This document shows, one piece after another, positions 1 to 64,000 of a stretch of 64,000 bases of DNA. Source of the DNA: Candidatus Heimdallarchaeum endolithica. GTDB taxonomy: Archaea > Asgardarchaeota > Heimdallarchaeia > Heimdallarchaeales > Heimdallarchaeaceae. The position numbers and the translations under genes were made by a program. Location: positions 2,144,001 through 2,208,000 of the forward strand of contig CP084167.1 of the NCBI GenBank assembly GCA_021513715.1, read 5' to 3'. Within the stretch, counting starts at the first letter, position 1. The number at the start of each line of letters is the position of its first letter. A model generated the notes under the pieces. That model saw nothing but the letters and a program-made list of their open reading frames with translations. It was not told the origin of the DNA and did not search any database.

Positions 1-370
1 TTCCTTTGTAGTGTCCATCTAACCGATAAGTCAATTGTCCAAGTAAGATTGAATAGTTAAATATTACAACTTTCTCCGATTCTATAGTGAGATTAATCGA
101 ACGATCAAAAGACATATCTAAAATCCCTTTACCTATTTCATACCGAATGATCTCTGAAGCATTTTCAGGGGAATTAATCAATTTTTTAATTGAACCATCA
201 ATATTCATAAATGTGTTTTCAGCTGCTACAAAATCAGAACTTGCTTGAAATTTTTCAACAGAAGGGATTACTTGTGAAAATGCTAAAGTTATTGCAGAAA
301 GCATAACTACGAAGATTACAAGTGTTGCAATAATATTACTAGCACCACGTTTTTTCGTTTTTAATCTCAA
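1..370 (-). CDS. Type IV pilin/archaellin-like protein with class III signal peptide (runs off the window edge)
   Basis: Not in the ORF track. Read manually from TTG at 370, preceded by a GGTGA SD: MRLKTKKRG|ASNIIATLVIFVVMLSAITLAFSQVIPS..., open to base 1. Basic residues + G followed by a hydrophobic helix fits the PibD cleavage pattern. Confidence 0.7.
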   Translation of the reverse strand, partial: MRLKTKKRGASNIIATLVIFVVMLSAITLAFSQVIPSVEKFQASSDFVAAENTFMNIDGSIKKLINSPENASEIIRYEIGKGILDMSFDRSINLTIESEKVVIFNYSILLGQLTYRLDGHYKG

Positions 371-506
371 AAAGATTCACCTAATTCATTTCTTTTTTTA
401 TAATATTTTAATTTTTGGTGTTTATAGTTTTTATTATACCCATTTAAGTTGGTAAAATTTAAATCTGCAAAAATACAGAAAATTCTGGATTTTAAATAAT
501 ATAATA

Positions 507-1454
507 ATGTTAACAAAAATAATGAATAATAGTATTTACATTCCTAAAGGAACCTTTTTTGAACCAGGAAAAACAGTAAAGGAATTTGTTGGGGTAATAA
601 GATCATTTACAATTCAAGAATGGGGAATTGAAGGAAAAGCAGTAAGAGATAACGAACATTACAAGTTTAGAATAAAAAGAAATGTAGACATTAAGGACTT
701 TATTTGCTCTGGTCTGACAATCAAAATCATTAACGGTTTTTGTGTTAAAAATAGAAAGAGAGAACTAATAATTACAGATGGAAAATTTGGCGAAGTGATT
801 CTTCTGTTTGATTTAGAAAATTATTTTTTTAGAGACTTAAATGAAAGAAAAACTGAAACAATTACAGGGATAATTAGAGATATAAAATATAGTAACAAAA
901 ATAAGACAATAACTATTGAACATGGTCTTTTTAGAGATAAAAATTACATAATTGAGATTAATGAACAAATCAAATTATCTTTAGAAAAAAAATATTATCT
1001 AGGAAAAACAGTTAAAATTAAATTTATTAGGGAAAAATCAAAAAAAATTTGCACAAAACTTGAAATTCTCCAAAATGATGACATTTTTTACAAAATAATA
1101 AATGCAGACAAAAATCCAAGTGATCTCATATTTTTAATTCCGTTTATATCAAAGCAACAGGAGTTAATGAAAGATATAATAGGAGAACTTATTGGAGAAT
1201 TGGTGCTACTAAAAGGAACATTGTCTAGAATTAACAGACAAATATTTGAAGATATAATTTATGATAAAATCAACAATGGAAAATTAAAACCTCTCTGTGT
1301 GATGTTTCTACCTGATTATTTCTTTGTCAAATATTTCGAAAAAATGGTTAATTTCATTCGCAAGTTACGAGAAAATCATTCTATTTTTAACTCCATTGAA
1401 GATATATTAAATTTGATAAAATATTATTATCCACCTCTTGAGATAAATATCTAA
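507..1454 (+). CDS. Hypothetical protein, possibly OB-fold-containing
   Basis: 315-aa ORF with beta-rich segments (FVGVIRS, ITGIIRDIKY); no recognisable catalytic motif. Confidence 0.6.
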   Translation: MLTKIMNNSIYIPKGTFFEPGKTVKEFVGVIRSFTIQEWGIEGKAVRDNEHYKFRIKRNVDIKDFICSGLTIKIINGFCVKNRKRELIITDGKFGEVILLFDLENYFFRDLNERKTETITGIIRDIKYSNKNKTITIEHGLFRDKNYIIEINEQIKLSLEKKYYLGKTVKIKFIREKSKKICTKLEILQNDDIFYKIINADKNPSDLIFLIPFISKQQELMKDIIGELIGELVLLKGTLSRINRQIFEDIIYDKINNGKLKPLCVMFLPDYFFVKYFEKMVNFIRKLRENHSIFNSIEDILNLIKYYYPPLEINI

Positions 1455-1516
1455 TATTTAGATATTAGCTTGTCCAACAACAAAAACAAAATAAGATAAT
1501 AAAAAGCGCATTAAAT

Positions 1517-1831
1517 CTAACTGCGTTCAAGAGCAATTTCGATATGAACATCTTCAGGAACATGAATACGCATTAACAATCTCATACTTTTCTCTTCAGC
1601 ATCCATATCGATTATTCTCTTGTGTAACTTCAATTCAAAATGATCATATGTACTAGTTCCATTTCCACAAGGACTTTTTCTTACCGGTAAAACAATTCTT
1701 TTTGATGGTAAAGGAATCGGTCCTCTGATTCTTACACCTGTTCTTTCAGCAATTTTTTGAATTTGATTACATATTCTTTGAAGACTTTGTGGATTATTCC
1801 CTATTAAGCGAATTCTTGCTCTTTGTGTCAT
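1517..1831 (-). CDS. rps10: 30S ribosomal protein uS10
   Basis: ARIRL, GPIPLP, RKSPCGNG, HKRIID motifs of archaeal S10. Confidence 0.98.
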   Translation of the reverse strand: MTQRARIRLIGNNPQSLQRICNQIQKIAERTGVRIRGPIPLPSKRIVLPVRKSPCGNGTSTYDHFELKLHKRIIDMDAEEKSMRLLMRIHVPEDVHIEIALERS

Positions 1832-1907
1832 TGCTACACCTTATCCATAGGAAAGAAAAAAGGAGGTTTTAAATAATTATCGTTATTTGTTTTATTACAT
1901 TAAACGA

Positions 1908-2306
1908 TTATGTACGGTGTTCGATTACTGATTCAAGTCTTTTTATTCGCTCTTCTAGGGTAGACAATTTATTTTTGATCTGTTCTAGAACTTGTTCAAC
2001 TTCGGAAAGCCCACTATCTTGCACAGGAGAGGAAGTTGATGAGGTTTCTTGTATAAGAATTCTCGCTTGATGAACTATGTCCTTTACTATTTGATCAACA
2101 AGAAAGTCTCCAAGATACAAGTCAACTTCAGACATAACCGTTCGAATATTATCACGAATTCCTCTTTCACTTAAATCTTTAACAACTGTCTGGGCTTCAA
2201 CAGTATCACCCAATCTCAATTGTACCATCCATTGCCCTTGGACGTTTGCTAATGCACAAACATATCTAGTAGTTGGAATTTTTGTTTCATAAGCCATTAT
2301 ACTCAA
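1908..2306 (-). CDS. Hypothetical protein with C-terminal coiled coil (start may be at MAYETK)
   Basis: 132-aa ORF co-oriented upstream of rps10; heptad pattern LEQIKNKLSTLEERIKRLE. Confidence 0.75.
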   Translation of the reverse strand: MSIMAYETKIPTTRYVCALANVQGQWMVQLRLGDTVEAQTVVKDLSERGIRDNIRTVMSEVDLYLGDFLVDQIVKDIVHQARILIQETSSTSSPVQDSGLSEVEQVLEQIKNKLSTLEERIKRLESVIEHRT

Positions 2307-2524
2307 CCCATAAATACTCTAAATTATAATAAACCTTACTAATTATTAATTGTTACCTAGTCGTTAGTTATTAATGTTTGCTTAAAGTCAACGCATTTAC
2401 AATAGTTTACTGTGTAAAGACGTGTTAAACGTTTAATTTCAACATTTTTTTAAAAAATGTACAATAACATTCGAGCTAACAAATGTAAACAAAAATTATA
2501 TTCATACATTATAAATTACTGACA

Positions 2525-3847
2525 ATGAGTGAAGTAGTTATTCAATGTAAATACATAATTTCTGGAGAAGAATGCAATAAAATAATAAAAAACGGATCTA
2601 TTATAATTGAGGACAACAAAATTATTAATGTAGGAAAAATTGATGAAATGAAGAAATATGTTACGGGGCATGACAAAATTGAAAGAATGAATCATGTTGC
2701 AATTCCTGCTTTTATCAACGCACATACTCACTTACCTGAAACTCTTCTTCGTGGAATTTGTGATAGCAGTAAACTAATAGAGTGGTTATATGATTATGTA
2801 TGGCCTTTTGAATCTCATATGACTGCAGAAGATGCATATTACGGAGCCAGCCTAGGAGCATTAGAATTAATTGAATCAGGTGTTGCAGGATTTATTGATC
2901 AATATTTTTTTGTTGAAAGTATTGAAAAAGTTGTAAAAGAATCTAAACTTCGGGCCTTATTATGTCCATCTCTCTTCGATGGAACTCCAGAAACAGGAAG
3001 CATCGAGGACACATGGAATCATATCAAAAAATTCTTGCATTCAAGAAATAATATCATAAAAGAAAAAGATTCGTTGTTAAAATATGGTATTGGCCCTCAT
3101 GCACCATACACTGTCCCCAAAGAGTATTTACTAAAAGTATCCGAAATTGCAGAAAAATATAACATTCCAATACACATACACATAAGTGAAACTGAAAAAG
3201 AAGTTTCTGATTTCAGAAAACAGCATCAACTAACACCACTTGAATATTTAGAAAATCTGAGTTTACTAAAAAATAAAATACTAGCTGCTCATTGTGTATA
3301 TCCATCAGGAAGAGATTATGAAATTATGAAAAAATATAAGGTTACAGTTCTCCATAATCCACAATCAAACCTGAAGTTATCTAGTGGTATCGCTCCAGTT
3401 TTTAAATACATAGAAAAAAACATTGATGTTGTGGTAGGTACTGATGGAAACGCATCAAATAACAATTTGGATGTTTTAGAGGAGGTAAGAACTGCAGCTT
3501 TATTACAAAAATTCTTAGCTAAAGATCCAACAGTTCTTCAGAATTATACAGCTCTTAAAATAGGAACAACAGCTGGATCAAAAATTTTTGGGTTAGAGAA
3601 AGCAGGTATAATCGAAAATGCAATCGCTGACATCACTTTATTTTCGCTTAGCGGTGCTCATTCTTGGCCTCAAAATGACATAATTTCAAACGTTCTTTAC
3701 TCTGCCTCTAGTGGAGATGTTAATGACCTTATTGTAAATGGTAAATTTCTTTATTTGAATCGTGAACACCAAACATTAAACAAAGAAAGAATTATTGAAA
3801 AAAGTACAAAAATAGCGGAAAGAATTCTATGTGAAATGAGAAAATAA
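2525..3847 (+). CDS. mtaD: Amidohydrolase, 5-methylthioadenosine/S-adenosylhomocysteine deaminase-like
   Basis: PAFINAHTH, GPHAPYT, HIHISET, AHCV, GTDGNASNN metal-binding motifs. Confidence 0.85.
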   Translation: MSEVVIQCKYIISGEECNKIIKNGSIIIEDNKIINVGKIDEMKKYVTGHDKIERMNHVAIPAFINAHTHLPETLLRGICDSSKLIEWLYDYVWPFESHMTAEDAYYGASLGALELIESGVAGFIDQYFFVESIEKVVKESKLRALLCPSLFDGTPETGSIEDTWNHIKKFLHSRNNIIKEKDSLLKYGIGPHAPYTVPKEYLLKVSEIAEKYNIPIHIHISETEKEVSDFRKQHQLTPLEYLENLSLLKNKILAAHCVYPSGRDYEIMKKYKVTVLHNPQSNLKLSSGIAPVFKYIEKNIDVVVGTDGNASNNNLDVLEEVRTAALLQKFLAKDPTVLQNYTALKIGTTAGSKIFGLEKAGIIENAIADITLFSLSGAHSWPQNDIISNVLYSASSGDVNDLIVNGKFLYLNREHQTLNKERIIEKSTKIAERILCEMRK

Positions 3848-3873
3848 AAAAATACTCTCATAAATTATTTAAT

Positions 3874-3934
3874 GTGGCTATGATGTATCTAGCCCTTGAC
3901 TGATTAGTGATGAGGATCTTGAGTGCTGAGCCAC
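3874..3934 (+). ncRNA. Box C/D guide sRNA
   Basis: Terminal stem GTGGCT/AGCCAC; C box ATGATGT 3880-3886; D' CTGA 3900-3903; C' GTGATGA 3907-3913; D CTGA 3926-3929; guides of 13 and 12 nt. Confidence 0.85.
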
Positions 3935-5928
3935 TATTCTTTTATTTTTCTATAGCCAGATACATCAAGTTGCCAAAATGCAAAGCCTTCAGAAGCTTTC
4001 CTTAATTCATTTGCCAATGAAAGAGAAGATCGCACAGTTATAACCCCATAAATGATCATTTTCGAAGAGATTTGCTCTGTTTTCTCCACTTCTCCACCAA
4101 ATTTCTGAAAAACAGAGAGCACAGCACCAAGATAGTCAAGTGGAGTCGTTATAGTGATCGTGTAGATTGGTTCATAAATAAAAATAGAATTAGATATGGC
4201 CTCATGTATTATTTTCTTAACTGCAGGAACAATAATTTCATATCGAAAAGCATCCTGTTCAAGTATATCTATTTTTTTGATTATAACAGTCAAATTTCTA
4301 ATAGGATTGGAAGATTTAACCCCTAATTTTATAGCATTTTTAAAACCAATAATTAATAGATCAATATGTTCGTTTTTTATTGATGTATCTTCAACAACCA
4401 AAAAATTATTTTTTTTGTCTTTAAATACAACAGTATCGCCAGATATTTTTACTTTATTTGTAGGAGAGCACTTTATACTTAATTCTACTTTACCTAACGA
4501 ATCAATTGACTTATGTTCAATTTTCTTATCTATTTGTTCTACTAATGCTACTTCTGGATTTGAAAGTTCTATATGCAAACCTGTCTTCATAATATCTTTA
4601 AGAATTATTTCTAATTGCAGCTCACCAATCCCATAAACTTTAATTTCTCCTGTATTTTCGTCTATAATATATGAGAAGTTGGGCTTGATTAAAGATAGAA
4701 TTTCAAGTTCTTCTTGCAATTTCGGAATATCACTAATATTCTTTGGTTCAATTCGTATTGTAATTACTGGTTCTTGTAAATAAGATATTTGTTTAAACTC
4801 AATCATTTGCTCGATATTTAAATCTTCAACCAACACATCGCCAATCTGTATTTCTTTCATTCCGATAAGTGTAGCTATGTTTCCTGCTTCAACTTCCTTC
4901 ACAGTAATAAGTGAAGGACCTTTATACAAACAAACTTGGTGTATTCGAACTTCTTTCTTGTTTCTAGTATTTATTAGAATCGAACCTTTTCTCAGAACGC
5001 CAGAAAATAATCTTCCAATTGCTATTATTCCTCTATTTTTATCATAGAGTAATTTACCTATACAAATGATTGTATTTCCATTATTATCACACTTTTCAAT
5101 TGAGGTCTTATCTTGATTTGATATAGATTCAATAATGTTCGTAATTCGAGCTTTTTGCGCAATAAGGGGAGAAGGAATAGAATTTACTATTGCAGGCATT
5201 AAAGCACTAATTAGTGAATTTTCTTTTTTTAATTTTTTCACATTATTTTCTTTATGCAAACTAATGATTGTAGAAAACTTTGGTATTTGTTCAGAGTACT
5301 TTGACAGAGCCCAACCATATAATGCAGAACCTATTATAACAGTCCCATCAGAAAAACTAACTTTTCTCTGAATATTATTGTTGTAAGAATATTGTAAAAT
5401 CAATTCATTAACAAACTGTATAATTGTATTTAATTTACTTTCAATAGTTTTTTCGTCAAGCTTAAGTTCATTTATCAATCTATCAACTTTATTTATAAAG
5501 AGAATTGGCTTTAATCCCTCTTCTATTGATTGTTTAATTACAGAATGTGTTTGTGCCATTACCCCTTCTACAGCATCAACAACAATAATTACTCCATCAA
5601 CTAGTCTTATTGCTTGAGCAACTAATCCTGAAAAATCGACATGACCAGGTGTATCAACAAGATTGATTAAATAATCTGTTTCTTTATGCTTATAAATGAA
5701 AGAAATATTAGCTGTTTTTATAGTAATTCCACGTTGTTGTTCTTCTTCAAGATAATCTAAAACACGTGCAGAACCAGCGAGAGATTGGGATATTAATCCT
5801 CCAGCTTGAAGAAGATAATCAGAAAGAGTGGTTTTACCATGATCTACATGACTTACGATACATATGTTCCGTATTAATTCTTTATTTTTCATGTGGTTAA
5901 CTATAGTAGCTGCGTAATCACTCATCAA
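3934..5928 (-). CDS. Elongation factor 2 paralogue (aEF-2p-like) lacking the diphthamide His
   Basis: SHVDHGKTT, RGITI, DTPGHVDF and NKVD GTPase motifs plus EF-2 domains; the domain IV loop reads EQDAFRYEIIVPA instead of the HRG motif. Confidence 0.85.
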   Translation of the reverse strand: MMSDYAATIVNHMKNKELIRNICIVSHVDHGKTTLSDYLLQAGGLISQSLAGSARVLDYLEEEQQRGITIKTANISFIYKHKETDYLINLVDTPGHVDFSGLVAQAIRLVDGVIIVVDAVEGVMAQTHSVIKQSIEEGLKPILFINKVDRLINELKLDEKTIESKLNTIIQFVNELILQYSYNNNIQRKVSFSDGTVIIGSALYGWALSKYSEQIPKFSTIISLHKENNVKKLKKENSLISALMPAIVNSIPSPLIAQKARITNIIESISNQDKTSIEKCDNNGNTIICIGKLLYDKNRGIIAIGRLFSGVLRKGSILINTRNKKEVRIHQVCLYKGPSLITVKEVEAGNIATLIGMKEIQIGDVLVEDLNIEQMIEFKQISYLQEPVITIRIEPKNISDIPKLQEELEILSLIKPNFSYIIDENTGEIKVYGIGELQLEIILKDIMKTGLHIELSNPEVALVEQIDKKIEHKSIDSLGKVELSIKCSPTNKVKISGDTVVFKDKKNNFLVVEDTSIKNEHIDLLIIGFKNAIKLGVKSSNPIRNLTVIIKKIDILEQDAFRYEIIVPAVKKIIHEAISNSIFIYEPIYTITITTPLDYLGAVLSVFQKFGGEVEKTEQISSKMIIYGVITVRSSLSLANELRKASEGFAFWQLDVSGYRKIKE

Positions 5929-6057
5929 TTATTGTTCTATACAATCTTTTTAAAGTTTAATAAAAGAGATTAGAAAGAGAGAAAAATAAAAGTCGAAGAA
6001 TCTATTAGTAGTTAATTAGAGGAGAAGAAGAAAGAAGGATGATAATTAAGAAAAAAA

Positions 6058-7275
6058 TCAAACTGAATTTTCCTCAAAAACTTTTGAAAGTCTAAAATCT
6101 TTTTCTAAAATCTCTTTGACTTGTGCCTTGGGAATAGTAAGATTAATTCTTTTTGAACGCCCATATCGACCTTTACTTATTACTCTAGCTGTCACAAGAC
6201 CTAGCATATCTAATTCATTAATTAAATCACTAACTCTTCTAGGAGTTAAACGATCTAAACGTATTAGTTTACAAATCGAAGAATAAATATCATAAACATC
6301 GCCTGTATTTAGTTCCTCACTTTTACTTTCACCTATAAATATAGCTTGTAAGACAGCTTTTGTCTGAATAGGTAATGAACTCAATACTTCAACAACTGTA
6401 TTTCTTTCTATAACTTGTTGAGCTTTTCTTACATGTAACTCTGTTACCTTTTCAGCTCCTTCTCGTTCAGCTAATTCTGCAGCAACACGTAGAAGATCTA
6501 TTGACCGTCTAGCATCTCCATGCTGTTGAGCTCCAATTGCAGCACATAAGTTCAAAACACCAAATTCTAAAGCGTCTTTGTTTAACGCTTTTTCTACTCT
6601 TTGATTCAAAATATCTTTTAATTGTTCAGCAGTATATGGTGAAAAAACGATTTCTTCTTCACTTAAACTGCTACGTATCCTAGGATCCAAAGTTTCTTTG
6701 AAATTCACATCGTTCGTGATACCTATTATCCCAATTTTTGATTGAACCAATTCACTATTTAATCTAGTAAGGATGTATAATGATTCAGTACTCTTTCTAT
6801 ACAAGGAATCAACTTCATCTAATACAATAATATGAAGAGTTTTTAATTCATCTAGCCCCTCTTTAAATTTTTGATAAACAATATCAAAATGAAGACCTGT
6901 AAATGGAACATCAACTGCTATATCATCACACAACTGAGCAAATACGCGATACTTTGTGTCAATATGTTGGCAATTAAAAAATGAAAAACTAAACTCTATT
7001 TCTCGTTCATCAGCCTTTTTTTTCAACTTTTTTAAAACATATTTCGTAACAGCTGTTTTTCCTGTTCCAGTTGTACCATAAATAAAGATATTAGAGGGTG
7101 AACCCCCTCTTAAAGCAGGTCCCAATATTTTTGCCATCTCTTCAAATTTATCTTCTCTATGCGGAAGATATTCAGGAACATAATTAGGACTAAGTATCTC
7201 ACGATTTATAAATATTGGATTATCTTCGTCTAAATATTTGTCAAATATACTGTCTATATTGGAATGCTCATCCAT
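6058..7275 (-). CDS. cdc6: Orc1/Cdc6 replication initiator
   Basis: YVPEYLPHRE, Walker A GTTGTGKT, LDEVD, GDARR, C-terminal winged helix with SKGRYGR. Confidence 0.97.
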   Translation of the reverse strand: MDEHSNIDSIFDKYLDEDNPIFINREILSPNYVPEYLPHREDKFEEMAKILGPALRGGSPSNIFIYGTTGTGKTAVTKYVLKKLKKKADEREIEFSFSFFNCQHIDTKYRVFAQLCDDIAVDVPFTGLHFDIVYQKFKEGLDELKTLHIIVLDEVDSLYRKSTESLYILTRLNSELVQSKIGIIGITNDVNFKETLDPRIRSSLSEEEIVFSPYTAEQLKDILNQRVEKALNKDALEFGVLNLCAAIGAQQHGDARRSIDLLRVAAELAEREGAEKVTELHVRKAQQVIERNTVVEVLSSLPIQTKAVLQAIFIGESKSEELNTGDVYDIYSSICKLIRLDRLTPRRVSDLINELDMLGLVTARVISKGRYGRSKRINLTIPKAQVKEILEKDFRLSKVFEENSV

Positions 7276-7441
7276 TCTTTTTTCTCCTTAAATTAATAAC
7301 TAAAGTCTATACACTTTTATGAACTTCTTAGTATGTTACAACATTACGACTTTAACTTTGTCGATAATTAACGAATCGAACAAATTAGTAAATAGTGAAT
7401 ACTATTGTGAATATATTATATTAATTAATAATATCAAGATT

Positions 7442-7756
7442 TTATGCAAGTTTGAATAGAATTTTAGGTCTTCCTCTAGTTTTTCTTGGAACTGATTCTT
7501 TTTTGACATATCCTTCATCAATTAAGCGAGCTAGATTATCATAAAGTGTTGTCCTGGGAATATGTGTTAGTTCTACTAATTCGTCTCTTGTTAAAGGACC
7601 TTTTTCAGATAATATGTTAAGTATTAGATCATCTATGCTTATTTTTTTTCTATAATTTTCTGAGTAAACATATAGTCTTCTTCTTCCTACTACAATACCA
7701 TCAAAACTAGTTTTTTCTTTTATTTCTCTTTTTAGCAAACCTTTTTCTTCATTCAT
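7442..7756 (-). CDS. TrmB-like winged-helix DNA-binding protein
   Basis: GPLTRDELVELTHIPRTTLYDNLARL...GRPKILF. Confidence 0.85.
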   Translation of the reverse strand: MNEEKGLLKREIKEKTSFDGIVVGRRRLYVYSENYRKKISIDDLILNILSEKGPLTRDELVELTHIPRTTLYDNLARLIDEGYVKKESVPRKTRGRPKILFKLA

Positions 7757-7872
7757 AGCATCACTACTTTGAAATATTATATTTTCAATGAATATTTATA
7801 TATCGATAATATCCAGAAAGTATGTTAATATTATTAAGAGATTTTAAAGAATTTAATATTTAAAGCTAAATT

Positions 7873-8226
7873 ATGTCACCGATTGATAATATTCTAGAGC
7901 AGCTAATTGAGGAAAGTAGAGAGTTAGAGAAAAAAATTGCCACACTATCAAGAAAACCATATATTATAGGTTTTATATCTAAAAAATATATAAAATGTGG
8001 AAAAAAAAATTGTAAATGCCAAAAAAACAAAAATTACTACCACGGGCCATATTATTATTTACGTAAAGAACCAGATTACAAGTATAGAACTTATTTAGGA
8101 AAAACAATTCCAGAAAACATTGAAGAAGAGATAAAAACAGGTTTATTACTTAAAGAAGCAATAGAAAGAAAAAGAAAGATAGACCAAACAATAAAAAAGA
8201 TATCTAACCTCCTTGTTAAGAAATAA
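7873..8226 (+). CDS. DUF6788-like small Cys/His protein
   Basis: KCGKKNCKC...HGPYYY...YLG signature. Confidence 0.75.
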   Translation: MSPIDNILEQLIEESRELEKKIATLSRKPYIIGFISKKYIKCGKKNCKCQKNKNYYHGPYYYLRKEPDYKYRTYLGKTIPENIEEEIKTGLLLKEAIERKRKIDQTIKKISNLLVKK

Positions 8227-8294
8227 ATAGTTTTTTAACTACTTTGTTTATAACCATTTATAATCTGTTATTATTAACTGTAAATGTGTTATAA

Positions 8295-9158
8295 ATGAGC
8301 GATGTAATTATCAAATTAACTGAAGTTAAAAAAATATTCCAATTATTTTGGGAAGATCTAGTTGTTTTTGAAAATGTAAATTTGGAAATAAAAAGAGATG
8401 AAATTGTTTTATTCTACGGACCTAGTGGAAGCGGAAAAACAACATTATTAAACATAATAACAGGATTAATTGAACCAACTGAAGGAGATGTTGAAATTTG
8501 TGGATTATATTATGATCAAATGAATAAACAAGAGAAAAATGATTTTCGTGCAGAAAACTTTGGTATTGTTTTTCAAGATAATAATCTCATTTCAACATTA
8601 ACAGCCGAAGAAAATTTATTGTTTTTTCAAGAAATGTTAGGAGGAATAGAAAATTCAGATGAAAAAAGAATTGAAAATTGGTTAAAAAAATTTGGTTTAG
8701 AAAACAGGAGAAAAAGTTTTCCTGAACAACTAAGTGGTGGAGAAAAAAAGAGATTAGGAATAATTAGAGCTCTAATCAACAACCCACATATTTTAGTGTT
8801 GGACGAACCTACTGGTAACTTAGATGATGAGACAAGAGATCAAATTTGTGAAATTATTAAAGATATTTTCCAAAAAACAGATATTACAATTGTAATTTCA
8901 TCGCATGATCCTAAACTTAGAAATATTGCATCAAAGATATATAAAATTGAGAAAAAGAAAGTTTCATTAGAAATAGAGTTTCCTGAAAGGAAAAAAGAAG
9001 ATAAAATAATTTATAGACCAATTAAGAGCATAGAAAAATGGGAAAAAATAGAAATAGAAGAAGAATTAGAAAGATATGATATTTTTGAAGAGTTTTTTGA
9101 GCAGGGTATTTATGAAGATAAAGAAAATTATGAAAAAAGGAATGAAAAGACAAAATGA
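8295..9158 (+). CDS. ABC transporter ATP-binding protein (LolD/MacB-type)
   Basis: GPSGSGKT, LSGGE, LDEPTGNLD, SHD. Confidence 0.93.
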   Translation: MSDVIIKLTEVKKIFQLFWEDLVVFENVNLEIKRDEIVLFYGPSGSGKTTLLNIITGLIEPTEGDVEICGLYYDQMNKQEKNDFRAENFGIVFQDNNLISTLTAEENLLFFQEMLGGIENSDEKRIENWLKKFGLENRRKSFPEQLSGGEKKRLGIIRALINNPHILVLDEPTGNLDDETRDQICEIIKDIFQKTDITIVISSHDPKLRNIASKIYKIEKKKVSLEIEFPERKKEDKIIYRPIKSIEKWEKIEIEEELERYDIFEEFFEQGIYEDKENYEKRNEKTK

Positions 9159-10945
9159 TAGGTCAAGTAAAATACTCATGGATTAATTTTAGAAGATCTT
9201 TTACAACTTCATTAACCCAATATGCAAATTTAATTTTATCTTACATTTTAGTTGGAATAAGTATTAATTCTATTTCAATAACTAAAGCAATCTTCGAAGG
9301 AAACGTTTCGTACAGAATACAACAAAGCTACTTGATTTTTAGTATTGTATCTACAATTTTGTCATTATTTTTAGCGATTATAGTAACAAGGAAAACAGTT
9401 AGACAGATATTCAACCACCAAATAAAAGATATTGCATTAATGAAAAATGTAGGATCAAAAACTAAATGGATCTACAGCTATATTCTGTTTTACCATATAC
9501 TTGTTGGAGTAATTTCTTTTGTAATAGGGCTATTTTTAAGTGCTATAATTCTTCTAATCATATTATACATTTTTAAAATGGGTTCATATGGAAATCAGAT
9601 AAAGTTTTTACCTGCATTCTTAATTTGTGGTAGCATAATTTTGTTACACTATTTAGTAACACATAACGAGATACTTAGAATATTAAATGAAAATAATTTA
9701 GAAATTTCTTCAAAAGGATTAAAAAATTATAAAAGCATTTTTGAATTTGATGAATTATTCAAAAAAATAAAGCCTGCTAGAAAGTTTGGATTAAAAGCAT
9801 TTCTTCGTTCAGGAGAGATAAGATCAACTTTCTTTTTCATTTTTCTAATTTCAACAGCATCAATAATATTTCTTTTTTCTACGATAAATATTGGTAATAC
9901 ATTTATGTACAGTTACACAGAGCAATTTGGGAAATATGAATATTTAATCGGTAAAGAAAATGTAGTGAATTTTTTTGAAAATAATATAGGATATAGTGAA
10001 TATAATTATAGTGATTTATTCACAGAGAAAAGCAGTTTAAATTCTGATTTTATAAATAACCTTAAAGAAAATAATGTTGTTTATGATATAATATTTCTGA
10101 ACAAAAGAAAAGTTAGTGAAATTAATGTCACGATACCAGATACAGTAAATTTAGAACAGTATAAAACTGTAGGTAAAGAAAGGAGTCTAAATATTACCAT
10201 TATTGGATATATAAATGAAACAATATTCTTGGATCGATTAATCGAAGGTGTAAAGCCAAATATGGAAAAAAATGAGATAGTAATAAGTCAATCAGTAAAC
10301 AAAATGTTGTTAGATGATTATACTTTAGAGTTTTTACAGATAAGAGGGCTAAAAGAGAGATATAGGGTAACAGGAATTGTTAATGAAAATTTTGCTAATG
10401 GGTATACAATATATATTCCTATGAGAAAGTTAAGAGAAAATTTGTTAACAAGTAATGGAAATTGTATTCTTATTAAATCTGTGAAAAGTGATATTATTAG
10501 CAAAATATATACTAACGCTGATGAAAGTAATTACCGAGTAGCCGAGATCAAAAAAATCGTTGAGAAAAAGAAAAAAGAACTGTGGAATGTGATTAATTTA
10601 GTAAATTCAATTTATGGTGTTCTTTTTGTAATAACTTTAACAAGATTTTTAGCTTTTGGAATTCTATTGGTAAATGAAAATTCGGACGATATAAAACTAA
10701 TGTATAAGATAGGAATAAAGAAAAAAATACTACGGAATTGTATGTTAAATGATATGAGTCTAAATACTATTCCAGGATTTGTATTAAGCTTTTTATTTGG
10801 TTTAGTTATCATCAAATATTTTATTGTGGAAAATACAGTAACTAAATTATTAGGTATAAAAATCACATTATTGTGCTTGTCAAATTTCCTAATAACATTT
10901 TTAGGAATAATAATTGGTGTAAATGAAATAATAAAAAAACAATAA
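9155..10945 (+). CDS. FtsX/MacB-like ABC permease
   Basis: Two TM blocks with IALMKNVG and IKLMYKIG FtsX-type motifs and a large extracytoplasmic loop; ATGA overlap with the ATPase gene. Confidence 0.85.
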   Translation: MIGQVKYSWINFRRSFTTSLTQYANLILSYILVGISINSISITKAIFEGNVSYRIQQSYLIFSIVSTILSLFLAIIVTRKTVRQIFNHQIKDIALMKNVGSKTKWIYSYILFYHILVGVISFVIGLFLSAIILLIILYIFKMGSYGNQIKFLPAFLICGSIILLHYLVTHNEILRILNENNLEISSKGLKNYKSIFEFDELFKKIKPARKFGLKAFLRSGEIRSTFFFIFLISTASIIFLFSTINIGNTFMYSYTEQFGKYEYLIGKENVVNFFENNIGYSEYNYSDLFTEKSSLNSDFINNLKENNVVYDIIFLNKRKVSEINVTIPDTVNLEQYKTVGKERSLNITIIGYINETIFLDRLIEGVKPNMEKNEIVISQSVNKMLLDDYTLEFLQIRGLKERYRVTGIVNENFANGYTIYIPMRKLRENLLTSNGNCILIKSVKSDIISKIYTNADESNYRVAEIKKIVEKKKKELWNVINLVNSIYGVLFVITLTRFLAFGILLVNENSDDIKLMYKIGIKKKILRNCMLNDMSLNTIPGFVLSFLFGLVIIKYFIVENTVTKLLGIKITLLCLSNFLITFLGIIIGVNEIIKKQ

Positions 10946-11224
10946 CTACTTGACGGGAATAAAATCTTTATCAATTATTTTCTTAATTTCATGTTCTGTA
11001 AAATGATTAGAACGAAGACCTTTAACAAAAAGATCTAAACAGGTTTTACAATAAACATGTTTAGTTTTTATGTTGTAAGCCAAAGGAGACATTAAATTAC
11101 TTTTTCCACAAAACGAACAACGATTCTTTATTCCTACATTCAATTCAGAGGCACAATCTTCACAGTATCCGGCTCTCTTAATAGGACGTCCGCATTTTTG
11201 ACAAAAATGAACTCTTGTAACCAT
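10946..11224 (-). CDS. Small double zinc-finger protein (second finger ClpX C4-like)
   Basis: CQKC..CEDC and CSFCGK..CKTC. Confidence 0.8.
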   Translation of the reverse strand: MVTRVHFCQKCGRPIKRAGYCEDCASELNVGIKNRCSFCGKSNLMSPLAYNIKTKHVYCKTCLDLFVKGLRSNHFTEHEIKKIIDKDFIPVK

Positions 11225-11732
11225 AATCGAAAATATTGATTTTTTTTATTAAACTTATTGGAAGAGCAAAGAAGTTATTTATTGGACAAAAACAATGATA
11301 AAATATAACTCTAAAGCCAAAGTATACAAATCTATAAAAATAGCTTTTAAAGAAGCACAGACTCCCGTACACGTCAACTGGAACTTTATATGAAGCATAC
11401 CTGATTTTATTTAACTATTATAATAAAGGTACATACCCTCCCACAATTTAGCAATATTCTATATATATAAACTTTTTGAAAATCATATTCTTACCTTTTG
11501 AATAAATTATTGATTTTCGAATAGAAATAAACGGGTATCTTTACATCTTTTAAAATATTTTATAAACTACTTAGTTTTTTTTAATCTTCATTGATCCTTG
11601 CTAATATCTTAACTTAAAAGTCGAAAATGACAATAATTCATTTTGTAATACCACACGAAGGTACTATTGGTAATATGTAGTTTTATAAATGAATATGTGC
11701 TATATAATAATAGAATTGCTAAGTGAGTTCTA

Positions 11733-12179
11733 ATGGGTAAGGAAATAACAATTAAACTTCCTGATGGTACTATTATTAGCGTACCAGAGGGATCCAGTAC
11801 TGAGACCATTAGAACTATTATTTCTTTAGTAACAGGAAAAGGTGAAACACTAGATATAGAAGAGGAAGTTACTAAAATAAATACGCAAAACGAACTTCTA
11901 AGTGCTTCAAAGAAAGAAAGAATAGCTTCAATTGTGAGGAATCACTACCCTGAAAATGATTGGTTTACATCTAACGATATTGAAATACTTTATTCAAAGA
12001 TCTTTAATGAAGGTATAAGGTTAAGTACTGTAAGTACTACTTTATCCAGAATGGCTGATGAAGGTTTACTTACAAGGCGTGGTAATGTTTCACAGCGTTA
12101 TTACGCTGTGACTAAAAAATTGTTAAATGCTTATGGAGAACTGGATATTCATTCAATTCCTGATTTAATTTCTAAGTAA
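11733..12179 (+). CDS. Winged-helix DNA-binding protein
   Basis: WFTSNDI...LSTVSTTLSRMADEGLLTRRG..RYY winged-helix pattern. Confidence 0.8.
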   Translation: MGKEITIKLPDGTIISVPEGSSTETIRTIISLVTGKGETLDIEEEVTKINTQNELLSASKKERIASIVRNHYPENDWFTSNDIEILYSKIFNEGIRLSTVSTTLSRMADEGLLTRRGNVSQRYYAVTKKLLNAYGELDIHSIPDLISK

Positions 12180-12378
12180 AGTTTTAGTTTATTTATAATT
12201 TATTTTTAATATTTATCTACTTTTTCTCGCTGAAAACTCAATTTTTTGTTTATTATATCTTACCACATAAATAAATATTGTGTGGTAAGATAGTTCCTTT
12301 TTGTGATAGCAGCAAAAACACACTTTTATTTTTGTTTTATATTGATTCTATTTGTAGACCCTTTTGTTATTATCCTCT

Positions 12379-12416
12379 CTATCACTATCACTATCACTAT
12401 CACATTATGACTATCA
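12379..12416. repeat. (CTATCA)4 tandem plus one further copy
   Basis: Four tandem copies at 12379-12402 and a fifth at 12411-12416. Confidence 0.9.
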
Positions 12417-12614
12417 AAAACAATTATTCTCAATTTTTTTATAGATCTATCCCAAGAGCAATATTAGATTACAAATTTTTTGTAAAAAAATCAAGTTAAT
12501 ACTCTTAGATTGATCATTTTTGTTTTAATGTTCTCTTTTATATGTTTGAATTCTATTTTTTTTATTAATTTTTCAGATGTTTATTTGTGTTCCTAAATTC
12601 AAATTTTGAACATT

Positions 12615-12709
12615 ATCTAAAACTATATAAAATAAACATCAGACAGCAGTAACAATTATACTCTACAAAATATATGTAATAAATAAGCTGAATCTAAAAC
12701 TATATAAAA
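12615..12709 (+). promoter_or_regulatory. Duplicated BRE/TATA-like element upstream of the moxR operon
   Basis: 18-bp ATCTAAAACTATATAAAA at 12615-12632 and 12692-12709. Confidence 0.55.
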
Positions 12710-12752
12710 CACAAAGTGGAGTATACTAAAATTATAGTTATTTAAAAGATAA

Positions 12753-13649
12753 GTGGTTAAAATGACTGCAAAAAGCGTTGCGAAACAAGAGAAGACAATT
12801 GATGAGATGATTAGCGAGATACAGGATAAATACAATATTGTTGGTCGTGAAAGAGAACTTAGAAAATGCTTAGCTGCTAAACTAGCTGAAAGACATATTT
12901 TGCTAGAAGGCGATGTAGGTGTAGGAAAAACTACATTAGCTCATGCTATTGCTTCCTATTTTTCACAAAATATTGAGAGAGTGGATGGTGATGAACGTTA
13001 TAGTAGTTCCAAACTAGTAGGCCACTTTGATCCTCCTATGGTAATAGAAAAAGGATATAGTTGGGAATCTTTTGTTACAGGAGCATTAACAAAAGCTATG
13101 CAAGATGGAGCTATACTTTTTCTTAACGAGCTTAATCGTATGCCTGAAGGCACTCAGAATGTTCTATTAGCTGCAATGGACGAGGGTACTATTATTTTAC
13201 CTAAATTAGGTGAAGTGAAAGCTAAAGATGGATTCTTTATAATAAGTGCTATGAATCCAGCAGAACTTGTAGCCACAACTCCATTAAGTGAGGCTTTAAG
13301 AGATAGATTTGTTTGGGTTCGTTTAAATTATCAATCAGAAGAAGAAGAAGAAAATATTGTTCGTGTAAAAACAGGAATAAAAGATGATAAAATTGTCAAA
13401 ATTGCGGTAAAAATTGTTAGAAAAACAAGAGATTGGCCTGACTTACGGAGAGGTTCCTCAATTCGTGGTGCAATAGATTTAGCTTCAATAATTAGATTCT
13501 TAGACCCTAATGATATTGATTCTTGGATTGATAGTAGTATTATGGCTTTAGCTACTAAAATAGAATTAGAAGATGGGGTAGAAAGTCAAGTAGAAGATGT
13601 AATAAAAGAAATTGTAAATAAGGTGTTTGAAGAAGAGGATTTTTTCTAA
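12753..13649 (+). CDS. moxR: MoxR-family AAA+ ATPase
   Basis: LEGDVGVGKT, LVGHFDP, LNELNR, AMNP, LSEALRDRF. Confidence 0.92.
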   Translation: MVKMTAKSVAKQEKTIDEMISEIQDKYNIVGRERELRKCLAAKLAERHILLEGDVGVGKTTLAHAIASYFSQNIERVDGDERYSSSKLVGHFDPPMVIEKGYSWESFVTGALTKAMQDGAILFLNELNRMPEGTQNVLLAAMDEGTIILPKLGEVKAKDGFFIISAMNPAELVATTPLSEALRDRFVWVRLNYQSEEEEENIVRVKTGIKDDKIVKIAVKIVRKTRDWPDLRRGSSIRGAIDLASIIRFLDPNDIDSWIDSSIMALATKIELEDGVESQVEDVIKEIVNKVFEEEDFF

Positions 13650-13705
13650 CAGAGGGGAGGGACATAAGTTTTGATCTTCAAAAGCCTTACGTTTACAGAG
13701 GACGA

Positions 13706-14725
13706 ATGGACAAAAATAAACTACTTGAAGCAGAAATAGTCTCAGGAAAAAGAAATCCCTCTGTGTACTCTAGCCTTTCAGACGGTATGAGTTTCTATGA
13801 GATAAAAAAACAGACAGAGTTAGCTATTGATGTAAATAATATGCCTGCTATTCAAGGATTAGCTATATCAAACAAATTTGCTGTAGCAGAAGCTTTAAAC
13901 TCAAAAAAAGGTTACACCCTTTTAGCTCGAAGAGCAGCAAAAGGAGACAGTAGTGCTCCAGAATTGTTTTTTATGTTACGGACTGCAATAGACGATAAAA
14001 TGAGACCTATTTTCCGAAGATTGGCTAGACAAGTTATCTTGAAAACAGCCTATGGCATAACTGGTCAAGGTATCCGAGGTGAGGTTTTTGAACAAACAGA
14101 ATTTGAGCCAGGTTTAGACGAATTTGATATTGATGAAACCTTGGAGCGCTTTTTACAAAATCGAAGTAGAGTATTGCATAAGGAAGATATTGTAACTTTA
14201 GAACGCAAAGAACGGTTAAAAACAGCTGTATTGATTTTTGATACTTCTGGTTCTTTGTATGGAGAAAAGTTTACAACTGCAGCTCTTGCAGTAGCAGTTA
14301 TGGCTTATAACTTAGCAAGAGATAATTTTAGTGTAGTATTATTTAATACAAAAGCAACTGTTATTAAAAGAATGAAAGAAAGAGTAAGAACTGACGAATT
14401 GGTAAATAGAATATTAGAAAGTGAAAGTGCTGGATATACTAATATTGCTGAAGGTCTGAAATACGGCGGTCTCGAATTAGAGAAAATAAAAAGAAAAAAT
14501 AAATTTGGTATTTTGATAACTGATGGTGCATTTAATAGAGGAGGAGACCCACGAAAATATTTAATGTATTATCCTAAATTACATGTTATAGCACTTCCAT
14601 CAAAGCATGATTGGGGTACTAGGTTGTGTAAAGATCTTGCGAGGTTAGGACGAGGAAAATTTGCTGAAATAAAAAGTTATAATTCTTTACCTAGAGTATT
14701 GATGAGACTATTAAAACAGGTATAA
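13706..14725 (+). CDS. VWA-domain protein, MoxR partner; its frame is open back to 13631, so it may be reached by -1 frameshift
   Basis: MIDAS DTSGS, YTNIAEGL, ITDG; FDIDETL pre-VWA motif. Confidence 0.9.
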   Translation: MDKNKLLEAEIVSGKRNPSVYSSLSDGMSFYEIKKQTELAIDVNNMPAIQGLAISNKFAVAEALNSKKGYTLLARRAAKGDSSAPELFFMLRTAIDDKMRPIFRRLARQVILKTAYGITGQGIRGEVFEQTEFEPGLDEFDIDETLERFLQNRSRVLHKEDIVTLERKERLKTAVLIFDTSGSLYGEKFTTAALAVAVMAYNLARDNFSVVLFNTKATVIKRMKERVRTDELVNRILESESAGYTNIAEGLKYGGLELEKIKRKNKFGILITDGAFNRGGDPRKYLMYYPKLHVIALPSKHDWGTRLCKDLARLGRGKFAEIKSYNSLPRVLMRLLKQV

Positions 14726-14729
14726 TGCG

Positions 14730-16733
14730 ATGCAAGAAAAGAAAAAACAAAAGAAAAAGAAAAATATTCCTTATTTAGGAAAAAATATTCTCTATTTTTG
14801 TGATGATTGTTGTTTACCTATTGTTAAATCTAACATTTGTCCGAGATGTGGAAAGAAAATAAAAAGAGTACCTATTACTCCTCCCTATGATGTTCGTCCT
14901 GCAACAAAGCAAGATATTAAAGAAATATTAAGATTAATAAAACAGAATTTTGGAGTAAGAAAAAAAATATTTTCCTTAAATGATGTTATGTTGCTTAACC
15001 ACGTAGGTTCAGAGGATCAAATGGATGAGATAGTTTATTATGGTAATATTATTGGTATACGAAGATATGATTTAGTTTATAGGCGTTGGACTATTAAATT
15101 AAATGCTTATGGGCTTTTATTGATCGAAAAGGAAATTAAAAAGAATTGGGTAATTGTTGATGATGGAGCAATTAAAAATATCTTAAATGGTTCGAATGCG
15201 CTTATTCCTGGGATTACTTGTGCAGATACTCGTATTAAGAAGGACAATTATATTGCAATATTGGATAAAAATAGAAAAGTAATTGCTGGAGGTATAGCCA
15301 AAATTGATGAAAAGGAAAGGAGAAAACAATTAAGAGGAACATATGCTAAAAATTATATTGCTGTAAAAAATAGAACCTTGAGAAAAATAAAGAAAACAAC
15401 TTGGGAAGAAGTAATTGAAGCAAATTCGAGTATAATTAACGATATTTCGAAAGAATCTATTCACTTTATCAGAAGAATTAAGGATGAATTAAAATTACCA
15501 GTTGCAGTAAGTTTTAGTGGTGGAAAGGATAGCTTGGTCACTTTAGACTTAGCTTTAAAGGCTTTACCTGAAGAAAATTTAAAAATATTTTTTATAGATA
15601 CCGGAATAGAATTTCCACAAACAGTCTCTTATGTTAAAAAATTAAGCAAAAAAATGAATTTTAAAGACAATTTAAAAGTAAAAAAAGTTAAAACAAGAAT
15701 ATTTTGGAATGCTTTTCAGAAATTTGGTCCCCCTGGAAGGGATTATAGGTATTGTTGTAAATTTGCAAAGTTAGCTCCTATTAGAGAGCTAATACTTCAG
15801 AATTATCCTGATGGAAAATGCATAAGTTTAGTTGGTCAACGACGTTATGAGTCTTATGCTCGAGCCACCGCTGATATTTGGCAGAATCATTATATTCCCA
15901 ATCAAATAAATGTCTCTCCCATTCAAAATTGGACTGCATTAGTTATTTGGTTGTATATTTTCCTGAATAAGTTACCTTATAATCCTCTATATGAAAAACA
16001 ATATGAACGAATAGGTTGTTGGGTCTGTCCTTCATCAAATCTTGCACAATTTGATTTATTAAAAAGCAATAACAGGAAATTATATAAAAAATTATCAAGA
16101 GAATTAGAAAAATGGAGGAAAAAAAAGCAATTACCCAAAGAATATATTTCTAGAGGTTTATGGCGTTTTAAACACATTCCCCAAAAAATCAGAAATGTTT
16201 TGACGCTTGACAAAACAGATATCTCTATAATTGAAAAAAGGAAACTGGCTATAGATTTAGAGGAAATTGATATAGAAAAATCAGACTGTCGTATACAACA
16301 AACAACTATACTTGGATCTTTTTCAAGAGTAACTAAGTTCGAAAATCTTCAAAATAATCTTTCAATGGTTGGCAAAGTTGTGAAAAATAATAGTCTAAAT
16401 TTCATACAAATAAAGAAAAGTGACTTTACAGTATTTCTCTATCTTGACGGGACTTTTAAGTTGCGATTAGGCAAGGATAATGAGAAAAAATTAAAAAATT
16501 TTGTAGAAAAATTTGTTTTTTCTGTATTACGAACTGAAGAATGCTTGAATTGTAAATTGTGTTTTGATGAATGCAAAACTCATTCACTATCATTTAATAA
16601 TAATGGTTTTATTGTTGATCCTAGTACTTGCATTCAATGTGGTAAATGTTTTGATGTATGTCCTATCTACACTATAACACATCAAAATACTAAGGAAAAA
16701 ATAAGAAATGTTGTGTCAAAGATTAATTTCTAA
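14730..16733 (+). CDS. PAPS reductase-family protein with N-terminal Zn ribbon, PUA domain and C-terminal 4Fe-4S dicluster
   Basis: SFSGGKDS, CCKFAK, RIGCWVCP, PUA VIVDDGA, two CxxCxxCxxxC motifs. Confidence 0.9.
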   Translation: MQEKKKQKKKKNIPYLGKNILYFCDDCCLPIVKSNICPRCGKKIKRVPITPPYDVRPATKQDIKEILRLIKQNFGVRKKIFSLNDVMLLNHVGSEDQMDEIVYYGNIIGIRRYDLVYRRWTIKLNAYGLLLIEKEIKKNWVIVDDGAIKNILNGSNALIPGITCADTRIKKDNYIAILDKNRKVIAGGIAKIDEKERRKQLRGTYAKNYIAVKNRTLRKIKKTTWEEVIEANSSIINDISKESIHFIRRIKDELKLPVAVSFSGGKDSLVTLDLALKALPEENLKIFFIDTGIEFPQTVSYVKKLSKKMNFKDNLKVKKVKTRIFWNAFQKFGPPGRDYRYCCKFAKLAPIRELILQNYPDGKCISLVGQRRYESYARATADIWQNHYIPNQINVSPIQNWTALVIWLYIFLNKLPYNPLYEKQYERIGCWVCPSSNLAQFDLLKSNNRKLYKKLSRELEKWRKKKQLPKEYISRGLWRFKHIPQKIRNVLTLDKTDISIIEKRKLAIDLEEIDIEKSDCRIQQTTILGSFSRVTKFENLQNNLSMVGKVVKNNSLNFIQIKKSDFTVFLYLDGTFKLRLGKDNEKKLKNFVEKFVFSVLRTEECLNCKLCFDECKTHSLSFNNNGFIVDPSTCIQCGKCFDVCPIYTITHQNTKEKIRNVVSKINF

Positions 16734-16787
16734 AATACTAAACGCTCAAAAATAACAACATTTTTTTAATAATAGAAAAATTGAACC

Positions 16788-17222
16788 TTGATAAATATGC
16801 CAGGTAATCCAAATCGAGAATTTCTGTTAGAATTAAGTGCACTTCTGAATAAACGTGTAAAAATAATTTTAGAATCAGGTAGAGTCTATACTGGAATATT
16901 ACGTGGAATCCAAGATCAATCTTTGAATCTTGTGTTAGGTGATGCTGAGTGTGATAATGTAAAAATATTTAGAGTTTTTATTGCAGGAAAGAGTATTTCA
17001 GAAATTACTTTAGCAGAAGAACCTTTTGATCTTACTGGTCTTGCAAAGGAATTATCCGTTATGTTTCAACCACAGAATGTGAAAGTTATTGAAGAAGCGG
17101 GAATTATTCAAGTATTAGATAGATTCACAGTTTCAGAGGAAGGCGTGAAAGGTACAGGTCCAATTGCAGAAAGAATAAGTAAAATATTAGAAAAATATAA
17201 AGCTGAAAAAAGTAATGTTTAA
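16788..17222 (+). CDS. Sm-like protein with C-terminal extension (SmAP3-type Lsm)
   Basis: LLNKRVKI...YTGILRG...LNLVLGDA Sm1 motif, FIAGKSI Sm2 motif, extra C-terminal domain; likely start is the ATG at 16797. Confidence 0.85.
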   Translation: MINMPGNPNREFLLELSALLNKRVKIILESGRVYTGILRGIQDQSLNLVLGDAECDNVKIFRVFIAGKSISEITLAEEPFDLTGLAKELSVMFQPQNVKVIEEAGIIQVLDRFTVSEEGVKGTGPIAERISKILEKYKAEKSNV

Positions 17223-17517
17223 TTTTCTCTTTTTTTACAAAACATTTTTGCTTTTTTGTTAATTTTTCATTAGAATTGATAAGTGTAATACCCAGCAGAT
17301 ACAATGTTTTCAAAATTCACATTGATTAGTAGATGAGTGAACATGTATAACCGACAGAATACTTCATAAAGTCAGTATTTTGATTCACAGCCTTTGAGTT
17401 CAAAACATTCACCACTGTTCACAATGTGTGAATCTATCGACTTTTCTTAGACTGCTTGTAATAAAACAATATTTTACTATTATGTTCTATTAATAAATTC
17501 AATAACTGCTTAACTAA

Positions 17518-17538
17518 CCCCTTTATTTCCACTGGAAG
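17518..17538 (-). promoter_or_regulatory. Origin recognition box (ORB) with G-string
   Basis: Minus strand CTTCCAGTGGAAATAAAGGGG matches the archaeal ORB consensus; next to an AT-rich tract at ~17461-17515. Confidence 0.75.
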
Positions 17539-17661
17539 ATGAATAACCCAGATTTTTCATTCACATGTTCACAACTATTCACAAAAAAAGTTGAATATTA
17601 AATTAAAAAAAAAATTTCCAATGAAAAAAACTAAAAGTCATTTACAAATAAACTATTTGTA

Positions 17662-20600
17662 ATGGAATTATCAGATGACGAGCTAATTTCCGTAAATGTC
17701 AAAGAATATTTTGAGGAAATTAATTCATTGATAGAACAAACTTATAAAATTGCCGAACAAGCAAGAAAAAAAGGTTATGATCCTTCTATTGAAGTTGAAA
17801 TACCTATTGCCAAAGATATTGCTGATCGAGTAGAAGGATTAATTGGACCTAAAGGAGTAGGTAAAAGAATTCGAGAACTTGAGAAAGAAGGATTGTCTCG
17901 AGAAAGTGTAGCGTTTAGAGTTGCTGAAGAAATTGCTGAAGGTAAATTTTTTTCTTCTGAAAAAGTAAATCTTGCTGAACAAGCTATCCGAACATCATTG
18001 GCGATAATAACTGAGAGCATAACAGCAGCTCCTCTTGAGGGTATTGCAAAAGTGAAAATTAAACAGAATGATGACGGGTCAGATTATTTAGCTGTTTATT
18101 ATGCTGGGCCAATACGTTCTGCTGGTGGTACAGCTGCAGGTATGAGTGTATTGCTTGCAGATCACATTCGGAGAGCATTAAAACTTGATAGATATAAACC
18201 CACAGAAAGAGAAATAGAGCGGATGGTAGAAGAAATAGATCTTTATAATAAAGTAATGCATTTACAACTTCCTACAACTAAAGAGGAGCAAAGATTTGCA
18301 GCAAGAAATCTTCCAATTGAAATCACTGGAGAACCCACTGAGCAAGTTGAAGTTTCTGGAAACAGAGATTTAAAACGTGTTGAAACAAATAGACTTAGAG
18401 GTGGTGCTTGCTTAGTTTTTAATGATGGGATTGTAGGTAGAGTAAAAAAACTTGAAAAAAGGGTGTCGAAACATAAATTAGAGGGATGGGATTGGTTTGC
18501 AGAATTAATACAAATACATGCAAGTCAGAATGTTGAGGATTCTGCAGAATCTGATAAAGAAAAGGGCTCAATTAAACAAGAAATTGAACAAGATAATTTA
18601 TTTATTAAACCAGATACAGGATATATTCAAGATGTAATTGGTGGAAGACCAGTTTTTAGTCATCCATCAGCGAAAGGTGGTTTTAGAATTAGATATGGTC
18701 GTTCTAGGACTACAGGACTAGCTGCAATGGGTGTTCATCCTGCACTTTTTGCAATCACAAATGATTTTTTGGTCTGCGGAACACATTTGCGAACAGAAAG
18801 ACCAGGAAAAGGAGCTATTGTCATGCCAGTGGATTCTATTCATCCACCTATTGTGCTTCTAAAAGACGGTACTGTTTGTAAAGTTAATTCCTATGAGGAA
18901 GGTATTAAATTAAAAGATCAAATAGAAAAAATCCTTTTTCTTGGAGATATGCTTTATGGGGTTGGTGAATTTAATCAGTTTAACCATGACCTTGTTCCTT
19001 CAGGATATTGTGAAGAGTGGTGGGCAAAAGAACTTGAAAAACAGTTAATGAATTTCTCTGAAAAAGAAATAAATCAATTTTTTAGAAATAAAAAACATAA
19101 ATTTGATAAATTCATAAAAGAACCATTAACCATTATTCCAACTGCTGAAGAAGCTATAGGATTGTCTCTTTTACTTGATATTCCTCTACATCCAGAATAT
19201 ACCTATCATTGGAATGATATTTCAATTTCTGCATATATTCAATTACGTGAATATATTTCGTTATATTACAATAATGCTGAAAATTTGGAGATACCAAATA
19301 ACGAAAAAATAAAGCATATTTTAGAAGAGATATGTATTCCTCACTCAATTAAAGAAGATAAAATTCTATTTGGAGAACATTCACAAACTTTGTTAATATC
19401 GTTAGGCTTTAAAAATGGAAATTTACTTCCAATAGAAAATAAAGCTAAAACAGTTGTAGAAGCAATCAATTTTTACAATTATATCCAAGTGAGAGATAAG
19501 TGTCCCTGTTACACTGGTGCGAGAATGGGTCGCCCTGAAAAGGCTAAAAGTAGAAAAATGAAACCTCCTGTACATCTTCTTTTTCCAATTGGCGAAGCAG
19601 GGGGTAATCAAAGAAATATTGTTTCAGCGAGTGAAAAAAACATTATTGAAATAGAATTAGTACAAAGAAAATGTCCAATATGTGGTTCTACTACTCATTT
19701 ATCTTTATGTTCGCGCTGTAATGTTGTAACAGAAATTGTTAAATTTTGCCCGAGATGTGGATTAGAATCTAATGATGATAAATGTAAAAGATGTGGAATA
19801 CCTTTAATTAGTTATAAAACTAAACCCTTTCCTATTAATGAAGAATTTAGAAAAATTGCAAGAGGATTCAACTCTGATTTACCTAAAAACGTAAAAGCAG
19901 TTAAAAAATTGATGAATAAACATCGTATTCCTGAATTCATAATTAAAGGAATATTACGTTCTATAAATAATGTATTTGTGTATCGTGATGGTACAATACG
20001 TTTTGATGCAACTGATGCTATAATTACTCATTTTAGACCAAGAGAAATTGGCGTTTCTGTTTCAAAACTTTATTCTATAGGCTATACTCATGATATTTAT
20101 GGTAATTTATTGGAAAATGAAGATCAATTATTAGAATTAAAAATTCAGGATGTAATTGTTAATAAGGAAGGTGGTAAATATCTTCTACAGGTATCTCATT
20201 TCATTGATGAGTTGTTAAAACGGTTATATGGGCTTCCTCCTTTTTACAACGCAAAAACAATGAATGATCTAGTTGGTCATTTAATTATTGGTTTAGCTCC
20301 TCATACTTCAGCAGGTATTGCCGGAAGATTAATTGGATTCACTGAAGCTAAAGTAATTTTAGCTCATCCATATTGGCACGCAGCAAAAAGAAGAAACTGT
20401 TTATTTCCAAGTGAACAATTACTTATTTGGGACGAAAAAAAGCAACAAGTTATTGTGAAAAGTATTGGAGAAATAGTTGAGGAAGAGTTAAAAGCAGGAG
20501 CTAAAAGTAAGCTGGTTGATGATTTTGGGACTTTTGTAATTGAGAATCTTCACAAAGAATGGAAAGTTGTTAGTCTGGATCAAAAGAGATCTTCACCTAT

Positions 20601-22836
20601 TTTACAACCCATCAAACATTGGATTAAAGGGAAAAGTGAAAAATGGCTACAAATAAAAACAAAAAGTGGAAGCGAAATAACAGTTACACCAGAGCATAAT
20701 ATGCTTGTTTTGAATGAACAAACAAATAATTTTGAGAAAGTAAAAGCAAGAATCTTACAGGTAGGAGAATATATTGCTGTTAAAACAAAGATTCCAGAGT
20801 TATGTATTCAACCTAAAAAAACAGTAAATATTCTAGAAGAGTTAGCAAAAAATTTACCTGATAGCAAGAATTTTGCTGAATTTAAACATGCAGTAAGACT
20901 TAGAAAAGCTGGAGGTTGGATACAAAACAAAATAGAACTTTTTTGTAGTAAGCTTTCTCAAGAAAATAAGATTAAAACTAATTCTTCTTCATGCACTAAA
21001 ATAATTCTAAATTATATCCTTTCAAAAGGAATTGATGTACCTCATCATACTTACTTGTTTTCTAATCATTGGTTTGATTCCATTCCTTTATCTCACTTAG
21101 AACTATTACAAAAAGAAGGAGTGTTCAAGTGGCATGAGGTTCCTTCTGATGCGAGATTAGGAATGGCTAGGGATGATTTTACCGTTGCGCCCTATTTTCC
21201 TTTTAATAAAGAATTAATGAAAATTCTAGGTTATTACATTTCTGAGGGGCATATTCGAGACAACAAGAACTGTTATCAAGTTAATTTTTCTGTTCCAGAC
21301 GAAAAAATTAGAGAACATTTGGTGAAAATAATAAAACGAAATCTAGGTATCACTCCCTATATCAGTGAAAAAAGAAATGTTATATGCTCAGGGAGAATAC
21401 TAGCCTACCTATTCGCATACGCATGGAATATGGGAAAAGGAGCTTACAGTAAGCGCTTACCAAACTTTCTCTATACATTACCAAATGACTATAAGTTTGC
21501 ATTTATCTCTGCCTATTTGGATGGAGATGGAACGCTTTCCAAAGATGTAGGTGAAATATCATTCTATTCTGTTTCAAATGAACTATTAAAAGATATAACC
21601 TATCTATTTTCCACAATTGGAGTATTTGTAAGGTCTAGGGTATCATCTCCTGAAGGACATTATGGTAAAAAAGTGCTGGCAAACTATAAAAAGTTAGGAA
21701 AAGAACCAAAAAAAACAGTTGTTCACAAAATATCTATTAGGGGGGCAGACCTATGGATAATGCCTCACCTAGATCTAATAAATCAAATTAAAAAAGAAAA
21801 ATTAAATCAATTTATCATAAAAGGCTTTCCTAAAAAGAGGAGGATAAAATACAATAATCAATATTATGAACTTAAAGAAGCACATAATACTATATGTGAT
21901 CAGATAGCAGAAATAAATAGTATTACAAAAGAAGAATCATCATATTGTTTGGAAGTTAAAACAATAAGAAATGACATAATGTTACATAATTTCCAAACAA
22001 CTAGTTGCATTACGATGAACTGCGATGGAGATGAGGACAGTATACTTCTAGCTCTTGATGCCTTTCTTAATTTCTCTAAATTCTTTTTACCAGAAGTTAG
22101 AGGAGGTCAAATGGATGCTCCACTAATTTTAGTTTCTACAATAGATCCTTTTGAGGTTGATGATGAGTCTCATAATGTTGATACAGGTAACTCTTATCCT
22201 TTGTCTTTTTATGAGTCTACACTTAACTCATTACCAGCAAAGAAAGTTCTCCCCTTAATTGACATTGTAAGCCACAGGTTAAGTACAAAAGCAGCTTATG
22301 AAGGTTTTTCTTACAGTCATGAGACCTCTTCAATTTTCGTTGGAGAAAAATCTTCTCTTTATACTCGTTTAGCTACGATGAAAGAAAAAGTAGATGCTCA
22401 ACTAGAACTTGCTACTAAAATCAGAGCTGTTGATGTTGATGATGTGGCTACAAGAGTTATTTTCAAACAATTTCTCCCAGATCTTATAGGCAATATGCGT
22501 AGATTTGGTAGTCAAAAAATACGTTGCACAAATTGTAATGCCACTTACCGTCGAATACCTCTAGCAGGATATTGTCCAAAATGTGGAGCAAGCAAACTAA
22601 ATCTTACTGTTTTTGAAAAGTCTGTAACCAAATATCTGAGTATTATCGATTATTTAGTATCAAAGTATTCGGTTTCAGAATATTTACGATCTAGGATAGA
22701 TGTACTAAAACAAAACATTTTAACAATGTTTCTCCCTGATGATGGGTCAACTGATAAGAAATCAAGACGCAAAACAAGAAAAACAGGGAAAAAGAAAACT
22801 TCTGTTAACTTATCAGATTTTCTCCTTGAACAGTAA
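17662..22836 (+). CDS. polC: DNA polymerase D large subunit DP2, intein-containing precursor
   Basis: AGPIRSAGGT, RYGRSR, RMGRPEK, HAAKRRN...CDGDED catalytic region, C-terminal Zn fingers. Confidence 0.97.
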   Translation: MELSDDELISVNVKEYFEEINSLIEQTYKIAEQARKKGYDPSIEVEIPIAKDIADRVEGLIGPKGVGKRIRELEKEGLSRESVAFRVAEEIAEGKFFSSEKVNLAEQAIRTSLAIITESITAAPLEGIAKVKIKQNDDGSDYLAVYYAGPIRSAGGTAAGMSVLLADHIRRALKLDRYKPTEREIERMVEEIDLYNKVMHLQLPTTKEEQRFAARNLPIEITGEPTEQVEVSGNRDLKRVETNRLRGGACLVFNDGIVGRVKKLEKRVSKHKLEGWDWFAELIQIHASQNVEDSAESDKEKGSIKQEIEQDNLFIKPDTGYIQDVIGGRPVFSHPSAKGGFRIRYGRSRTTGLAAMGVHPALFAITNDFLVCGTHLRTERPGKGAIVMPVDSIHPPIVLLKDGTVCKVNSYEEGIKLKDQIEKILFLGDMLYGVGEFNQFNHDLVPSGYCEEWWAKELEKQLMNFSEKEINQFFRNKKHKFDKFIKEPLTIIPTAEEAIGLSLLLDIPLHPEYTYHWNDISISAYIQLREYISLYYNNAENLEIPNNEKIKHILEEICIPHSIKEDKILFGEHSQTLLISLGFKNGNLLPIENKAKTVVEAINFYNYIQVRDKCPCYTGARMGRPEKAKSRKMKPPVHLLFPIGEAGGNQRNIVSASEKNIIEIELVQRKCPICGSTTHLSLCSRCNVVTEIVKFCPRCGLESNDDKCKRCGIPLISYKTKPFPINEEFRKIARGFNSDLPKNVKAVKKLMNKHRIPEFIIKGILRSINNVFVYRDGTIRFDATDAIITHFRPREIGVSVSKLYSIGYTHDIYGNLLENEDQLLELKIQDVIVNKEGGKYLLQVSHFIDELLKRLYGLPPFYNAKTMNDLVGHLIIGLAPHTSAGIAGRLIGFTEAKVILAHPYWHAAKRRNCLFPSEQLLIWDEKKQQVIVKSIGEIVEEELKAGAKSKLVDDFGTFVIENLHKEWKVVSLDQKRSSPILQPIKHWIKGKSEKWLQIKTKSGSEITVTPEHNMLVLNEQTNNFEKVKARILQVGEYIAVKTKIPELCIQPKKTVNILEELAKNLPDSKNFAEFKHAVRLRKAGGWIQNKIELFCSKLSQENKIKTNSSSCTKIILNYILSKGIDVPHHTYLFSNHWFDSIPLSHLELLQKEGVFKWHEVPSDARLGMARDDFTVAPYFPFNKELMKILGYYISEGHIRDNKNCYQVNFSVPDEKIREHLVKIIKRNLGITPYISEKRNVICSGRILAYLFAYAWNMGKGAYSKRLPNFLYTLPNDYKFAFISAYLDGDGTLSKDVGEISFYSVSNELLKDITYLFSTIGVFVRSRVSSPEGHYGKKVLANYKKLGKEPKKTVVHKISIRGADLWIMPHLDLINQIKKEKLNQFIIKGFPKKRRIKYNNQYYELKEAHNTICDQIAEINSITKEESSYCLEVKTIRNDIMLHNFQTTSCITMNCDGDEDSILLALDAFLNFSKFFLPEVRGGQMDAPLILVSTIDPFEVDDESHNVDTGNSYPLSFYESTLNSLPAKKVLPLIDIVSHRLSTKAAYEGFSYSHETSSIFVGEKSSLYTRLATMKEKVDAQLELATKIRAVDVDDVATRVIFKQFLPDLIGNMRRFGSQKIRCTNCNATYRRIPLAGYCPKCGASKLNLTVFEKSVTKYLSIIDYLVSKYSVSEYLRSRIDVLKQNILTMFLPDDGSTDKKSRRKTRKTGKKKTSVNLSDFLLEQ
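20398..22020 (+). mobile_element. 541-aa intein with LAGLIDADG homing endonuclease in DP2
   Basis: Splits KRRN|CDGDED; starts CLFPSE, block B VTPEH, endonuclease motifs ILGYYISEG and FISAYLDGDG, ends ITMN before Cys+1. Confidence 0.95.
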
Positions 22837-22864
22837 TAAAAAATGGAATAAATTGAATTATTCT

Positions 22865-23917
22865 TTACTTAACTTTTATATTTATTTTCTTCTGTTTTTT
22901 GTAACTGTACAATAGTAAAGCAATAATGAATACTACTGCAGCGAACCCTAATGCTAACAGAACTAATGAGTAAAAAGGCATAGCAATAGGATTCTTTTCT
23001 TCGTAAGGAGTAATATGTAATAACCAGTTAATTAAGTTCAACCATAACTCTTTATTTTGATCTTCGTTAATAAACTTCTGATTTTCATTAATCAGGAGGT
23101 CACTGAACATGATAGTTGAACCAGAAAGAACAATTCGTGCATTTCCTATCTCTTTAGCAAATAGCCAAACAAGAAAACCATTTATCATATCTTGAACGAT
23201 TGAACCATCTTTCTCTAATGCATAACTAGTTATTTCTGTTCGACCTATAGCGTTTTCTTTTTCTGGTCTGTCAAAAGATATTGCAGTAGAATAAACTGTT
23301 AAATTCTCAACTTTACTTGTTTGTTCAAAAATCTTATTTTTTTCAAGAAACTCATTATCAGAGGTATTGTAATTGACTATTGAAAGAAAAGATTCATTAT
23401 TATATTTATTATGATAATCGTCCATTATAACTGTTGAACTTTTATCTAATCCTGTTCTGAATCTGGCTGAGGATAGTTTTGATAATCGTGCACTAAGTAT
23501 GTCATTGAAGGAAGAAACATGTCCTGTAATATTTGTATCAGAAGAAAGTGGATTAGCAAGTAGAAATAATGAACCTCCTGCTTCAACATAATCTTGAATA
23601 ACCTCAACCTCTTCAGAAGACAAATTGTAATTCTTGTATATTCCAGGATTTCCAATAATAACTAAATCAACGCCCTGAAGATTAGTAGAATTAAATTTCG
23701 ACTCATTGAAAAAGATAAATCTTACGTTTAAACTATCATTTATGGCACTTAAAGCACTTTTCATTAAAGTACTGTTAAAATATTGTCCATGTGATTCATC
23801 AAATAAGATCACATATTCTTTTTCTGTATTAGGTGCAGCTAAAATAAATTGTCCTTTTGTTGTCATAATAAAAGGTGTCATTATAAGAATTAAGAAAGCA
23901 AGAGTCTTAAATTTCAT
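22865..23917 (-). CDS. Type I membrane protein with GIFT/DUF4350-like extracellular domain
   Basis: Signal peptide, VILFDESHGQ, YVEAGGSLFL, C-terminal TM helix and Lys-rich tail. Confidence 0.7.
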   Translation of the reverse strand: MKFKTLAFLILIMTPFIMTTKGQFILAAPNTEKEYVILFDESHGQYFNSTLMKSALSAINDSLNVRFIFFNESKFNSTNLQGVDLVIIGNPGIYKNYNLSSEEVEVIQDYVEAGGSLFLLANPLSSDTNITGHVSSFNDILSARLSKLSSARFRTGLDKSSTVIMDDYHNKYNNESFLSIVNYNTSDNEFLEKNKIFEQTSKVENLTVYSTAISFDRPEKENAIGRTEITSYALEKDGSIVQDMINGFLVWLFAKEIGNARIVLSGSTIMFSDLLINENQKFINEDQNKELWLNLINWLLHITPYEEKNPIAMPFYSLVLLALGFAAVVFIIALLLYSYKKQKKINIKVK

Positions 23918-24075
23918 TAGAATCTCCTTTATACTTGTTTTGAGTGCAAATAAAAAGAAGTATATTTAGAGTTTTCGCCCTTTGAGGAAATTGGAATATT
24001 CTCAATCATAAGGTTTAAAAAATATTCAAGATGAAAATCCGTTAAGGATAATTTATCATAAGGAAACAACTACGA

Positions 24076-24182
24076 GCCTCGATAGCTCAGCTGGTAGAGC
24101 GTTACCTTGGTAAGGTAAAGGTCGGGGGTTCAAATAGCTCTTTGTTGTGAGCAAAAGCTTGAAATCCCCCCTCGGGGCTCCA
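24076..24182 (+). tRNA. tRNA-Thr(GGT) with a 31-nt intron at non-canonical position 59/60 (intron 24135-24165); CCA encoded
   Basis: Acceptor GCCTCGA/TCGGGGC; anticodon arm TTACC-TTGGTAA-GGTAA; T stem GGGGG/CCCCC; perfect bulge-helix-bulge TTCA-AAT...TGAA-ATC. Confidence 0.93.
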
Positions 24183-24202
24183 GATTTTCTTTATTGTCTA
24201 TT

Positions 24203-24889
24203 TTAATCTAAAACCTTTATTCCTTCTTCTGTGATTAAATATAAACTTCTAAAATTCTTATCACTATTTATTGACCATAATTTTTCATTTACTTGATTAA
24301 TTTCGAATGTTGTGTCAACATATTTTTCAAAGATTTTTTTACCCACTATCCCCATACTAGCTCCGAATTTATCCCTTTCTCCTTTCATTTGATTTGTTAC
24401 AATTACTGCTATTTTCATTTTTTTTGCGAATTCTTTTAGATATGCTACTTGAAGGGCTAAAATATTGTATTTGTTAGCTTTTCCTATTTTTGTTCCGTTA
24501 TTTCTGAAATGGTTTGTTATTCCATTTATTGCTATGAATTTTATTTTTCTACTACCTATCAAATTATGCAGGTTTAACACTATTTTGTGTTGTTCATAAC
24601 TATTTTTTGTATGTATTATTATTATTCTTTCTAGTTCCATTTCTTTGAATTTTGTTATTTCTATAAGTCTTTGAACACTCACACTTATTTCTGCATCAAT
24701 AATTATTGCTTTTTCTCCTTTCTGTACTTTTGATGCTAAATGGTATAATAGTGTATTTTTTCCTGATTTTGGTGGACCTACGATATGTGTTAATTTTCCT
24801 TTTTTCAAGCATTGCTTAATTATTTCTTCTAACATTTTTTTTCCTTCTTTTATTTTTTTAAAGTTGTTACACTTCTTCGTATTTGTCAT
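24203..24889 (-). CDS. radB: RadB-like RecA-family protein (probable start 24835)
   Basis: GPPKSGK, IDAE..SVQRL, AVIVTNQ; short, with no RadA N-terminal domain. Confidence 0.8.
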   Translation of the reverse strand: MTNTKKCNNFKKIKEGKKMLEEIIKQCLKKGKLTHIVGPPKSGKNTLLYHLASKVQKGEKAIIIDAEISVSVQRLIEITKFKEMELERIIIIHTKNSYEQHKIVLNLHNLIGSRKIKFIAINGITNHFRNNGTKIGKANKYNILALQVAYLKEFAKKMKIAVIVTNQMKGERDKFGASMGIVGKKIFEKYVDTTFEINQVNEKLWSINSDKNFRSLYLITEEGIKVLD

Positions 24890-26552
24890 TATACCTATTT
24901 ACTATTGGCATTTTCCAACCTATCCCAAAAGCTCTTTTCGTTACTTTTATTGTAGGCGGAGCTTGCCATCTTTTATATTCTGCTTTTCTTATTCTTTCAT
25001 ACACGTTATCTATTTCTTTCCTAGGATAGCCCATTTCTTCTAATTCTGTTTTTGTTCTTCTGTTTTCAATTATTTCATCTACTAATGGACTTACTATATC
25101 AAAATTGAATGGATCATATTGATTTTCTTTTAGTTCTGCAGAAGGTTTTTTTCTGAATACATTTTCTGGTATAATCTCTTTCTTTTCTCTTATATTAACA
25201 TATTTTGCAAGTTTATATGCATCTAATTTATTTACATCTCCTATTACACTTAGTCCTCCTGTCATATCTCCATATATTGTGCAATATCCTAATGCTAGTT
25301 CTGTTTTATTTCCTGTGTTTAAAACGAGAATACCTAATTTTGATAATCTGTTTGAAAAATCCATTAAACAGTTTGCTCTTACTCTTGGCTGGATATTTTC
25401 ATCTGCTACGCTGTTGTCCTCTTCTTTTGACATTTTATAATATTCTCTTACTTTTTTTAATGGTTCTTCTAGAACTTTTGAATACATGTCAACAATGTCT
25501 TGGATTGAAAATTTAAGATATAACATACCTAAATTATTTGCAAGTTGCTCTGCGTCACTTTTACTGTGGTCACTAGAATATTTTGAAGGCATGGATACTC
25601 CTATTACATTGTTCTTTCCTAATGCGTCACATGCTAAACAAGCTACTAAAGAGGAATCAATTCCTCCACTTAATCCTAAAATTGCTTTTTTAAAGCCTGT
25701 TTTCCTAAAATAATCTCTTATTCCTAAAACTATGGCATTGTAAAACTCTTCCTCTCTGTTGTATAGAGGTCTTTCTTCTGGTTTTTCATTACCTCTTTCT
25801 AAATCTAATTCTATTATGGATAACTCTTCCTCAAACTTTTTTCCATAATAGATTGTTTGAGCATTTTTATTTACTATCAAACTTTGCCCATCGAATACTA
25901 GCTCATCTTGTCCTCCCACTAGGTTACAATAAACAAAAGGTGTGTTCGTTTTTCTTACTTTCTCTTTAATTAATTCTTCTCTTTCAATTCCTTTTCCTAC
26001 AAAATACGGTGAAGCAGAGATGTTTATTATTAGTTCAGCTCCTCTTTCAACAAGTAATTCTGTTACTTTGGTTTCATAATCATGATCCCATAGATCTTCA
26101 CAAATTTCAACCCCTAAATTAATCGTTTTCCCTCCAATTTCAACTTTTACAGGTTTTATCTCTTCTCTTTTTGCTGGAATAAAATATCTTAACTCATCAA
26201 AAACATCATATGTTGGAAGTAAAGTCTTTTTTATAGTTCCTATTATTTTTCCAGACTTATATATCGCTGCACAATTGTAGAGCTTGTATTCTTGGTTATA
26301 ATCAATAAACCCTACAATAGTAACAATATCTGGGCTTTCGTTTACAGCTTTCATCAGATAATTCTTGTTTTCTCTAATGAATGATTTTTCTAGCATTAAA
26401 TCATTGACTGGATAACCAGGTATAGATCCTTCTGGAAAAATAACTATGTCTGCACCATTTTCATAAGATTCTTTAGTATACTTGACAATTTTTTTGTAAT
26501 TTCCTTCTAAATCTCCAACTGTAGGGTTGATTTGTGCAATAGCTACTTTCAT
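24867..26552 (-). CDS. nadE: Glutamine-dependent NAD+ synthetase
   Basis: Nitrilase domain (FPE, K, ICEDLW) fused to synthetase domain (GLSGGIDS, TGNKTE, PSAEL). Confidence 0.95.
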   Translation of the reverse strand: MKVAIAQINPTVGDLEGNYKKIVKYTKESYENGADIVIFPEGSIPGYPVNDLMLEKSFIRENKNYLMKAVNESPDIVTIVGFIDYNQEYKLYNCAAIYKSGKIIGTIKKTLLPTYDVFDELRYFIPAKREEIKPVKVEIGGKTINLGVEICEDLWDHDYETKVTELLVERGAELIINISASPYFVGKGIEREELIKEKVRKTNTPFVYCNLVGGQDELVFDGQSLIVNKNAQTIYYGKKFEEELSIIELDLERGNEKPEERPLYNREEEFYNAIVLGIRDYFRKTGFKKAILGLSGGIDSSLVACLACDALGKNNVIGVSMPSKYSSDHSKSDAEQLANNLGMLYLKFSIQDIVDMYSKVLEEPLKKVREYYKMSKEEDNSVADENIQPRVRANCLMDFSNRLSKLGILVLNTGNKTELALGYCTIYGDMTGGLSVIGDVNKLDAYKLAKYVNIREKKEIIPENVFRKKPSAELKENQYDPFNFDIVSPLVDEIIENRRTKTELEEMGYPRKEIDNVYERIRKAEYKRWQAPPTIKVTKRAFGIGWKMPIVNRYNDKYEEV

Positions 26553-26705
26553 GGATAAAAATTATTGATTGTATTATAAAGTCATTTGGTCTAATCTTTT
26601 TTGAACAGTTAGAATAAATTAAGTTAATAATAAATATCTTATTGAAAATAAACAGTGGAGCAATAAATAGTTAAATCTACTGTTTTCAACAGGAAAGAAA
26701 TTATT

Positions 26706-27764
26706 ATGACATTAGAAATAACAGAAATACAAAAAAAACTATTAAAAATGTATATTGGTGAATTAAAGGGAATAAAGGTAATTGGAAAAGAATTGAATAA
26801 AGATCCAAGAACAATAAAACCTCTTTTAACTTCAGTGGGTTTGAAAATACCTTTTCCTGGTTCACTTTGGACAAAAACTAGAAAACATATCAACAAGGAA
26901 TTTGCACATCTTATCCCTTTAGAGATACAAGAAATCATTGAAGGAATGATGCTGGGAGATGCAAATTTACGATTGCAAACAAAATTGCAAGTGAATAAGA
27001 AGCAACCTCTTTTATCAGAATATCTCCGTTTATTGAATAGAGCAGAAAAATTAAGAAAGAAAATAAATGAAGGAAAAACTATAACTAACAAAGATATCTC
27101 TAATTGGAATAGATGTGTATCTAAAATCTCAAAAGTAAATACTGCTGCATTAAGAGTCCACAAATCCATATTAGAGTTTCAGTGGATTAAAACTCTTATT
27201 CCTCTATTTAGTAGTTTTACGAAATTAAAGGTATTTGTTAAACCGAGTAATACAGAATCAATAAAATGGTCTTGTGGCTTTGATACTTCTTCCTCTGTAG
27301 AATTTTTTAGTTATTGGAAAAATTGGTATTCAAATAAATTAGGTAAAACAAAAAAGGTTTTGAAAAAAGATATTACTCTAACACCAACTGTTTTATTATT
27401 TTGGTATATTGACGACGGTTATTTTTCAGGTACTGATTTATCCTTATGTACAAATAACTTTGCATTTGAAGAACAAAAGTATCTGATAAAACTCTTATCA
27501 GAAGTTGGAATTAAAGCAAAAATAAGAAAAAAAGGTAACCACCACCAGATAGGCATTTCTTTGACAAATACAAACAAAAAAGATTTCTTTAGCTATATTG
27601 AGCAAGCACGCCTGTTTAAAATAGCTAATGAGTTGTTTCCATTCAAATTTTCTAATTCTATCTCTAAAAAAGAATGGAAAAACGAAATAAAAGAAAAATT
27701 TCCAGAATATTTTTCTGAAAAAACTGAAAATAGAAAAAAAATCCTTTTAAAACTCTTAAAATAA
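26706..27764 (+). CDS. Free-standing LAGLIDADG endonuclease-like protein
   Basis: Paired motifs IIEGMMLGDA and LLFWYIDDG, plus LCTNNF; no intein splice residues. Confidence 0.8.
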   Translation: MTLEITEIQKKLLKMYIGELKGIKVIGKELNKDPRTIKPLLTSVGLKIPFPGSLWTKTRKHINKEFAHLIPLEIQEIIEGMMLGDANLRLQTKLQVNKKQPLLSEYLRLLNRAEKLRKKINEGKTITNKDISNWNRCVSKISKVNTAALRVHKSILEFQWIKTLIPLFSSFTKLKVFVKPSNTESIKWSCGFDTSSSVEFFSYWKNWYSNKLGKTKKVLKKDITLTPTVLLFWYIDDGYFSGTDLSLCTNNFAFEEQKYLIKLLSEVGIKAKIRKKGNHHQIGISLTNTNKKDFFSYIEQARLFKIANELFPFKFSNSISKKEWKNEIKEKFPEYFSEKTENRKKILLKLLK

Positions 27765-27799
27765 AAAATTTACTCTAATAAAAAAGAAGAAAAAAGTGA

Positions 27800-30511
27800 T
27801 TATTTCTTTGTATCTTTTAATGCGGAATGAGCAGCAGCAAGTCTGGCTATTGGGACACGGTAAGGACTGCAAGAAACATAGTTTAATCCTATTTTGTGGC
27901 AGAATTCAATTGATTTTGGTTCACCACCTTGTTCCCCGCATATGCCTATTTCCAGATCTGGTTTTGTTAACCTTCCTTCACTTACACATAGTTGCATTAG
28001 TCTTCCTACGCCCACCTGATCTATTGTTACGAATGGGTCTGCTGGCATTATATCTAAACTTAGGTATTTGTTAATGAATGGCCCTGCATCATCTCTGCTA
28101 AATCCTAGTGTCATTTGATGTAGATCATTTGTTCCGAAGCTGAAGAATTCTGCTCCTTCTTCTCCTTTTGCTATATCTGCTGCTGTTATTGCTGCTCTTG
28201 GTACTTCTATCATTGTTCCTACTAGATATTTGAATTCTACTCCTTCTTCTTTCATTATCTCTTTAGCTATTCTATCGATTATTTTTCTTTGATGCTTAAA
28301 CTCTGTTTCAAATCCTACTAATGGTACCATTACTTCTGGCATCACTTCTATTCCTTTTTTCTTAACTTTTGCAGCTGCTCTGAATATTGCTCTACTTTGC
28401 ATTTCTGTAACTATAGGCATAGTTATTCCTAGTCTGCATCCTCTTAGTCCTAGCATTGGGTTTTGTTCTTTCATTAGACGTACGTGTTCTAGCATATTGT
28501 ATTGTTCTTTTAGATCTTCTTCTGTTTTTCCTGCTAATCTTGCTTCATAAATCTCTATTAGTAATTCTTCTTCACTTGGTAGAAATTCATGCAATGGTGG
28601 ATCAATTAATCTGATTATTACTGGTCTTCCTTCTGCTGCTTCGAATAATCCTTCGAAATCTTTTTCTTGGAATGGTTCTAGTTTATCTACTGCTATTTTT
28701 CTTTCCTCTTCAGAACGTGCTAATATCATTTCTCTTACTATGTCTAAGTGGTCAAAGAACATATGCTCTGTTCTGCATAACCCTATTCCTGTTGCTCCAA
28801 ATTCTATTGCTTTTCTGAATTGGTCTGGCTTATCTGCGTTTGCTCTTACTTTTAATTTTGCATATTCATCTGCCCATTCAAGTATTTTTTGCATTCCTTC
28901 TGGTAATTCTGCTGGAGTAGTTGGTAGTTTTCCTTGGTAGATTGCTCCATCTGTTCCATCAATTGTTATCCATTCTCCTTCTTTGACTACTAATCCATTT
29001 CCACGAACTTCTTTAGCTTCAAGATCAATAGTTATTCCTCCTCTTTCACTACCAACAATACATGCTTTTCCTATTTGTCTAGCTACTATTGCTGCGTGTG
29101 AAGTTAATCCTCCTTTCATTGTTAGAATTCCTTTTGATGCAGCCATACCATGAAAATCTTCTGGAGTTGTTTCTACTCTAACTAGTATTGTATCTTCTCC
29201 TCTGTCTGCAGCTTCTTTTGCCCCATCAGCTGTAAAATATGCAATTCCACAAGCAGCTGCAGCTCCAGCAGGTAATCCTTTTCCAAGTTGCTTTTTCTTT
29301 AATTCTGCTTTTATGCTTTTTATTGGAGCATTTGGATTTATTTGAGCCCAATTAATGCTAGGAAACAGACAATTGTCTACGTCACTTGCACTAATCCTCA
29401 ATATTGCTTCTTCCTTGGTTATTAATCCTTCTTGTACTAGATCATAAGCAATTTTTCCTGCGGCTATACCTGTTCTTTTTCCATTTCTTGTTTGTAGAAG
29501 ATATAGTTTTCCTTGTTGAATAGTAAACTCCATGTCTTGCATATCTCTATATCTATTTTCTAACAATTGAGCTAGTTCTATTAATTGATTGTAAACTTCT
29601 GGCATATGATCCTTTAAGTGGCTTATTGGTTCAGGAGTTCGGATTCCTGCAACTACATCTTCACCTTGAGCATTTACTAAATATTCACCATAAACTTGCT
29701 TATCTCCGGTAGAAGGATTTCTTGTAAATGCAACACCTGTTGCTGAGTCATCTCCCATATTTCCAAAAACCATAGTTTGGACATTTACTGCTGTTCCTAG
29801 ATCATGGCTAATTCCATGATAATTGCGGTAGTCAATAGCTCTTTTATTGTTCCAGCTATTAAATACTGCTCTTATTGCTTTATCTAACTGTTCTTTTGGA
29901 TCTTGTGGGAATGGTTCTCCTAGATGTTCTTCATATACTTTTTTGTTTATCTCAACTAGTTCTTTTAATGCTTCTGCACTAAGTTCTGAATCGAATTTTA
30001 CTCCTTGCTTTTCTTTCATTTTTTCTAATTCTTTTTCAAAATAATCTTTAGAGAGTCCCATTACAACATCTGCGAACATATAAATAAAACGTCTATATGC
30101 GTCGTAAGCAAAACGTGGATTACTAGTCTTTTTCGCTAGTCCTTCGACAGATACATCATTTAATCCTAGATTAAGTACAGTATCCATCATTCCAGGCATA
30201 GATATTGCAGCACCACTTCTTACGGAAACTAAAAGAGGATCTTTATTATCTCCCAACTTTTTACCATTAACTTGTTCTAGTTCAGTTAAGGCTTCCTCTA
30301 TTTGTTCACTTAACCCTTCAGGATACTCATTGTTATTAGCTAGAAAATGTAAACAAGCTTTTGTAGAAATTACAAAACCTGGAGGAACAGGTAGACCTAA
30401 GCTAGTCATTTGGGCTAGATTTGCTCCTTTACCACCCAACAAGTTTTTCATTTCTGCAGAACCTTCACATTTTTCCTTTGAAAAAAATCTATAGACGTAT
30501 TTTTCACTCAT
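27800..30511 (-). CDS. ppdK: Pyruvate phosphate dikinase
   Basis: LGGKGANL, SVRSGA, GLTSHAA phospho-His, GLCRTEHMF, SFGTNDL. Confidence 0.98.
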   Translation of the reverse strand: MSEKYVYRFFSKEKCEGSAEMKNLLGGKGANLAQMTSLGLPVPPGFVISTKACLHFLANNNEYPEGLSEQIEEALTELEQVNGKKLGDNKDPLLVSVRSGAAISMPGMMDTVLNLGLNDVSVEGLAKKTSNPRFAYDAYRRFIYMFADVVMGLSKDYFEKELEKMKEKQGVKFDSELSAEALKELVEINKKVYEEHLGEPFPQDPKEQLDKAIRAVFNSWNNKRAIDYRNYHGISHDLGTAVNVQTMVFGNMGDDSATGVAFTRNPSTGDKQVYGEYLVNAQGEDVVAGIRTPEPISHLKDHMPEVYNQLIELAQLLENRYRDMQDMEFTIQQGKLYLLQTRNGKRTGIAAGKIAYDLVQEGLITKEEAILRISASDVDNCLFPSINWAQINPNAPIKSIKAELKKKQLGKGLPAGAAAACGIAYFTADGAKEAADRGEDTILVRVETTPEDFHGMAASKGILTMKGGLTSHAAIVARQIGKACIVGSERGGITIDLEAKEVRGNGLVVKEGEWITIDGTDGAIYQGKLPTTPAELPEGMQKILEWADEYAKLKVRANADKPDQFRKAIEFGATGIGLCRTEHMFFDHLDIVREMILARSEEERKIAVDKLEPFQEKDFEGLFEAAEGRPVIIRLIDPPLHEFLPSEEELLIEIYEARLAGKTEEDLKEQYNMLEHVRLMKEQNPMLGLRGCRLGITMPIVTEMQSRAIFRAAAKVKKKGIEVMPEVMVPLVGFETEFKHQRKIIDRIAKEIMKEEGVEFKYLVGTMIEVPRAAITAADIAKGEEGAEFFSFGTNDLHQMTLGFSRDDAGPFINKYLSLDIMPADPFVTIDQVGVGRLMQLCVSEGRLTKPDLEIGICGEQGGEPKSIEFCHKIGLNYVSCSPYRVPIARLAAAHSALKDTKK

Positions 30512-30625
30512 TCATTAAGCACCTTTTGTAAATGTAGTTTTTATATGGCTAATTGCACTCTCGAGTGCGGTCTTTTGAACATTTTGATTAATGAAAAAAT
30601 TAAACGAAAAAAAGTATGAAAAAAT

Positions 30626-31060
30626 TTATCCTCCAGTTTTTTTCTTATACAAGAGCACTATAACTACATACCAAATTAAAACAAATATTGAAGCTATTAC
30701 TTCAATTTTTTGTGCAGAATTTACATCAAAAGTAAATCTTGTTGCATAGTCAAATAAATACAAACTTAGAGCTGCAAAGGCAATTATAAAACCAGCTACT
30801 ATTCCTTCAATTAGAAATTGTGCTTGTGTTGCAGGGTAAACAAAAAGAGGTTGTCCTTGCGATCCACTTCCTAATGGAGCAATATAATCCTTATTTACAA
30901 TATCATAAGCTCCACCGCTGAAAATGTAAAATATTATTCCATATACTATAAAATACCAAACACTCTGTGGAATTTCAGTAGGTATTCGAAATGTTATTTG
31001 ATGAAGATTAAATTTAGGTCTTCTTATGCCTGGAAGTATCCACGGTAATCTTTTCGTCAT
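30626..31060 (-). CDS. Oligosaccharyltransferase subunit OSTC/DC2 (OST3/OST6 family) homologue
   Basis: Three TMs with FSGGAYDIV and QFLIEGIVAG, matching the OST3/6-DC2 signature (xGGxxYD...QyxxEG). Confidence 0.8.
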   Translation of the reverse strand: MTKRLPWILPGIRRPKFNLHQITFRIPTEIPQSVWYFIVYGIIFYIFSGGAYDIVNKDYIAPLGSGSQGQPLFVYPATQAQFLIEGIVAGFIIAFAALSLYLFDYATRFTFDVNSAQKIEVIASIFVLIWYVVIVLLYKKKTGG

Positions 31061-31294
31061 AATATTCTCATTTTTTGAAAAACGTTGGTTCTTTTAAACA
31101 TTTCGCACTACGAGATAAACGTTTTTTATTGATTTTTTATTTAAATTTCTCGTATAAGTTTGTATCTTACTTTATTTGACTTTTTTTGGATAATCAAAGA
31201 ATAAATGAAAATTGTGTTTTATTATAATACATATTGCTTAAATTTTGTCATTATTAATAATATTTATAACTAAAAATCTAACAGTCCAATCAAG

Positions 31295-31603
31295 GTGAAT
31301 AATGAGATGGATTTAAACCGGAGTATTAGAATCGCCGTGGATACGGGTAAAGTCGATTTTGGTGCAAAATCAGCTATTAATGCACTATTGAACAATAAAG
31401 CTAAATTAGTTATTATTGCCGAAAATACACCAGAAAAAATAAAATTAGATATTGAATATTATGCTGAAATGTCAAATACACCCGTTTTAACATTTCCTAG
31501 TTCAACATTAGATCTTGGTGCTACTTGTGGAAGACCACATTTTGTTTCTGCTTTAACCATTTATGAAACAGGAGACAGTGACATATTAAATGCAGTACAA
31601 TAA
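31295..31603 (+). CDS. rpl30e: 50S ribosomal protein eL30
   Basis: AVDTGKVDFG, KLVIIAEN, LGATCGRPH, GDSDIL. Confidence 0.97.
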   Translation: MNNEMDLNRSIRIAVDTGKVDFGAKSAINALLNNKAKLVIIAENTPEKIKLDIEYYAEMSNTPVLTFPSSTLDLGATCGRPHFVSALTIYETGDSDILNAVQ

Positions 31604-31676
31604 ATGTACTGATTTTTTTCTGTATTTTTTGCTTTAATGTTATGAATTTAATTTAGATCGAATAAAAAATTAAAAA

Positions 31677-32564
31677 TTAGTAATGAGAAATTGAACCTTT
31701 TTTCTGAACGATTAAATAGACTTTCTTGTATAACCAACTGAATAGACATACTAATGCAAAAGAATAAAGCAATAATATAATAATTGCACTCCAAACTGTT
31801 GTATTTGACAGCACTGCTCCAGTAAACATTATCTCTCTGAAGGCTGATATGGCTTGTGTTAAGGGGGAAGCTAAAGCTATGACTTGAAGAAATTTTGGAA
31901 ATACTGATATTGGATATAAAATTCCTCCCAAAAAGTGTAGTAAACCTGAAATAGCTAGAGCAATTTCTCTTCCTCTTTTCAAAACTACAACTAATAGAGA
32001 CGATGTTAATGTAAGAATTGACATGAATAATATATACGTTAATAATAAAATTATTAGTGTCATGCTTGTTTTGAAAGTAAAATCTACTAAACCGCTTGTA
32101 AAAGGGTAAATTAATAAAATTGGAATTAGAAAAATAATGTTCTGAAGTGAATAGTATATTACTTCCGAGATTATTTCTAAAATAATATATCTCTTAAGCC
32201 CAAATGGTGTTAAAACTATTGATTCAAAAGTACCTTGTCTCATCTCATTTGTTAATGATCCTAATCCTGCTCCTAATATTATAGTACCATATGACGCAAT
32301 TAATAACCCAGAAAAAATATAAGAAACACCAGAAACACCATAACTTTCTGTAATTATCATTTGTTTTGGTAATAATAAAGATACGAAGAAATACATTGAA
32401 AAAGCAATAAAGCTATTCAAAAATGAGTTAATGATTTTTATTTTGTATTTTGCTATTATTGAAATATTTCTCTTGAGAATTGCTTTGAATCCTGAGAATG
32501 TTAATTGAAATTTTATTTGTTTAGTGGAAAATGCTTCTCCTATCTCTTCTAAACTCTCGTACAT
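31677..32564 (-). CDS. ABC-2 type transporter permease
   Basis: Six TMs, EMRQGTFE, GILYPIS, SPLT. Confidence 0.88.
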   Translation of the reverse strand: MYESLEEIGEAFSTKQIKFQLTFSGFKAILKRNISIIAKYKIKIINSFLNSFIAFSMYFFVSLLLPKQMIITESYGVSGVSYIFSGLLIASYGTIILGAGLGSLTNEMRQGTFESIVLTPFGLKRYIILEIISEVIYYSLQNIIFLIPILLIYPFTSGLVDFTFKTSMTLIILLLTYILFMSILTLTSSLLVVVLKRGREIALAISGLLHFLGGILYPISVFPKFLQVIALASPLTQAISAFREIMFTGAVLSNTTVWSAIIILLLYSFALVCLFSWLYKKVYLIVQKKGSISHY

Positions 32565-32576
32565 CCTATTTCTCTC

Positions 32577-33449
32577 CTAATAAATTGATACACTTCCTTC
32601 TTTTCTTATTTTTTTTAAGCTTAAGTTTACCAGAATCACTCCGAATATTCCAATAATAAAAGTAAACCCTCCTAAAATAGATGCATTTACTAATACGGAT
32701 CTAACAAAATCTTCTGAAAATAAAGTTGCATATATTCCTTCTAACCCATATGTTAAAGGCATTATTCTAGAAAAGAACCATGCAACTGGATATCCTTTCA
32801 GTAAAATTATAGGAAAAGTGATTCCTGTAAATGCTTTTGTTAATTCATAGAACATCTTTGTTAGTCCAATATTCTTTTTGTACCAAATAGAAATGGAACT
32901 GAAGAATATACTTATTGATATATAGGATAACATTATTAGCAAGAAAAGGATAGCGATATAAATAGTAAAATTTAAGGAAAACCAAAAAGGTACCCTTAGA
33001 AAAACTGTTGCTATGAAATATGAAACTAATATGGAAAATGATGACAAAAAGATACCCGCAATTGATGTTCCTAATGCATATTCTATAATATTAAAGAAAA
33101 AAAATGTAGATGACCAGGTTCCAGTAATGATTTCTTGTAGGATATTTTGCTCTGTAGAAGCTAAAGCTGTTCCAACTACCATTTGAAGGGATAAACCAAC
33201 AAAAGCATATTGAAAATATGATATTGATACTCCATGGATTTTAATAGAAATGTCGTTTTCTCCAAAAAAATAAAACATGAAGAAATAAACTATATTCAAA
33301 AACAATGTCATAAAAAATGCGCTTTTGTAGTTTAAAGCTGTTTTTATTTTAGCTTCGATTATAGCTTTAGTTTTTTGAAAAAAGTTATGCTTTTTTGATT
33401 TTTCTACGAAAAAGGGAAGAATTTCTATTACGTTAACCATTTTTCTCAC
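32577..33449 (-). CDS. ABC-2 type transporter permease
   Basis: Six TMs, EIITGTW, GITFPI, MPLTY. Confidence 0.88.
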   Translation of the reverse strand: MRKMVNVIEILPFFVEKSKKHNFFQKTKAIIEAKIKTALNYKSAFFMTLFLNIVYFFMFYFFGENDISIKIHGVSISYFQYAFVGLSLQMVVGTALASTEQNILQEIITGTWSSTFFFFNIIEYALGTSIAGIFLSSFSILVSYFIATVFLRVPFWFSLNFTIYIAILFLLIMLSYISISIFFSSISIWYKKNIGLTKMFYELTKAFTGITFPIILLKGYPVAWFFSRIMPLTYGLEGIYATLFSEDFVRSVLVNASILGGFTFIIGIFGVILVNLSLKKIRKEGSVSIY

Positions 33450-34480
33450 CTATTACTAATCTTTATTTTCTGCTCTATATTTTCTTCATACTTTTTTTCA
33501 CTAGAATTTAGATAAGCTAAAAATGCTTCTTTTAATGATGGTTGGTAGGGTTGTAGTTGAAACACTTTTCCTCCTCTTTCAACAATCATACTATTTAATA
33601 GAGCAATCGTTTCAATAATCGGAAATTTCTTAGCCACAATTCGAGCATTAAAAATATTAGCGTTTTTCGATATTTCCTTTCTTTTTATTTCTACTAGCTG
33701 CCCTCCAATAACTTGTGAAATTAAAGCTGAAAAGATTTCTTTATTGAATTTTTTCATAGAAAAATGAATGTCAATGAAATTTTTTGAGGCTAATTGTTTG
33801 AAAGATTCAGGAGCACAATCTTTTATTATTTTTCCTTTGTCAATAAGTACAATTCGCTCAGTTAGACTGTCAACTTCTTGAAAATTATGGCTTGTGAGGA
33901 TAATTGTTGTTTTGAACTTTTTGTTGAAATACTCTAATATATTTCTTGCTTTATCTGATGTATTTGCATCAAAACCAAGTGTTGGCTCATCTAATAATAA
34001 TATTTTTGGATTAGGTATGAGTGTTCTAATAAATAGTACTTTTGTTTTCATTCCTGTACTTAATTTCATTACTAATACGTCTCTATATTTATCTAATTCA
34101 AAATAATCTAAAAGCAAATTAATCCTTTTTTTTGCAATTTTTTTTGGAACTCCTGCTAAACTTGAATAAAAAATCAAATTGTCATATATTGACAACCTAT
34201 AATATAAGCTACGCCCACCATTTTCTCCAAATAAAGGTCCAATAAGTTGCCTAATTTTTTTAGAATTTTTAATATTTATATTATTTATAAAAGCTGTTCC
34301 TTGATCTGGTGATACCAACGTTGCTAATATTTTAGTTAATGTTGTTTTTCCAGCTCCATTTGGCCCTAAAAGTCCTACAAACTCTCCTTCTTTAATAGAT
34401 AAGCTAATGTTATTTAGTGCTGTAATCTCTCTTCCCTTTACTTTGTATGTTTTTGTTAAATTAGATATTTCAATTGACAT
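33446..34480 (-). CDS. ABC-2 exporter ATP-binding protein
   Basis: GPNGAGKT, LSTGM, LLDEPT, TSH. Confidence 0.93.
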   Translation of the reverse strand: MSIEISNLTKTYKVKGREITALNNISLSIKEGEFVGLLGPNGAGKTTLTKILATLVSPDQGTAFINNINIKNSKKIRQLIGPLFGENGGRSLYYRLSIYDNLIFYSSLAGVPKKIAKKRINLLLDYFELDKYRDVLVMKLSTGMKTKVLFIRTLIPNPKILLLDEPTLGFDANTSDKARNILEYFNKKFKTTIILTSHNFQEVDSLTERIVLIDKGKIIKDCAPESFKQLASKNFIDIHFSMKKFNKEIFSALISQVIGGQLVEIKRKEISKNANIFNARIVAKKFPIIETIALLNSMIVERGGKVFQLQPYQPSLKEAFLAYLNSSEKKYEENIEQKIKISNR

Positions 34481-34496
34481 TCATTAAAAATATACT

Positions 34497-35981
34497 ATGA
34501 AAATATATAAACTCCAAAAATACAAGATATGTTTTAATTCTTTAACTTTATATAGCGAAATCCAGTTTATTATTTTGAGGATTTTGGAATCAAATCGAAT
34601 AGAAAATCGTGAGTATCAAAATTATATAATTGATCATATTTTTACTTCTGTTAATAGCAATCGGAATGTTATTTTAGAACTAGATTGTGGGATGGGAAAA
34701 AGAGTAATTATTTATCGTTTAATAGCAGAAGCTTTTTTAAAAGAGAAAATCTTGATTTTTCTTCAAAATCAATCAAGTTTACAGGAAACAGAAGATTACT
34801 TAAACAATAGATATGGAGGAATTGAAGATTTAGGGGTTATTCATTCAAAACACAGTTCAATCCAAAGAAAATATATCTTAGAAAATAGCAGGATAATACT
34901 TACACTACCTTTATCGTTTATGAATACAATAAAAAAGTACCCAAATATTGTATCTTCCTTTAAAATAATAATTATAAATGAAATCGATACTATAATTAGA
35001 AGAGTTAGTTATAAGACAGTATTGCGAAATCCATGGAATCACATAATTTCTAGATTTAGTCATTGTAAATTTATAGGAATGAGCGGGACTTTAAGAGATT
35101 ATCATACAATCTCTAGTGATAAGAAAGTTTTCAAAAGAAAAGAATTGTCTACGTTATTAGACTTTTTTCCAAATACTGATATCATTTATCTTGAAGATCT
35201 TAATAAAACAGATATTAATAATTATATTACCCACACAGAAATTTATCTTCACCCAGTAAACGATGATTCAATAAAAGAAATTATAGATTTCCTATCATTT
35301 GAAATTAAAAAAATAAAGGATAATATAAAGAAAGATCATTCTAGTGAACTTCAGAACGATGAGATGTTCTTAAATGATCTTCAATTTCTCGATATTGAAC
35401 CAGAAATAATAAAAAAGTTAAATCACCTTTTAATTTTAAGGAAATACGTTTATTCTATGCCTGTTTCCTCCTTTTGGAAACATCTACTTAGATTTGGATT
35501 TTCTCCTGAACAATTACCTCCCTATCCTCAGAAAACAGGAAAAGAAAATTATACAATAAAAGTTGCGCAGAGATTCAAAAAAGTTGTTATTTTATGTTCG
35601 TATTTATCATCCATTTACTCATTAAAAAAACGATTTTTATCTATTGGATATAATGTCTATGTATTAGAAGGAAAAACAACTATAAAAGCGGAACCTCTTA
35701 TAAATTTTAAAAATGCGAAAGAAAAATCTGTATTATTAATTTCTTCTGTTGGAGAACGTGACCTTGATATCCCACAAACAGATGTACTAATTGTTTATGA
35801 TTTAGTTAATAGTCCAAAAACTGTATATCAGAAGATGAAACGTAGTCGAGGAGGAAAGGTGTTTATTTTGTTTTATAATAACACCTCAGAACAGAATAAA
35901 GTCCGTAGAGTAATTAGTGATATTGTAGTTAAATATCCGTGGTCTATTATTTACTATGGAGAAAAAAATGTTAATAGTTAA
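34497..35981 (+). CDS. SF2 helicase-like protein (Hef/FANCM-like) with degenerate motifs
   Basis: REYQ Q-motif, LDCGMGK, INEID, GMSGT, SSVGERDLDIP, QKMKRSR. Confidence 0.75.
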   Translation: MKIYKLQKYKICFNSLTLYSEIQFIILRILESNRIENREYQNYIIDHIFTSVNSNRNVILELDCGMGKRVIIYRLIAEAFLKEKILIFLQNQSSLQETEDYLNNRYGGIEDLGVIHSKHSSIQRKYILENSRIILTLPLSFMNTIKKYPNIVSSFKIIIINEIDTIIRRVSYKTVLRNPWNHIISRFSHCKFIGMSGTLRDYHTISSDKKVFKRKELSTLLDFFPNTDIIYLEDLNKTDINNYITHTEIYLHPVNDDSIKEIIDFLSFEIKKIKDNIKKDHSSELQNDEMFLNDLQFLDIEPEIIKKLNHLLILRKYVYSMPVSSFWKHLLRFGFSPEQLPPYPQKTGKENYTIKVAQRFKKVVILCSYLSSIYSLKKRFLSIGYNVYVLEGKTTIKAEPLINFKNAKEKSVLLISSVGERDLDIPQTDVLIVYDLVNSPKTVYQKMKRSRGGKVFILFYNNTSEQNKVRRVISDIVVKYPWSIIYYGEKNVNS

Positions 35982-36000
35982 TTTTTTAATAATTGTAGTT

Positions 36001-36828
36001 TTAACCCTTAACTTTGTTTTGAATATATTCTAAAAATTTTGATGTTTCTTCTGTTTTTGCATGAAGATTAAATCCAATAGGAGTAATACTGATGGCCTTT
36101 TTTTCAATGACTGCCCATGTGTCTGAACCTTCTGGAAAGGATTTTTTTCTTTCTCCCCACAACCAAAGGTAAGGTAATCCTCTTGGATCTTTTTTTGCAA
36201 TCATATAATTGTCATATTTGTATAAATTTGGAAAAGTTATGAATATCTCTGTTTCATCTGTTATCTCTACAGGAAAATTAACATTTAGGAAAGCTAAATT
36301 TTTTGGCCATTCTGACTCCAATACTATTCTTGTTATATTTTTAGCTATCCTTGCCATTGGTTCAAAGTTTACTCCGTCTTGTTCTATTAATTGTGCATCA
36401 TCTGCAACATCTGATGAAAAAGCAATTGCAGGAACACCATTTAAAGCTGCTTCAAATGCCGCAGCACAAGTTCCTGATGTCAGAACGGAGTGAATTGAAC
36501 TATTATCCCCATAATTTATTCCGGAGACAACAATATCTGGTTTTTTATTTAGTAAATGAAAGCCAACTAGTACATTATCGGCAGGAGAACCTGATGTGCT
36601 ATAACCTTTTTGTTCCCCTTCAAATTTTACTGATCTATATCTTATTGGTTTATGAAAAGTGAGAGCTTTTGATATTGCGGAACTTGGAGCTCTTGGTGCA
36701 ATACAAATAATATTTCCTAATTCTGCCAATTCTCTCCGTAAACTTTGAAGACCTAAAGATGCAATTCCGTCATCGTTAGTTAATAAAATTGTTTTATCAA
36801 AGCTCATATGGTTAACAGTTTTTAGCAT
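36001..36828 (-). CDS. surE: 5'/3'-nucleotidase SurE
   Basis: ILLTNDDG, GSPAD, VSGINYGDN, SGT. Confidence 0.96.
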   Translation of the reverse strand: MLKTVNHMSFDKTILLTNDDGIASLGLQSLRRELAELGNIICIAPRAPSSAISKALTFHKPIRYRSVKFEGEQKGYSTSGSPADNVLVGFHLLNKKPDIVVSGINYGDNSSIHSVLTSGTCAAAFEAALNGVPAIAFSSDVADDAQLIEQDGVNFEPMARIAKNITRIVLESEWPKNLAFLNVNFPVEITDETEIFITFPNLYKYDNYMIAKKDPRGLPYLWLWGERKKSFPEGSDTWAVIEKKAISITPIGFNLHAKTEETSKFLEYIQNKVKG

Positions 36829-37057
36829 TTGTTAAATCTTGTCATTTTTTATATTTCTATATTTTTTATCTGTTCTTAAGTGAGATGTGATTTTTTGAAA
36901 TGTGCTTTTTTATAATAAAATGTCATAAAATGGAAGAAAACTAATGTTAGCTAACCTCTAGCAAAAAACATCAAAACCAAAATGCTTTTAAAAATGAACC
37001 TTTGGGTGTTATTCAAGTACAACTTGAATAATAGTAAGTACATCTAGAAACTTAAAG

Positions 37058-38350
37058 GTGTTAAATATGAGTTCAAAGGAAAAACCACACTTAAATTTAG
37101 TGATCATTGGTCATGTTGATCATGGAAAATCAACAATGACTGGCCATTTGCTTTATTTATGCGGAGGCATAAGCGAAAGAGAAATGGCAAAATATGAAAA
37201 AGAAGCAGAATCTATCGGCCGTGGAAGTTTCAAATTTGCTTGGGTCTTAGATAAACTTAAGGAAGAAAGAGAAAGAGGAGTAACCATCGATCTTGCTTTC
37301 TACAAATTTGAAACCAATAAATACTATTTCACAATTATTGATGCTCCAGGCCATAGAGACTTTGTTAAGAACATGATTACAGGAACTTCACAAGCAGATG
37401 CTGCTATCCTCGTAGTCAGTGCGGGAACTGGAGAATTTGAAGCAGGAATTAGTGCAACAGGTCAAACAAGAGAACATGCTCTTCTTGCAAAAACATTGGG
37501 TGTCGATCAGTTTCTTGTTGCAGTAAATAAAATGGATCTCGCAGATTATAAACAAGAACGATACGAAGAAATTAAAAATGAAATGGGCCGTGAATTAAAA
37601 CGTTTTGGTTTTAATTTAGATAAGGTCGAATTTGTTCCTTGCAGTGGTATGGATGGTGATAATCTAAAGGATAAATCCACTAAGATGCCATGGTATAAGG
37701 GACCAACAATCTTAGAAGCATTAGACCAATTTGAAGTACCAAAGAAACCAATAGATAAACCTCTTAGATTGCCAGTTCAAGATGTATATACAATTACTGG
37801 TATAGGAACTGTTCCTGTAGGAAGAGTAGAAACTGGTATCCTTAAACCAAATGATGAAGTTATTTTCCAACCAACTGGTAAAAAAGCAAAAGTTATGTCT
37901 ATTGAAATGCATCATGAACAAATTCCAAAAGCTGAACCTGGTGACAACATCGGATTTAGTTGCAAAGGATTGTCAAAGAAAGATGTTCGTAGAGGAGACG
38001 TTGTAGGACATGCTACAAAACCACCCACTGTTGCAGCAGAATTCACTGCTCAAGTCCAAGTGATAAGACATCCTTCAGCTATAGCTGCAGGTTATACCCC
38101 AGTAATTCATGCAGGAACTGCTCAAGTTGCTGTAAGATTTGCTGAACTTGTCAAAAAGATGAGTAAAGGTCAAACTGAAGATAAACCTGCTTTCTTGAAG
38201 AATGGGGATGGTGCAGTAGTTAAGATGATCCCCACAAGAGACATGGTTATTGAAAAATACAGTGAGTTTCCAGAACTTGGTCGTTTTGCCGTTCGAGATA
38301 TGGGTCAAACTGTTGCTGTAGGAATAGTTAAGGACGTTGTTCCTAAATAA
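37058..38350 (+). CDS. tuf: Elongation factor 1-alpha (likely start ATG 37067)
   Basis: [30 protein letters not shown]. Confidence 0.99.
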
Positions 38351-38361
38351 ATTCTTTTTTT

Positions 38362-38700
38362 TTACTTTCTTTTTTCAAACCAGTTTACAAAAGCTTCTCG
38401 TAAGTTATTACTTTCTTCAATAATTTGAATATCTTGGAAAGCATCACTACTTTTTTTCTCTTCTTCAATTGCATTTAAAGTTGCAATTCTAGATCTTCTA
38501 ATTTCTCCCCTTCCATCAACTGAAATTACTAAGGTATGGTCGTTAGCATGCATAATAACAAAATTGAATAATTGGCTGTCTCTTAATTCTTCTATTTGTT
38601 TCTTATCAATTTTGAAGTCTAGTTTTCTGTTACATTTAGAGCAAATTAGTGTTTTATTAATGAATTCTTGAATTTTTTCCATTTTTTTCTCCTTTTTCAA
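38362..38700 (-). CDS. Small Zn-binding (CxxC...HxxDH) protein
   Basis: CSKC...MHANDHTLVISVDGRGEIR; last gene of the KaiC-GTPase operon. Confidence 0.7.
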   Translation of the reverse strand: MKKEKKMEKIQEFINKTLICSKCNRKLDFKIDKKQIEELRDSQLFNFVIMHANDHTLVISVDGRGEIRRSRIATLNAIEEEKKSSDAFQDIQIIEESNNLREAFVNWFEKRK

Positions 38701-38736
38701 TTTATGCTATAGAAAATTTAACTAAATGTAATTGAA

Positions 38737-39324
38737 TTATTTGAGTGAATATTGTTTCATTGCGGAAATATGTTCACCAGACTCGTTTACAATTATCTTT
38801 TCAACTAAATAATCAAATAATGGATACACGTTATCTCCATACATACCGCTTACAAGAAAGTGCTTTTCAATACCATGTGTATTCATGAAATTATATATGT
38901 CTTCGATTGTTACCTCTGCATCACCAATATCTATTTTGTTTCCTACAAGCACTTCTGGAACTTGAAGAATGTTATTTTCTTTAAAATAACTGCGTACTAT
39001 CTCAACAAATTCATAAAGCAGATATAAGGTTTCTATGTCATTAACGTCGTAAACATATACAATACCTTTCACTCCTCTTAAGAAAATATCAATCATAAAT
39101 CTAAATTGTTTTTGACCTGCGAAATCCCAAATTTGTAAAGCGATTGGTGTAGATTTATGAATAAGATTCTTTACTGCTATGTCAACTCCTTTTGTCATCG
39201 TAATTTTTCCTGCTTCCGATAAATCTTCAGAATATTTTTTTGATATTGTTGTTTTTCCTACTGACCCTTCGCCTAATATCGCAATTTTTAGAGTTTTTTT
39301 TGTTTTCCAATTTTCTGAGATCAT
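38737..39324 (-). CDS. Ras-superfamily (Rab-like) small GTPase
   Basis: G1 GEGSVGKT, G2 T, G3 WDFAGQ, G4 NKID, G5 SGM; no C-terminal prenylation Cys. Confidence 0.93.
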   Translation of the reverse strand: MISENWKTKKTLKIAILGEGSVGKTTISKKYSEDLSEAGKITMTKGVDIAVKNLIHKSTPIALQIWDFAGQKQFRFMIDIFLRGVKGIVYVYDVNDIETLYLLYEFVEIVRSYFKENNILQVPEVLVGNKIDIGDAEVTIEDIYNFMNTHGIEKHFLVSGMYGDNVYPLFDYLVEKIIVNESGEHISAMKQYSLK

Positions 39325-39366
39325 TGTTAAGTCAACTACTTTAACTATTTAAAACACCACACTTTT

Positions 39367-40701
39367 TTATTTACCAGCTACTAGGCCATGAATAGAAACA
39401 GTTGTGTACTTTGGTTTTTTACTGAAAATTGAGAATTCACACCCAGAATATAAAGTGATGAAAGGTACGTTATCTCCTAATCTCTCAGCAAGTTTCTTAT
39501 TTTCTTCTGCAATCTTGTCTCCTGCAATTAATAGCCTGTTGGCACAATTAATAAAAATACCAAATTTTGGATTAGTAATTTTCTCAGCGGCTTTATTTAC
39601 ACACTCATAAGCTGATTTTTCTATTCCTAATCCTGACTGTGTAAACAATTCAGCTTTTATGGGGTCTTCAGTTATTTTACTAGGGGGTAAAGTTGAAACA
39701 ACTCCCTTTAGTTTTGGATGATTTGCCGTCATAAATGGGTGGTAGTTTCCATCTTCTTCTTTAATTCCTGATAGATAAAGTGCGTTTGCATAAGAAAATT
39801 TCTCAAAGAATTCATTATATATATCACTTGGGACATCCATTATTTGTAAAAGTTTGTTATTTGCTCTCTCTCCGTTTATTTTTTGAATATATCCGCTTTT
39901 CAATTTGTGAGTGATGGAATATTCCTTTGTCTTTTCTGATTTATCAAAGGTCCAACTATGTCCAAATTTTATTGTATCTGATGAGAAACTTGTTCCTACT
40001 AAAGAATTGCTATAAATAAAATCACTTACAAATTGATAATTGTTTTCTAGATCAATATCGAAAGTTGCACCACCAATTAATTCTGAAACATTATTTATTG
40101 CTAGATAATTCAATAATTCATCTATATAACTTCCAGTACCCAGACCTTGTTTTCCTAATAACCATTCTAATCCTGAACCAAGGACATTAAACATCTTTTG
40201 ATATCTTATAGCAGGATAACTATCGAGTAACTTTAGTTGTTCCATTGCATTTGGTTGAAGTTTTGGTCCTGTAGAAAGAACAAAAGCTATTTTTGATTTC
40301 GCTTTTGTAGTATTATATATTTTTGGGAACTCAGTGATAAACTTCTTTTTCTTTGTTCTAATATTTTTGTAGATAATCGGTCTTTGAACTTTTATCTCGC
40401 TTCCCTTGAAAGTAAAAGCTGCTCCCCCTTGAGTTGTCGGGACTTCATTCTGGACTCCTATTGCTGGAAATGTCCCTCCAATTAGATTCTTTACTCCTGT
40501 TTCTTGAGTTAGTAGTTCTAGGGCTCTTTTGTAATCTGTCCTCTTATATTTTGATGTAAAAGCTATTAGCAGAAAATCAGGTATCCCTTTGATTTCCAGG
40601 ATTACATCATCAATTAGTTCTTTTACTACTTTCTTGAGCGATCGATTACTTACCATTCCTGATTTTACTTGCAAAATGGACACCTCACATATAGTTTTCA
40701 A
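39367..40701 (-). CDS. FIST-domain sensory protein
   Basis: FIST_N-like PDFLLIAFT...LIGGT; FIST_C-like GIFINCANR...LYSGCEF. Confidence 0.8.
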   Translation of the reverse strand: MKTICEVSILQVKSGMVSNRSLKKVVKELIDDVILEIKGIPDFLLIAFTSKYKRTDYKRALELLTQETGVKNLIGGTFPAIGVQNEVPTTQGGAAFTFKGSEIKVQRPIIYKNIRTKKKKFITEFPKIYNTTKAKSKIAFVLSTGPKLQPNAMEQLKLLDSYPAIRYQKMFNVLGSGLEWLLGKQGLGTGSYIDELLNYLAINNVSELIGGATFDIDLENNYQFVSDFIYSNSLVGTSFSSDTIKFGHSWTFDKSEKTKEYSITHKLKSGYIQKINGERANNKLLQIMDVPSDIYNEFFEKFSYANALYLSGIKEEDGNYHPFMTANHPKLKGVVSTLPPSKITEDPIKAELFTQSGLGIEKSAYECVNKAAEKITNPKFGIFINCANRLLIAGDKIAEENKKLAERLGDNVPFITLYSGCEFSIFSKKPKYTTVSIHGLVAGK

Positions 40702-41044
40702 TTGTACTAGCTTTTCTTTTTGTTTCGACAGCTAATAGACTCAAGTTTGCAGTATTATTTGCTAAAGTTGTTAATATTCCTATTTTTCCTATAGCAAAAA
40801 ACAGAATACATGTATCAGAAAGTTCGTAAGTGACTTTTTGAAGATTATTTCCTCTCATTTCTTGTGAGACTCTAGGAACATTATCCTTACACCATTGTAA
40901 TACCCTTATTTTTCTACTTGTATAGTTATTATCAAATGATGATTCTATTACACTTCCGTCGATTCTAAATAATACTACTGCTTCTACATCTTCTAATTCA
41001 AGTAAATCTTCTAATTCAGATTTTACTCTATTAATAGAACTCAT
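40685..41044 (-). CDS. Roadblock/LC7-domain protein
   Basis: 119 aa; VEAVVLFRIDGSVIES start and ANLSLL end pattern of the roadblock fold. Confidence 0.85.
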   Translation of the reverse strand: MSSINRVKSELEDLLELEDVEAVVLFRIDGSVIESSFDNNYTSRKIRVLQWCKDNVPRVSQEMRGNNLQKVTYELSDTCILFFAIGKIGILTTLANNTANLSLLAVETKRKASTIENYM

Positions 41045-41973
41045 CTTTTTACCTCTTGTACCATTCCACTATCAGCAAGTAATTTTATTATTTCATAAGT
41101 TGTTTCTTGATTTTTTTTGTTCGGCTTTTTTATTAGATCAATGCCAATTTCCGCTATTGTACGCTGTTTTTTATCACTAGATTTAGACCATAGTCTCAAT
41201 TTTTCTAAAACTTCTTGTTTTCTTTCTTCTAAGTACACATTGAACGATGTTTCATGTTCAGTTCCTGTTTCGATTTCAATACCTGTTCCATAGTTAAATC
41301 GTAATGGATAAATTCCTTCTAAATGAGCAGTTTTTCGTGATTTCACCACTTTACAAGTTCTGTTATACTTTCCACCTAAACCTAAGTTTTGGATGTGAAT
41401 TACTGTATCTGATAAGTAGATTGGTACTCTTGTCTCACTTGCACCAATATCTGTTTGTCCAAACGCATTTGGTTCTTCTACTGTCTGTAAAACTGTTCCT
41501 AAAGAACTTAGGTAATTATAGACTTTAGTTAAAACTCTTCTTTGTTCTTTCTCTGTTGTGAATTCCCAAAGAATGGGTGTTAATGGATCTAATACAATCC
41601 TTGTGTGCTTAACTTGTTGTGTTTTCAACTTTTTTGCAAGTGCAGGTAATATTTCAGTCATAAATTCTACTATTTTTTCACTTTCTACTAAATGAATGAC
41701 TTCACTTATATTTTGATGATGTTCTTCAAGATTAATACCAAGAGATTTTCCTTCTGATATTAACTTCTTTGGCTCTTCTTCAAATGATAAGTATAAAACA
41801 TCGTCTCCTGCAATTAATCCTTGTTGTAAGTATGCTAGTGCAAAAGTTGTTTTTCCAGTTCCGCTACTTCCAACAATAGAATTAACTGAGTTTTTTATAA
41901 ATCCTCCGTAGAGTAATTTGTCTATTCCATTAATTCCGGAAGATATTCTATCTATGTTTTCCATTATTATCAA
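41041..41973 (-). CDS. KaiC-like (RAD55) single-domain ATPase
   Basis: ISSGINGIDKLLYGG, GSSGTGKT, SFEE, VLDP, VKSR. Confidence 0.9.
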   Translation of the reverse strand: MIIMENIDRISSGINGIDKLLYGGFIKNSVNSIVGSSGTGKTTFALAYLQQGLIAGDDVLYLSFEEEPKKLISEGKSLGINLEEHHQNISEVIHLVESEKIVEFMTEILPALAKKLKTQQVKHTRIVLDPLTPILWEFTTEKEQRRVLTKVYNYLSSLGTVLQTVEEPNAFGQTDIGASETRVPIYLSDTVIHIQNLGLGGKYNRTCKVVKSRKTAHLEGIYPLRFNYGTGIEIETGTEHETSFNVYLEERKQEVLEKLRLWSKSSDKKQRTIAEIGIDLIKKPNKKNQETTYEIIKLLADSGMVQEVKR

Positions 41974-42041
41974 TTACTATACATATGAAAATTATATAAA
42001 GGCCAAAAAAATCCTTGAAATGAAAAAGAAGGTTTGTATAA

Positions 42042-42800
42042 ATGAAATTAACTGGTTTCCTCCGTTCGATATTTAGAGGTAAAGAAAAGGATTTCATGGA
42101 AAAATTTTACAAGATGTTAAGTGAAAAAAGGTATGTAAATTTAGCTAGAATTGAAACAAAACTATCCTACACTCAAAGAGTAGAATTAGTAAATAAATTA
42201 CTAGCGGATAATTTAATTTCTGGTATTTTCTTGCCTGAGAAAAAGTACTTTTTTTCATTTGATAAAAAAATGCTGGAAGAAACAGAACAAAGATTTAAGC
42301 AATCAGGCAAATTAGATGCACAGAAGTTAAAAAAGCAATGGTCTATAAATGAAAAATTATTGAAATTTGTACTCCAAAAATTCGGAAAAGGATTTTTGGG
42401 CTATACATACTATTATTCATATGATTATGTTTACTCTCTATTGAAAAATAATTTAGTAAAATGTGAGGATGAGTTCTCTCTTAAGAATCTATCTAGTGAA
42501 CTTGGCTTGGATGAAGAAATTATTATTAAACTTACGAAGACTCTCTTAAATGAGAGTGAAGTTAGAGGGGCGATAAAAGGTAATTCTTTGTTCCTTTCTG
42601 AGAAAAAAACCTTCGAGTTAATAATGGAAATAATTGAAGAACAAAGCGAAAATACCTTTGAGATAGCCTTTGATGATATCTCAAAAGTAGCTGATATTCC
42701 AATAACCTTTATTGAACCAATTCTATTTAAGATTGTTCAAGAAAATCCAGATAGATTCACTTTATATCCTATTGATAAAAAAATATTGATAAAAAATTGA
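42042..42800 (+). CDS. Tandem winged-helix protein, UFL1 (UFM1 E3 ligase)/PCI-like
   Basis: Repeated winged-helix units ending in LxxxxxIxG motifs (LLADNLISG, LLNESEVRG); resemblance to the UFL1 N-terminus judged by eye. Confidence 0.55.
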   Translation: MKLTGFLRSIFRGKEKDFMEKFYKMLSEKRYVNLARIETKLSYTQRVELVNKLLADNLISGIFLPEKKYFFSFDKKMLEETEQRFKQSGKLDAQKLKKQWSINEKLLKFVLQKFGKGFLGYTYYYSYDYVYSLLKNNLVKCEDEFSLKNLSSELGLDEEIIIKLTKTLLNESEVRGAIKGNSLFLSEKKTFELIMEIIEEQSENTFEIAFDDISKVADIPITFIEPILFKIVQENPDRFTLYPIDKKILIKN

Positions 42801-42967
42801 TTTTTTTATTCTTTATACTTCAAGGTAGTAATCACAATTTTTTGTAAGCCCTTTTTCTGACGTTTTTGTTAAGCCAATATAGGTGCTGTTTGTTTTTTTA
42901 CAAAATTTTTTGTACTCCAAATAACGAAATGCTTATTAATAGGAATAAAATGGGTGAGATGATTAAT

Positions 42968-43075
42968 ATGGACTTTAATGTAGTATATGTGTTGACTATT
43001 GTACTAGCAATATTGGGTGCATTTTTTGGACTTTTCTTTCATGCATTTCACACAGGATCATCTGATTCAGAATAA
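42968..43075 (+). CDS. 35-aa single-pass membrane microprotein
   Basis: GGTGA SD at 42953; MDFNVVYVLTIVLAILGAFFGLFFHAFHTGSSDSE; T-rich tract after the stop. Confidence 0.65.
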   Translation: MDFNVVYVLTIVLAILGAFFGLFFHAFHTGSSDSE

Positions 43076-43099
43076 ACTTTTCTTTATTTCTTCCTCTTG

Positions 43100-45214
43100 T
43101 TAAATTGATTTTAATATTTCATTAGCTCCTTCACGATAATCTAAAAAGTCCACTTTTGATGCACTGACCTCTATAACGTTAAGGTAATTATTTAATCTCG
43201 CAAAACCTGTGATTCTAACAAGTTTTCCTATGAAATTTTTATTTTTCAAGTACATATAAGGTGCTTTATCTGATTCACTCTCATTAATTAAAGATATAAC
43301 TGCTTGTGTTTCCATTCCTATTACATGTTCAGCTGTTTTTCTACTGCAAACTATGTTTAAATTTTCTGTTCCGTCATTTATTACAAAATTGAAAATAAGC
43401 AGGGGGTCAGCTTCAGGAATTACATTATGTGTAGGGCATATAAATTGACCATCATCATCAATAGAAACTTTTTTTCCACAATCTTTACATAAATGATAAA
43501 TAAACTGTCTGTCATACAAATGTATTATTGTTCCTTCTACTACTACTTTCTCTCCTTGTTTTATCTCATCTAAGTCTTTGATTTTCTCTTTTGACAATTC
43601 AATTTCTGCTATTTGATTTCCTGAAACAAATCCTGTCATTTCATCTGGTTTTTTATCACTCTTTATCAAAACAGTGCTATTTGTAATTATCAAATCTGGA
43701 GGGTAGTTTTCATTTATTTTCACTTTTGCATTTATTATTTGGACATAATCATTATCTGAGAATTTCACTAATTTTTTAACGTTATTTCGCCAACATGTTA
43801 CACGAATTTTTCCTGTGTTATCATTTAAATTAAAAGTTTGTAATTCTACTGTTTCTCCTGTTTTTGTTTGGATTTCTCTTATTGGTTCTAAATTTGTTAT
43901 AACTCCACTAACATTTATTATATCTTGGTCACTTGAGATTCCATCAACAGTTGTAAAATCTATACTTAAATCTTTGAGTTTTCCCTTAATTTCATCCACT
44001 ATAATCTTTGTTTGGTTTCCACAGTAAATTTCTAGCCCAAAATTATTATTTTTCTTTGTATATCCTCCTATTATCTTTAGTTGTTTATGAAGATCCTCTT
44101 CATTTACTTTTTTGGCATTGTTGTCCCATAGTACAACACGTATTGAAGTTGTTCCATCAGAAATAATTAAGTTGCGAACTAGTCCTTCTGTCCCATCATT
44201 TCTCCTAAATTCTCTTATAGGCATTATTGAAGTGATAATCCCTTTAGTTGAAACCATTCTGTTTGATTCATTTATATTATCTAAAGGTTCTAATTCTATA
44301 TTTTCAATATTGTTGGCTCGTATTAGTTCTTTTTTTACCTTGACTTCTCTTTCAGCATCTAGTTTTATGATTTTGCTTACTCGTGTAGACTGTAATTCTA
44401 TTTGTCCATCTCCTCTGATCTTGGCGTTTAATCCATTAACATACACTAATTCTCCTATTTTAAACTGCAAAATTTCTGATGCTAATTCATTCCAACAGTT
44501 CACTATTACTTCTCCTGTTTCGTCACCAATAATTGCAGTAACTTTGTATCCTTCTGTCCCATCATTTCTTTGGAAATTTAACATCTCTTCGTCTTTTTTA
44601 GTTATTTTTCCAAAGATTGCTAAATCCTTCTCAGTTCCTTTTATTTTTTCAATTTTATATGTATCTATTTTATATTCTGGTAAATCAGTTTCGCTAATAT
44701 CTGATGGGCGAATTTGGACATATCCTTTGTTTCCTACGTGAAGCTCGCACTCTCCATTTTTACCTTCTTTTGTGTAAGCTCCGATAATTCTGATGGGGTC
44801 TCCAATTTTGCAATTTGCATTCCTTAAATCAGCAACCTTTTGATCCCAACACACTACTCTAATCGTTCCTGTTTTATCTTCAACAATTAATGATTGTAAA
44901 ACTCCTTCTCTATTAGTTGTTTTTGATTGAAAAGTATATTCTCCATATATTCTTAAAACTCTACCAGAAATTGAAACATTATTCAAATTTGGTACTAAAT
45001 CTTTTATTGGGGTTGTGGCAGGTAGAGCTTTTTCGATTTCCTCTCTTGAGGATAAGTCAACATTAAGATCTTTTGCAACAATATGTGCCGCCCCTATTTC
45101 TGTAACAAGATCACCTAGTTTTTCTTTATGTTCCGATATCAATTTATGAATTTCATCTTTTGTTTTTCCTGTTTCTAAAACTATTTTATCAATTATTTCT
45201 TTTAAATTATCCAT
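43100..45214 (-). CDS. rpa: Replication protein A large subunit (multiple OB folds + Zn finger)
   Basis: Repeated D.TG.IR..(C/L)W OB motifs, CKDC...CPTH finger, IND.T in the last OB fold. Confidence 0.92.
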   Translation of the reverse strand: MDNLKEIIDKIVLETGKTKDEIHKLISEHKEKLGDLVTEIGAAHIVAKDLNVDLSSREEIEKALPATTPIKDLVPNLNNVSISGRVLRIYGEYTFQSKTTNREGVLQSLIVEDKTGTIRVVCWDQKVADLRNANCKIGDPIRIIGAYTKEGKNGECELHVGNKGYVQIRPSDISETDLPEYKIDTYKIEKIKGTEKDLAIFGKITKKDEEMLNFQRNDGTEGYKVTAIIGDETGEVIVNCWNELASEILQFKIGELVYVNGLNAKIRGDGQIELQSTRVSKIIKLDAEREVKVKKELIRANNIENIELEPLDNINESNRMVSTKGIITSIMPIREFRRNDGTEGLVRNLIISDGTTSIRVVLWDNNAKKVNEEDLHKQLKIIGGYTKKNNNFGLEIYCGNQTKIIVDEIKGKLKDLSIDFTTVDGISSDQDIINVSGVITNLEPIREIQTKTGETVELQTFNLNDNTGKIRVTCWRNNVKKLVKFSDNDYVQIINAKVKINENYPPDLIITNSTVLIKSDKKPDEMTGFVSGNQIAEIELSKEKIKDLDEIKQGEKVVVEGTIIHLYDRQFIYHLCKDCGKKVSIDDDGQFICPTHNVIPEADPLLIFNFVINDGTENLNIVCSRKTAEHVIGMETQAVISLINESESDKAPYMYLKNKNFIGKLVRITGFARLNNYLNVIEVSASKVDFLDYREGANEILKSI

Positions 45215-45307
45215 CTAAATCCTCTTTCTTTTTAGTTATCATGATTTTTAATATAGCTTTTTTTTGATATTTTTTTATTTAATTCATCAATGTTCTCTTT
45301 TATTATT

Positions 45308-46636
45308 TTATAAGTAATATTTATCCTGTCCTTTTATTAAACTAAAACCTATTATACATTTATTCTCTTGTTTTAGTTCAAATTTTTTTCCTTGGTAATA
45401 TTTTATTTCTTCGCTAATTACTAGGTGACAATTGGGATATTTTTTAAGAATTTTTAGTAAGTCTTCAATATCTTCTCTCCATATTTGTAAAATATAAAAC
45501 CATAGTTGATTATTTTTTTTATCTATAACATGATATTCTTCCAAAGATGGAAGTAAAGGGTATAAAAACACCTGTTTTGTCTTGGTAATTAGCAAAATTT
45601 TTACATGATTTTTACTTTTTATCCTGATTTCAGGGTTAATTATACCTTGTTGTACAAATCTTTGTTTTGCTCTAGTTAATGTACGTTCTGATATCTCATA
45701 ATTTTCAGTTATCTGTCTAAAATTTGGTCTTTTATAATCTTTTGAACAATTCACTAATAAGCTTATAATATAGTCAATAGATTTTTTTTCTGGATGATTT
45801 GTGTTGTCATGAACTAAATATTGTTTATCCTTTAATTTTTCGTTTTTTTGCAGCATTATTTGTTCTATTATTTTATTTTGTTTGGATAGGTTTCTTTTCT
45901 TTATGATTATTGGAATATTGATTATATACTTTTTATTAACTATTTTATAGTCTGCTGTTTCATTTTCATTTAAAGATATGACTTGTTGTATCTTTAAATC
46001 AGGAAAAAGAGTATAATTCTTTTTTATTAGTGTTGATTTGCCAATTTCTTTTTCTGATAGACTGAAATATTCGTTTATTCCAACTTTTTTCCAATCAATA
46101 CTAGCTTCTAACTTTATTCCTTTTTTCCTCAAATTGTTTATGATTATTGTGATCTTCTTGTTGGAAACGTTTAATCTTTTTGCAATTTCATTAAATATTA
46201 TTGGTTCCTTGTTTTCTATTTGTTCATTTAGCAATTTTAAGAATTCTTTTTCTAGTGGAGTAAATGTGTTTTTTTCTAATAGTTGTCTTGAAAAATAATT
46301 TTCTATTTCTTTTAAATTCATACCTTTGAAATAAATAGAATCATGGAATTGTTTTAGTTCTGGAAAGAAATTTTTGTAATCCGCATATTCCATTAAAAAA
46401 ATGTTTTTTTCATACTCTTTAGAAAAGAAATAACTCTTAAACAGTCTTACAATAATATCTTTTATTGTAGTTTCGAATTTTGGAAAAGAGTCTCTGAATA
46501 ATGTACATACTTTTTTTTGACTATACTTTACTTTTTTCATCCTAAATTCAGTAGGAGATATATAGCCCTTAAGTAGGTTTTCTATTAACTTTTTTATCTC
46601 CTTAATTTCTTCATGGATTTTTGCTTCTTTTATCAT
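45308..46636 (-). CDS. Hypothetical protein with two HTH (Lrp/AsnC-like) segments
   Basis: FNEIAKRLNVSNKKI and FRQITENYEISERTL. Confidence 0.6.
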   Translation of the reverse strand: MIKEAKIHEEIKEIKKLIENLLKGYISPTEFRMKKVKYSQKKVCTLFRDSFPKFETTIKDIIVRLFKSYFFSKEYEKNIFLMEYADYKNFFPELKQFHDSIYFKGMNLKEIENYFSRQLLEKNTFTPLEKEFLKLLNEQIENKEPIIFNEIAKRLNVSNKKITIIINNLRKKGIKLEASIDWKKVGINEYFSLSEKEIGKSTLIKKNYTLFPDLKIQQVISLNENETADYKIVNKKYIINIPIIIKKRNLSKQNKIIEQIMLQKNEKLKDKQYLVHDNTNHPEKKSIDYIISLLVNCSKDYKRPNFRQITENYEISERTLTRAKQRFVQQGIINPEIRIKSKNHVKILLITKTKQVFLYPLLPSLEEYHVIDKKNNQLWFYILQIWREDIEDLLKILKKYPNCHLVISEEIKYYQGKKFELKQENKCIIGFSLIKGQDKYYL

Positions 46637-46859
46637 TATCTTTATTACTATGACTATTTATAAAAATACAACAAAATTATTCCTTTAACTTTTACAAGTG
46701 CATATTATTATCGAAAAACTTATTATATATAAGCAAATTGCTATTTTTAACATTAAAAAATTATTATAATTGATGATTATTGCTGATAAATTACATGAAT
46801 ATTATAGTAAACAAAAATTTTATTAATTGTCTTGTTGTTGAGTGTAGTGGGGGATACAA

Positions 46860-47018
46860 ATGCCAACGATTAAGAAATGTGCTATGTGCGGATGTAGTAG
46901 TAATCATCATCTCATAATGGGGGAAGATGGAAAATATTATTGCCTTCCTCATTACGTTGTACAATATTTAAATCACAAATCTGATAATACAAAAACACGA
47001 GTAAACTTTAGTTTGTAA
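46860..47018 (+). CDS. 52-aa zinc-finger microprotein (CxxC...CxxH), not in the ORF track
   Basis: MPTIKKCAMCGCSSNHHLIMGEDGKYYCLPHYVVQYLNHKSDNTKTRVNFSL; G-rich SD upstream, T-tract after the stop. Confidence 0.75.
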   Translation: MPTIKKCAMCGCSSNHHLIMGEDGKYYCLPHYVVQYLNHKSDNTKTRVNFSL

Positions 47019-47099
47019 TTTTTTTTGATTTTATTTCATTTTTAAAATTGAAAAAAATAAATGTAAAACTAAAGAAAAGAAAAAAGAAAAGAGAAGTAA

Positions 47100-49349
47100 T
47101 TAAATTTCTGGGTATAAAGTGTTAAGTTCGGCAGCTAACTGTGCAATATTTGATGGATAAATGACTTCATAGATCCTAACAGTTGGATAAGCTCGTGCTT
47201 CTGATAGACCGCCTAGACCAAAGCTTCTAAAAACTTCTTTGAAGTAAACGAAGCCATCACTCCCTTCTAAAGTTTTTACAGGATAATTTTTCATTAACAT
47301 AAATGACCCACTTTCTGCTGTTTGAGGCCCATTAGGATGAAAAGCAAAACCTGAATTCTCATCATATGCTGCTAATCTATATAGTACAGACATATAGAAT
47401 GGTTCTTTATATATGGTACCTTCTCCTTCTGTTTCTGATTTGGAATAATACGCAGACTCATTTATTCCATATCTAGGAACGGTGGATTCTGCAATACGTA
47501 TTGGCCATATTGCCTTTCCTAGATCTGAACCCAAACCTGTTTCTCCTGCTTGACTGTTGATTAAAACGTACTTTATATTATATTTGTACATTAATTTCAC
47601 TGCCTCTGTGAAGTTCCACATAAGCATTGTTCCAACTATACCTATCTGGGTTTTATTTGTTGTTGCGTTGTCAACAAGTGTTGTGGCATTTCCATAATTG
47701 GTTATCCAATATCCGTAATCCCACCAACTGAGTACCACTGAAGGGCTATTTTTTACTATTCCTTCTCCTTGTGCATTATTCCTTAACCAAAGTAGTGCTT
47801 CTTGCCAATCTGTGAGAGGGAGTAAGTTCTGGCTGTTAACTATTGGTGCCATCTCTGATTGGGCAAAGTTTTTTGCTATTCCCATACTGTGGAAAACAAA
47901 GGTAACTAGTAATCCAAAAATTATCACATATACTATAATTGCCTCATCTCTTCCAATAGATTTTGCAACACGTAGTTTTCTTTTTGTTAAAGCTATTTTA
48001 CCATGAGCACTCAAAGCATATGGGAATAATAATTTGTCAATAGCTATTGCACTTAATAAAGATGCAGCTGGTGCAAGCAACAAGGCTAATCTTATCATTG
48101 AACCAGAGAAATATATGGTTGTTATTCCGAACAATAATACTGTGATATTGACATCTGTTGGTTTTTTTATGCAATAGTAAATACCTACTGGGATCAGAAA
48201 CGTCATGATGTGGATATTATTGAATAATTCTCCCCAAGCCATAGGTTGGTGTTCACTTACAGATGATATTATTGGGATTGAGGATCGACCACTAGGTAGA
48301 ATTACTGCCCAGAATTTATCTGCAATATTTTGAAATATTCCTAAAGAAAGGAAAACTGCTGTAGCAATAGCAACCAAAATTGTTATACTCAGGACTCCAA
48401 TAACCACTACTTTCTTAAACAGTTTTTCACTTAAATTACTGGCCATATTTTGTATCATACTTACTAATATTAGAAACACAATCATTAAGACTGGTATCAT
48501 AATTTCAATGTTGAAAAATTCATTCTTAAGAACACGAATAACAACAAAACCTAAACTTAGTGCTGTAGAAATTGTAATTGTGTAACTTTTTACAATCTTA
48601 TAATTAAGTTTTCGAAGAATTGCCAAGAAAAATACAACTAGAGGTAATAGGTCTAAAACATACCTGTATGCACCCCAGCTTCCCATCAAAGCTGCTAAAC
48701 TTATTCCTGCCCATATTGCTGATGAAGTTCTACCGTTTTTCATAGCTTTTATGAAGAAGTACAAGGAAAGAACAGTAAATAGAATACCTACAGATTCGTT
48801 GTCAAAGAAACCTGCAACGCTTCTTGATAAGAATGCAGGAGTGATTGACATGAAAAATGCAGTAAATAATCCTGTTCTTGGGCTATTAGCTTCTTTTCCT
48901 AGATAATAGGCAGCTATTATGGTTAAAGTCCCATAAATTGCAGGGCTGTAATAAGCTGCTTGTTGTATAGTTACATTTATTGATAGAAAACCGAGAATCA
49001 TTTTTAGTAAAACAGCACTTAAAGGTACTCCCCAATATAATTCTTGTCCAATCTTAAAACCAAAGGGATACCATGAATCCGTTTTAAACCAATGAACAAA
49101 ATTTGCAAAACCATGGTCGCTGATATATGTTGCACTTTGTAGTTGCACATAGGGATCAAATGCTTTTATCAAGGGGTCATATCCTTTGATGACACTAAAC
49201 AATCTTACTATTATTCCTACTGATAAAATAAGTAGAAAAGCTAATTTATGCAGAATATCTTCTTTCTTTATTTCATAATCTTCGAAATGATCGACTATAC
49301 GATCCCATAAATTTGATAACATATCTGATAAGCCTTCGTTGCTAGACAC
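47100..49349 (-). CDS. aglB: Oligosaccharyltransferase catalytic subunit AglB/STT3
   Basis: FDP, RSVAGFFDNE, SVSEHQP, WWDYG, DNATTN, DLGK motifs; GGTGA SD. Confidence 0.96.
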   Translation of the reverse strand: MSSNEGLSDMLSNLWDRIVDHFEDYEIKKEDILHKLAFLLILSVGIIVRLFSVIKGYDPLIKAFDPYVQLQSATYISDHGFANFVHWFKTDSWYPFGFKIGQELYWGVPLSAVLLKMILGFLSINVTIQQAAYYSPAIYGTLTIIAAYYLGKEANSPRTGLFTAFFMSITPAFLSRSVAGFFDNESVGILFTVLSLYFFIKAMKNGRTSSAIWAGISLAALMGSWGAYRYVLDLLPLVVFFLAILRKLNYKIVKSYTITISTALSLGFVVIRVLKNEFFNIEIMIPVLMIVFLILVSMIQNMASNLSEKLFKKVVVIGVLSITILVAIATAVFLSLGIFQNIADKFWAVILPSGRSSIPIISSVSEHQPMAWGELFNNIHIMTFLIPVGIYYCIKKPTDVNITVLLFGITTIYFSGSMIRLALLLAPAASLLSAIAIDKLLFPYALSAHGKIALTKRKLRVAKSIGRDEAIIVYVIIFGLLVTFVFHSMGIAKNFAQSEMAPIVNSQNLLPLTDWQEALLWLRNNAQGEGIVKNSPSVVLSWWDYGYWITNYGNATTLVDNATTNKTQIGIVGTMLMWNFTEAVKLMYKYNIKYVLINSQAGETGLGSDLGKAIWPIRIAESTVPRYGINESAYYSKSETEGEGTIYKEPFYMSVLYRLAAYDENSGFAFHPNGPQTAESGSFMLMKNYPVKTLEGSDGFVYFKEVFRSFGLGGLSEARAYPTVRIYEVIYPSNIAQLAAELNTLYPEI

Positions 49350-49575
49350 AGTTATTCACCTAATTGTTGAACTATTTTTTTAGTCTATTATTATTTGAAA
49401 TGAGTAAAAGTGTGAGGTTTAAAAACATTACTTATCAGATTACTTTTTATTCACTAGCTTTTTTTAGGAATAACTCTTCAATCTAATGACTTAGGATTTT
49501 AAACTAAAAAACTCATTAATTAGAAAAACTTATAGTAACTAAAAAAATCTCAATCAAAACTAGAAAGCGATTCAA

Positions 49576-50388
49576 ATGGCGAAGAAATCTAAGTATATTC
49601 TTGTAACTGGTGCGTCTGCTGGGATTGGATTGGCTATTACCAAATTTCTTGCAGAAAAAGGAGATTATGTCATCGCAACGGATAAAAATAAAATTTCTGA
49701 TGATATTCTTGAACAGTATAACAATATTGACTTCTTTAAAATGGATTTAGCTAACCATGATAGTATCCTTTTGACAAAAAAGCTAGTAGAAGACAAGTAT
49801 CAAGAAATAGATGCATTAGTTAACAATGCTGGTATTTTTGTTGGTGGTCCATTGGTTGAGATAGATATAGAGTTAATAAATAGAATTTTTGCAGTAAATG
49901 TGTTTGGAACAATTTTTGTTACTCAAGTTTTTTTTCCATTGATTCACAGGAAAAAAGGAAGGATAATCAATATTAGCTCTGAAGCTGGACGATTTACTCC
50001 TCCGTTTAGTGGGCCTTATTCTATGGTGAAATACACAATTGAATCATTTTCTGATGCTTTACGACGGGAGTTAATGTTTGTCGGAGTTAAAGTTTCAACA
50101 ATACAACCTGGTGCTGTAAAAACTGATCTTCTAAATAAGACTCCCAATTATTATATAACATCAGATTCTTCTTTATTTTCAAAACAAATAAGCCGAATAC
50201 ATCAACTAAGTTCTAGTGAATGGAAAAGAGCTACTGAACCTAACACTATTGCAAAATTAGTATACAAAGTTATACATACAAAAAACCCTAAACCTAGGTA
50301 TAAAATAAAAAATAACCTTGGTAGACGCGTTTTAGAGTACTTACCTGATAGATTGGTGGATAAAATGATAAAAATAATTTTAAGATAA
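49576..50388 (+). CDS. Short-chain dehydrogenase/reductase
   Basis: TGASAGIG, NNAG, YSMVK. Confidence 0.93.
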   Translation: MAKKSKYILVTGASAGIGLAITKFLAEKGDYVIATDKNKISDDILEQYNNIDFFKMDLANHDSILLTKKLVEDKYQEIDALVNNAGIFVGGPLVEIDIELINRIFAVNVFGTIFVTQVFFPLIHRKKGRIINISSEAGRFTPPFSGPYSMVKYTIESFSDALRRELMFVGVKVSTIQPGAVKTDLLNKTPNYYITSDSSLFSKQISRIHQLSSSEWKRATEPNTIAKLVYKVIHTKNPKPRYKIKNNLGRRVLEYLPDRLVDKMIKIILR

Positions 50389-50467
50389 ATTCACTTTTTT
50401 TATAGTAAAATTAATTAAGCTAGTATGCTTTAATCGTTATTTAAGAAAAGATGTTAAGGGGAAAAAA

Positions 50468-50866
50468 ATGAAACTAGAAAGAAAAATTGCCTATGCTTTA
50501 GCTAAAGAACTTAAAGAAATTACACAACAAGCTAAATTAGAAGCTCTTGCGGTTTTAACTGCAACAGGTGATAGAGTAGCTTTTTATGCAGGAGATAAAA
50601 AAGCTAATTCTACAGAATTATCAGCTATTGGAGCTGCACTTGTTGCTGCAGCTAGATTGGCATTAGAACGTCTTAATTTTTCACCTATTAATGATGTTAT
50701 GGTACGTGGAAAAAATGGTCTGTTGATTATCAAATCCATTGGGGATTTTCACTTAATTGGTGGAACAAGCGACATTGAAGAGTTTAAAACAGCAATAGCG
50801 GTACTATCTAGCCATGCACCAAAAATTGCTGATATTTTATCCTATGTTGAAATTGATGAAGAATAA
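50468..50866 (+). CDS. Roadblock/LC7-domain protein
   Basis: ALAVLTATG...LSAIGAAL...VMVRGKNG. Confidence 0.85.
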   Translation: MKLERKIAYALAKELKEITQQAKLEALAVLTATGDRVAFYAGDKKANSTELSAIGAALVAAARLALERLNFSPINDVMVRGKNGLLIIKSIGDFHLIGGTSDIEEFKTAIAVLSSHAPKIADILSYVEIDEE

Positions 50867-50893
50867 ATCTACTTTTACTATTTTTTTAAAATT

Positions 50894-52444
50894 CTAATTA
50901 ATATTTTTGAAATCGATAGCTGTTCTTTGTAAATTCTTCAAATTTATAATATAGGTTTCACCAGGATTAGGATTAATATTCATGCTTTTTTGATATTCTG
51001 TTTGAGATTGAAATGTTCCAGAACTGATTAGTGTCACATTCCTGTAAGTTGAATCTTCACACAAGTGTGTGTGTCCAACATGAAAAATATCTGGAATTCG
51101 ATTGATGACAAGCTGATCAATATAATCAGGCATAATAGGTGTTCTTTGTCCATAAATAGGTACTAAGTGTCTATTTCTCAGCATTTCAACCATAGCAGGT
51201 ACTGCAGATTCATGGGGGATATCCCTAATTGCAGCATTAATGTCTATTATTGAATTACCATGGGACATCAAAACCTCTACATTATGAGCTTTAATATATG
51301 CGGGACTACCCAATAAATGGATATTATCTATTTCATACAGCTCTTCTGCAAATTCTTTTCTAATAGGTGATTGAGGTTCTGCAGCTCTCGCTGCGTCATG
51401 ATTTCCAGGTATAATAATTATCTCAATATCTGAATTGATCTTTTCAAAATACTCTGAAGCTTGCAAATATTGAACTTTAATGTTTTTTAACACAAGATCT
51501 GCATCTTGATTAGGATAAACTCCTACTCCGTCGACTATATCTCCTGCTACAAAAAGATATTTTATTTGTTCTCCTATTTTATTAAATTTTGAGGAATTCA
51601 AGTCAGCGTTGAGAAATTTTATGCTCTTCATAAATACATTTCTGAGAAAATGTCTTGAGCCTATGTGCATGTCAGAAATGAACAGGGCGAAGACATCTTG
51701 CTCTGAATAATGCACTGGTTTATTATATGGAATATCAGGCCAGAAAATATCAGAAATATAGAGTAATCCTCTTCTCCATTGACCTGTGAAACAAAGAATA
51801 GAATCTTCAAGAACATGAATAGCTTTTTGAATTATCGCTTGAGGTTTTTTTACTAGTATTGCTTCTATTTTTCCTTCCAAATCCTCTAATTCAAAAGAAA
51901 AAATACCATTACTCCTTTCATTTTTTGCAAAAACAGAGGCAATAACTGAAACTTGATCACGTGAATCAATTGATTTTAGATATCTTGTGTTAACAATATT
52001 CTTTATATCACGTCTTCCCTCAAATATTTTTGATATCTGTTTAAATCGACTAACAAAATATTCGTGAAATTTATCAACAGAGATTCTATCTATTTCCATT
52101 GAAGGAGTGTTAATAATTTCTAATTCTGTGTCAATTTTATTTTTCCTTTCTCTTGGTATTGCTGAAGGTGGTCTTTTTTGAACAATTTTTTTCTCAACAA
52201 CCTTTTTTTCAATAACTCCTGCTTGTTTTTTTTCCTTTATATCACCTAATCCAGCTTTTGAAATATCTGTTTTAATGATTTTTTTTATTGTATCTAGATC
52301 TAAAATAATTTCTTCTGGTTTAACTTTTAAAATCTTATCTATAATCTCATCTCTATCCGTCTCTTGCATCAAAAACGAAAATGTTTCTGGCGTAAGTTGA
52401 TAACCGCTACTCATAAGTTCTTTAAGCTTCTCGGGAATTACCAT
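50894..52444 (-). CDS. polB: DNA polymerase D small subunit DP1
   Basis: ISDMHIGS, GDIVDG, PGNHD, HG, GHTH phosphoesterase motifs; OB fold with LEDLEG. Confidence 0.96.
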   Translation of the reverse strand: MVIPEKLKELMSSGYQLTPETFSFLMQETDRDEIIDKILKVKPEEIILDLDTIKKIIKTDISKAGLGDIKEKKQAGVIEKKVVEKKIVQKRPPSAIPRERKNKIDTELEIINTPSMEIDRISVDKFHEYFVSRFKQISKIFEGRRDIKNIVNTRYLKSIDSRDQVSVIASVFAKNERSNGIFSFELEDLEGKIEAILVKKPQAIIQKAIHVLEDSILCFTGQWRRGLLYISDIFWPDIPYNKPVHYSEQDVFALFISDMHIGSRHFLRNVFMKSIKFLNADLNSSKFNKIGEQIKYLFVAGDIVDGVGVYPNQDADLVLKNIKVQYLQASEYFEKINSDIEIIIIPGNHDAARAAEPQSPIRKEFAEELYEIDNIHLLGSPAYIKAHNVEVLMSHGNSIIDINAAIRDIPHESAVPAMVEMLRNRHLVPIYGQRTPIMPDYIDQLVINRIPDIFHVGHTHLCEDSTYRNVTLISSGTFQSQTEYQKSMNINPNPGETYIINLKNLQRTAIDFKNIN

Positions 52445-52545
52445 TCGTGAAAACGGTCTGAAGAATCTATAAAAATATTACACTATTTTACACTAACAAA
52501 ATTATTTGTCCTTTTTTAAATCAAAGAAACTCCTCTCTTTTACTT

Positions 52546-52791
52546 TTAAACATCCTTCTTTCTTTTTTTAATAATATAAACAGAATATGCAAGACCAATG
52601 AACAGTAAACTTATTGATACAATAATAAATATCGATAGTTGGAGAGCACCTGAAAATATCATATAGAATACAATTAAAAGTAGAGGAACACCTATTGAAA
52701 GATTAAAGTAAGGAAGACTTTTCCACTTATTATATTGCTCACTATTTTCAATCATTATTAATAATAAAAATAAATAATATTTATACTCCAC
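52546..52791 (-). CDS. Small two-TM membrane protein
   Basis: Two hydrophobic helices and a basic tail; start may be at MIENSE. Confidence 0.55.
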   Translation of the reverse strand: MEYKYYLFLLLIMIENSEQYNKWKSLPYFNLSIGVPLLLIVFYMIFSGALQLSIFIIVSISLLFIGLAYSVYIIKKRKKDV

Positions 52792-52936
52792 AGAAAATTG
52801 ATACTCGGTAAAAAAATTGAAAGTGAAAATATTGTAGTAATTGACAGTTTTTAATAATTTAAAGAGAAAATCTGAAAAAATTTGATTATAATAGGTGTTT
52901 CGCTATATGTTTTTATAGAATTCTAAAATAGATAAA

Positions 52937-54601
52937 TTGCATGTAATGAAAAAAATTGTTAATAAAAATGCAAATTCAGATATCTTGAATCTTTTGCGTT
53001 GTTCTACTACTACAGAATTATTACATCTCCTTAAAAAGCAACAAGAACTGGATTTAGAAAAAAATAACTTAAAGAAAATAAGCAAATTAAAAGTAGATTC
53101 AATTACTAGAACGGAGTTAGAATCTCTTAAATTAGTCTTTATGATTTTTATAAATAAAACAATAAAAGAAATAGAAAACTCAATTTATAATAAAGTAGGA
53201 AAAAAGGAATTTGAAAAGAAGTACAAGCACTTTTTTAGAACAATTAATGAGATTGAAATAGAAGCTTTTGTTAGAATCATCTTATTTTTAGTAGGAATAA
53301 AAGAGGAAGTAGTTTTTGTTAATGATCCACGAGCATATGTTGAGAGATTTCATATAATTTATCTTCTGAGCACATTAACGGTAGGTTATATCGATGAATT
53401 AGTGGGAACAGCAGAAGAGACTCTATGTTTTGGTAAATTTGGAAAGAGGAAAAATAACGGATTTGATCAGTTACTCCTAGGGAGGGACACTTCAGGGAAA
53501 TATATAATTAAAACAATAAACTTGAAGTTTAACGGTTCAAATAACGTATATTTAAAACGTAAATCTAAACTTTTTGAAAAAATAAACACTGAAATAGATA
53601 GCCTAGATAAGGAGGTGAAGGGGAAGAAAGAAATAATAAGGATGTTATTAAGAAAAAGAAGAAGTTCTCTACACGATATTGGCTTAGATTTCCTAAGAAA
53701 AGAAAAAAACGGAGATCTAAAAGAAGCGCTAATAAAAAGTGGTTTAGATCTTGATACAATAAATCTTATCTTAAATGCAGCAATAAAACAACATCAACTT
53801 ATTTCTTTACTTGAAAATGGTTGGACATTTGAAGCAACAAAAAACCTTCAAGGATATTTAGTAGTTACAAACGATATAGTCAATTATATAGATCTAGTGA
53901 GTGAGAACAAATCTATAGTGAGAATTGAAGCAACTGATCTTCAACCAAGAATTAACCTTGATTTTATCGAGATTCCATCATTTGAAGAAAAAAATGAAAA
54001 TAAAAATATTTTCAAAAAAATAGATAATCTTCTTCTCACGAGACTGAAAAAGAGAAAATTTGTTTATAACCTAGAAAATAAATATAGTTTTATAGAGACA
54101 ATCATCAAGATTCAGGATGTTCTTTATAATATTATTACAAAAGAGGGGCTATTCAAGGATTTTGAAGTTTTAAGCAGCTATGAAACAAAACACCGTTTAG
54201 AATTTATTGGGTGCAAAGATGAGCTGTTTTACTATTACTCTTATTTAGAAAAATGGGCTTCTAGATATGCAATTAGAACTTACGACGAAATAGTTCTTAA
54301 TTTAATGCCAACAAATGAACGTTTCTCTTTAATAACAAAAATTTCTGAAAGTAAAAATATTGAAACAATTAACAATATTAAAAGTTTTACAGAGCAAATA
54401 TTCAAAGAAATAATAAAGAAAATAGAAAATGTGGATTTTACAAACCTTTCTTTAGAAGAAATAGAAAATATATTAGCCAATAATTCTTCAATAGCGAAAA
54501 AAGTTACAGAATTTTTCAAATTTAAAGAAGGAACTATAGATGGCAATTGGATAGGACATAAGATAACCGAAAAAAGAAACATGATTCTATTTTTTACGTA
54601 A
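52937..54601 (+). CDS. Hypothetical protein ending exactly at the IS left junction (possibly truncated)
   Basis: 554 aa; weak PD-(D/E)xK-like GFDQ...INLK; the stop codon overlaps the TTTACGTA junction. Confidence 0.6.
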   Translation: MHVMKKIVNKNANSDILNLLRCSTTTELLHLLKKQQELDLEKNNLKKISKLKVDSITRTELESLKLVFMIFINKTIKEIENSIYNKVGKKEFEKKYKHFFRTINEIEIEAFVRIILFLVGIKEEVVFVNDPRAYVERFHIIYLLSTLTVGYIDELVGTAEETLCFGKFGKRKNNGFDQLLLGRDTSGKYIIKTINLKFNGSNNVYLKRKSKLFEKINTEIDSLDKEVKGKKEIIRMLLRKRRSSLHDIGLDFLRKEKNGDLKEALIKSGLDLDTINLILNAAIKQHQLISLLENGWTFEATKNLQGYLVVTNDIVNYIDLVSENKSIVRIEATDLQPRINLDFIEIPSFEEKNENKNIFKKIDNLLLTRLKKRKFVYNLENKYSFIETIIKIQDVLYNIITKEGLFKDFEVLSSYETKHRLEFIGCKDELFYYYSYLEKWASRYAIRTYDEIVLNLMPTNERFSLITKISESKNIETINNIKSFTEQIFKEIIKKIENVDFTNLSLEEIENILANNSSIAKKVTEFFKFKEGTIDGNWIGHKITEKRNMILFFT

Positions 54602-54748
54602 TTTACAGTTGTTGAGGAAAAAGGAGAGAAAAAAGAGGAGAAAGGAGAGAGAGGAAGGAGAGGGGTTTTTATAGGGAAAAAAAGTAAAAGTAAGTAAGAA
54701 GAGAAGAAGAAAAAATAAACAGAAAAAGAAAAGAAGGAAGGAAAAAGA

Positions 54749-56200
54749 ATGGTGGAAGACGTCGTCAAAACCTTGAAAGTGAGAATAAAGAATGAGGTAT
54801 TGACGACGAGGAAGAAGGAAAGGTTATGGAGAATAACGGGGAGAGATACAAGGATAATAGAGAAGTATGTGAGAATTATTCACCACAACAGAAGAAAAAT
54901 ATGTACTAAAACTAAAAATGGGAAAATAAGAGTGCATAGAGGAAAATTAGATGAACTGACACTAACTACTTCAAAAGTTAAAGAAGAAGAGAGAAGAAAG
55001 ACTGTTCCTCACGATCTGAAGAGAATGTTCCCTTATTGTTCTCACAATGAGTTTCAAGAGTGTAGAGATATAGCCGTACAATTATATGAACAAGGGTATA
55101 GACCCAGTCCTACTCGTCCTCCAATAAAGAGAGCAAGAAGGCAACTAATTAATGGAAAAAGGTTCATCCTTATCCATCTGCCAAAAGAGAAGAATAACAC
55201 TCTCACTCGTTGGTGGGTGGGGATAAGAGACTCGTTAGATACGTGGAGAAGAAACACCCCCTATCATCAGAAACTATGGTTACCTTTAGAGATGAGCACT
55301 TTCCACCAGAAAGAGTTAAAGAAAGGGAGGGTGAAAAGTTTAGAACTAAGATATAAACGTTCTACACATGAATGGTGGGTGTATTTCCAACTAAGAGTAC
55401 TTCCTCCTTCTTTTTATCCTACTAAAGAAGATAATTCTTCTTCTCTTCCTTCAGCTGTGCTGGGAATAGATCTAGGGATAAACATTCCTGCTGCAGGAGT
55501 GTTACTGACCCCTAAAAAGAAGTTAACAAAAAAAGAGATAAAGTTCTGGTATAACAAACAGTGGAATAGAATCAATCATCGATATAAACTCAAACTTTCC
55601 CGTCTTCAGAGGAAAGCGGCTTTAAATGACCAGTCGGGTAAAAAACACCAGATTTACCGTTTTCTCGCTCTTCTTCGTCGGAGATATAAAAACGTTAAAC
55701 GGGCATATATTTACCAATTTATAAGCGACGTTGTGCAGACGATAGAAACTTATGCTCGAATGTATGACCTTTTCGTCGTCGTAGGTTACCCTAAACACAT
55801 TCGAGAGGAGAAAGGAAAAGGTAAAAGTACTCGTAATTTTCGTAGAAAACTTCACCAGTGGAATTTTTCTCTTGTTCTTACTCTTCTTCGTCGGGCATTG
55901 ATACTTCGAGGTTTTGACCCTCACCGGATATTGACGATAGAAGAAAGAGGAACATCCTCTCATTGTTCTCGTTGTGGAAGGAAAGTTATCCGTCCTGTTA
56001 GAGGTTTAGTCCATTGCTCCTCTTGCGGTTATACTTTCCACTCTGATCTCACAGGGGCAATGAACATCGCACGAAAGTTCCTTGGTGTTCTTTTCCGTCC
56101 TCAAGGAAACACTATCACTGATTACCTCACTGGTCAACGATTCAGTTCTACTCATTTCATTGTTTGCCTAGGGCTCAGCCATTGGTTGCAGCCCCAGTAG
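54749..56200 (+). CDS. tnpB: RNA-guided endonuclease TnpB with rearranged RuvC-II
   Basis: RuvC-I LGIDLG; VVVGYP at the usual Glu position; EERGTS; CSRC...CSSC Zn finger; RuvC-III HSDLTGAMNIA. Confidence 0.92.
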   Translation: MVEDVVKTLKVRIKNEVLTTRKKERLWRITGRDTRIIEKYVRIIHHNRRKICTKTKNGKIRVHRGKLDELTLTTSKVKEEERRKTVPHDLKRMFPYCSHNEFQECRDIAVQLYEQGYRPSPTRPPIKRARRQLINGKRFILIHLPKEKNNTLTRWWVGIRDSLDTWRRNTPYHQKLWLPLEMSTFHQKELKKGRVKSLELRYKRSTHEWWVYFQLRVLPPSFYPTKEDNSSSLPSAVLGIDLGINIPAAGVLLTPKKKLTKKEIKFWYNKQWNRINHRYKLKLSRLQRKAALNDQSGKKHQIYRFLALLRRRYKNVKRAYIYQFISDVVQTIETYARMYDLFVVVGYPKHIREEKGKGKSTRNFRRKLHQWNFSLVLTLLRRALILRGFDPHRILTIEERGTSSHCSRCGRKVIRPVRGLVHCSSCGYTFHSDLTGAMNIARKFLGVLFRPQGNTITDYLTGQRFSSTHFIVCLGLSHWLQPQ

Positions 56201-56425
56201 ACAAAAAAAGAAGATAATTCTATTCTCTTTTAGAGTTAATTCTTTCTTTTTTGTCTCTCGTGGAGTGAAGAAAAGAACTTACAACTCTTTTCTTCTTTAT
56301 GATTCCCACGTTTCGTGTATGATGTCTGTTTCAACTCCTTTATAGTATTGTATGGCTTGGTTGATTTCAAGAGATTAAACTCCTTCAGTTTTTTCTCTTA
56401 CAAGACAGAGTGCGAAAAACTTTAC
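56199..56425 (+). ncRNA. Candidate omega-RNA (reRNA) scaffold / IS right end
   Basis: Stem 56199-56214/56241-56256; stem GAAGAAAAGA 56267-56276/TCTTTTCTTC 56286-56295 closed by CGTGG/CCACG; located between the tnpB stop and the element end. Confidence 0.55.
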
Positions 56426-56551
56426 GTAGAAAAGTAAATCATATCAAAAGACACGTTTGTTATACTAGAAAACGAAAGGGGTGATCTTTTAAGAGTAAGC
56501 GAGAACAGAAAAAGCCCACTGATAACTTGCAAATTCAATTTTTTAAATGAA

Positions 56552-64000: not shown

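Follow-up and report, generated by a model that had tools for sequence, protein, structure and literature searches.

A MoxR-type AAA+ ATPase and its VWA neighbour in Asgard archaea as the likely products of one gene with programmed -1 frameshifting

Introduction

Among described systems, the frameshifted chlD genes (PMC3711429; PMC9227772; PMC5009743) come closest to the locus reported here. In both cases one locus gives, or in the Asgard case would give, an AAA-only and an AAA-VWA product; -1 shifts are commoner than +1 shifts; an AT-rich slip site is accompanied by a 3′ structure, a weak one in the present genome; fused homologues exist; and the arrangement is found in archaea too and in genomes without the large chelatase subunit. 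For chlD, shifting of 10-63% has been measured in E. coli (PMC3711429; PMC9227772). The differences lie in the signals: the Asgard site is U-rich (X_XNU_UUY, with a +1 variant UUU_UUU_CGN) whereas that of chlD is A_AAA_AAR, and in many Asgard families a kink-turn-like element follows the slip site.

A MoxR-type ring paired with a MIDAS-bearing VWA partner is also familiar from NorQ/NorD, CbbQ/CbbO and CobS/CobT (PMC13036017; bioRxiv 10.64898/2026.10.09.757910). In those systems, however, the partners are separate genes and proteins, whereas here the VWA part would be tethered to an ATPase subunit by recoding; furthermore, the Asgard Walker B motif has NE and the client is unidentified. Midasin (Rea1, Mdn1) resembles the present locus in having an AAA ring on which one MIDAS domain docks, but carries six AAA modules per chain as against the single module seen here.

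As regards frameshifting itself, a 2021 review counted one demonstrated archaeal chromosomal -1 case, Saccharolobus fucA1, alongside predicted viral and chlD cases (PMC8211752). Like the Asgard locus, fucA1 combines a -1 shift in an archaeal chromosome with an AU-rich heptamer and a stem-loop. Its frameshift, however, is confined to two S. solfataricus strains, and the full-length enzyme alone is known to work, whereas the Asgard signal is conserved phylum-wide and both products are plausible subunits. Two viral sites (PMC5009743) are also instructive. That of pea enation mosaic virus, G_GAU_UUU_UGG_UAG (-1), has the same heptamer as our locus with a stop one codon later, the stop codon being needed there, and that of influenza PA-X, UCC_UUU_CGU (+1), contains the UUU_CGN core of the Asgard +1 loci. 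Both are viral, unlike the Asgard locus, a cellular archaeal gene whose function is inferred.

Here we propose that adjacent ATPase and VWA open reading frames (ORFs) in the genome of an Asgard archaeon, a Heimdallarchaeum, are likely to be a single recoded gene, expressed by programmed -1 ribosomal frameshifting, an inference that rests on sequence comparison only, with no RNA or protein data. No paper describing this MoxR/VWA frameshift system was found in the literature searched, which is limited evidence of novelty.

Results and Discussion

Organisation of the locus

The locus lies on the + strand of a 64,000-nt window, the whole stretch of DNA analysed, which is part of a single-contig 3.33-Mb genome that is 92.6% complete. 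The ATPase ORF (12753..13649) begins at GTG 12753, giving 298 aa, or at ATG 12762, giving the 295 aa of the database entry, and matches Pfam AAA_5 with an E value of 1e-22; its 295-aa relatives are named MoxR family ATPase in databases. Its Walker A motif, read from the sequence as GDVGVGKT (12909..12932), has G50, K56 and T57 invariant in the ATPase alignment. The Walker B motif (13125..13130) is a variant with NE for the usual DE, N122 and E123 being invariant in all 38 aligned ATPases of the family, paralogues included.

The 3′ end of the ATPase ORF reads GAG GAT TTT TTC TAA, with the stop codon at 13647..13649. The annotated VWA ORF, from ATG 13706 (13706..14725, 339 aa), lies in the -1 frame relative to the ATPase ORF, the offset being 953 nt, and would form the C-terminal part of the fusion. 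It encodes a helical N-domain, a NorD-like finger region and a VWA domain whose MIDAS comprises DxSxS (14240..14254; D199, S201 and S203 invariant in the alignment), a near-invariant Thr (T265, 14438-14440) and an invariant Asp (D293, 14522-14524). Databases carry this part as a separate protein. Upstream, the -1 frame is closed by a TGA at 13628..13630 and open from 13631, 16 nt ahead of the ATPase stop, so that a shift would be confined to 13631-13646. Two heptamers fall in this interval: G_GAU_UUU (13637..13643), which conforms to the family consensus X_XNU_UUY with Asp in the P site and Phe in the A site, and has the stop one codon beyond it; and the overlapping perfect heptamer U_UUU_UUC (13640..13646), read from the sequence. 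Slips on either yield the identical junction peptide EEEDFF/LTEGR, the slash marking the junction. A 20-codon linker in the -1 frame (13646..13705), predicted to be disordered (pLDDT <50 for residues 1-18), leads to the VWA ORF. The predicted fusion product is 654 or 657 aa long, alongside the short ATPase of 295 or 298 aa.

A preliminary description of the region had reported a slippery U_UUU_UUC before the stop and a VWA gene in a -1 frame open from 13631, and both statements held on rereading the sequence.

Phase, linker and start codons across orthologues

Orthologues were gathered from relatives and from across the Asgard phylum, in more than 100 genomes. Among 106 split Asgard orthologues the VWA frame is -1 in 97 and +1 in 9, and in not one is it frame 0; in all split loci, moreover, the VWA frame opens ahead of the ATPase stop. 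Paralogue pairs are at -1 in 13 cases out of 13, and a further set of loci divides into 29 at -1, 6 at +1 and 21 fused, again with none at frame 0. Between the ATPase stop and the conserved VWA core, the VWA frame contains no stop in 2166 codons; over the same stretch the +1 frame has 221 in 2069 codons and frame 0 has 62 in 2069.

In the family to which our locus belongs, the stop-to-ATG distance is 59, 62 or 65 nt. Over the eight codons ahead of the ATG, differences number 634 at third positions against 208 and 256 at first and second positions, and codon differences are synonymous in 569 cases and non-synonymous in 256. Differences fall mostly at third positions, and in the -1 frame the linker shows the pattern of a coding sequence.

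Start codons for a separate VWA protein are frequently absent. There is no ATG in 41 of the 97 -1 loci, and 21 of the 97 lack ATG, GTG and TTG alike in a search extending up to ten codons into the VWA core. Where our locus encodes Met at 13706, relatives have Y, L, I or F. Within this genome's own family the ATG is invariant and sits where the folded part begins, and the preceding Arg codon is NGA without exception (19/19 distinct blocks), so that a GAGG is retained. This GAGG lies 4 nt from the ATG, whereas the genome's own peak spacing is 7-10 nt.

Phase, open frame, coding linker and frequent start-codon absence are shown by these comparisons. An alignment of orthologues had been suggested as a check in the preliminary description, and its expectations of a conserved -1 phase, a linker free of stops and a coding signal in the linker were borne out. 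The same description took initiation of the VWA protein solely at 13706 as grounds for refutation; the ATG proves not to be conserved across relatives, while additional initiation there in this family is not excluded.

Two cautions apply. The loci are related, spanning about 20 families, and the counts consequently overstate independence; and cross-species tests, when applied to archaeal signals, are known not to be reliable (PMC3711429). The sister genome, Ca. Heimdallarchaeum aukensis CP084166, has a 99% identical ATPase. As to sequence quality, a metagenome contig of independent origin (L182), whose ATPase is 99% identical, has an identical 120-nt junction. Because that contig shares the junction and about 100 assemblies share the phase, an assembly or homopolymer error was rejected.

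The slip site

The sequence U_UUY is found close to the end of the ATPase ORF in 96 of the 97 -1 loci, against a background of 1.3% per codon in ATPase genes. It falls within the last seven codons in all 96 and in the last two codons only in 90/97; the lone -1 locus without it has A_AAC_CCU, itself a perfect heptamer. For comparison, among 1111 long ORFs of this genome, U_UUY is found in the last two codons of 40 and six U's before the last base in only 4. The last ATPase residues vary (FF, FL, FH, FP, FQ, FS or F followed by the stop) although U_UUY is fixed. U runs reach 6-8 in about half of the loci and are of only 3-4 in 29/97, while a second UUN codon is present in 47/97.

The base X preceding the P-site codon equals the first base of the following codon in 75/97 loci, and it covaries with that codon: A precedes AAU in 19/19 (background 0.43), G precedes GAU in 44/60 (background 0.22) and G precedes GGU in 4/4 (background 0.14). 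It is this covariation that identifies the family slip site as X_XNU_UUY. Heptamers in -1 loci include G_GAU_UUU (44), A_AAU_UUY (19) and G_GGU_UUU (4), and in most loci the stop codon lies zero or one codon past the site. Conservation of the motif is shown by comparison, and the earlier identification of U_UUU_UUC as the slip site holds only in part, the family-wide site being the overlapping, upstream G_GAU_UUU of the X_XNU_UUY type. The genome of Ca. Harpocratesius repetitus (L151) has the -1 form with U_CAU_UUU_CAU_stop.

RNA structure downstream of the slip site

The hairpin originally suggested at about 13661-13693 was not supported: its folding energy of -5.7 kcal/mol (z +0.12) is no better than that of shuffled sequences. 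A different, weak hairpin at 13652..13679, with an internal tandem GA/GA and no 3-nt bulge, has z scores of -1.7 to -2.2 in this genome and is weaker in the sister species. Across loci the folding signal peaks directly 3′ of the slip site (mean z -1.4) and is about 0 once 40 nt or more away in either direction. Family-wide there is structure at the 5-9 nt downstream distance expected of a stimulatory element, though in this genome it is weak.

In other Asgard families the positional equivalent of this stem is a kink-turn-like element, of which ours appears to be a degenerate form. A GA lies at +9/+10 past the Phe codon in 72/97 loci, and 28 of those 72 (28/97 of all loci) have the strict kink-turn pattern at a fixed offset, compared with 4% of control GA codons. 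Pairing in the C-stem is 0.84 versus 0.67 for shuffled partners and in the NC-stem 0.73 versus 0.47, neither value being matched in 5000 shuffles (0/5000 in each case). The kink-turn anchors were chosen irrespective of pairing. Asp at the bulge is encoded by GAU in 36/36 cases versus a background of 81%. Relatedness inflates these figures. The pattern is commoner where no second UUN codon is present (22/50) than where there is one (6/47). Covarying RNA structure in relatives is shown by these comparisons; that it represents a kink-turn-like hairpin following the slip site in many Asgard families is likely, but inferred from sequence alone. L7Ae-family genes are present. However, since the element in this genome has no bulge, stimulation by L7Ae is a hypothesis for relatives and not for this locus. 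A search of Rfam gave no match at the locus.

Fused, +1 and A-run variants

The sequence UUU_UUU_CGN is present in all 12 of the +1 loci checked and also in five in-frame fusions of one genus. That Asgard genus contains two members split at +1 (L155, L157) and five fused in frame (L156, L158, L159, L172, L173), the latter with stop-to-stop frames of 668-732 codons, and all seven keep UUU_UUU_CGN in identical register. Natural in-frame fusions, sought because the preliminary description had recommended looking for them, therefore exist, and this much is shown. In the five fused loci a +1 shift would meet a stop within about 2-11 codons, giving a short ATPase. These loci may represent an inverted, dnaX-like arrangement, a possibility resting solely on their sequences. 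In a tree of the ATPase domain the UUU_CGN forms appear at separate places and their monophyly is rejected (p-AU 0.002, quick tree), so the signal has been switched or lost more than once.

The 13 paralogous AAA-VWA pairs, which are from Heimdallarchaeia (L063-L075), mostly have A-run sites such as A_AAA_AAA; a second pair of this type was not found in our genome with a VWA query. Many metagenomic relatives similarly have A-run sites such as A_AAA_AAA, some on contigs of about 70% GC, and other relatives are plain 600-670-aa fusions without a slip site. Beyond the main Asgard clade (L108, L199, L218, L222-L231; one actinomycete and several high-GC contigs), the -1 form is kept with A-rich sites or, in the actinomycete locus, G_GGA_AAA, while others are plain fusions. 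A search for longer homologues returned one fusion only (P0001), its sensitivity being below that of the genome searches. Elsewhere in the present genome are four further MoxR-like ATPases (L032-L035), none of which has a VWA ORF of this family closer than 1.5 kb.

Protein domains and relationship to known families

The ATPase matches AAA_5 and AAA_3, with GvpN and MadB below cut-off, and its PDB profile matches are to 2r44, NorQ and CbbQ, of which NorQ is the best single-domain match at 49.8 bits. In the model of the VWA part (pLDDT 87), a helical domain and a finger region accompany a VWA fold whose MIDAS is intact, and the 18-residue linker is disordered. When this model was used in a structural search, NorD chains of NorQD occupied ranks 1-3 (E 7e-9). 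The locus has what would be expected of the MoxR/VWA systems, namely a MoxR-type AAA+ gene beside a VWA gene whose product has a finger, a MIDAS and a NorD-like fold. It also has the order AAA, acidic linker, VWA with intact MIDAS that is expected of ChlD. Complex prediction for ATPase and VWA part gave no usable answer (score 0.02) and speaks neither for nor against binding.

A frameshift like that of chlD had been proposed initially. As a mode of working the comparison holds, but membership in ChlD fails on model scores: TIGR02031 gives 22 bits against a cut-off of 500 and TIGR02442 gives 26 against 779, and even the natural fusion L158 reaches just 54 against 779. The ATPase itself falls far below the cut-offs of the ChlD, ChlI and CobS models, and this genome (92.6% complete, one contig) has no PF02514 match that would indicate a CobN/ChlH large chelatase subunit. 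The likeness to midasin, also suggested initially, is one of architecture only. Special kinship was rejected: the top PDB score is a sum over six domains, none of which exceeds 28.6 bits, compared with 49.8 for NorQ.

Proposed mechanism and alternatives

In the mechanism that we favour, most ribosomes would stop at 13647 and produce the short MoxR-type ATPase. A fraction would shift by -1 on G_GAU_UUU or the overlapping U_UUU_UUC, with help from the 3′ hairpin and from pausing at the stop codon close by, and would then read the linker and the VWA ORF to give the ATPase-VWA fusion. That one locus makes both a 298-aa ATPase and a fusion of about 657 aa, as first proposed, is supported by comparison, the frameshift itself not having been shown directly; the ribosomal nature of the shift and its efficiency are inferences. 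Most probably both products would join in one AAA+ ring, the MIDAS-containing VWA adaptor being present on a minority of its subunits. In NorQD, CbbQO and CobST the VWA finger enters the hexamer pore (PMC13036017; bioRxiv 10.64898/2026.10.09.757910), and by analogy a minority of VWA-bearing subunits would be sensible here; the adaptor finger would enter the pore and the complex would remodel an unidentified client or insert metal into it. Ring composition and client are inferred, and the original suggestion that frameshifting fixes the stoichiometry of the ring likewise remains inference. Independent initiation at ATG 13706 could conceivably add a third product, a stand-alone VWA protein.

One alternative is that of two ordinary co-transcribed genes, with VWA translation beginning at ATG 13706 or some other start codon and the U-run merely reflecting a conserved DFF C-terminus. 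In its favour are the invariance of the ATG in this family with a GAGG upstream, the annotation of a separate 339-aa VWA protein in databases, and the fact that split MoxR/VWA pairs are the norm (PMC13036017). We nevertheless consider it unlikely: the ATG is missing in 41/97 loci and the GAGG is closer to it (4 nt) than the genomic peak of 7-10 nt, the linker behaves as coding sequence in the -1 frame and no split locus is at frame 0, and the terminal ATPase residues vary whereas U_UUY does not. Termination followed by reinitiation at a non-standard codon beside the stop, making a stand-alone VWA protein whose N-terminus is the linker, would account for the coding linker and the missing ATG, and a UUG does overlap the stop in several loci. 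That UUG, however, is present only where the stop is UGA, and the heptamer covariation, the switch to UUU_CGN and the retention of the motif in in-frame fusions are all left unexplained, making this the least credible of the alternatives.

Transcriptional slippage, in which a U or A is gained or lost as RNA polymerase transcribes the run and ordinary translation then yields the fusion, is consistent with U-runs of 6-8 in about half of the loci, with the occurrence of both -1 and +1 phases, and with the chlD cassettes in which poly-A length tracked efficiency (PMC3711429). Against it, runs of only 3-4 U in 29/97 loci are short for a process that normally needs more than 7-8, the covariation is tied to the codon frame (X_XNU_UUY), and the fixed spacer to the 3′ structure and the CGN requirement at +1 loci are ribosomal signatures. 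It too therefore seems improbable, and programmed -1 ribosomal frameshifting remains the preferred reading.

A bolder version of the frameshifting hypothesis can be entertained, tentatively and as a whole: that this is an ancient, phylum-wide Asgard recoding which sets the composition of an AAA+/VWA chaperone ring; that in many lineages a kink-turn bound by L7Ae stimulates the shift; and that lineages alternate between -1 (X_XNU_UUY), +1 (UUU_UUU_CGN) and inverted forms, the last being an in-frame fusion cut short by a +1 shift, with both products kept throughout.

If frameshifting is confirmed, a phylum-wide -1 case would be present in the closest prokaryotic relatives of eukaryotes at loci now annotated as two genes, and the 'one gene, two ring subunits' solution would extend from chelatases to the MoxR/VWA chaperone family. 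Stimulation by an L7Ae-bound kink-turn, if true, would constitute a frameshift in archaea under the control of a host protein. The natural series of -1, +1 and fused variants offers material on how archaeal ribosomes shift and whether L7Ae can tune the shift, and bears on the possible origins of AAA-VWA fusions such as ChlD and midasin. The enriched lineages Ca. Heimdallarchaeum and Ca. Harpocratesius repetitus, the latter having the -1 form, would allow the system to be tested.

Neighbouring features

A scan for bacterial promoters and terminators gave counts at chance level. Upstream of the ATPase gene, the intergenic region contains an AT-rich inverted repeat of 15 bp with a T run behind it (12256-12292). 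The ORF at 11733-12179 (148 aa), which adjoins the locus only in this genus, has no Pfam or NCBIfam match; by eye it has a short β-rich N-terminus and a winged-helix-like C-terminus. Downstream, a PAPS-reductase/PUA/4Fe-4S gene (PRK13795, 14730-16733) starts 4 nt past the VWA stop, an adjacency that is kept across this family and was unseen beyond it in the flanks examined. Further on, a 1724-aa ORF (17662-22836) resembles, by eye, the large subunit of DNA polymerase D with an intein bearing a LAGLIDADG-type motif.

Follow-up and report, generated by a model that had tools for sequence, protein, structure and literature searches.

A small multicopy Asgard transposon with a RuvC-II-rearranged TnpB, probably a non-autonomous member of the aCas1-TnpB family

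The 1.86-kb element that carries the gene for a 483-aa TnpB in Ca. Heimdallarchaeum endolithica probably belongs to the Asgard aCas1-TnpB transposon family as a non-autonomous member, with the inverted ends, the promoter, tnpB and the omegaRNA kept and the Cas1-like integrase gone. As far as can be judged from sequence, the protein is probably an active TnpB2-type RNA-guided homing nuclease residing on a small multicopy transposon. The genome is a single 3,326,783-bp contig with tRNA-Gly(CCC) at its end. The window is the whole stretch of DNA that was analysed, 64,000 nucleotides long, and its features are listed below; fractions refer to the 73 rows of a homolog alignment (A1).

52937..54580, +, interrupted host gene, 5' part, without Pfam match
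54576..54582, +, left flank and core, the predicted TAM side (VCAT; ACAT in this copy)
54580..56443, +, whole non-autonomous element, 1.86 kb, including the CATG/CATA 4-mer at each junction
54581..56442, +, element proper, ATG...CAT
54581..54601, +, left terminal inverted repeat arm (AT core 54581-54582)
54666..54673, +, probable archaeal TATA box, preceded by purine-rich sequence, suggested by a shared upstream motif
54749..56200, +, tnpB, 483 aa, RuvC-II rearranged (Gly346/Glu399)
55469..55471, +, RuvC-I Asp241, in DLG, not DPG (73/73)
55784..55786, +, Gly346 at the canonical RuvC-II Glu position, in VVVGYP (73/73)
55943..55945, +, alternative catalytic Glu399, in EERGTS (73/73)
55964..56026, +, C4 zinc finger (C406, C409, C423, C426)
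56045..56047, +, RuvC-III Asp433 (73/73)
56198..56442, +, predicted omegaRNA scaffold, 245 nt, beginning at the stop codon and including the right end
56422..56442, +, right terminal inverted repeat arm (AT core 56441-56442)
56443..56462, +, predicted guide, the host flank reached by read-through of the right end, by analogy with known TnpB architecture
56443..57238, +, interrupted host gene, 3' part

The residues D241, G346, E399 and D433 are invariant among the aligned homologs. This is in agreement with the original prediction, in which the Asp of both RuvC-I and RuvC-III was said to be intact, and a Gly at the RuvC-II Glu position was said to be followed by a Glu about 53 residues later. 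E399 is situated 53 residues past G346, and six residues separate it from the zinc-finger residue C406. The adjacent E398 is not conserved, which identifies E399 as the alternative Glu. In a joint alignment, ordinary TnpBs have their canonical Glu, and Fanzor2 its Pro, in the column of G346, and E399 shares a column with the alternative Glu of Fanzor2. With Gly at the Glu position, Glu before the zinc finger and both Asp residues present, the protein is of the RuvC-II-rearranged (TnpB2/RIIr) type. It has a zinc-finger domain of the TnpB/Cas12f type and scores 84.6 bits against NF040570, under the cut-off of 100. Its close homologs are almost all Heimdall- and Thorarchaeota records, confirming the Asgard origin that had been proposed, and none was found in viral contigs in a viral scan.

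The AlphaFold2 model (pLDDT 87) has the TnpB/Cas12f fold. D241 and G346 are located near the ends of strands 235-242 and 340-347, respectively, E399 directly follows strand 394-398, and D433 starts helix 432-449. Judged by these secondary-structure positions, the modelled topology of the triad fits the expected RuvC strands and helix.

Homology between the copies of the element ends exactly at 54580 and 56443. The inverted ends are 21 nt long, the left arm being 81% complementary to the right, and the left arm lies at the same place in all copies. A description of the element as having an 8-bp direct repeat and no terminal inverted repeats was rejected, as this repeat is the palindromic core of the inverted arms and lies about 13 nt inward from the true ends. 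There is no second gene within the 1.86 kb. A T-run/ATA motif upstream of tnpB is common to the 483-aa family, the L011 clade and a 445-aa TnpB family; a sigma-70 promoter scan was uninformative because the host is an archaeon.

The H. endolithica genome contains 12 near-full copies with 79-97% nucleotide identity, eight of which have ORFs of at least 480 aa, and it further holds two copies of a 504-aa sister as well as fragments. The flanks are different in every copy. The sites occupied by the copies are C-AT-G-like, both junctions have AT, and the target is restored when the element is taken out so that one 4-mer is left. In the window, such removal restores an 813-codon frame of the host gene. 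In H. aukensis, which carries 11 near-full copies of the element, this site is empty and the ortholog is an intact 800-aa ORF. Leaving one 4-mer gives the longest frame in six copies, the one at 54580-56443 included. The outer bases of the 4-mer come from the target, and the AT is nearly constant in both empty and filled sites. On sequence grounds, a 2-bp duplication, a 2-bp crossover core and a blunt insertion between A and T would all fit the junctions.

The interrupted host gene adjoins a gene that, from the look of its sequence, encodes a putative DNA polymerase D small subunit (50894-52444). Its 3' part contains a 15-bp tandem repeat (RKENA peptide repeat, window 56928-56990), and it is followed on the minus strand by a tRNA whose anticodon loop is enlarged, probably a tRNA-Arg(TCT) with an intron (window 57239-57334).

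The same inverted ends are found on a 380-bp MITE, which has an omegaRNA-like segment, and on the unrelated 445-aa TnpB. The MITE is located at 699140-699522 and about 14 more sites of the H. endolithica genome, with copies up to 99.7% identical, and the nearest counterpart of its omegaRNA-like segment is in the L011 clade. Repeats of a similar kind, without genes, are present in the genome G032. At 1123642-1129485 of H. endolithica, two MITEs in inverted orientation flank a block of 5.8 kb that contains an ATPase-like gene of 561 aa, possibly a composite transposon. The 445-aa TnpB, which has the canonical Glu, occurs in seven Heimdallarchaeaceae genomes and in H. endolithica is located at 3216735-3218224, 2688067-2689558 and 2833124 onward (L007, L009, L268-L284).

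The segment downstream of tnpB folds with z=-3.6. An alignment of 15 copies has 50 pairs, in which 98% of the cells are paired and four pairs are changed on both sides, these four mostly mirroring one subfamily split. An Rfam search of the segment gave no omegaRNA family. The predicted guide at 56443-56462 has no perfect second site in the genome.

The flanks of the copies are biased. A T before CAT occurs in 0/21 left flanks versus 8/22 right flanks (Fisher p=0.004), and its absence on the left also departs from the genome background of 35% (binomial p=1e-4). The 445-aa TnpB has a T before CAT at the left in 16/16 loci, which include at least one pair representing the same site in two species, and the right end of this family is GAT, not CAT. 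Since two families with the same ends show opposite biases, the bias goes with the nuclease and not with the ends. It is as would be expected if TnpB retains elements at sites that it can cut, and it suggests a VCAT TAM and an active nuclease. The element's own right end has a T (TCAT), so that a filled site would not be cut if the TAM is VCAT. In H. aukensis, the empty site is T-AT-A and would be without the predicted TAM. The catalytic triad is kept in all 14 copies, and dN/dS is 0.12-0.20, indicating purifying selection. The invariant triad, the dN/dS values, the folded RNA and the flank bias thus lend support to the proposal that the protein is probably an active rearranged RNA-guided nuclease.

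It is most improbable that the nuclease is decaying or is catalytically dead, acting as an RNA-guided DNA binder only. The canonical Glu has been lost, and four of the 12 copies are frameshifted. However, the D-E-D triad is invariant across homologs that span 32-90% identity, the genes are under purifying selection, and the same catalytic arrangement has been tested and found active in ApmFz2 and in T. volcanium TnpB2 (TvTnpB), which carries the Gly and the alternative Glu (PMC10530073). This arrangement is a known and widespread prokaryotic state with a major clade, RIIr-5 (PMC10691335). The rearrangement, then, is already known, archaea included, and alone has no bearing on the origin of Fanzors. 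The original prediction was right that the arrangement occurs in active prokaryotic TnpBs, but a link to Fanzors is not supported: the fingerprint of Fanzors and pro-Fanzors is DPG plus the alternative Glu, and Fanzors are derived from cyanobacterial IS607 TnpBs (PMC10711439). There is equally little chance that the 483-aa family is sister or ancestral to the eukaryotic Fanzors, which would have entered eukaryotes via an Asgard host. The alternative Glu is common to both, and an inverted-repeat element with a CAT-containing TAM recalls Fanzor1 (TAM CATA, PMC11832414). On the other hand, RuvC-I in the 483-aa family is DLG (Leu in 70/73, Pro in 0/73), RuvC-II has Gly, not Pro, and RuvC-III has NAD/HSD, not DRD. 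The family profile matches Cas12f-type proteins with E about 1e-20 and Fanzor2 with 1.8e-10. In the fold comparison, AsCas12f has a Z-score of 19.8 (rmsd 5.4, 369 residues aligned) and Fanzor2 one of 15.4 (rmsd 5.2, 360 aligned); no Fanzor1 structure appeared among the fold and profile matches, which does not by itself exclude a relationship.

The phylogeny that had been called for was calculated without Fanzor1, on 63 rows and 228 columns after 19 redundant or badly trimmed rows had been left out. Its Fanzor2-like set was defined by DPG plus the alternative Glu, starting from giant-virus seeds. The ML tree places Fanzor2 and the cyanobacterial pro-Fanzor with DRDxN TnpBs (95/88), across a 98/90 branch from the 483-aa family, which is found among NADxN-type and archaeal Gly/Glu TnpBs. 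AU tests reject neither a grouping of the Asgard family with Fanzor2 (p=0.27) nor the possibility that all proteins with the alternative Glu have one origin (p=0.24), and a short alignment such as this one therefore cannot settle deep ancestry. The close homologs are almost all from Asgard archaea, whereas the host context of Fanzors is a eukaryote or giant virus, or a cyanobacterial IS607. The relatives of the 483-aa TnpB travel with a Cas1-like integrase, so the family is most likely no ancestor of the eukaryotic Fanzors. By the defining sequence features tested, the 483-aa TnpB is not a Fanzor, and its Gly/alternative-Glu site is of the archaeal TnpB2/RIIr type, without a special Fanzor tie. 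The original prediction thus described the sequence features correctly; the relevance to Fanzor origins that it drew from them is not supported, and it had overlooked the ends of the element, its copy number and the aCas1 link.

This link is provided by 29 related loci of Thorarchaeota and of archaea without classification, in which the TnpB and a gene about 1,700 aa long (aCas1) are divergently oriented. In the N-terminal domain of this partner, E73, H185, D192 and D195 are invariant. Pfam and Atlas searches with the partner gave no match, and the Cas1 matches obtained with Foldseek were weak (best E=0.08). In a wide fold search with the N-terminal domain, the top 12 of 48,161 chains were Cas1 or casposase, with Z-scores of 9.2-13.3, the next being 5.6. 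The aCas1 proteins are 1,500-1,900 aa long, and their Cas1 domain is followed by a PD-(D/E)XK-like motif (e.g. L091:4695-9740). At one locus (L266), genes for a phospholipase-D-like nuclease and a helicase are found near aCas1.

Solo and aCas1-linked members (L215, Thorarchaeota) of the TnpB family form one clade in the ML tree (100/99). Co-divergence of TnpB and aCas1 was not significant (Mantel rho 0.14, p=0.10). One complete aCas1 element measures 11.2 kb between long inverted repeats, and its termini begin like those of the H. endolithica element. The aCas1-linked ends, some of which were chosen by motif at single-copy loci, read inward with the same (C/G)ATGA start. In G032, an aCas1-bearing genome of the same order, the repeats examined terminate in CAT or in a variant that differs by one base, and the next base is C or G; many of the Thorarchaeota right ends are looser, without a terminal CAT. 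Most Thorarchaeota relatives have a GTTCACTCA motif downstream of tnpB, which is the motif given for the aCas1-linked Cas1H-Asgard TnpBs in PMC10691335; it is not present in the element copy at 54580-56443. A sister TnpB clade (L018, L021, L030, L073) is often encoded immediately downstream of a protein of 900 aa that has a HerA/coupling-ATPase domain.

Because aCas1 is absent from the element and was not found in the genome, the element is regarded as a non-autonomous derivative and not as a full Cas1H-Asgard member. In the H. endolithica genome, the Pfam Cas1 profile gave no matches other than canonical-length Cas1, and Thor-based and broadened aCas1 profiles gave nothing below E=0.09. aCas1 was found in none of 28-31 Heimdallarchaeaceae genomes, two of them closed, even when the profile was broadened; it is present in 44 of the 76 genomes of one family, probably Thorarchaeota, and in 3 of 11-12 genomes of one family of the same order. 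No autonomous element with these ends was detected in the H. endolithica genome by a PWM scan, in 31 genomes of the family by a pattern search, in metagenome and viral scans, or among the neighbours of the 445-aa family. Nevertheless, sister elements and MITEs each have copies that are 99% identical, showing that something moves them and has done so recently.

In Heimdallarchaeaceae, the same element and nuclease might be moved by a serine recombinase encoded on its own in the chromosome. Serine recombinases normally act through a 2-bp core, and the joined ends of the element form an imperfect palindrome around the 2-bp AT core, resembling a serine-recombinase crossover site. Two serine recombinase genes with an intact catalytic Ser motif are present in H. 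endolithica, and their family occurs in 18/18 Heimdallarchaeaceae versus 0/143 other Asgard genomes (E<1e-25), the mirror image of the distribution of aCas1. However, any family-specific core gene gives such a distribution, so that the recombinase is a lead only. In addition, its genes are never situated within an element, the same ends occur in the aCas1-bearing G032, where the recombinase was not found, and the proteins are without the N-terminal HTH of IS607 TnpA. Such a mobiliser is thus rather unlikely. A passing of mobility from the Cas1-like integrase to a host serine recombinase in Heimdallarchaeaceae, where two unrelated TnpBs with complementary TAMs (VCAT and TCAT) and guide-only MITEs would share ends and split the target space, must be considered a similarly doubtful extension. 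It is yet harder to believe that the gene is an ordinary IS1341-type (IS200/IS605) solo TnpB moved by a Y1 TnpA, or a passenger on the ends of a DDE transposase. The H. endolithica genome has one Y1 tnpA and abundant DDE transposases of several families, and DDE-linked TnpBs with inverted ends are reported in PMC10691335. However, the element is bounded by inverted repeats that have an AT in common, and not by asymmetric hairpins; no Y1 match was obtained in H. aukensis despite its 11 near-full copies; and none of the H. endolithica DDE elements has these ends, each making its own flanking duplications.

The two serine recombinase genes are located at 316731-317450 and about 405340-406090 of H. 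endolithica (L140, L144), and the proteins are up to 75-78% identical across Heimdallarchaeaceae genera. Downstream of the sole Y1 tnpA there is another Gly/alternative-Glu TnpB, separate from the 483-aa one (275-aa ORF; 923900-925480; L010, L156). In two related genomes (G002, G014; L212-L214), an IS607-type serine TnpA accompanies unusually long TnpBs, of about 650 aa, with a degenerate zinc finger.

For a non-autonomous aCas1-TnpB element that has lost its integrase, which is the preferred reading, the following cycle is proposed. A trans-acting enzyme would insert and excise the element by its inverted ends; by descent this would be aCas1, none of which is detectable in the genome. The transcript would read through the right end, the host flank serving as guide as in known TnpB biology. 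TnpB would then use D241-E399-D433 to cut element-free sites with a 5'-VCAT TAM, repair of which would restore the element, and the filled site would escape cutting through the TCAT of the right end.

The aCas1-TnpB elements are a computationally predicted class, to which base-precise ends, empty sites, and a predicted guide boundary and TAM are now added. Such detail in a closed genome from an enrichment culture makes two points directly testable, namely the role of a Cas1-fold protein as transposase for these ends and the identity of the mobiliser where aCas1 is missing. The 483-aa protein is also a candidate nuclease with a predicted short, non-T TAM.

Among known systems, Cas1H-Asgard-1 and -2 (PMC10691335) resemble the H. 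endolithica element in that its TnpB belongs to the same clade as the aCas1-linked loci, and in the inverted ends and the terminal motif. The H. endolithica element differs in having no aCas1, in its size of 1.86 kb instead of about 11 kb, in its shorter protein and in being without GTTCACTCA. The main text of PMC10691335 gives no ends, core or TAM for Cas1H-Asgard. The inverted ends with a shared AT and a duplicated 4-mer set the element apart from IS200/IS605, and no DDE transposase with matching ends, as in the DDE-1 to -6 linked TnpB elements, was found. If the AT at both junctions is a crossover core, it would resemble the dinucleotide core of IS607, and the TAM would include the core; the IS607 core is GG, whereas that of the H. 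endolithica element would be AT, with symmetric ends. An IS607-type TnpA (MerR-HTH serine) is absent from the H. endolithica genome, its only serine recombinases being the two stand-alone ones described above.

The best profile and structure matches of the 483-aa TnpB are Cas12f proteins (AsCas12f1, OsCas12f). These have the canonical catalytic Glu and are associated with CRISPR arrays, whereas the 483-aa TnpB has a predicted guide at the transposon end, and no CRISPR repeat array is present in 54450-56600. Fanzor2 and pro-Fanzors (ApmFz2, PDB 9B0L; PMC10711439, PMC11832414) have the TnpB fold and a Glu six residues before the zinc finger, as does the 483-aa TnpB, but they are on a separate branch of the ML tree, and their DPG, RuvC-II Pro, DRD-type RuvC-III and IS607 TnpA are absent from the H. 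endolithica element. TvTnpB shares with the 483-aa TnpB the Gly at the canonical Glu position and the alternative Glu before the zinc finger. It belongs to an IS605 element with a Y1 TnpA and a TGAC TAM, whereas the H. endolithica element has inverted ends and a predicted VCAT TAM. A common origin with TvTnpB-like Gly/alternative-Glu TnpBs is not rejected by the AU test (p=0.42), and the motifs of a Saccharolobus plasmid TnpB (L232) are nearly the same as those of the 483-aa TnpB.
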